Shown: positions 1-45,535 of the stretch, in pieces
How positions within the stretch are numbered: position 1 is the first letter of the stretch
Layout of the letters: the number at the start of each line of letters is the position of its first letter
DNA from: a virus
Virus record (IMG/VR): IMGVR_UViG_3300045005_000110
DNA: 45,535 nt
Direction: 5' to 3' (one strand)
The notes under the pieces: model-generated
The model's database searches: none
What the model saw: only the letters and a program-made list of their open reading frames with translations
Told to the model about the DNA's origin: nothing
Position numbers and translations under genes: made by a program

Positions 1-17732: not shown

Positions 17733-18273
17733 CCTGATTCGGCTTGGCTTTACTCGCAGCTACTTCGCTCGGTGTCATCGGGTGCTTCGGGTCTACTGTC
17801 GGCGTCTTAGACGCGACCGGCGGCGTCACCTTGTTCATCTTCAACCACGGCGGGGTCAGCTTGTCGATGTTCGCCGGCACCGCGCCCTGTTTCGCGCCCT
17901 TTTCCAATACACCGGCGACATCGACTCCTTTGCCCTTACCGATCTGGTTGGGAATTGGCTTGCCGGTCGGTGTCATGAGGCCGACAACCCTCTCCCAGTC
18001 TTTCTTGTTGATGCCCTTCGGAACGGTTTTGCCGTTGAGCATGTTCTGTTGCTTCTGGAACTCTTGGTCTGCGACCATTTTCGCTTTGTCGGGTTTGGCG
18101 TTCGGGTTGGCCTGTACGTTGGCGACGACTTTTTCGAGGTCCGCGCCGGACTGTTGGAGTTGTGCAACGAAGGCGTCTCTCGTCCCTGGATCGCTCAGGT
18201 CAATGCCCAGATCACCGACGATGGCCTCGAAGAGTTGTGGATTACGAAGTCTGACGTAGTTTGCGAACGACAT
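17713..18273 (-). CDS. Hypothetical K/P-rich protein (~186 aa)
   Basis: ORF 17713..18297. The preferred start is ATG 18273 (MSFANY…), which has an AAGGA SD. It converges on the + gene with a 20-bp overlap. Confidence 0.5.
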   Translation of the reverse strand: MSFANYVRLRNPQLFEAIVGDLGIDLSDPGTRDAFVAQLQQSGADLEKVVANVQANPNAKPDKAKMVADQEFQKQQNMLNGKTVPKGINKKDWERVVGLMTPTGKPIPNQIGKGKGVDVAGVLEKGAKQGAVPANIDKLTPPWLKMNKVTPPVASKTPTVDPKHPMTPSEVAASKAKPNQVMGGGA

Positions 18274-18342
18274 TGTTTCCTTTGCAAATCGGTTCATCCT
18301 ATCTAGTCCCCAGACCGGCTATACTTCAAAAAAGGGGATCAC

Positions 18343-18888
18343 ATGCAAGCAGCCATTTTCATTCACGGTCAAGTTCTCTGTGGACCCACTCGCGAAAGCC
18401 TCGCCGCCTGTATGACGGATGCCGACGCCGTGAGCGGTTTCTACCACCACGATCACAAACGGTTCGTATCGGAAGACCGCCAGTTCTACATGAAGGACAT
18501 CGTCCTGATCCGTCACGCCGACGCCGAGGGCGACAAACTCACCGGCAAAGGCATCGCCCAGATCCAAAGTAGCCTGCCCCGACTGAATTCTTTGTACCGC
18601 AGTAATTTGGAGATAATCTCTGCCCCGTTCGAGAGATGCGAACACACGGCGTGGGCGCTCGCGACTCATTTTTCGCTTTCGGCTAAAGCGAACGACTCGA
18701 TCCGCGAACCAGCTACTGACGAGAACGTGTCGGCGGCTCTGGACGAGTTGCCTGATTATGCTATGTTGATTGTTCCCGCCGATTTCCTTTGCCTCGCCGT
18801 TGGCAAAGCGACCGGGAAGTTCCCGTCCTCGGTTCCCAACATGGCCGTGATCCGCCTGTTGGCGAACGCTGCGGAAGAGATCGCTTGA
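18343..18888 (+). CDS. Histidine-phosphatase (SixA/PGAM-like) family protein (181 aa)
   Basis: 'IVLIRHADAEGDKLTGKG' resembles the RHG-type catalytic motif of phosphohistidine phosphatases. Confidence 0.5.
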   Translation: MQAAIFIHGQVLCGPTRESLAACMTDADAVSGFYHHDHKRFVSEDRQFYMKDIVLIRHADAEGDKLTGKGIAQIQSSLPRLNSLYRSNLEIISAPFERCEHTAWALATHFSLSAKANDSIREPATDENVSAALDELPDYAMLIVPADFLCLAVGKATGKFPSSVPNMAVIRLLANAAEEIA

Positions 18889-18969
18889 CAAAAACTTCCC
18901 GAATGCCGACAATCCTGGGAAGTTTGTCTATACTGACCCGGCAATGAACGGCCCGTAACGGAGGATTCA

Positions 18970-20076
18970 ATGATCAGAAAGATGTGCGGGCTGGCGCTGG
19001 CCTTTACTTTGCTGTTCGCCAGCAACGCTTATGCCGGCCCGCCCAAGTCCAGCAGTGGCAGTTCGAGTCGCCCCAGTTTCAGTGGCGGGAGTAGTAAGCC
19101 CGCGTTTTCGGGCGGCAGCAGTAGCGCTCCGAAGTTTAGCGGAGGAAGCAGTGCCGCTCCCTCCAGCACCCCGAAGTTCAGTGGCGGGAGCAACCCTCCC
19201 ACCAGTACGGCGAAACCGCCGGCAACGAGTCGTCCGAGTTTCAGCGGCGGGTCGAATCCGCCGACAGGTGTCGCAAAGGGCAGTGCGACAGACAAGCCGG
19301 TTTTTGGAGGCGGGTCTACCTCACCTCCAAACAAGACGGTGACGACGACACCGATTCAAGGTCGTCAGCCGACCACCGTGAGCAAGAAACCGGCGGCTGA
19401 AACGTTCGACAAGTTGTCGGGAACCGAAGCCCGAAAGACCGAGAGCCGAAAGTCCTACGAGAAGTCCGAAGCACCTGCGGCGTCGTACAAAACGCCTGCC
19501 GGTAAAGACGTGCCGATTGCCAAAAACGATAAGTCTGCCGACTATCTGCGCGGCCGGCTGGACGAGTCGCGATGGCAGAACCGCTCGCAGCGGACGGATA
19601 CCTTCTACGGGTCGTACTACAGCCGCTACCCGTCAACGGTGATCGTCCACTACAACGACTCCTACCACCCGTACTGGAATTACTGGTTGGCGAGTCAAAC
19701 CATCGACGTGATGTCCCTCTGGGTGTACCACCACCAGATGTCGATGGACCAAGCTCGACTCAACGCCATGTACGCCCAGAACGCCGACCTTCGCGCAAGG
19801 GTAGCCGCCCTCGAACGGCAAGGGATTCCGAGAGACGTGACGTACACCCCGCGAGGGGTTGACGCCGACATGATGTACGATGACGGGTACGTCAACGCCT
19901 GCTGGAACCCCCGGCCGAAACAGGTTGACTACTACGAGTACGACGATCCGCCGACGCACCATTCGTCGGGCGGCGGAAATGTAGGAAAAGCCTTGCTCTG
20001 GATTTTCGTCTACATTCCGCTGATCATTATCGGGCTGGTTGGTCTATACTGGCTCGTGTTCCACTACCGCTGGTAA
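18970..20076 (+). CDS. Secreted protein with a membrane anchor and S/G/P-rich 'xFSGGS' repeats (368 aa)
   Basis: N-terminal signal peptide (MIRKMCGLALAFTLLFASNAYA). Repeats PSFSGGSSKPAFSGGSSSAPKFSGGSSAAPSSTPKFSGGSNPP… C-terminal TM helix (LLWIFVYIPLIIIGLVGLYWLVF). GGAGG SD. Confidence 0.7.
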   Translation: MIRKMCGLALAFTLLFASNAYAGPPKSSSGSSSRPSFSGGSSKPAFSGGSSSAPKFSGGSSAAPSSTPKFSGGSNPPTSTAKPPATSRPSFSGGSNPPTGVAKGSATDKPVFGGGSTSPPNKTVTTTPIQGRQPTTVSKKPAAETFDKLSGTEARKTESRKSYEKSEAPAASYKTPAGKDVPIAKNDKSADYLRGRLDESRWQNRSQRTDTFYGSYYSRYPSTVIVHYNDSYHPYWNYWLASQTIDVMSLWVYHHQMSMDQARLNAMYAQNADLRARVAALERQGIPRDVTYTPRGVDADMMYDDGYVNACWNPRPKQVDYYEYDDPPTHHSSGGGNVGKALLWIFVYIPLIIIGLVGLYWLVFHYRW

Positions 20077-20122
20077 CCGAAACCCCTAACCCTGTGTCGA
20101 ACCCAAAGACTGGAGCCTGACC

Positions 20123-20434
20123 ATGACCCCGCTTCTCGCTACCGCCGAAACCGTCGCCGAAAACGCGAGCTTCTTTCCGCCGGACTTCTGGCCGCACGTC
20201 GTGATGGCACTGATCGCCGTCGTCTTCGCCGCCGCCCTGTTCTACCCGTTCTGGCGGTGGATCGACAAGCTCACGCCCGGCGATCTCAACAAGGAACTAC
20301 TCGGCACCGCCGACGTGCGTGACGCCAACAACAACATCGTCACCCACGGCAAGCAACCCAACGTCGCGCTCGCCATCGTCGTCGCCGCCCTCGTACTCGG
20401 CTTCTTCCAAGTGATCGCGGCGGCGGTACGGTAA
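20123..20434 (+). CDS. Small membrane protein with two TM helices (103 aa)
   Basis: Two hydrophobic helices; GGAG SD. Confidence 0.5.
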   Translation: MTPLLATAETVAENASFFPPDFWPHVVMALIAVVFAAALFYPFWRWIDKLTPGDLNKELLGTADVRDANNNIVTHGKQPNVALAIVVAALVLGFFQVIAAAVR

Positions 20435-20527
20435 ACGCAACCCCTGTGCCGGGCGAGACTTAACCGCCCGGCACGAATTGCCAAAATTCTCAAACGGTGC
20501 AGACGAAACACTTTCGGAGGGTCTACA

Positions 20528-21208
20528 ATGGCCGATAAGAAGCGAACACTGGCGGATCGGATCTTGGGTCGGAACCAGTTCGTTCCGAACGAAGAGAAGG
20601 TCCACAACCCGTTCAAGGTGAAGATCGGTGCCAACTTCCATCTGGATACACTGAAGTTCCGAGGCGTGTTCTACAACCTGAAAGAACTGCACGTTCTGGA
20701 TCGCGGGACCGGCGTGCTGATGGCCGACTACGTTGTCGAGGCGGGCGTCTCGACGGCTGGCAAGGCGATCCCCGACGAGAACAAGTCGCTGATCCTTCGG
20801 GCTGTGCCGCGTGACGGCGACACCGGCAAGAACAAGATCGACTTCCGCATCGTGGCACTCACCAAGTATTTCGAGTGCGCGTGGGACGACGAATCGCGTC
20901 CGGGGCTGATGGAAGGCGTCAACGATCCGGGCGGCATCTTCGCGATCAATGCCGGGACGGAAGACGAGAAGAAATACTGGCGTCTTCAGGGTTTGAAGAC
21001 CGCCGAACACGTCAACGTGACCGTCGTCAAGGATTCCGAAAGCGACGTGGGCCTGAAACGAATCGATCTCTGGGGCTTCTCGCGGACCACGCAGGATGAA
21101 GCCAAACAGGAAGTCAACGAATACCTCTACGTCCAGAAGGACAGCGCCAGCGGCTGGCTTGAGGTGTTCGTCGGGCGGGAGATTCCGCCCGAAAGGATCA
21201 ACGTCTGA
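20528..21208 (+). CDS. Hypothetical protein (226 aa)
   Basis: GGAGG SD; normal composition. Confidence 0.6.
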   Translation: MADKKRTLADRILGRNQFVPNEEKVHNPFKVKIGANFHLDTLKFRGVFYNLKELHVLDRGTGVLMADYVVEAGVSTAGKAIPDENKSLILRAVPRDGDTGKNKIDFRIVALTKYFECAWDDESRPGLMEGVNDPGGIFAINAGTEDEKKYWRLQGLKTAEHVNVTVVKDSESDVGLKRIDLWGFSRTTQDEAKQEVNEYLYVQKDSASGWLEVFVGREIPPERINV

Positions 21209-21267
21209 TTCCGCTGCGGTCCCTTAACCCCTAACTGTTTCGCAAAACACAAACAAGGATTCTGACC

Positions 21268-22053
21268 ATGAACACGTTCCTCATCATCCTCGCGATCCTC
21301 GGCGGTGCGGTTCTGCTCGTCTTGGGCGCGAAGAACGTCAAGAAGCTCTGGTTCAACGCCAGATCGTCGGCGTCGGCCGGCGTCAAGAACATCGACAAGG
21401 CCAACGCGGTCAACAACATGAAGCAAGCGGTCGATGACGCGAAGGGCGAGATCTCCGGGTACGTCTCGAAGCTCAACGAGAGTCAGGGCCAGATCAACAG
21501 CCTGACCCGCGAGAGCAACGAGGCGAACAGCGAAGTGAACGTGCTGACCGCGCAGGTGAACGAGCGGGCGCGTGAGGTGAACGGCAACACCGACGACCCG
21601 GTACTGCTCGATCTCGCCGAGCAGTTGAGTACCGCTCAGGCCCGCGCCGCCGACGCGACGAAGGAACTTGGCGAACAAACGACCCTGCACAACAGCGTGC
21701 TGACGCAGGTCAAGGAAGCGGTCAAGCGTGCGGACGATCTGGAGAAGGAAGCCGACCGCCTCGGCGTGAAGCTGGACCTTTCGGCGACCCGCGCGGAACT
21801 GGCGAGCGTCGGCATCAACTTCCAGAAGTCCTCGGCTCACAGTAGCCTCGCGGCGGCATCGGGGTACGCGGAAGAGATCCAGAAGCAGATCGACACCAAC
21901 AACGGTGCGGTCGAAGTGGCGAAGCAACTGAACCAGACCAGTGCGTCGTCGGCCGCGACCGCCGAGTGGAAGGCCAAGCAGTCGGCGAAGGCCACCCTCG
22001 CGAACCTCGGCATCGGCACCACCAAGCCGGCCGACACCGCCCCACAAGGCTGA
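21268..22053 (+). CDS. Membrane-anchored coiled-coil protein, possibly PspA/IM30-like (261 aa)
   Basis: N-terminal TM (FLIILAILGGAVLLVLGA) followed by a long Q/E/A-rich coiled coil. Confidence 0.5.
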   Translation: MNTFLIILAILGGAVLLVLGAKNVKKLWFNARSSASAGVKNIDKANAVNNMKQAVDDAKGEISGYVSKLNESQGQINSLTRESNEANSEVNVLTAQVNERAREVNGNTDDPVLLDLAEQLSTAQARAADATKELGEQTTLHNSVLTQVKEAVKRADDLEKEADRLGVKLDLSATRAELASVGINFQKSSAHSSLAAASGYAEEIQKQIDTNNGAVEVAKQLNQTSASSAATAEWKAKQSAKATLANLGIGTTKPADTAPQG

Positions 22054-22072
22054 TCCCTCTCCTCAGCCGGAA

Positions 22073-22108
22073 GGCCCAGGTCGAATTCGACCTGGGCCTT
22101 TTTGTTTT
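22073..22108 (+). terminator. Rho-independent terminator
   Basis: ggcccaggtcgaattcgacctgggcc followed by TTTTTGTTTT. Confidence 0.65.
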
Positions 22109-22176
22109 GCCTTGCTTTACAAGTGGCTCTGGCCGATCTATAACTGTCCCTGACACCAAACACAAAGGTACAACCA

Positions 22177-22455
22177 ATGACCGCGTTCCCGTTCAAGCCA
22201 GATGCCCCCAACGTTGAAGTGATCGGCATCGGAGTGGCGCAGAAGCTCGAACCCCCGCAACTACTGGAAGAAGCCCTCAAGGTTTGCAACGAGCTACAGA
22301 GCGTCCACAAAGCTCAGAAACCGATCCTCAGACACTTCGTACACCTCGGCCATCACGATCTGGTCGGCACCGTGATCGAACGCGCCGGGGTGTTTACCAT
22401 CTTCATCGGCCTCGGCCTCGAAGTTATCTCGGCCACTCAGGGCATCCACAAGTGA
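22177..22455 (+). CDS. Hypothetical small protein (92 aa)
   Basis: ORF with a hydrophobic C-terminus. Confidence 0.45.
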   Translation: MTAFPFKPDAPNVEVIGIGVAQKLEPPQLLEEALKVCNELQSVHKAQKPILRHFVHLGHHDLVGTVIERAGVFTIFIGLGLEVISATQGIHK

Positions 22456-22457
22456 GC

Positions 22458-23474
22458 ATGTTCAAGGTGCCGGACGGCAAGATGTTCATTCTGCCGCCGC
22501 TCGCCACACCAGCGAAGCAAGGACCGTTCTTCGTCGCCCGGAAGAACGGCTCCGCGATGTTCAACCCGACCAAGAAGAACGTCTGTGGTTGTCCGATCTG
22601 TGAATTCGAGAAAGACCAGCGTGCCATGTCCAAGCCCACACTGACGCCTCTGGTGCTTCCTTCCGTCGCTGCCGGCAAAGGACTCGACCACCTCAACAAG
22701 AGGGGCTGCTGCAAGTATTGGCCCAACCTGACGGACGAAGCACTCGTCCGTCACGGCAACGAGTGCTTCTACTGCACCGCCAACCCCGAAGTCGGCCTCG
22801 ACATCTGGCACCTCGACTACGCGACCCGTACCGTTGTGCTGAAAGAGGTCGTGGTCGTCTGCAAGTGGTGCTACCGCGCCGTCAACATCGCCGAGTCCGA
22901 AGAGAGCGATTACTTCCAAGAGGTCGTTCACCACATCGGCACCGTTCGCGGCATTAAGAAACAAGAAGTCGGGGAACTGATTCGCGCCGCCTACGAAAAC
23001 TGGGAGGTGGCGACACAAGGCCAGTGGGAACTCAGTTACGGCGACTTCGCCCACTTCATCCACGAGCCGGGGAAGCTTCCCGATGTTTCCGTCTTCGATA
23101 AGCTCCCGAAGCTCAAGGACCACGAAAGAAAGCCGTCCCAGACGAATCACGTCAAGTTTTTGCTCGTGAAACGTGACGCGAATAAAACATTGGGGAAGGG
23201 TCCGTGTCCGGTCTTCATTCTCAGCGGCAACATGCAGGAGGTCGATCAGATCTGGTCATGTGCTGCCCACATGACTAAAAACGGTCACCTCGCGGCCGAG
23301 GCGTTCGCGTCTACAATGAGAGAGTCCGAGGTCAAACCCATCTTGTCCGCAACCGGGTTTGTTGGTATTGTGCTGGACAAAACGGACTCCAAGTACGAAA
23401 TCGAGAAGACGCTCCAAGTCCTGTTCGGGAGTGTCGCAAAGTCGATTCAGTTCACCGAAGGTAAAGTGAAATGA
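22458..23474 (+). CDS. Cys-rich hypothetical protein (~338 aa)
   Basis: Real start ATG 22458, just after the upstream stop. The track ORF's N-terminal 58 aa is an R-rich shadow. Contains CGCPIC and CFYC…CKWC motifs. Confidence 0.6.
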   Translation: MFKVPDGKMFILPPLATPAKQGPFFVARKNGSAMFNPTKKNVCGCPICEFEKDQRAMSKPTLTPLVLPSVAAGKGLDHLNKRGCCKYWPNLTDEALVRHGNECFYCTANPEVGLDIWHLDYATRTVVLKEVVVVCKWCYRAVNIAESEESDYFQEVVHHIGTVRGIKKQEVGELIRAAYENWEVATQGQWELSYGDFAHFIHEPGKLPDVSVFDKLPKLKDHERKPSQTNHVKFLLVKRDANKTLGKGPCPVFILSGNMQEVDQIWSCAAHMTKNGHLAAEAFASTMRESEVKPILSATGFVGIVLDKTDSKYEIEKTLQVLFGSVAKSIQFTEGKVK

Positions 23475-24001
23475 AGATCACGAAGTTCCGCGACATCCCG
23501 CAGTTCGTGCGGCACGGCTCTTACGAGGTCGATGTCTCGCCGGAAAGCCTGATCAGCACCATCAACGACTTCGTTGAACAAGGTCTGGATTTGGACCCCG
23601 ACTTCCAGAGGGGACACGTCTGGTCCGACAAGCAGCGGGTCGCGTTCGTTGAGTTCTTCTTGCGCGGCGGCAAGACCGGCCGCGTCATTTACCTCAACAA
23701 CCCGAACTGGCACTTCAACAACGAGAAGGGCTACAACGATTTCGTCATCGTTGACGGCAAGCAACGGGTCGAAGCGTTCCGCAAGTTCATCAACAATGAG
23801 ATCAAGGCGTTCGGCTCCTACTACCGCGAGTACACCGACAGCATCCGCCTCGTCAACACGATGAAGATCAACGTCAACGATCTGCGGACGCGGGCCGACG
23901 TTCTCCAGTGGTACATTGACTTCAACGCGGGCGGCGTGGTACACTCGGACAAAGAAATCAGCCGCGTTCGGCGGCTACTCAAAAAGGAAACGTCAAAATG
24001 A
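23471..24001 (+). CDS. DUF262 / ParB-like nuclease domain protein (176 aa)
   Basis: 'DFQRGHVW' matches the xQRxxVW motif and 'VIVDGKQRVEAF' matches DGQQR. Confidence 0.6.
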   Translation: MKITKFRDIPQFVRHGSYEVDVSPESLISTINDFVEQGLDLDPDFQRGHVWSDKQRVAFVEFFLRGGKTGRVIYLNNPNWHFNNEKGYNDFVIVDGKQRVEAFRKFINNEIKAFGSYYREYTDSIRLVNTMKINVNDLRTRADVLQWYIDFNAGGVVHSDKEISRVRRLLKKETSK

Positions 24002-24333
24002 TCGTCGTCACCCAGAACTGCGTTAACCCGGACTTCAAACCGCTCGGCATGGTCGTCATCTCGCACGACTTCGAGACAACGGCGGCTACCATCCGCGCCG
24101 TCAAAGACATGATGGAGCTTCTCAAGAAAGAAGCTCCACAAGGCACAACGCACTTGTTCAACTTCCGGTGCGAATTCCAGCCCGGATTGAGTTCGTTCGC
24201 CCAAGCCGACGCCTATAACGACGGCAAGACCCCGTTCCGGCCCCGTGGTCAGAAGCCCGAAGAACCCAAACCCCAAGACGGAGTTTCCAATGTCAATGCC
24301 CCCCTTCAAGGTTCCCCACACCACTACGGATGA
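23998..24333 (+). CDS. Hypothetical protein (111 aa)
   Basis: ATGA overlap start. Confidence 0.5.
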   Translation: MIVVTQNCVNPDFKPLGMVVISHDFETTAATIRAVKDMMELLKKEAPQGTTHLFNFRCEFQPGLSSFAQADAYNDGKTPFRPRGQKPEEPKPQDGVSNVNAPLQGSPHHYG

Positions 24334-24886
24334 ACAGGTAACGGAACTAGCCAAGAAGTTCCTACCGATCAGACTCAAGGGGAACAAAGCGTTCCTGTTG
24401 GAACACAAGGCCGACCTGTTCAACCAGTCGTACACATGGGACGCCAAAGAGAAACCGTACAAGGGCGACCTTTACGTTCTCGACCGACTGTGGACGGTTC
24501 ACACCTTCGGCTATCAGGGCTTCTTCAAGCCGTCCATCGCTGAAGTCATTCAACAGATTCCACGATGCTACGACAAACTGAAGGTGCTGTACTTCGAGAT
24601 CATCGCGCCGGAAGACGCCAGCGACCTCAACCTGTGGATCGAACACATCCACGCGGGCGTCCACGTCGCGAAGACCAACCTGTACGTCCCCGAACCGTCG
24701 TCGCAGCTTATGGCGGGGTACTGGCACGAGAACCGCGACATGCTCCACATGCACGGCGCGAACGACATGACCCCCGCACAGTTCGCCATCGAATGGATCG
24801 AACGGCTCCGGGCCGAAGACCGTCTCGAAGTTCTGGACGCGATGACGGTTTACGACCCGAAGACCGGCCAGCCCAAGAAGGCTTGA
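24290..24886 (+). CDS. Hypothetical protein (~198 aa)
   Basis: Start assumed at ATG 24290 (MSMPPFK…). The track ORF begins at 24245 inside the previous gene. Confidence 0.5.
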   Translation: MSMPPFKVPHTTTDEQVTELAKKFLPIRLKGNKAFLLEHKADLFNQSYTWDAKEKPYKGDLYVLDRLWTVHTFGYQGFFKPSIAEVIQQIPRCYDKLKVLYFEIIAPEDASDLNLWIEHIHAGVHVAKTNLYVPEPSSQLMAGYWHENRDMLHMHGANDMTPAQFAIEWIERLRAEDRLEVLDAMTVYDPKTGQPKKA

Positions 24887-24945
24887 CGCAGATAAAGAAA
24901 AGCGGTAGTATCTTGCTGTCGATACACCCCTTTCAAGGAAAAGCC

Positions 24946-25320
24946 ATGAACAAGACGACGTGGGCAGTGGTCGCGATCCTTCTGTGTTCGGTCGGCTACA
25001 ACCTGTACCAGCGGCACCAGAACGACCGGCTGCAACAGGCGGTCCTGCTGATCGACCAGAAGGACAAGCTGCAACAGCAGCAGATGAACGACTTCACCAT
25101 GACGATGTACCAGCGGCAGACCGAGAACACTCTCGAACTCGCGCGGCAGAACGGCAAGATCGAAGGCATGCTCGCGGTGATCACCGGCCAGAAGCCGAAC
25201 GAGTACGAGGGCAACCAACTCTGGCATGCCGGGTACTACCGTGGGTTGGATCAGGCCAAAGACATGAAGACGGGTTCGCCGCCGGAAGACACGATCAAGG
25301 TGAACAAGAAAGACAAGTGA
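24946..25320 (+). CDS. Membrane-anchored Q-rich coiled-coil protein (124 aa)
   Basis: Real start ATG 24946 (MNKTTWAVVAILLCSVG…). The upstream part of the track ORF 24565..25320 is R/P-rich junk. Confidence 0.55.
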   Translation: MNKTTWAVVAILLCSVGYNLYQRHQNDRLQQAVLLIDQKDKLQQQQMNDFTMTMYQRQTENTLELARQNGKIEGMLAVITGQKPNEYEGNQLWHAGYYRGLDQAKDMKTGSPPEDTIKVNKKDK

Positions 25321-25460
25321 AGCCCCTAGTCCCATTTCGCTGGCGTGGGATGTTGTCCCGAAAAGCGGTTTAACCGACGAAGTAGGGCATCGTTGGCACT
25401 TTGGGGAAGTCAGCGGGCGGCAGGCGGTGCCGTAGCGGGTGCGCACCCGTCCGTAATGCC

Positions 25461-25500
25461 AGCAGGCGACTTCGGTTGGCCTGCTGGCATTTTCTTTAAC
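25461..25500 (+). terminator. Terminator-like hairpin
   Basis: gccagcagg-cgacttcggttgg-cctgctggc followed by ATTTTCTTT. Confidence 0.4.
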
Positions 25501-25511
25501 CGGAGACACAA

Positions 25512-26030
25512 ATGGGAACAGAGTTCGTCCCCGAAGGCTGCGACTTCCAAACGGCCGAAGCCGTCAACATCGAAAGCTGCACCCTCCTCGGCTTCAACAA
25601 CTGCTTCTCGGTCAGGCTCGCGGACGGCAGCTACGCCGATGTCGTGAACTTCTACCACGAAGACATCGAAGACCTTCTCGAAAAGAAGGAAATCACTTGG
25701 CCGATCCAAGTCGCGGTCCTCGGCCCGAAGACCGTCGCTTTCAACGATCCGCGACTGCCGCACGGCAAATATCGCAAGGATTTCTGTACGGTCTGCTGCC
25801 CGGTCGAACTCCTGCCGACTCCGCAACGCCTCCAGATCGCTCGCGAGATTCAGTGCGGGAAGACCAAGTACACCCGGCACGAAGGCGGCATGGTAATCAT
25901 CAGCCACAACCACCGTTGTGAAGGTGCGCCGAAGCTGACGAATTGGAAGGTCGAGATCAACCCGAATCCGACCGTCGTCTACTGTCTGGACGAAGCCGCC
26001 CTCAAAGCCTTTGACGGAGACAAGAAATGA
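25512..26030 (+). CDS. Hypothetical Cys-rich protein (172 aa)
   Basis: Contains several Cys pairs. Confidence 0.6.
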   Translation: MGTEFVPEGCDFQTAEAVNIESCTLLGFNNCFSVRLADGSYADVVNFYHEDIEDLLEKKEITWPIQVAVLGPKTVAFNDPRLPHGKYRKDFCTVCCPVELLPTPQRLQIAREIQCGKTKYTRHEGGMVIISHNHRCEGAPKLTNWKVEINPNPTVVYCLDEAALKAFDGDKK

Positions 26031-27214
26031 ACTGGCTCGGCTGGCTCGGTGCAATCCTCGGCGTCCTCGCGAGCGTGTGGGTGCTGTTCCGCTACGCCGG
26101 ATCAATAACGATCCGTCTCGACGCCCGCACGTTCAAGACGCTGTACGAGATCTCCAAACGACCGGGCCACCGGAAGTTCATCATCAGCGAAGAGTTCATC
26201 ACCGAAGCTAAGTACCCCGTCGAGTTCCGCGCCCTCTGCTTCTTCGAGGGCTGCCCGTGGTTCTACCTCAACCACGGCGAACGGTTGCTGACGGCGGGGT
26301 GGCACGGCAAGGACAGCGTGACGCATCTGACCTGTTTACGTTGGCGTGCCGCCCGCGTCAAACAGTACCTCGACTTCAAGATCAAAGAGATCCAGATGAA
26401 CAGTCTGGGCGTCCCGGCCGAAGTCATCATGCCCAACTACACGGACATGATCGGCCTCATCAAAGGGACGCCCCCGCAGCCCGCTCTGGACCCGCAACTG
26501 TGGGAAGACATCGAGAAGGATGCGGCCGAAGTGTTCTCTGGGAAGAAGCAGAAGAGTGGCGCGTTGATCTACGGCCCGCCCGGTAACAACAAGACGTTCT
26601 TCATCAAGTATCTGGCGACCAAGTACCGGGTGCCGATCAAGATTATCACGTTCACACCGGACTTCAGTAACTTCGATGTGATGGGGATTTTTAGCCAGAT
26701 CAGCAGCCGGTGCATCGTACTGTTCGAGGACTTCGACAACTACTTCGACGGCCGGCGGTGCATCCTCGGAACCGAGAACCACAGCATCAAGTTCACGTTT
26801 GATCAGATTCTCAATGGGCTGGACGGGGTCTACAATACCTACGAGAACTGTTTTTTCGTGATGACCGTTAACGACATAACGAAAGTCGATCACGCGCTCA
26901 AAAACCGTCCGAGCCGCTTCAAGTTCGTCCGTGAGTTCAAGTGTCCCGATCTGCAAACGCGGATGAAATTGTTGCCGAAGCAATGGGCCGAGAGCAGTGA
27001 GGGGTTGAACCTCGACCAGATCTTCCGGCTCAAAGAGTTCCACGAACAAGGACTGTCTCTGGACGAAGCCAAATCGAATCTTGGCCAAGCCGACAGGACC
27101 GCAGAAATCGCGAAGATGGCACACCAGCTTTACGAGAAGCGGGTTCGCGAAGGTCTGGCCGGGGATAACGAGGGCGACTGGTACGAAGCCAAAAGGATAC
27201 TGGGTGTCACTTAA
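26027..27214 (+). CDS. AAA+ ATPase with an N-terminal TM helix (BCS1/FtsH-like core; 395 aa)
   Basis: Walker A 'GPPGNNKT', Walker B 'CIVLFEDFD', and the second region of homology 'VMTVNDITKVDHALKNRPSRFKF'. N-terminal TM helix 'LGWLGAILGVLASVWVLF'. Confidence 0.75.
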   Translation: MNWLGWLGAILGVLASVWVLFRYAGSITIRLDARTFKTLYEISKRPGHRKFIISEEFITEAKYPVEFRALCFFEGCPWFYLNHGERLLTAGWHGKDSVTHLTCLRWRAARVKQYLDFKIKEIQMNSLGVPAEVIMPNYTDMIGLIKGTPPQPALDPQLWEDIEKDAAEVFSGKKQKSGALIYGPPGNNKTFFIKYLATKYRVPIKIITFTPDFSNFDVMGIFSQISSRCIVLFEDFDNYFDGRRCILGTENHSIKFTFDQILNGLDGVYNTYENCFFVMTVNDITKVDHALKNRPSRFKFVREFKCPDLQTRMKLLPKQWAESSEGLNLDQIFRLKEFHEQGLSLDEAKSNLGQADRTAEIAKMAHQLYEKRVREGLAGDNEGDWYEAKRILGVT

Positions 27215-27243
27215 CCGAGGAGTCAATTTGACCGAGGTGCCAC

Positions 27244-27618
27244 ATGCAGGAGAGATACTGTACCGAAAACGGGAAAGTGTCTCATACCTCTGAAAACCAA
27301 GCACGGCAAGCACTGAGTTCTCTGAAACGCGCTAAGGGGTATAACGGACACGTTTGCGTCTGTGCATTCTGCGGATTCTTTCACGTCGGACGACTGGGCC
27401 GGCGTACCGTTCGCAACAAACTCATGAAGAAGAAGGAGAGGAAGAAACGTGTTAGACTCACTCGATCACGCATTACGATCTACATTACCGGCCTTACTGA
27501 AGGACCGGAGCAAGTGGGACAGCTTGATTGTCAACCGCCGGAAACCCCACACTTACCGGGTCTTCACGACTCTGGAGAATGGGGATCGGATCTGTCTCCA
27601 CAAGTTCAACCCGTGTGA
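27244..27618 (+). CDS. Small zinc-ribbon protein, paralogue A (C-terminal extent uncertain)
   Basis: 'CTENGKVSHTSENQARQALSSLKRAKGYNGHVCVCAFCGFFHVGR' is paralogous to the protein at 28075..28257. The open frame continues to 27618 and overlaps the next gene by 170 bp. Confidence 0.45.
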   Translation: MQERYCTENGKVSHTSENQARQALSSLKRAKGYNGHVCVCAFCGFFHVGRLGRRTVRNKLMKKKERKKRVRLTRSRITIYITGLTEGPEQVGQLDCQPPETPHLPGLHDSGEWGSDLSPQVQPV

Positions 27619-28078
27619 CACGCACGAAGCGTTCGCACACCCGCACCCGTGGCCCGGTGCCTTCATCATCCTTCAGGGTGCCTACCGGATGAAGGTGGGT
27701 TTCAGCAAGGATCGCACCGACGAATCGCCCGGACAGGTCGCCGAGTTCATTCTGCGGGAACACTCGGCCTACGAGATCGTCAACCCGCTGACGTGGCACT
27801 CGGTGGTCCCGCTCACCACGACGTACACGGTCATGCTCAACGCCGCCCCGTTCCCGCCCGACGTGGCGCACACGAGCATTCGCAGGACCGGCGGTAAAGA
27901 CCTCGACAAGATGCCAGAAGACGAACTGGTCGATCACCTCCAAGTGTTCGCCAACCTCGTCGGCAAGTTCCAACTGACCGTGTGTTCGGCGTGCGACGGC
28001 AGCGGCGTCGGCTCGCCCGCGCACCCGTGGGGTTCCCCGAAGTGCGGTGAATGCAACGGAACGGGAGAGAGGCTGTGA
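27449..28078 (+). CDS. Cupin-like protein with a C-terminal DnaJ-type CxxCxGxG zinc finger (209 aa; GTG start)
   Basis: 'AHPHPWPGAFIILQGAYRM' looks like a cupin β-barrel. The C-terminus carries 'CSACDGSG…CGECNGTG' (2× CxxCxGxG). Confidence 0.55.
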   Translation: MLDSLDHALRSTLPALLKDRSKWDSLIVNRRKPHTYRVFTTLENGDRICLHKFNPCDTHEAFAHPHPWPGAFIILQGAYRMKVGFSKDRTDESPGQVAEFILREHSAYEIVNPLTWHSVVPLTTTYTVMLNAAPFPPDVAHTSIRRTGGKDLDKMPEDELVDHLQVFANLVGKFQLTVCSACDGSGVGSPAHPWGSPKCGECNGTGERL

Positions 28079-28257
28079 AACGGTGTCGTCACACCGGCAA
28101 ACACTGTCACTCGGAAGGGGCTGCGGAAGCACAACTCCGCAGCCTCCTTCGACTCGATCCTTCTTACAAGGGCCACGTCTATTTCTGCGGCTGGTGCGGT
28201 ACTTACCATGTCGGCCGTAACAGCCCCAACAACAAGAACAAGTATCGCCGAGGCTAA
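28075..28257 (+). CDS. Small zinc-ribbon protein, paralogue B (60 aa)
   Basis: GTGA overlap start; 'CRHTGKHCHSEGAAEAQLRSLLRLDPSYKGHVYFCGWCGTYHVGR'. Confidence 0.5.
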   Translation: MKRCRHTGKHCHSEGAAEAQLRSLLRLDPSYKGHVYFCGWCGTYHVGRNSPNNKNKYRRG

Positions 28258-28258
28258 C

Positions 28259-28723
28259 ATGGAAATCTTCGAGGTCCACATCGCCGGGGACGAACGCATT
28301 CACAACTTGGGCCTTAAAACCATTACCGTCGAGTTGCTCAAGCCGGACTTCACGCTGCTCCGCATCGAACACATGACTTCGCAAGTCATTAAGTGTAGCG
28401 GCTACCAAGAGTGTCTCGCCAAGACACTCGAACTGGCCGCGACTCTGCCCGGCGTCGTTCGCACAAAAATCGAATGCCCGACCTACGAACACTACGTCGA
28501 GCAAAGCCTCTACATGGAGAGCCACTTCGAGACGAAGACCAACACTTACCCCATCAGCCGCAATCAGAAGAAGACGGAACTGATGGGAACCGAACGGGTC
28601 TACGACCACGCCCTTTACCTGCCCTTCCGCCAGAAGTGGCTCGGACAAGTGGTCGAACTGTGTCTGTACGATACCAACACGGACGAAGACAAAGACTGGT
28701 TCTCACTCTGGAAACAACAATGA
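28259..28723 (+). CDS. Hypothetical protein (154 aa)
   Basis: ATG 2 nt after the previous stop (MEIFEVHIAG…). The track ORF 28208.. overlaps the upstream gene. Confidence 0.55.
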   Translation: MEIFEVHIAGDERIHNLGLKTITVELLKPDFTLLRIEHMTSQVIKCSGYQECLAKTLELAATLPGVVRTKIECPTYEHYVEQSLYMESHFETKTNTYPISRNQKKTELMGTERVYDHALYLPFRQKWLGQVVELCLYDTNTDEDKDWFSLWKQQ

Positions 28724-28896
28724 AACTCAATCTGACGCCCGAACAAATCGAAGAACTCAAAGACCGCATCCTCAACTTCGGCAATTTTCACTGGTGCGAG
28801 TGTTCCGAGTGCAAGTACGACTGTAGCTCGCACGCGGTTGACATCGACAAAAGCCTCCAAAAACTCGCCGAAGAAGTGCTGAAGGACGAGGAATAG
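28720..28896 (+). CDS. Small Cys-rich protein (58 aa)
   Basis: ATGA overlap start; 'FHWCECSECKYDCSSHA'. Confidence 0.4.
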   Translation: MKLNLTPEQIEELKDRILNFGNFHWCECSECKYDCSSHAVDIDKSLQKLAEEVLKDEE

Positions 28897-28925
28897 GTCT
28901 ATATTGGGGGCATGTGGTTTCCCCA

Positions 28926-29243
28926 ATGAGGCGAATCATGTGGACCGATGAACTGGTCGCGCGGCTGAAGAAGTACGTCGAGGCCAACAGGTTCTTCGTC
29001 GTCAAGTACCGTGGCAGCCGCGTCTACAACGTGGACGAGCGAAACAAGGAGTACAACGACACCGGCTGGCCCGCCTACTATCTCAGGCCGTGCTACGACG
29101 ACCCCTGTGACTTGGAGAAGACTCAGCCGTCCGACTTCCAAGTCTTCCTGCTCAAGCCGGTGGAATGGACGTTGGACGAGCCGGATTGGAGCGAGGCCGA
29201 CGCCGAATCTTGGAACGAATACGTCAAAGCAACACAAAAGTAA
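28926..29243 (+). CDS. Hypothetical protein (~105 aa; start uncertain between 28914, 28926 and 28938)
   Basis: ORF 28914..29243 preceded by GTCTATATTGG and a 7-bp hairpin. Confidence 0.5.
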   Translation: MRRIMWTDELVARLKKYVEANRFFVVKYRGSRVYNVDERNKEYNDTGWPAYYLRPCYDDPCDLEKTQPSDFQVFLLKPVEWTLDEPDWSEADAESWNEYVKATQK

Positions 29244-29250
29244 TCTTCAC

Positions 29251-29294
29251 ATCCCCCGTAAGTTGGCTTACAATGGAGCCAACTTACGGGGGAT
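29251..29294 (+). promoter_or_regulatory. Perfect 17-bp-stem hairpin with a TACAAT loop; it sequesters the RBS of the downstream gene
   Basis: atcccccgtaagttggc-ttacaatgga-gccaacttacgggggat. The only SD-like GGGGGA lies in the 3' arm, and ATG 29299 is 5 nt after the stem. Confidence 0.5.
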
Positions 29295-29298
29295 CGTC

Positions 29299-29799
29299 AT
29301 GTCCAAAGCAGGCAAAATGCACGGCGAGATCGTCAGCGAAGAAGAAGTCGCGAAGGGACTCGGCTTCGCAAACGTCGATGAGTTCCGCCGCTGGCAAACC
29401 GAACTCGGCCACAAGAAAGGGGAACTCGAATTCGCACTTTCCGAAGCCAAGCGGGAGTCGCGCCGCTTCCGATGGGCCGGAATGCGTATGGAGTTCATGC
29501 TCGGCAAGGCCGAAGCCTATCTCCAGACCGAACTCAACGCCGCCAAGCACCACGTCGCCAAACTCGAAAATTCCGGGGTAATGGCTGAAGGGGCCATGAA
29601 CGAGAACTCGGAGATGGCGGCAGTCAAAGACACCATCGAGATTCTCGAAAAGCTGCTCCTCGGTATCCGCGTCGTCTGCAACAGGGACGTTGACTGGAAG
29701 CACGTTCTGGAAGACTGGCTCGGTCAGTTCAACAAGTCCGATGAAGAGATCTTTAAGGCCAAACAAGCGGCCGAAGCCCAACCGGAAAGTGGTTCTTGA
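29299..29799 (+). CDS. Hypothetical protein (166 aa)
   Basis: Real start ATG 29299 (MSKAGKMHGEIV…). The track ORF 29011.. has a junk N-terminus. Confidence 0.55.
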   Translation: MSKAGKMHGEIVSEEEVAKGLGFANVDEFRRWQTELGHKKGELEFALSEAKRESRRFRWAGMRMEFMLGKAEAYLQTELNAAKHHVAKLENSGVMAEGAMNENSEMAAVKDTIEILEKLLLGIRVVCNRDVDWKHVLEDWLGQFNKSDEEIFKAKQAAEAQPESGS

Positions 29800-29806
29800 A
29801 TCCCGA

Positions 29807-29839
29807 AGGGACACCGGCGTCTATACTGCCGGTGTCCCT
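29807..29839 (+). promoter_or_regulatory. Perfect 12-bp-stem hairpin with the GTCTATACT motif in its loop, upstream of the next gene
   Basis: gggacaccggc-gtctatact-gccggtgtccc. ATG at 29856. Confidence 0.45.
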
Positions 29840-29855
29840 AACTCAAAGGTGCCTC

Positions 29856-30236
29856 ATGAAGACGACACAAAAGCACGTTCAAGCCGGCGCGAACCTGTTG
29901 GACGATCACTGGCCCGGTTGGGCCGGGAAGATCAAGCCGGACGAGATCAAGATGTTCTCGAACCAGAACTGCATCATGGGCCAACTCGCCCGCACCAAAA
30001 AGAAAACCTGTCGCGTCCTCGCGGCCGAGTACGGTATCGGCAACGATTCCCTCGTGCGGTTCGGGTTCGAGGGAGACGGCAGCGAACACGACGAACAAAT
30101 CGCCAATTGGTGGCGAGAAGAGATCAAGAAGCGGCTCGTCGGGCCTACAATCAACGAACTGGACGGCTCGCCCAAGAACGCGAAGGCGAGGAAGAAGCCG
30201 ACCAACTCAGTCAAGAAGGTCGCCAAAAAGAGGTAG
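29856..30236 (+). CDS. Basic K-rich protein (126 aa)
   Basis: Real start ATG 29856. The C-terminus is KKRLVGPTINELDGSPKNAKARKKPTNSVKKVAKKR. Confidence 0.55.
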   Translation: MKTTQKHVQAGANLLDDHWPGWAGKIKPDEIKMFSNQNCIMGQLARTKKKTCRVLAAEYGIGNDSLVRFGFEGDGSEHDEQIANWWREEIKKRLVGPTINELDGSPKNAKARKKPTNSVKKVAKKR

Positions 30237-30241
30237 CTGTT

Positions 30242-30769
30242 ATGGGCCAGTGGTACTACACCGAGATCTTCTTCACCGGGCCGATCCCGAACGAAGATCA
30301 ACTCGTTCGTCTGAACCAAGCGTTCCGGGCGGTCGATCACGACTTCCCGCCGATCACCGTGGCCGGCGTCGAACGCAACTGGCGCAATCCTTCGCTGACT
30401 CTCGAACAGGCTCTCGGCCTGTTCGAGAGGGCCGGCTTCCCCTGCAAAGGCTGGCAAGTCTACGAGGGGCGAGAGGTTTATACCGCCCCGGACTACATCG
30501 CCAGCAAGCTCGACATGTGCGCGGATCTGATGGAGTTCGACAGCCAGAACTGGCGAGAAGCTTACGAACGCGGGCTTACCCCGGAAGAGATCGCTAAGGC
30601 CGAGAACGCCGAACGAACCATGCTGCTCCGCAACTACTTCTTCGAGCAGTCGCTGCGGATGAGGGACATCCTCAAGGTGGTCGATCCCGAAGATAAAGAG
30701 GCCGTGGAAAAAGTCGCGAAACTGTTCAACGAACTCCGCGACAAGTACGGCGAGAAGATGAAAGCGTAA
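30242..30769 (+). CDS. Hypothetical protein (175 aa)
   Basis: Real start ATG 30242 (MGQWYYTEIFF…). The upstream part of the track ORF is an R-rich shadow. Confidence 0.55.
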   Translation: MGQWYYTEIFFTGPIPNEDQLVRLNQAFRAVDHDFPPITVAGVERNWRNPSLTLEQALGLFERAGFPCKGWQVYEGREVYTAPDYIASKLDMCADLMEFDSQNWREAYERGLTPEEIAKAENAERTMLLRNYFFEQSLRMRDILKVVDPEDKEAVEKVAKLFNELRDKYGEKMKA

Positions 30770-30867
30770 TCGACCATTACGGTCGAGTCCAAGATGGGGA
30801 GATGACACTCGTGGATAGAATCCAGCCGGCCCCCAACAAGATGTAATTGCCCACGCCGGTCGAGAGT

Positions 30868-31326
30868 TTACTTGATCACGAACGCACGCAGTTCCGACAC
30901 TTTTAGCAGCCGCGCCGCATTGACGCGGCTCACCCCGTCCATAACCCGAATGCCGCTGTCGTCGCTGTAAACGATGATTGGCGGCGTCATCTTCCTGAAA
31001 TCGGGACCACGCACCGCCAGAGCTTGAGACTGTTCCAGCGTGTCTGGAGCCTCGCGGCCCAACATCTGGGCGAAAGCTCCCATCATTTCCAGAGTCTTCT
31101 TCTTGTCGCCGGCCGGTACGTTCGCCAAGCTCGCCAACGGAAACATTTCCTGATACGTCACTTCTCGGCGTGCTGCGAGAGCCTTCTGAATAGTGCCGAA
31201 ATCCATCCCCGCAGTGTCTAGACTGCTCGACCGCGACAACACCTTTGCCTCGGCAATGCTCCTGACGGGGCGGTATTCAATCGCTTCGATCCACAACTTG
31301 AAGTCTCTCATGTCGGTATTTAGCAT
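30868..31326 (-). CDS. Hypothetical protein with a ParB/Srx-like C-terminal motif (152 aa)
   Basis: 'PPIIVYSDDSGIRVMDGVSRVNAARLL' resembles the ParB N-terminal-domain GxxRxxA box. The assignment is weak. Confidence 0.45.
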   Translation of the reverse strand: MLNTDMRDFKLWIEAIEYRPVRSIAEAKVLSRSSSLDTAGMDFGTIQKALAARREVTYQEMFPLASLANVPAGDKKKTLEMMGAFAQMLGREAPDTLEQSQALAVRGPDFRKMTPPIIVYSDDSGIRVMDGVSRVNAARLLKVSELRAFVIK

Positions 31327-31358
31327 CCAAACGCCATGCTCCGAAGCTAAATACCCGC

Positions 31359-32054
31359 ATGTTGAGCTTCAAACACTGGCTTACCGAAATCAAGAAAACC
31401 GGCGGCGACGATCACGGAGTCGATGACGACGACTTCGAGGATGACGATTTTGATCAAGAAATGGGCATGGACGACGGCAACCCCGATGTCGTATTCGGCC
31501 GGCGCGACGAGAACGCCAAAATCGAGCCGAGTGAGATCCTCAAGGCTCTGGGTTTGCCCGGCGACAAGCTCGAATACCACGACAAAGGCACTTTCGCCCT
31601 CGTCTACAAGCACCCGACCGACAAGAACCTGCTCATCAAACTGACGGCCGACGCCAAAGACGCGGCCAATCTCGAAAAGGCCCAGAGCTTGAAAAGCCGC
31701 TGCATCGTCAGGGTTCACAAGGTTGCTAAGGTCCGTGAACACGCTTTCGCGTTGATCGTGGATTTCATCAAAGGCCCGCCGATGGTTTACGGCAGTGATG
31801 GTTTGTTGTCGTTGATCAGCGGTGATAGGTGGCAAGATGCGAAAGAAGCCGTCAGGGGCATTCTGAAACCCGACCGCACCAGAGTGGAAACTCTCAATCA
31901 CTTCAAGAAGAACACTCCCCAGGAACTGACCAAGTTGAGCGAGCTTTTTGCTACGCTCGCCAAACTTGAAGGACTGGGGATCGAAATTGACGACTTTGGC
32001 GACAACATTCACGACGCGGGCGACCACTACGTCATGATCGACTTAGGGCTTTGA
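31359..32054 (+). CDS. Protein-kinase-like fold protein (231 aa) with an acidic N-terminus
   Basis: Glycine-loop-like 'GTFALVYKH', 'LLIKL' lysine, catalytic-loop-like 'IDDFGDNIH' and 'VMIDLG'. The N-terminus is DDDDFEDDDFD. Confidence 0.5.
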   Translation: MLSFKHWLTEIKKTGGDDHGVDDDDFEDDDFDQEMGMDDGNPDVVFGRRDENAKIEPSEILKALGLPGDKLEYHDKGTFALVYKHPTDKNLLIKLTADAKDAANLEKAQSLKSRCIVRVHKVAKVREHAFALIVDFIKGPPMVYGSDGLLSLISGDRWQDAKEAVRGILKPDRTRVETLNHFKKNTPQELTKLSELFATLAKLEGLGIEIDDFGDNIHDAGDHYVMIDLGL

Positions 32055-32493
32055 ACTCGGCCACGTCGAACTCCGAACGGGATTCGTGTTCCTCGTAGAC
32101 GAATCCCAAGCCCCTCTCGCCTACCGCATTCTGGATCTGCCGCTTGAGCTTCAACAGCCCGGTCCACGAATGCTGTGTGATTTCGCCGTAGTAGATTCTC
32201 TTGCCACAGATCCGCGCCCGACGCTGGCAGTACGGCAGGTTCAGGATCTCTTCCAGAGGGATTTTGAGCTTCCGTGCGACACGTCGCGCCACCGTATTGT
32301 GCCAGAAGGTGACGTGCATCAGGTCTTTCTTGCCGGCCGGGAACACGATTTCCGGTTCGGCGTCACCGAGTTCGAGGATGTAAATCGGGTAGCTGGACGG
32401 CTTCGTCTCGCGGTCCAGCTTCTCATCGATCCGGTCGATGTCGTCGCTCAGTTCCTTCTTGAGACGACCCCGGATGTCGGTGTTGCGTGCCAT
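32032..32493 (-). CDS. Hypothetical protein (153 aa), possibly a nuclease
   Basis: Real start ATG 32493 (MARNTDIRG…) via a TAATG overlap. The track ORF's N-terminus is R/G-rich junk. Confidence 0.5.
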   Translation of the reverse strand: MARNTDIRGRLKKELSDDIDRIDEKLDRETKPSSYPIYILELGDAEPEIVFPAGKKDLMHVTFWHNTVARRVARKLKIPLEEILNLPYCQRRARICGKRIYYGEITQHSWTGLLKLKRQIQNAVGERGLGFVYEEHESRSEFDVAEFKALSRS

Positions 32494-33794
32494 TAGTATT
32501 CCCTCTTGTCTTCTTTCTCGGCGATTGCCACCAGTTTCTTCAGGATCTTCTTCTGGATGTCCCAGTTGTCGTCCTGACTGCCGAGCGACGGCAACGACCG
32601 CGACTGGTGACGGTGAGCCATGACGTGTTCCACAATCGCCAGTTCCGCACACGGTTGCAGAACTTGATCGAGCGGGAACTCTTTGTCTTCCGCCGCACTC
32701 ATGATGTGCGAATGAGGCATCGTCTGGTACGGAATCGAGTTCAGTACCTCGCGGAACGACAGGTCGGAAAGGTACGGGAGATCGTCCAGAATGTCTTCCG
32801 GCAGATCCTTCTTCCCGCCCAGACTGTCCTGCATCCGGCGTTCCTTCGTGGTGATCTTCTTCAACTTCTCGTAGAACGCGCCGACCGTCAGCGGCTCCTT
32901 GTCCCGCCACGACTTGATCTTCATCGACGTGTACGCCTTCCACACGTCGTCACGCACCACCACCATCGCGACCGGCAGTTTCCTGTAGTTGCCGTGCTTT
33001 TCGGGGTACTCTTTCACCGCTCGCTTCGCCTCGGCCGCGTCGAAAAGCAGGGACGGGTCTTTCAACGCCCCCTTCGGCGAGACGATCAGTGCCGGCTCGT
33101 ACTTGCGGTCGGGGATGTGGTACGCGAGCTTGCAGTCGTAGGTCTGTGACAGCACCTTCTCGGCCGCTCGCAGTTTCTTCAGTTCGAGCGTGTGGTTGTA
33201 ACTCACGAACGTCAGGCACACCACGCCCGGCTTGACCGGCTGTGCGTTGAACCCGTCCCGCTGTTCGTCCAACTTCTCCATCTTGTCTTCGTCTTCGCTG
33301 TCCTCATTCGGCACCGTCGAACGGTCGATCTCCATGTGAATGAGCAGACCGGCTTTCTTCAGCAGGTGATGCACTTTCTCCCACGTCGGCCAGTGGGCGG
33401 GGCCGTCAGAACGCGGCCGTGTGCAGTGGTCTTGTACCTCTAGGCGACCCTCCCACGCCGCCTCGACGTAGTGATCGAAGGGCTTCCCCAACATCACCGG
33501 GACGGCGTGGCACTGGTTGAACCCGTAGGGCTTGACGACCACGTCGTCTTGGAACTTCTTCACCACCAGATCGAGCAGCGGCGACGGCTTGATCTCGGCC
33601 CGGCCGTAGTCGTCGTACTTGCCCGACATCGGCGGCGTCCGCACGAACCATTGGTCGTAGAGGTAGCAGCCCCGTTGAAAAATCCGTTGATCGGATTGGA
33701 CGTAAGGGTTTTGCGTCAGGAAGAGGAACTTGACTTTGTCCCCGTAGCCGATGGCGAGGTTGCTCAAGGCACAGTTTTCGTTGAAACTTCCCAT
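32493..33794 (-). CDS. Hypothetical protein (433 aa)
   Basis: Long ORF with normal composition. Confidence 0.65.
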   Translation of the reverse strand: MGSFNENCALSNLAIGYGDKVKFLFLTQNPYVQSDQRIFQRGCYLYDQWFVRTPPMSGKYDDYGRAEIKPSPLLDLVVKKFQDDVVVKPYGFNQCHAVPVMLGKPFDHYVEAAWEGRLEVQDHCTRPRSDGPAHWPTWEKVHHLLKKAGLLIHMEIDRSTVPNEDSEDEDKMEKLDEQRDGFNAQPVKPGVVCLTFVSYNHTLELKKLRAAEKVLSQTYDCKLAYHIPDRKYEPALIVSPKGALKDPSLLFDAAEAKRAVKEYPEKHGNYRKLPVAMVVVRDDVWKAYTSMKIKSWRDKEPLTVGAFYEKLKKITTKERRMQDSLGGKKDLPEDILDDLPYLSDLSFREVLNSIPYQTMPHSHIMSAAEDKEFPLDQVLQPCAELAIVEHVMAHRHQSRSLPSLGSQDDNWDIQKKILKKLVAIAEKEDKREY

Positions 33795-33901
33795 TTGACT
33801 CTCCGAACTGTGGGGTACTACGGGTGCGAATTATCAACCCGCAACTGGCATTATCGACCGCCTCACACACCTTGTAAACCACACGCCCGGAAATTATCAA
33901 G

Positions 33902-33930
33902 TTGACAAAGGTGACGATCATGCCTAAAGT
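33902..33930 (+). promoter_or_regulatory. σ70-type promoter TTGACA-N17-TAAAGT
   Basis: TTGACA at 33902–33907, a 17-nt spacer, TAAAGT at 33925–33930. A GGAG SD precedes ATG 34015. Confidence 0.4.
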
Positions 33931-34014
33931 AACCCCGCTGGACCGCCGGACGCGGAGTGGACTTCCCACTACCAGCAAGGAACTCGACCGGAAGGTCGAT
34001 CATCAGGAGTTTCC

Positions 34015-34297
34015 CATGAAGAAGTGCATCACCGCACTCGCCGTCGCCGCAGCCGTCTTCCTGCTCGCACAGGACGCACAAGCCTTCGGCAAACGGAAGT
34101 GCAACACCTGCCAGACCGTCTCAACCTGTCAACCCGCTCCCACCTCGTGCCAAACCGTCGTGACCGTACACGCGAACCCGCCGACCGTCGTTTACGCCGC
34201 GCCGACAACGGTCCACTTCCAGCCGACAACCGTCTGGCAAACCGTCAACTGGCCGTCAACCTGCCCCAACGGTCGCTGTCCGACCGTCAACCGCTAA
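34015..34297 (+). CDS. Secreted small Cys/Thr/Pro-rich protein (94 aa)
   Basis: Signal peptide MKKCITALAVAAAVFLLAQDAQA. The mature part is rich in C, T, V and P. Confidence 0.55.
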
Positions 34298-34303
34298 CAA
34301 CGA

Positions 34304-34337
34304 ACAAGCCCGGCTTCTGGCCGGGCTTGTTTGATTT
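34304..34337. terminator. Bidirectional terminator hairpin between convergent genes
   Basis: acaagcccggc-ttct-gccgggcttgt followed by TTGATTT. Confidence 0.55.
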
Positions 34338-34983
34338 AGAACCAGTATTGCAACGTTGACAGCTTTCTGGTGGCAATCACGTTGCGGGGCTTCGTCTTCG
34401 TCTCCCGCACCTTGCACCTCTCTGGATCGACCTCCTTCATTCTGGTCGCCAGCGGCGTCGGGTAGTCCAGCTTCTCGCTCATCCGCCACTTCACCCACGA
34501 CACGCCGTCGCCGGCATACCCCTCCCACGTCTTCACCCACGCCGGCCGCAGATCCGTCTGGAGGAACCCACTCAGGGCGTGAATGACGTGGTACTCCATC
34601 CACAGGAACCACGTCGGACCCTTCTGGAAAGACATGTTGTCCCGGCAGAACACTTCCTGCGCGTCCGACGCCACCCGCATCAGATCCTTCATCATGTTCT
34701 CGCCCACGCCCAGACTCATGCCGAGCGGCTTGAACCGATCCAACATCGCTTCGATCTCAAGCCGGAAACACTTGCCGTACTCCTTCTTCTGGAGCCAGAC
34801 GTTGCCCAGAAGGTACTTCTTCTGCTGATCCGCTTTCGACAGCGGTTTGGCCTTGTACGGCTCCAAGTCCTTCTCCGAAACCGTCACGTTGTAACACCCC
34901 GCCATCTGACTCAGATCGTACTCCGTGATGTGGATCGTCGGACTGATGCAGTTGCTCGGCGGGAACCCCTTGAGAATTGCCAT
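34336..34983 (-). CDS. Hypothetical protein (215 aa)
   Basis: ORF with normal composition. Confidence 0.6.
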   Translation of the reverse strand: MAILKGFPPSNCISPTIHITEYDLSQMAGCYNVTVSEKDLEPYKAKPLSKADQQKKYLLGNVWLQKKEYGKCFRLEIEAMLDRFKPLGMSLGVGENMMKDLMRVASDAQEVFCRDNMSFQKGPTWFLWMEYHVIHALSGFLQTDLRPAWVKTWEGYAGDGVSWVKWRMSEKLDYPTPLATRMKEVDPERCKVRETKTKPRNVIATRKLSTLQYWF

Positions 34984-35090
34984 TTGAACCCTTTCTTCTC
35001 CCGTATGGAGTGAAGCCTGTGAGAATTGCCATTCTTGTTTCTTAACAGAGTCCCGCCCGGTTATAATTCAACTCACAACCGGGAGAAACA

Positions 35091-35399
35091 ATGAGCAATC
35101 AGTGGTTGGACAAGAAACTAGAAGAGAAGATCGCCACGCTGGAACTGGCACTGGAAAACGTCCGGGCGGCGTTCCTTCAAAGGACGGACGAGTACAACAA
35201 ACTCAACTTAAAGCTGGCGAACGTCGAAGCCGACCTGTTCGCCGAGTACGACAAAAAGGTGGCCGACCTGAAGGTGTACATTGTCGGCGAAGTTGACAAG
35301 TACCTTGATCACCTGCTCAAGAAAGAGAACAAGATCCCGTCACAGATCCGTGCGACCATGACCGCAGAGGAAATCGTCGCCAAGTGCCTCGGTCACTGA
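35091..35399 (+). CDS. Small coiled-coil protein (102 aa)
   Basis: K/E/L heptad-like sequence. Confidence 0.5.
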   Translation: MSNQWLDKKLEEKIATLELALENVRAAFLQRTDEYNKLNLKLANVEADLFAEYDKKVADLKVYIVGEVDKYLDHLLKKENKIPSQIRATMTAEEIVAKCLGH

Positions 35400-36172
35400 G
35401 TCGTCTTCGGAACGTATGCCGGCTGTTGTGTCTGCGGTACGTCTTCGCCCGTATACCCCGGTTGCTGGTGAACGCCTCTGTTGAGGGGAACGCTGGTCCG
35501 GGGTTTTTGACCGGACATCTTCAATTTGACGGCCTCGTACACCCTTCTCAAGAATTTGTTCCTCAACTTCGGGTCGAGCTTCATGAACCTGTCGAACCTC
35601 GGAGCCAGATCCGGGGGCAAACCCTCGCTCCTGCCCCGCGCCGCGTTCTGAAGGAACGCCTTCGCTTCCTCGGCCGTCTTCATCTTCCGCACGATCCAGT
35701 TGGTGATCATTCCGCTGAAGGCGTCGAACTCGTGCCGCAGACTGTAATAGTTCTTGTAGTCGGCATCGTTGTCGAGCTTCATGTCCGCACTACTGCCCGT
35801 CAGTTCGCCGGCCCTCGGATCGGTCGAGTGGATCAATTCGTGAACCAGAATGCTGTAGATCGCGTCGGCCGAACGCCCCTTCAACTTGAAAGCGTTCGCC
35901 ACCACCTTGTTGCTACGCTCGTCGTCCCACGCCGCACCGATCCTCTGGTCGTCGTAAACTACCTCGAACGTGCGGAGAAATCGCTGCGTCTTGCCCGTCT
36001 CGGAGTTCATCCGCTTCGACATCAACTGGCCGAGGGACACCGGCTCTCTGGTCTGGTAAACCTGCGGCACCGCGTCGGCGATCTTCTGCGCCATGTCTTG
36101 CAGCTTCGCGTCCAAGTCGTCGGTCAAAAATCGGCCGACGCTCTCCAACAACCAGCGTGTGAACTGTTTCAT
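35393..36172 (-). CDS. HExxH zinc-metallopeptidase-like protein (259 aa)
   Basis: 'AIYSILVHELIHSTD' contains the HExxH motif. Confidence 0.6.
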   Translation of the reverse strand: MKQFTRWLLESVGRFLTDDLDAKLQDMAQKIADAVPQVYQTREPVSLGQLMSKRMNSETGKTQRFLRTFEVVYDDQRIGAAWDDERSNKVVANAFKLKGRSADAIYSILVHELIHSTDPRAGELTGSSADMKLDNDADYKNYYSLRHEFDAFSGMITNWIVRKMKTAEEAKAFLQNAARGRSEGLPPDLAPRFDRFMKLDPKLRNKFLRRVYEAVKLKMSGQKPRTSVPLNRGVHQQPGYTGEDVPQTQQPAYVPKTTQ

Positions 36173-37449
36173 CAGAAAGGAATCTCCTCGTCGCCGAAGA
36201 TGTCGCCGGGAACGTATTTCACCGGCTCGCGTTTGTTCTTCTTGTCCTCCAGCGTACCCGACAGGATCTCGTGCAACGCCTCCTTGTACCTCGTCGCCGC
36301 AGTCCCCTCTCTACGCGGAGGACCGGAACGGTACAGGTTCCACAACCAGTCTATCGCCCACGTCGAATACTCGTCGTCGTCTTGGTAGCCGGCTTCCATC
36401 CCCGGCTTGTTCCTAATAGTCTCCAGTCCGAACGTCGGCAACACCTCGGTCGCATACGCTTCCCAGTCGAACTTCCGCTTGCTCCAGTATTTGGCGACGT
36501 GGTCGTCGCCGAAAGCGTCGTGGGTCGAAGGGATGTGCAGCCGCTTGTACAGGTCGGCGTAAATCATCCGCTTCTCGGCGTACTCTCTGTCGCTGTGTTC
36601 GTAGCGCGACTGAACGACGCCGTCCAGTTCGGACTTCGGGATACCGAGCCGATTCGCTTCGCGAACGGCGTCCCCGTAAGTGTTCACCCGGCTCATGATC
36701 GCGTCCACGTCACGCTTCGTCAGCTTCCGGCGGTAAACGCTGTTCTTGTAGCCGTACCCGCCCTCGACCGGCTTCGCCGCCGGACCCGACTCGATCCCCT
36801 CTTCCTTGTCCCGGCGCGGCCACAATATCACCGTCAGTTCACGGGCCAGATCCGCCGCACCCTTCCCGTGCTTCCCGCCCCACTGCCCCGGATTCGTCTT
36901 CGACGCCTTCAACAACTGCCGCAGACCCTTCCGCTCCGGTTCGCTCAACCCGTCGATCAGTTTCTGCTTGACCCGGCCCTTCAGTGCGTCAACCAGAATT
37001 TCAAGCTCCGGTTCGTCTACGAAGTCCACGGTGTTGTGGCGGCGTTCGGCGGCGTATCCCAACATTTCAACGACCTGACGCCAGCTTCCGACGATGCGGC
37101 TCCGCATGTCGAAGTGCCGGCGTTCCGTGCTGCGCATGTAGTTGGTTTTGGGGACGCGGCGGGGCTTCTCGTCGTTCTCTCTGGGGTCGAGTTTGTTGCC
37201 CAACCACTCCTGGGCCATCTTCTTGGCCGTGTGCGGGCTGTCGGCGATGACGTAGACCACGTCCTCGGCGAAGTCGCCGGTCTTCCACTTCCGCTGGTTC
37301 TTCGGCGCGTGGAACGTCACGCGAAACTTTTTGTAGCCGTCCTCGTAGTTGCCGAGGATCGCGTGTTCGCTAAGACCGCCGATCTCTTCGACCGTAACGT
37401 CCAGCGGCCCAAGCTCAATAAACGAGCGGAATGACATACTGAATTCCAT
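36172..37449 (-). CDS. Hypothetical protein (425 aa)
   Basis: Long ORF whose stop overlaps the downstream start. Confidence 0.65.
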   Translation of the reverse strand: MEFSMSFRSFIELGPLDVTVEEIGGLSEHAILGNYEDGYKKFRVTFHAPKNQRKWKTGDFAEDVVYVIADSPHTAKKMAQEWLGNKLDPRENDEKPRRVPKTNYMRSTERRHFDMRSRIVGSWRQVVEMLGYAAERRHNTVDFVDEPELEILVDALKGRVKQKLIDGLSEPERKGLRQLLKASKTNPGQWGGKHGKGAADLARELTVILWPRRDKEEGIESGPAAKPVEGGYGYKNSVYRRKLTKRDVDAIMSRVNTYGDAVREANRLGIPKSELDGVVQSRYEHSDREYAEKRMIYADLYKRLHIPSTHDAFGDDHVAKYWSKRKFDWEAYATEVLPTFGLETIRNKPGMEAGYQDDDEYSTWAIDWLWNLYRSGPPRREGTAATRYKEALHEILSGTLEDKKNKREPVKYVPGDIFGDEEIPF

Positions 37450-37483
37450 GCCTTATTTAGCCGCTCCCGACAATAACTAAGGC

Positions 37484-37972
37484 ATGCAAACTTTCCGTCA
37501 GTGGATCGAATCGTCCCTTTCTCACCCCGCACAGGTCGCTTTCAACAGCGTCTTCGAGGCCGCTGTCGCCATCCGCAAGTTCATGAACAACCTCAAGGGC
37601 AAACAGCAAGTGCCGCAACAGGACGTGTACGGCATCGCCGACGCCGCCCAGAAGCTCTATTCCGCCATCATCAACATGGACAGCACGACACGCGGCGAAA
37701 TCGAAACCGGGCAACACACCGACGCCCTCTCGAACCGCGTCTACTACGCCATGAAGGACATCGACATGATCGTGTCGGACATGAAAGACAACCCGGAGCG
37801 GTACGGCGACATGGCGACTTCCGCCGTCTCAAGGCTCGGCGGAAATGGCTACAGTCAAACCGTCCGCACGGCCGGAACAGCCGGGAACAATCACCTGCAA
37901 GACATGTACAAAGAACTGGTCGGCCTGCGGCAGAAGATCCGGTCGGCCTACGACAACATGTTCAAGGACTAA
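37484..37972 (+). CDS. Hypothetical protein (162 aa)
   Basis: ORF with normal composition. Confidence 0.55.
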   Translation: MQTFRQWIESSLSHPAQVAFNSVFEAAVAIRKFMNNLKGKQQVPQQDVYGIADAAQKLYSAIINMDSTTRGEIETGQHTDALSNRVYYAMKDIDMIVSDMKDNPERYGDMATSAVSRLGGNGYSQTVRTAGTAGNNHLQDMYKELVGLRQKIRSAYDNMFKD

Positions 37973-38208
37973 TCGCCCTGCCAGCCGGCGATCACGATAA
38001 CCTTCTCGCCCTCGATCTCTTCGCCCTCTTCGTAGAGGTCTTCCGTGAAACACGAGCCGTCGTCCTGTTGGAACGCTATCTCACAACTCGTCGCCACGCC
38101 GCTATAACTCAGATCATCGAATCCGCAGGACGCGATGATCTTCAGGTTGTGGTTGGCCTCGTCCTCGTATAGCTTGTCAACCAGTTCCTTCAACTCGAAC
38201 AGTCTCAT
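37969..38208 (-). CDS. Hypothetical acidic small protein (79 aa)
   Basis: Real start MRLFELKELV… with the strong SD GAGGAGGAAGA-ATG. The track ORF's N-terminus is junk. Confidence 0.5.
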   Translation of the reverse strand: MRLFELKELVDKLYEDEANHNLKIIASCGFDDLSYSGVATSCEIAFQQDDGSCFTEDLYEEGEEIEGEKVIVIAGWQGD

Positions 38209-38472
38209 TCTTCCTCCTCGTAGCCGCCGAGGTCTACGATGTGGCTGGTGCCTACTGGTGGCGTCGGCGGCGTCACCGGGGAGTAGTGGCTGAGTTGGCT
38301 CACGGGGAACCCCATGTCGCAACCCATGATGTAGTAGTACAGGTTGTTGCCGTTCTCTTCCTCGTCAATGGCGACCACCATCGCGAACAGCACGCCGTTG
38401 AGCATGTCGTGTACCCAGTACAGACCCTCTTTTTCCGGCGTCCCCTCGATCCAGTTGATCTCGTTCATGGTC
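38205..38472 (-). CDS. Hypothetical small protein (~89 aa)
   Basis: Start MTMNEINW… with a GGAGAA SD. Confidence 0.45.
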
Positions 38473-38722
38473 ATTTCTCCAGTTCTGCGAGTTCCGCGTC
38501 GGACATTTCCCACTGCCGACACTTGTTCAGTGCGTCTTCCAACTTGTCGCCCGTCCTCGGAGGCGGCGCGGGCATCTCACATTCCGCTTCGATCTCGAAA
38601 TCCGAACGGTTCAGTCTGGCACCGTCGTCCCGGCGAACCACGAACTTGATCATGTTCGGGAACACACCCGTCACCTTAGAAATCATCGACCGGATCTCGT
38701 CTTCTGTATAGATCGTTTTCAT
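38471..38722 (-). CDS. Hypothetical small protein (~83 aa)
   Basis: Start MKTIYTEDEIRS…. Confidence 0.45.
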   Translation of the reverse strand: MKTIYTEDEIRSMISKVTGVFPNMIKFVVRRDDGARLNRSDFEIEAECEMPAPPPRTGDKLEDALNKCRQWEMSDAELAELEK

Positions 38723-39051
38723 AGCCTGATCTCTGCCCTTTCCAGTGCCGCGAACAGTTGATCCGCCAGCCGCTGCTTGTGTTCGGCGTCGAACGCACCA
38801 GCGAAATCGTGCATCTCCCCTAAGTGCAAACACGACTGGAAGAAATTGTAGTCGAACGAGATCCGGCGAATCACCTGATTGGTTTCGGGATCGATCCGGC
38901 AGCCCTCATCCTTGACGCCGCTGATGAAGACGTGGTTCGCAAGGTTTTCTTCTTCTTGCTTGAACCGCTCGGCACGGTAATCTTCCTCGGTTCTGGTCGA
39001 GTTGATGACGGGGATGCCTTTTGCCAGACACTCTGCAACCAAGTCGTGCAT
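38719..39051 (-). CDS. Hypothetical protein (110 aa)
   Basis: GGAG SD before ATG 39051. Confidence 0.5.
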   Translation of the reverse strand: MHDLVAECLAKGIPVINSTRTEEDYRAERFKQEEENLANHVFISGVKDEGCRIDPETNQVIRRISFDYNFFQSCLHLGEMHDFAGAFDAEHKQRLADQLFAALERAEIRL

Positions 39052-39052
39052 G

Positions 39053-40437
39053 TCACTCCGGTGGTAAGTAGCGGTCGGTAACGTTCCGACCGGGTTTCAC
39101 TTTGATGATGCCGTTCTCTGACGGCGGGCCGTCTTTACCGTACTTGATGTACAAGTAAGTAATGTAATCGGCCGCATGGGGCATTCCGTAAAGCGGCGGG
39201 TGCTGACCCATCAAATTCACAATGTCCGGGTACAAACCCAGTTTGGCACCCGAACGCTTCGTGTCCTCGACTATCGTCAGCCATTCTTTGAAGTTCATGA
39301 CGGTATCTAGCCGCCACGCCGCCTCGTCTTGCAAAAAGAAGCCCCCACAATCCTTACACTTGTACGTCGCCGGGTTCGTGTACACTTGTACGTCGCCGGG
39401 TTCGTGTCGCCATAATAGCTGCCGCCGTTCTCGTGCAGACACACCCGCGTCCCGTCGTCTTCCTTCGGACCAAAATCAATGTAGTCCTTCAACTCCCGCG
39501 CCGGGGCCGGACAACCCAACGCCTTCAACGCCGACTCGATCATGTCCTTCCGGTCCAAACCGTCCACGAACTTCGCCGGAATCCCGCCCAACCCCCAATA
39601 CGCCCCCGCAAACTGCCCACACACCGCACCCGTCGTATCCGCGTCCTCACCCAGATTGACGGCGCGAAGTACCGCCTCATCGAAACTGTCCGCGTCGTGG
39701 AACGCCCACAGAGCCGCTTCCAGAGACGCCACCACCCAACCCGACCCACGAACCATGTTCGGCGTCTTGTTCCGGTAACTCCCCTGAATCACGTTCTCGA
39801 TCAACGGGTCGAATTGCTCGGACTTCCTGGCAATCTGAACCGGCTCCCACTCCGGGTCCAACACCGTTTCCCTAGACTCGCCGTTAATAAGGCCAGCCAG
39901 CACCAAGTTCATATAACGACACGCCGACCGACACTGGTCGCTCGCGTGCGTCACCTGACTGGAGTCTGAGGCTTTCTCGGTGAGAGGGCTGACGTGGCCT
40001 TCGGCTAGTAGATCGGCGGTGTGAATCGCAACGGGTGCCAATCGCATGATGCTGCCGTTGCCCGAAGATCCGGGTGCCGGGTCGCCCGACTTCCAGGGAT
40101 CTCCGTCGCGCTCGAAGTTCATCAAGGCGTCACGGGTCGTACACCCGATGTCGAAACAGAACCCGTTCACGCTGTAGCGGCCGTTCTGGAACCAGTCCAA
40201 GTAACGGCTCATCTGGTCCTTCAAATCCCAACCCTTCTCGCCGATGCTGTGCGCCAACGCCAGAGCCATCGACGTGTCGTCGGTCCACTGGCCTTTGGCG
40301 AGGCTGTGCGGCCCGCCCGAACGGTAGGTGGTCACCAACGCAAACGTTCCGGGGGAACGGAACTCGACCGCAGCCCCCAGAGCGTCACCGATTGCGAGGC
40401 CGTACAGACAGCCCCGTTTCCTATCAAGATTGTTCAT
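39053..40437 (-). pseudogene. ADP-ribosylglycohydrolase (ARH/DraG family) gene with a C-terminal extension domain, frameshifted by a 26-bp perfect tandem duplication
   Basis: ORF 39307..40437 carries ARH hallmarks (GCLYGLAIGDALGAAVEF; TDDTSMALALAHSI; GNGSIMRLAPV; GEDADTTGAVCGQFAGAYWG). ORF 39053..39442 continues the same protein: 'TNPATYKC' occurs in both because 'acacttgtacgtcgccgggttcgtgt' is duplicated at 39356–39381 and 39382–39407. Removing one copy restores a single ~452-aa frame. Confidence 0.8.
39356..39407. repeat. Perfect 26-bp tandem duplication (2 copies) inside the ARH gene
   Basis: Direct read: acacttgtacgtcgccgggttcgtgt ×2. Confidence 0.95.
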
Positions 40438-40712
40438 GTGTGATCTTTCCGCTGACGTGATCGAAGTCCCACTTGGGGAGGGACTTCAAGTAATCTTCGC
40501 CGACGACCGTGATTTTCTCAGGGTCCATTTCGAGGTACGGCTGGCCGGGATGTGTTTCGTTGCCGAACTTGAAGTTGACCGGGGCCAGATACCACGCACC
40601 CTCGAACGAGAGAGCGGTCCATTCCTTCCCCTCGATCACCACGTCCCACAACGGGAGGTCGCCTTCGAGGGTCGCCAGATTGAGCCGCTCCACTTGTTCT
40701 TCGGTGATCATT
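40424..40712 (-). CDS. Hypothetical small protein (~96 aa)
   Basis: Real start MITEEQVERLN…. The track ORF's R/E-rich N-terminus is junk. It overlaps the ARH start by 14 bp. Confidence 0.5.
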
Positions 40713-41052
40713 TCTTCTCTCTCTCGTCGGGACCGGCCTTCGGCTTCGGGAACGACGTGACCTCGATCCGGTCGATGCTGCCGAGGTAGCCGTCGAAGTA
40801 GATCTTCACCTTCGGCTGCTCGTTCTCGGTCAGCCACTTCACGAACTCGGTCGTCGTGATTTTCTTCCCGTCGAGCTTGATCTTCGCGCTGCTGATGTTG
40901 TAAACGTCTTTGCTCTTTTCGAGCGTGATCTTGACGAACCACGGGCGGTTGCCGGCCGGCATGAACTGGATCGTCTCCAGAACGCCCTCGACCGGCTTCG
41001 CCTCTTCGCCGGCCCCGACCCCCAACGCCACCGACAGGATCATTGCGAACAT
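40708..41052 (-). CDS. Secreted protein (~114 aa)
   Basis: Start MFAMILSVALGVGAGEEA… (signal peptide-like). The upstream part of the track ORF is junk. Confidence 0.5.
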   Translation of the reverse strand: MFAMILSVALGVGAGEEAKPVEGVLETIQFMPAGNRPWFVKITLEKSKDVYNISSAKIKLDGKKITTTEFVKWLTENEQPKVKIYFDGYLGSIDRIEVTSFPKPKAGPDEREKK

Positions 41053-41234
41053 GGTTTGTCCTCTTCTTCCGCCATCGGGAGTTGACAGTTGCACGCGGGC
41101 CAGCCCCGCATCAACACGACACCCAAACGACAGACGTTGTTGAACGTAGCGAAAACCAAGATCAAGATCAAGAAGAAAAAGAATCCCTGACCCAACGGAC
41201 TCCAGTGCGCGATCATGTCGAGAATCTTGTCCAT
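41040..41234 (-). CDS. Small membrane protein (64 aa)
   Basis: TM segment FFFFLILILVFATF. Confidence 0.4.
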   Translation of the reverse strand: MDKILDMIAHWSPLGQGFFFFLILILVFATFNNVCRLGVVLMRGWPACNCQLPMAEEEDKPCSQ

Positions 41235-41302
41235 TGCGTTCCCACCCGTGGTAAAAGTTCAACGGCAACTAATTATACCAGGGCGGCACAGATAGATATT
41301 GC

Positions 41303-42013
41303 ATGAACGGTTTCCGAGAATTCTTCAACTACCAAGACCTGATCAGCGACCTGGGGGATGCGGGTGCGGAAGACATCGGCGGCATTCACGAGTTCCAGAT
41401 CAACCCCGCCGGCCGCAAGAAAATACTAATCGTCGGCGGCGTTCACGGCGACGAGGAGTCGGGTCCGCGTGGGGTCGTGGCCTACGCACGGGGCAAGCCC
41501 GATCCCAAAAACCACCTGATCTTCATACCCTGCGCGAACGCACACGGGTTCGACAAAGGGGTTCGGACCAACGCCGACCGACGCGACATTAACCGGCACT
41601 TCCACCCCAAAAAGCAAACCAAAGAATCCGAAGCGGTCTGGAAGCGTGTTTTGAAACACGAACCCGATTTCGTCGTCAGTTTGCACGAGGTCGATTACAA
41701 AACCGCCTTCATCTACTGCCAGTCCAGCGGCAAAAAGTGTGACCTCCTGCCGCTGGCGAAAAAACTGGTCGGGGAAATACAGAAGGAGTTCCCGGTCCAC
41801 AAGGGCAAATTGAATGACGGACCCTTCAAGAACCGTTGCAGCGGGAGCAGAAACGGAGTCGTCTCCTGCAAACAGACCTCTCTCGACACGCTCGAAGATC
41901 AACTGCTCAAAGAAGGCATACCGTCGTTGACTACCGAGTTACCTTCGGGAGCAAGCCGCGCCAAGAAAATCGAAGTGACCGTCAAAATGCTCGAAGTAAT
42001 CGGGCAATGGTAA
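41303..42013 (+). CDS. M14-family zinc carboxypeptidase-like protein (MpaA/AstE-like; 236 aa)
   Basis: 'ILIVGGVHGDEESGP' matches the HxxE zinc motif, 'RRDINRHF' matches DLNRNF, and 'VVSLHEVDYK' supplies the third zinc ligand. Confidence 0.7.
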   Translation: MNGFREFFNYQDLISDLGDAGAEDIGGIHEFQINPAGRKKILIVGGVHGDEESGPRGVVAYARGKPDPKNHLIFIPCANAHGFDKGVRTNADRRDINRHFHPKKQTKESEAVWKRVLKHEPDFVVSLHEVDYKTAFIYCQSSGKKCDLLPLAKKLVGEIQKEFPVHKGKLNDGPFKNRCSGSRNGVVSCKQTSLDTLEDQLLKEGIPSLTTELPSGASRAKKIEVTVKMLEVIGQW

Positions 42014-42014
42014 A

Positions 42015-42054
42015 CAATGAAGGCCAGACGTTTCTTCACGTCTGGCCTTCATTG
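42015..42054. terminator. Perfect 17-bp-stem hairpin between convergent genes
   Basis: caatgaaggccagacgt-ttcttc-acgtctggccttcattg. There is no flanking U-tract. Confidence 0.5.
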
Positions 42055-42066
42055 TAGCGGTAGCCG

Positions 42067-42441
42067 TTAAGACGAAGAGGGCGGGAGCAACGACAAGTGT
42101 ATCGAGTTCGTCCTGATTTCGAGGGAACCGCCAGCAGGCACGAGGATGCCCTGGCCTCCCAAGCTCTGCCACATGACTTCCGTCATGCCGTCCAGCCAGA
42201 TGCTGAACCCGTCTATCATGGTCGCCACGGCACAAGGGTGAGAGATCACCTCCTCAAAGGGGTAAACGGCCTTGATGAACGCACGCTCGCCGCTACCGCT
42301 GTCTACCCAAAAACTAACAGTCAACCGTGACTTCAAGTCCTTGAGTAGTGTTCCAATCGGGAAAACTACGGCGTCGTTGTGCCAAACGCCTTTGTACGTT
42401 TCCGCCTCACGCAACCACTTCTTCTGTAACCACTGGTTCAT
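42067..42441 (-). CDS. Hypothetical protein (~124 aa)
   Basis: Start MNQWLQKKW… with a GAAGGAAGAAA-ATG SD. The track ORF's N-terminus is R-rich junk. Confidence 0.5.
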   Translation of the reverse strand: MNQWLQKKWLREAETYKGVWHNDAVVFPIGTLLKDLKSRLTVSFWVDSGSGERAFIKAVYPFEEVISHPCAVATMIDGFSIWLDGMTEVMWQSLGGQGILVPAGGSLEIRTNSIHLSLLPPSSS

Positions 42442-42850
42442 TTTCTTCCTTCGGATGCTTCCTCGGATTCCCCAACCCCACCTCGCGTTCCGGCCCGCAC
42501 TCATCGAACAACGGCCAGAACTTCGGGTCTTTCGGATACGCCGCACCCTGCGGCCTCATCTTCCTCACCCGGCAGCAGAACAGACTCGTCGCGTCACACA
42601 CACCCACCACGTCGTCAACCTTCTTGCAGTCCTCTACCGCTCGCTCCAGTTCCGCCACGTTCTCAGGGGTAATCTTCTCCAGATCCGCACTCCCCCAATA
42701 GAAGAGGTCGTTGCACATCGCGAACATCGTCACCGGCGCGTACTCGCCGTCCACCCGCCACCACAACTCGCTCCCGTCCGGGCCGTCGAAACCGTCGTAA
42801 ACCGCCAACACCCGCCGGACGAACGCCAAGATCTCAGAATCGTTCATCTT
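42407..42850 (-). CDS. Hypothetical protein (~147 aa)
   Basis: Start MNDSEILAFV…. Confidence 0.5.
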   Translation of the reverse strand, partial: KMNDSEILAFVRRVLAVYDGFDGPDGSELWWRVDGEYAPVTMFAMCNDLFYWGSADLEKITPENVAELERAVEDCKKVDDVVGVCDATSLFCCRVRKMRPQGAAYPKDPKFWPLFDECGPEREVGLGNPRKHPKEENEPVVTEEVVA

Positions 42851-42856
42851 GAAGTC

Positions 42857-42982
42857 CTCAGAAACACATCGCGATTGCGACACCCGCACCGATCAAAGTC
42901 AAAAGGCCGACAGCAACCATGATCGCACAGTTGCAGCCGCAGCCCTGAAACGGATTGTTGCGTTGAGCAAAGAGTGGGTTCA
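42857..42982 (-). CDS. Possible 41-aa membrane micro-protein (MNPLFAQRNNPFQGCGCNCAIMVAVGLLTLIGAGVAIAMCF)
   Basis: Manual translation. It is below the track's length cutoff and has a weak SD. Confidence 0.25.
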
Positions 42983-43020
42983 TGTGAAAATAATAGCCGC
43001 ACCTGGGGCGAGGGCCAAAT

Positions 43021-43458
43021 TCATTTCGACAAATTGCTTTTTACTGCGTCGGCGATTTGAAGGTAAGTTTCAAGCCCGTGATTCGAGATGGCAGTGTTTA
43101 ACGCATAAAGAATGTAGCGGACGTTTTCTCGCAAGTAGCCTTTGCTGTTGTCTATTCTGTCCAGGCTCGCCACGAAGGGTGCTGCATCGGAAAAAGGAAT
43201 CTTCGACAAAGCACAGCAATCATTTTGAATCCGAAGTAGGTTCTCCAGAAATTCAATGCTTAAATCGAAATCGAGATGCTTTTTCTCGGCGCGTTTTTTG
43301 GAGTGGACGTAACTGACGTAAGCCCTCTTGCTAGACAGCTTGTTTAGCCAAGCGACATTTTCTAGCCTTCGGCATTTCTTGCATCGTCTGCCATTGTGTT
43401 TCTTCCCGCGATAGAAGTGTTCGTCGCCTTTGTCTTCTTTGCATTTGGTGCAGATCAT
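43021..43458 (-). CDS. HNH homing endonuclease (HNH_3-like) in an AT-rich island
   Basis: N-terminal zinc ribbon 'ICTKCKEDKGDEHFY…CKKC'. The HNH-type motif 'SLDRIDNSKGYLRENVRYILYALN' is present. Local GC is visibly lower than in the flanks. Confidence 0.65.
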   Translation of the reverse strand: MICTKCKEDKGDEHFYRGKKHNGRRCKKCRRLENVAWLNKLSSKRAYVSYVHSKKRAEKKHLDFDLSIEFLENLLRIQNDCCALSKIPFSDAAPFVASLDRIDNSKGYLRENVRYILYALNTAISNHGLETYLQIADAVKSNLSK

Positions 43459-43739
43459 TTAACGCCCCCAGAGTTCAGATATTCTATCGTGAAAACCCTG
43501 GAGAATTGCGTTATGCTGGTCGGCGGGATTTTTTCGCGGCTCTTGTTTCCAAAAGGTTCGACCCTGACGCCGGGGGCCGAAAAACCTGGGCGGGATTTTT
43601 TTGTGACACGCTAATAAGAAAACAAGGCCGTAGAGGTATGGGGACCGCCCCCGAACGGGAACCATCGTCAGACTTTTTGCTTTTGAATTTCGACATTCAT
43701 TAAAATGTTACAGCGTCCTGTTCATAGCGTTGTACCTTT

Positions 43740-43775
43740 GTATCCACCACACACATAGTAGTGTGTGGTGGATAC
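43740..43775. repeat. Perfect 15-bp-arm palindrome
   Basis: gtatccaccacacac-atagta-gtgtgtggtggatac, with no U-tract. Confidence 0.5.
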
Positions 43776-43788
43776 TATCCAACTGTTG

Positions 43789-45535: not shown

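Follow-up and report, generated by a model that had tools for sequence, protein, structure and literature searches.

A perfect hairpin enclosing a putative promoter and the ribosome-binding site of a gene in an uncultivated phage

In a 45,535-nt stretch of viral DNA (IMG/VR record IMGVR_UViG_3300045005_000110, hereafter the window), two consecutive genes are each preceded by a perfect hairpin that carries a −10-like hexamer in its loop. On balance, we think it somewhat probable that these are hairpins built over promoters and acting at the RNA level, the first (hairpin 1, 29251–29294) as a switch like those of phage T4 and the second (hairpin 2, 29807–29839) as a 3′ end or insulator with a promoter in it. 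This reading draws on what was observed of the structures, of their conservation and covariation, of the motif statistics and of the computed accessibility; the active promoters, the start sites, the read-through and the timing we infer from the sequence.

The only close relative of the window in the collections is a 46-kb Logan contig (L003/L011, hereafter L011), which is syntenic with it over ~19–40 kb at 46–87% protein identity. Four further relatives (L042–L045), one of them a 586-kb contig of 46% GC (L044), show partial synteny. A direct search with the 166-aa ORF that follows hairpin 1 gave no relatives in viral or metagenome contigs; a homology search gave one close relative (P0002 on L003/L011) and five remote ones with no gap upstream of the gene, and in L042–L045 the 166-aa domain is fused into larger genes without a hairpin upstream. 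The AAA protein of the window has relatives at 30 IMG/VR loci and 71 metagenome loci, nearly all of them AT-rich or at most 65% identical and so uninformative for the hairpins; one that is 85% identical (L065) lies on a contig of 2 kb that does not extend as far as the hairpin region, and a scan of genome contigs gave no relatives of this protein. Megablast against phage records returned no match, Rfam gave nothing at the gathering threshold and only chance-level matches on the hairpins, and Pfam and PHROG gave no family for the 166-aa ORF, for the 126-aa ORF behind hairpin 2 or for the flanking genes.

Read directly from the sequence, the 5′ arm of hairpin 1 (29251–29267, ATCCCCCGTAAGTTGGC) is the perfect complement of its 3′ arm (29278–29294, GCCAACTTACGGGGGAT), giving a stem of 17 bp, or of 18 bp if T29268–A29277 is counted, in which case the loop is TACAATGG (29269–29276). 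In RNA folding, the check that the initial annotation had suggested, hairpin 1 reached −36.7 kcal/mol (z −8.8) and hairpin 2 −26.2 kcal/mol (z −4.9). The stem of hairpin 1 begins 7 nt past the stop codon (TAA, 29241–29243) of the upstream ORF (28938–29243, plus strand). The Shine-Dalgarno (SD) sequence GGGGGA (29288–29293) lies within the 3′ arm (29277–29294) and pairs with an anti-SD, TCCCCC (29252–29257), in the 5′ arm; the ATG at 29299 then opens the putatively controlled gene (29299–29799, plus strand, 166 aa). The hairpin, its 17-bp stem, the SD in the 3′ arm and the ATG were found exactly where the initial annotation had placed them. An AUG within the loop was considered as a start codon and discarded, since its reading frame with respect to the ORF is not the same in the window and in L011. 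The sequence directly 3′ of the hairpin is CGTCATG, with no T-run, and the U-tract of a Rho-independent terminator is thus missing.

The loop of hairpin 1 contains the −10-like hexamer TACAAT (29269–29274). A consensus scan detected TTCACA-17-TACAAT at 29246–29274, in which the −35-like hexamer TTCACA (29246–29251, a five-of-six match to TTGACA) directly follows the stop of the upstream ORF and the spacer is exactly the 5′ arm (29251–29268). The proposed geometry is a fixed one, with the −35 just 5′ of the hairpin, the 5′ arm as spacer, the −10 in the loop, and the 3′ arm supplying the discriminator, the start site and the first part of the leader. An RNA reading through from the upstream gene would carry both arms, its only SD, GGGGGA, would be locked in an 18-bp helix, and ORF 29299–29799 would stay untranslated. 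An RNA from the nested TTCACA-17-TACAAT would begin inside the 3′ arm, at about 29281 (predicted range 29279–29283), lacking the 5′ arm and leaving the SD free, and the ORF would be expressed only when its own promoter fires. Because such a transcript must begin inside the 3′ arm, the −10 has to sit in the loop, and we regard this position as a geometric necessity, not as a sign of hairpin-dependent recognition. A likely source of transcripts reading into hairpin 1 is the promoter-like motif TCTATATTG (28898–28906, plus strand) ahead of ORF 28938–29243; it belongs to the type that we call class B, its L011 ortholog (9682–9690) is an exact TCTATACTG, and no T-run terminator stands between it and hairpin 1.

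The cost of opening the SD region was computed with ViennaRNA on both kinds of transcript. On the read-through RNA it was 16.9–22.4 kcal/mol in the window and 12.9–20.1 kcal/mol in L011, against 2.5–3.5 and 1.9–2.7 kcal/mol, respectively, on RNAs starting 5–9 nt past the −10, which makes an accessibility difference of about 18 kcal/mol at hairpin 1. No difference above 4 kcal/mol was seen in 13 other promoter-gene pairs, including the modules at 15444 and in L044 that are described below, and SD sequestration is therefore specific to hairpin 1. SD occlusion as a general rule for all promoters was considered and dropped, the large effect being confined to hairpin 1. Translational control of the ORF through sequestration of its SD, as the initial annotation had proposed, is supported by this gap and by the compensatory changes in L011.

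The hairpin 1 counterpart in L011 lies at the orthologous position and has a perfect 19-bp stem (CCTCCCGTGTGAGTTCGAT / TACAATG / ATCGAACTCACACGGGAGG, followed by aaatcATG). Six arm positions are substituted relative to the window and all six are compensated in the opposite arm; the alignment of the two perfect stems also has a 1-bp indel. TACAATG is retained in the loop, and TTACAATG is identical despite the six changed stem pairs. The SD is GGGAGG in L011, likewise placed within the 3′ arm with 5 nt between it and the ATG, and the gap between the stop codon and the hairpin measures 6 nt there and 7 nt in the window. The −35 position is occupied in L011 by TTCCCC, at the same spacing and with a weak match (three of six). 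In plain terminators the loop drifts between the two genomes, from AATT to GGATT at 22071/2853 (window/L011) and from TTCTG to TCACC at 34303/14475. Since the stem is compensated and the loop fixed while the loops of plain terminators change, selection appears to act on the loop sequence of hairpin 1 as well as on its pairing, as judged from one close relative. The two genomes also agree in the order of the promoter types that surround the gene, namely class B (28898), −35/−10 in the hairpin and class B (29820), which would fit an insulation of ORF 29299–29799 from class-B read-through.

Hairpin 2 has a perfect 12-bp stem, in which 29807–29818 (AGGGACACCGGC) pairs with 29828–29839, and its loop, GTCTATACT, contains the class-B motif TCTATACTG at 29820–29828, with the −10-like TATACT at 29822–29827; here too the sequence was exactly as the initial annotation had it, including the recurrent motif in the loop. 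No usable −35 was found upstream of this hexamer, and the hairpin is directly followed by AACTCAAAGG, again without the T-run that would make a U-tract. The next ORF (29856–30236, plus strand, 126 aa) starts at ATG 29856 behind the SD AAGGTG (29846–29851). SD sequestering stands for hairpin 1 and fails for hairpin 2, which ends 6 nt before AAGGTG and leaves it uncovered; the computed difference in SD opening was −1.8 kcal/mol, that is, accessibility is unaffected. In L011 the counterpart does not fold (z −0.3), the motif being kept as cgTCTATACTGc with CTGACA 16 bp upstream. As the SD is not occluded and the hairpin is absent from L011, we read hairpin 2 as lineage-specific, probably a 3′-end or insulator hairpin that formed around an existing promoter, and it is the weakest part of our account. 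It would serve as an insulator or 3′ end for the upstream mRNA, the loop holding the TCTATACTG promoter of the next gene.

The window contains about 12 perfect hairpins with stems of at least 12 bp, plus one of 10 bp. In 20 Markov-randomised sequences matched in dinucleotide frequency, perfect stems never exceeded 11 bp, and hairpins 1 and 2 are far beyond chance. A further 13-bp perfect hairpin with loop TCTCG (30399–30429, plus strand) lies inside ORF 30242–30769, a gene absent from L011. Scanning the window and its relatives for hairpin-loop motifs, as had been suggested, brought out more −10-like loops, at 15444–15473 in the window and at 9936–9967 in L044. The first belongs to a module (15432–15478, plus strand) made of TTTACA (15432–15437), 17 bp, TATAAC (15455–15460), which straddles the loop of the 12-bp hairpin 15444–15473, and a following TTTTT(G). 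From its sequence, this hairpin reads as an intrinsic terminator that serves the CCA-enzyme gene just upstream and encloses a promoter. The module is kept in L044 (233–265) as TTTACC-17-TATAAC, where the distal stem covaries and the T-run is retained. In the second, TTGACG-17-TATGAT, the −10 is contained in the loop of an 11-bp hairpin upstream of the AAA gene of L044. Two other contigs carry TGGTATAAT in a hairpin loop (L009, 6698–6730) and TACAAT within a terminator-like hairpin (L031, 180–206). A possible further instance with a weaker match is found on the minus strand of the window (43740–43782), a 15-bp perfect hairpin with the 6-nt loop TACTAT and TTGGAT 16 bp upstream.

Three of the seven window hairpins with a stem of at least 12 bp and a loop of at least 6 nt carry a hexamer that matches TATAAT at no fewer than five of six positions (P = 0.015 by a conservative loop shuffle; P is lower under genome composition, where about 4 × 10⁻⁶ was computed for four or more such loops). 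Among six hairpins with −10-like loops, taken from the window and from relatives of 44% GC or more, four have a −35-like hexamer at exactly 17 bp (TTCACA, TTTACA, TTTACC and TTGACG). Three of the six match TTGACA at five or more positions and a fourth does so at four of six. By our own estimate, a chance origin of this set would be of the order of 1 × 10⁻⁶ and is very unlikely. The correctly spaced −35s in four of six hairpins, together with loops that are invariant across relatives, support the earlier proposal that the loop hexamer is a −10. A generic sigma-70 scan was unspecific (9 sites against 5.3 expected). Conservation between the window and L011 extends to unstructured promoters of the −35/−10 type, TTTACA-17-TATAAC, which is kept in L042–L044 too, and TTGACG-17-TAGTAT.

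The class-B motif, TCTATACTG or (t)TGTCTATACTG, occurs in four exact copies, all on the plus strand within 9–30 kb (9308, 18927, 20043 and 29820), against 0.02 expected, and the recurrent promoter motif of which the initial annotation spoke is therefore real. The motif scan gave near-matches at 18318 and 28898. Outside the window, TCTATACTG is confined to the closest relatives (L011, L042 and L043); its distance to the start codons downstream is about 20–45 nt, and no consistent −35 accompanies it. The copy at 20043 sits inside the 3′ end of a coding region, yet it is kept in L042 and L043. Another short motif, GCTAAATA, has four exact copies (13867–13874 and 31346–31353 on the plus strand, 31317–31324 and 37454–37461 on the minus strand), each placed 2–5 nt ahead of a start codon; the palindrome TATTTAGC...GCTAAATA, which it forms in the two divergent intergenic regions, is conserved in L011. 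It may be a third promoter class that gives leaderless mRNAs, or an initiation signal.

The window is densely coding, mostly on the plus strand from 7 to 32 kb, and encodes a CCA-adding or poly(A) polymerase, an AAA ATPase, an ADP-ribosylglycohydrolase, a GmrSD_N domain and an RNA-repair HAD domain. Among its genes, with the largest ORF at 679 aa, neither a sigma factor nor an RNA polymerase domain was found. A 679-aa protein (7217–9256, plus strand) carries a major-vault-protein shoulder domain (E 7e-21) and, as a weak match, a vault repeat; such a protein seems unusual for a phage. Since an identical 166-aa protein is found on contigs of up to 254 kb and homologs of the AAA protein on IMG/VR viral contigs of up to 459 kb, the window would be a piece of a huge phage.

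Several other elements were observed along the window. An intergenic element of about 170–190 nt (25321–25511, plus strand) is conserved in six contigs (the window, L011 and L042–L045); RNAalifold gave 43 pairs, 13 of them with compensatory changes, no Rfam family matched, and the element ends in a hairpin with a UUCG-type loop (25455–25491) and a T-run, which makes it a candidate for a structured non-coding RNA of a new kind. Two small paralogous ORFs rich in Cys and His (27244–27618 and 28051–28257, plus strand) have in common a motif like GHV.(C/F)C..CG..HVGR; the ‘intergenic’ stretches in which they lie show high conservation in L011, and neither ORF belongs to a Pfam family. Tandem repeats are present at 1–544 (273 bp × 2, 87% matches) and 1395–2314 (252 bp × 3.5, 78% matches), and the first ~6.9 kb scores poorly under a codon model trained on the remaining window. 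An exact 127-nt direct repeat is found at 44103–44229 and 45237–45363, 1134 bp apart. Near the 3′ end of the ADP-ribosylglycohydrolase gene (39307–40437, minus strand), an exact 26-bp tandem duplication (39355–39406) is not a multiple of three and therefore shifts the C-terminal frame of the protein.

As described in passages of two papers on T4 (PMC3014915; PMC2988022), the genes e, soc, 49 and I-TevI have an inhibitory helix over the ribosome-binding site on long transcripts, and a promoter inside the helix-coding DNA produces transcripts that lack the 5′ strand and are translated; segB and mobE of phage Aeh1 fall under the same type of control. By analogy, the arrangement at hairpin 1 matches that of the four T4 genes, with an SD in a stable helix on the long RNA, a putative nested promoter and a computed accessibility switch. 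The SD GGGGGA is indeed paired in a stable helix on the upstream RNA, and the same holds in L011. The two systems differ in the promoter, which in T4 is a single-element late promoter, TATAAATA, whereas that of hairpin 1 looks like a two-element −35/−10 promoter with the whole 17-bp spacer as the 5′ arm. Moreover, the stem of hairpin 1 is perfect over 18–19 bp, and its carrier is an uncultivated huge phage unrelated to T4.

Because the perfect stems of hairpins 1 and 2 contain no G-U pairs, pairing in RNA and pairing in DNA are indistinguishable from these two hairpins alone, and the palindromes, being centered on the −10, might also act on DNA, as an N4-like cruciform presenting the −10, as a supercoiling-sensitive −35/−10 switch or as the operator of a dimeric regulator. 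We hold this to be very doubtful. The promoters of the N4 virion RNA polymerase, a giant single-subunit enzyme packaged in the virion, have a 5–7 bp stem and a 3-nt loop with conserved stem and loop bases and are recognised as extruded hairpins. The present hairpins are like them in combining a promoter element with an inverted repeat in the DNA, but their stems are of 12–19 bp, they have no common stem sequence, and their loops of 6–10 nt are of a size that disfavors cruciform extrusion. The −35 at 17 bp, moreover, only makes sense on linear duplex DNA, and the hairpin-dependent promoter for which the initial annotation had cited N4 is disfavored for this reason as well. As for an operator, all arms differ among the hairpins and from their orthologs while complementarity stays perfect, and the lack of a common arm sequence argues against a common protein site. 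The strand-specific T-runs on the sibling hairpins are an RNA-level signature, and the SD/anti-SD logic works at the RNA level. Taken as RNA structures, both hairpins could be mere terminators or 3′-end protectors, whose AT-rich loops mimic a −10 and whose occlusion of the SD is incidental. Most long hairpins of the window do directly follow stop codons, and canonical T-run terminators stand at 9270, 15444, 22071 and 25455, but hairpins 1 and 2 have no T-run, their loops are invariant where terminator loops drift between relatives, −35s at 17 bp are very improbable by chance and the SD placement is conserved in L011, so that we consider this explanation unlikely. Rho-independent terminators with an overlapping promoter are a closer likeness for 15444–15473 and for L044 233–265, each with a GC-rich stem and a T-run after a stop codon, than for hairpins 1 and 2, which lack the T-run; our literature search found no specific named family of the ‘terminator with promoter in its loop’ kind.

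It is also conceivable, if not very likely, that hairpin 1 is an RNase III site, at which cleavage of the stem would free the SD or would separate and stabilise two mRNAs; in that case the loop hexamer would owe its importance to something else. RNase III cleavage frees the SD in the lambda N leader and separates and stabilises mRNAs at the T7 R-sites, and the enzyme needs about two turns of RNA duplex. The perfect duplex of 18–21 bp in both phages is close to that length, and hairpin 1 lies between two ORFs without a T-run, a long intergenic duplex beside or over the ribosome-binding site as in the T7 and lambda N leader sites. It departs from those sites in having no internal loops and a conserved loop hexamer, the invariant TACAATG loop and the −35 at 17 bp being left unexplained, and the other hairpins are too short, with 11–13 bp in hairpin 2 and the siblings. 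Judged by stem length, an RNase III site seems possible for hairpin 1 (18–21 bp) and unlikely for hairpin 2 (12–13 bp), and such cleavage would be compatible with our main model. Translational coupling, which we find quite improbable, would have the ribosome that ends at the TAA (29241–29243) melt the base of the helix and expose the SD, so that ORF 29299 would be translated only when ORF 28938 is. The spacing from stop to hairpin is conserved and the 5′ arm has the anti-SD right at its base, as coupling would have it. From known ribosome footprints, a terminating ribosome is estimated to reach ~3–4 nt into the stem; about 14 bp would stay intact, and neither the conserved loop hexamer nor the −35 is explained by coupling.

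Beyond the RNA-level hairpins that we favor, a broader conjecture, to which we give little weight, is that this clade of huge phages builds perfect palindromes on promoters, using the spacer as 5′ arm and placing the −10 in the loop, as a general module that silences or stops incoming RNA, launches a transcript and possibly switches the promoter off through a supercoiling-sensitive cruciform, the perfection of the stems perhaps being maintained by template-switch correction and not by selection alone. If true, this would be a dual-use module in which the same 30–45 bp serve three roles, the cruciform breaking the −35/−10 register. The general understanding of such control would be unchanged by our results, the mechanism being one long established for T4 (reviewed in PMC3014915). 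If confirmed, hairpin 1 would add a comparative example outside the T4 family in which expression is tied to promoter choice via an RNA hairpin. For these genomes, the findings would provide handles for annotation, namely two promoter types (TTTACA-17-TATAAC-like and TCTATACTG), a rule by which the boundaries of transcription units can be recognised, and a means of predicting genes that are insulated from read-through.

Follow-up and report, generated by a model that had tools for sequence, protein, structure and literature searches.

An ADP-ribosylglycohydrolase gene with a lost stop codon and a 26-bp tandem duplication beside an independent 81-aa gene in DNA of a probable large phage

The window analysed in this work is a 45,535-nt stretch of viral DNA (IMG/VR record IMGVR_UViG_3300045005_000110), which carries on its minus strand an ADP-ribosylglycohydrolase (ARH) gene and, overlapping its 3' end, a shorter open reading frame (ORF). 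We consider it likely that the locus consists of two separate genes of a large phage, and that two mutations, the loss of a stop codon and a frameshifting 26-bp tandem duplication, have altered the 3' end of the ARH gene and left its catalytic domain intact. The first-pass annotation had described an inactivated ARH whose protein was continued in the next ORF. The corrected picture is one of two ordinary genes and two small mutations, and the locus should be annotated neither as a pseudogene nor as a 452-aa fusion. Table 1 shows the features of the locus and the evidence for each of them.

Table 1. Features of the ARH locus, in window coordinates
Feature	Position	Strand	Evidence
ARH gene as now read, 376 aa, stop TAG 39307-39309	39307..40437	-	ORF list; PF03747; P0001
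ARH catalytic domain, residues 9-288	39574..40413	-	Pfam envelope, motifs, alignment to 2cwc and 6dre
First part of the Cys/His tail, C333-x-H335 ... C352	39382..39441	-	Alignment with P0122, P0123 and P0002; AF2 model of P0002
Perfect tandem duplication, 2 x 26 nt + 1 nt	39355..39407	-	Tandem Repeats Finder and exact comparison
Frameshifted 24-aa Arg-rich tail TRTRRRTSVRIVGASFCKTRRRGG	39310..39381	-	Translations
Former ARH stop codon, now TGG (Trp)	39314..39316	-	Junction sequences, DNA alignment
15-nt leader of the 81-aa gene, CGGCTAGATACCGTC	39299..39313	-	Same in L007
Independent conserved 81-aa gene, MNFKEWL...LPPE, no assigned function	39053..39298	-	Clone contigs, homologues, dN/dS

The ARH/DraG hallmarks that had been recognized from the letters alone are borne out by profile searches. 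PF03747 matches with E=5.4e-73 (246.6 bits, with the gathering cut-off at 26.2; the match spans positions 1-286 of the 287-position model) over the residues listed in Table 1, and the phage family PHROG 6572 matches over the full-length domain with E=5e-64. The motifs GDALG (residues 17-21), AVEF (23-26), WTDDTS (51-56) and GEDADTTGA (263-271) are all present, and their columns are invariant across 28 homologues; in ARH structures, GDALG...E, DDT and the C-terminal DxDT provide the metal ligands. Residues 3-313 align with the solved ARHs from Thermus (2cwc, 2e-60) and Serratia (Tri1, 6dre, 3e-57), and DraG (2woc, 3g9d) is matched at 1e-27 to 1e-23. The AlphaFold2 (AF2) model of P0002, a relative with an intact tail, consists of helices from residue 1 to residue 306, for the most part at pLDDT >90, and an all-alpha ARH fold is expected for the window protein from this model and from the end-to-end alignment with 2cwc. 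The gene is under purifying selection (dN/dS 0.07-0.16). Most of the 120 homologues listed are about 305-320 aa long, commonly about 307 aa, and many of the named ones among those listed come from Planctomycetota. The description of the gene as inactivated or truncated could not be sustained: the catalytic domain and all of the motifs lie upstream of the frameshift at codon 344, and natural relatives such as P0121 and P0003 have no such tail. With an intact catalytic domain and a tail that most relatives do without, the 376-aa ARH is predicted most likely to remain an active hydrolase. It is probably of the ADP-ribosyl-arginine type, judging from its homology to Tri1 and DraG, which are Arg-specific. 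The new Arg-rich tail or the loss of a zinc ligand (see below) could destabilize the ARH.

Besides the window ARH, an extra linker and a CxH...CxxC tail beyond the catalytic domain were seen in only a few close relatives. The C-x-H...C-x2-C pattern is conserved in P0122, P0123, P0002 and the single-copy reading of the window, four sequences in all. P0123 (L007, 376 aa) ends in ...CRDCGESFLHGEMVVA, P0122 (L005, 364 aa) in ...CNDCGDCFLKGEMV and P0002 (L006, 352 aa) in ...CDDCGAIFIKG, each followed directly by the stop, so that the ARH stop in these three lies 8-12 residues past the C-x-H...Y-K-C-x-D-C-G motif; the Cys tail is wholly absent from P0121 (L008, 342 aa) and P0003 (335 aa). The AF2 model of P0002 shows a disordered linker in this region and then a beta-hairpin at residues 329-349 (pLDDT 56-76), and the sole Pfam match in the tail is zf-Mss51 with E=0.026, below its cut-off. 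The tail is a presumed zinc knuckle, which may bind zinc. In the window protein, TRTRRRTSVRIVGASFCKTRRRGG stands in place of the ancestral KDCGGFFLQDEAA-stop; the last 12 native residues (KDCGGFFLQDEA A) are displaced, and with them goes the second Cys of CxxC, the fourth presumed zinc ligand. We also considered whether the tail had decayed further after the frameshift, and rejected this: identity is 71-73% in all three pairwise comparisons, including L005 vs L007. Since divergence is equal in all pairs and there is no lineage-specific decay signal, the tail evolves fast everywhere.

The 26-bp perfect tandem duplication reported at 39356-39407 is real in sequence terms and one base longer than first given: Tandem Repeats Finder places it at 39355-39407, with a period of 26, 2.0 copies, 100% matches and no indels. 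The duplicated unit on the coding (minus) strand is CACGAACCCGGCGACGTACAAGTGTA, and the duplication begins at ARH codon 344. By direct comparison, identity at period 26 extends over exactly 53 nt, so flanking microhomology is at most 1 nt. In random DNA of 45.5 kb, only about 1e-11 perfect 26-nt tandem duplications would be expected by chance, and no second perfect tandem duplication is present elsewhere in the 45.5-kb window. In a DNA alignment against L005-L008 the 26-bp insertion is private to the window clone, and the diverged relatives have one copy. The translations agree with the earlier statement that the duplication shifts the frame and gives the ARH an aberrant C-terminus, and both minus-strand ORFs exist as described, the 376-aa ORF of Table 1 and a 129-aa ORF at 39053-39442, each containing the peptide TNPATYKC. 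At the junction of the two copies (39378-39385) there is a perfect 8-bp palindrome, GTGTACAC, which does not occur in the single-copy sequence and is probably incidental. When one copy is deleted in silico, a continuous ORF of 452 aa results.

The origin of this 452-aa ORF becomes clear when the gene junctions are compared. The ARH stop codon is TGA in L007, L005 and L008. In L007 the junction reads ...GTC GCG TGA, then CGGCTAGATACCGTC, then ATG AAC TTC; in the window it reads ...GCG GCG TGG, then the same 15 nt, then ATG AAC TTC. The leader keeps the reading frame open, with no stop in that frame, and an out-of-frame TAG within it now ends the ARH. The long ORF is thus restored because the stop was lost (TGA to TGG) and because the 15-nt spacer is stop-free and in frame. 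The leader motif, TAGATACCGTC directly followed by ATG, also precedes the 81-aa homologue in L008 and in L016, a locus that has no ARH. The two-copy ARH terminates at the leader TAG, 8 nt before the ATG of the 81-aa gene. A search for a promoter or terminator between the two genes gave nothing above the shuffled background. A genetic code with TGA read as Trp was considered and rejected, as TGA is the commonest stop among the confident window genes, ends the 81-aa gene and ends the ARH in three relatives. A modest general lesson is that, where the spacer is in frame and the stop has decayed, a long ORF that reappears once a duplication is taken out does not prove that there was one ancestral gene.

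The downstream ORF was taken in the first-pass annotation as the continuation of the ARH protein. The mechanical 129-aa ORF consists instead of the displaced 12-codon ARH tail, the 15-nt leader and the 81-aa gene, so that only 12 of its codons belong to the ARH and the remainder is a leader and an independent gene. The 81-aa gene is called as such on the clone contigs. Its family comprises 11 clusters of homologues with lengths of 52-81 aa, and eight of these clusters have a length of exactly 81 aa. When 1.84 billion representatives were searched exhaustively with a profile, 37 matched, with lengths of 41-184 aa, none of them ARH-sized; the match starts at protein residues 1-4 in 35 of the 37 library representatives, and the protein's own Met is the start in 9 of the 10 aligned members. 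The gene evolves under purifying selection, with dN/dS of 0.10-0.18. L007 and L008 carry a separate 81-82-aa MNFKEWL gene directly downstream of the ARH, and L005 carries it one gene further on. Separate, conserved ORFs in these three relatives contradict the idea of a single split protein. The homologue also occurs away from any ARH: none was found in the whole fetched DNA of L016 and L017, nor within 2.5 kb of the homologue in L018-L020, which are IMG/VR jumbo-phage contigs of 262-459 kb. No fusion of an ARH with the 81-aa protein is present among 5.8 billion proteins. A PDB-sequence profile search for the fold of the 81-aa protein returned only matches with E >0.1, and the AF2 model has a pLDDT of 45.5. 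The two genes are separate, and the 81-aa protein is predicted to be translated still from its own ATG.

Three clone contigs break inside the 81-aa gene, between 39101 and 39232: L002 and L004 stop at 39101 and 39232, respectively, and L015 begins at 39115. Furthermore, P0133, a 52-aa protein on a 253,983-bp JGI contig, is identical to the C-terminal part of the 81-aa protein, and an identical copy of the neighbouring gene is absent from that contig. The three contig breaks together with P0133 suggest that a second genome in the samples of the clone shares just part of the 81-aa gene.

Taken together, the two mutations can be placed in a simple scheme. The ancestor would have had an ARH with a short CxH...CxxC tail and, separate from it, an 81-aa gene that was preceded by its own leader and began at its own ATG, much as in L007. 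Stop loss (TGA to TGG) alone would have allowed read-through via the in-frame leader into the 81-aa gene, with a 452-aa product. The 26-bp duplication at codon 344 would shift the frame, and the two mutations combined would make the ARH end at the leader TAG with 24 Arg-rich residues in place of the last 12, and production of the 81-aa protein would continue from its ATG.

The scheme holds for either order of the two mutations, and the order bears on a further reading, in which the stop was lost first and the duplication was then selected because it restored termination before the ATG of the 81-aa gene. The two copies are identical, so the duplication should be younger than about 0.06 neutral substitutions per site (5% level), vs a branch of about 0.2 for the relative nearest to the window (dS 0.41-0.46). 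In a crude model of the order, which assumes neutrality and takes no account of gene conversion between the copies or of selection on the first one, stop loss first has 5-9 times the likelihood of duplication first, this ratio being multiplied by the tolerance of the read-through allele. We therefore weakly favour, on the age limit and this model, a transient read-through fusion that came first and a duplication that then re-separated the genes. That the duplication was selected for doing so is a tentative suggestion, which we hold to be possible but on the whole doubtful. The new stop 8 nt upstream of the ATG resembles the ancestral two-gene layout, and a collapse of the duplication to one copy would bring the fusion back, a possible reason for the presence of an unstable repeat in all assemblies. 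On the other hand, the intermediate with TGG and one copy is found nowhere among 5.8 billion proteins and 22 IMG/VR ARH loci, a back-mutation from TGG to TGA would be the more obvious rescue, and harm from the fusion is without evidence. In its fuller form, the duplication would be a selected rescue that recruited the leader TAG after stop loss, and the population might also toggle between fused and unfused states; this we regard as rather unlikely. A stop loss combined with a frameshifting duplication is nevertheless a tidy candidate for compensatory evolution at a gene boundary, seen here in one clone.

Toggling as such, i.e., a reversible on/off or fused/unfused switch in which slippage or recombination would take the population from one copy to two and back, was one of the three possibilities raised by the first-pass annotation. 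Perfect tandem duplications are intrinsically unstable, and the protein output would indeed differ between the one-copy and two-copy states. The copy number in the available DNA points the other way. In the consensus assemblies, each of the seven fetched clone loci spanning the site has exactly two copies; they come from JGI samples 3300045004, 3300045010 and 3300045421 and from Logan assemblies of SRR35359074 and SRR35364242, the SRR35359074 Logan contig having been seen in five samples, and two assembly pipelines are involved in total. The fetched clone loci are 100% identical to the window wherever they could be compared, and as such they are repeated sightings of one evolutionary event, independent at the level of sample and assembler. 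The 376-aa product, which is only possible with two copies, is on record as P0001 from eight contigs, and the single-copy product is absent from the record (5.8 billion proteins searched). Exact DNA scans for the tail sequence in a viral and a metagenome contig collection, and for the 81-aa gene in the latter, gave no match, evidently because these collections do not include the samples of the clone. Relatives have no repeat at the site, and a lone duplication of 26 nt with no repeat tract does not resemble the known contingency loci. We consider such a switch very improbable.

It has also been proposed that an ARH of 452 aa with a C-terminal extension of about 110 aa was split by a fresh slippage event into a truncated ARH and an orphan fragment, leaving a pseudogene. 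The proposal drew on the uninterrupted 452-aa ORF of the single-copy version and on the TNPATYKC peptide present in both ORFs. It is at odds with the missing fusion, both among the 5.8 billion proteins and in the exhaustive profile search, with the stop, leader and ATG that L005, L007 and L008 carry between the two genes, with the own Met in 9 of 10 aligned members of the 81-aa family, and with the complete catalytic domain, and we judge it to be highly unlikely, if anything a little more so than the switch. If the stop was lost first, the immediate ancestor did encode a 452-aa read-through product, and the word 'split' would be literally true of that transient state. The remaining proposal, an assembly or sequencing artefact over a true single-copy genome, is extremely unlikely and was not borne out, because the identical two-copy junction was recovered in all seven spanning loci from several samples by both the JGI and the Logan pipelines, and moreover the 52-bp array is shorter than a read, its 26-nt unit should be resolved at k=31, and the duplication never coincides with a contig break; the duplication is real DNA.

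The phage-like nature of the element, as first suggested, is supported by the wider context. The window is rich in small orphan ORFs, and PHROG matches include endonuclease VII, an Srd-like anti-sigma factor/sigma-70 decoy, HNH endonucleases, an ATPase and a tRNA nucleotidyltransferase. Clone contigs reach 125.8 kb, and relatives of the genes are found on jumbo-phage contigs; the element is best read as a large (jumbo-type) phage. Viral contigs commonly carry ARHs, with 22 IMG/VR loci, many of them on contigs of 100-530 kb. A distant blastn search of window 38000-41500 against phage genome records gave no match. Single window ORFs of at least 100 aa match GmrSD_N (3.4e-12) and, in PADLOC, NsnA (2.2e-11), AbiEi and PD-T4-2_A; together with the Srd, sigma-70 decoy and endonuclease VII matches these are phage genes of the defence/counter-defence type.

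Other genes and repeats in the window and its relatives deserve a brief description. The small genes 3' of the ARH are shuffled in a cassette-like manner (L005 4113-4640; L006 3857-4093; window 38205-38468, minus strand). In L005 the ARH and the 81-aa gene are separated by an additional Cys-rich gene of 175 aa. In L006 the 81-, 110- and 83-aa genes are skipped, and the first gene after the ARH is a homologue of the 87-aa gene of the window (64% identity, E=4e-33). On the 5' side, a 95-aa orphan ORF (window 40424-40711, minus strand) overlaps the ARH start codon by 14 nt, and conserved counterparts of 95 aa in L007 and 94 aa in L008 lie at the equivalent place. Neither Pfam nor PHROG gave a match for this ORF, which might be a partner gene whose translation is coupled to that of the ARH. 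A divergent gene on the opposite strand (41303-42013, plus strand), some 870 bp upstream of the ARH start and beyond three small genes, encodes a protein of 236 aa that carries the succinylglutamate desuccinylase/aspartoacylase catalytic domain AstE_AspA_cat. Farther away, a 516-aa PolyA_pol/tRNA nucleotidyltransferase (13877-15427, plus strand) and a 225-aa protein with the HAD_SAK_1 'Swiss Army Knife RNA repair' domain (15872-16549, plus strand) look like an RNA-repair cluster (13877-16549, plus strand), and the related locus L016 carries a phage-type RNA ligase. In a 679-aa ORF (7217-9256, plus strand) the shoulder domain of the Major Vault Protein (PF11978, E=6.7e-21) is found along with a weakly matching Vault_3 repeat, which is unusual in a phage; the opposite strand there has a 798-aa ORF (7187-9583) without matches. 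Tandem arrays of longer period lie at window 1-544 (273-bp period, 2.0 copies, 87% identity) and at 1436-2314 (252-bp period, 3.5 copies, 78% identity), the latter overlapping candidate ORFs on both strands.

The ARH of the window can be compared with several known systems. With the PF03747/PHROG 6572 family it shares the full-length domain and the conserved motifs, to which it adds a linker of about 45 aa and the CxH...CxxC tail, half-destroyed here. Tri1 (6dre/6drh), the Thermus protein 2cwc and DraG belong to the same fold family and show strong sequence similarity to it. Serratia Tri1 is an ARH-type immunity protein against the ADP-ribosyltransferase toxin Tre1. The alignment covers Tri1 residues 68-363, and its first 67 residues, which form the toxin-binding extension, are without counterpart in the window ARH. 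The first-pass annotation had proposed searching the neighbours for ADP-ribosyltransferases (ARTs); this was done with Pfam, PHROGs and PADLOC, and none was found in the 149 window ORFs of at least 100 aa and the small neighbours. Likewise no nif/draT gene or cognate ART gene was found near the ARH. With the extension and an adjacent Tre1-like ART both absent, the window ARH does not appear to be a Tri1-like immunity protein.

A functional parallel may be AdfN, an ADP-ribose eraser of the NADAR family in T4-like phages that acts in counter-defence against DarTG1 (PMC11825919). By analogy with AdfN, the window ARH may reverse ADP-ribosylation by host toxins or defence systems, a reasonable parallel to which the window, with no ART among the ORFs scanned, lends no direct support. 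The two share the concept of an orphan ADP-ribose remover on a lytic phage, and they differ in fold and substrate, AdfN having a NADAR fold and a DNA substrate vs the ARH fold here. They also share a comparable natural frameshift at the 3' end: the adfN gene of phage RB69 carries a natural single-nucleotide insertion that leads to an early stop and to loss of a C-terminal helix needed for full activity (PMC11825919). RB69 AdfN thus loses a helix relevant to activity, whereas the catalytic domain of the window ARH is untouched.
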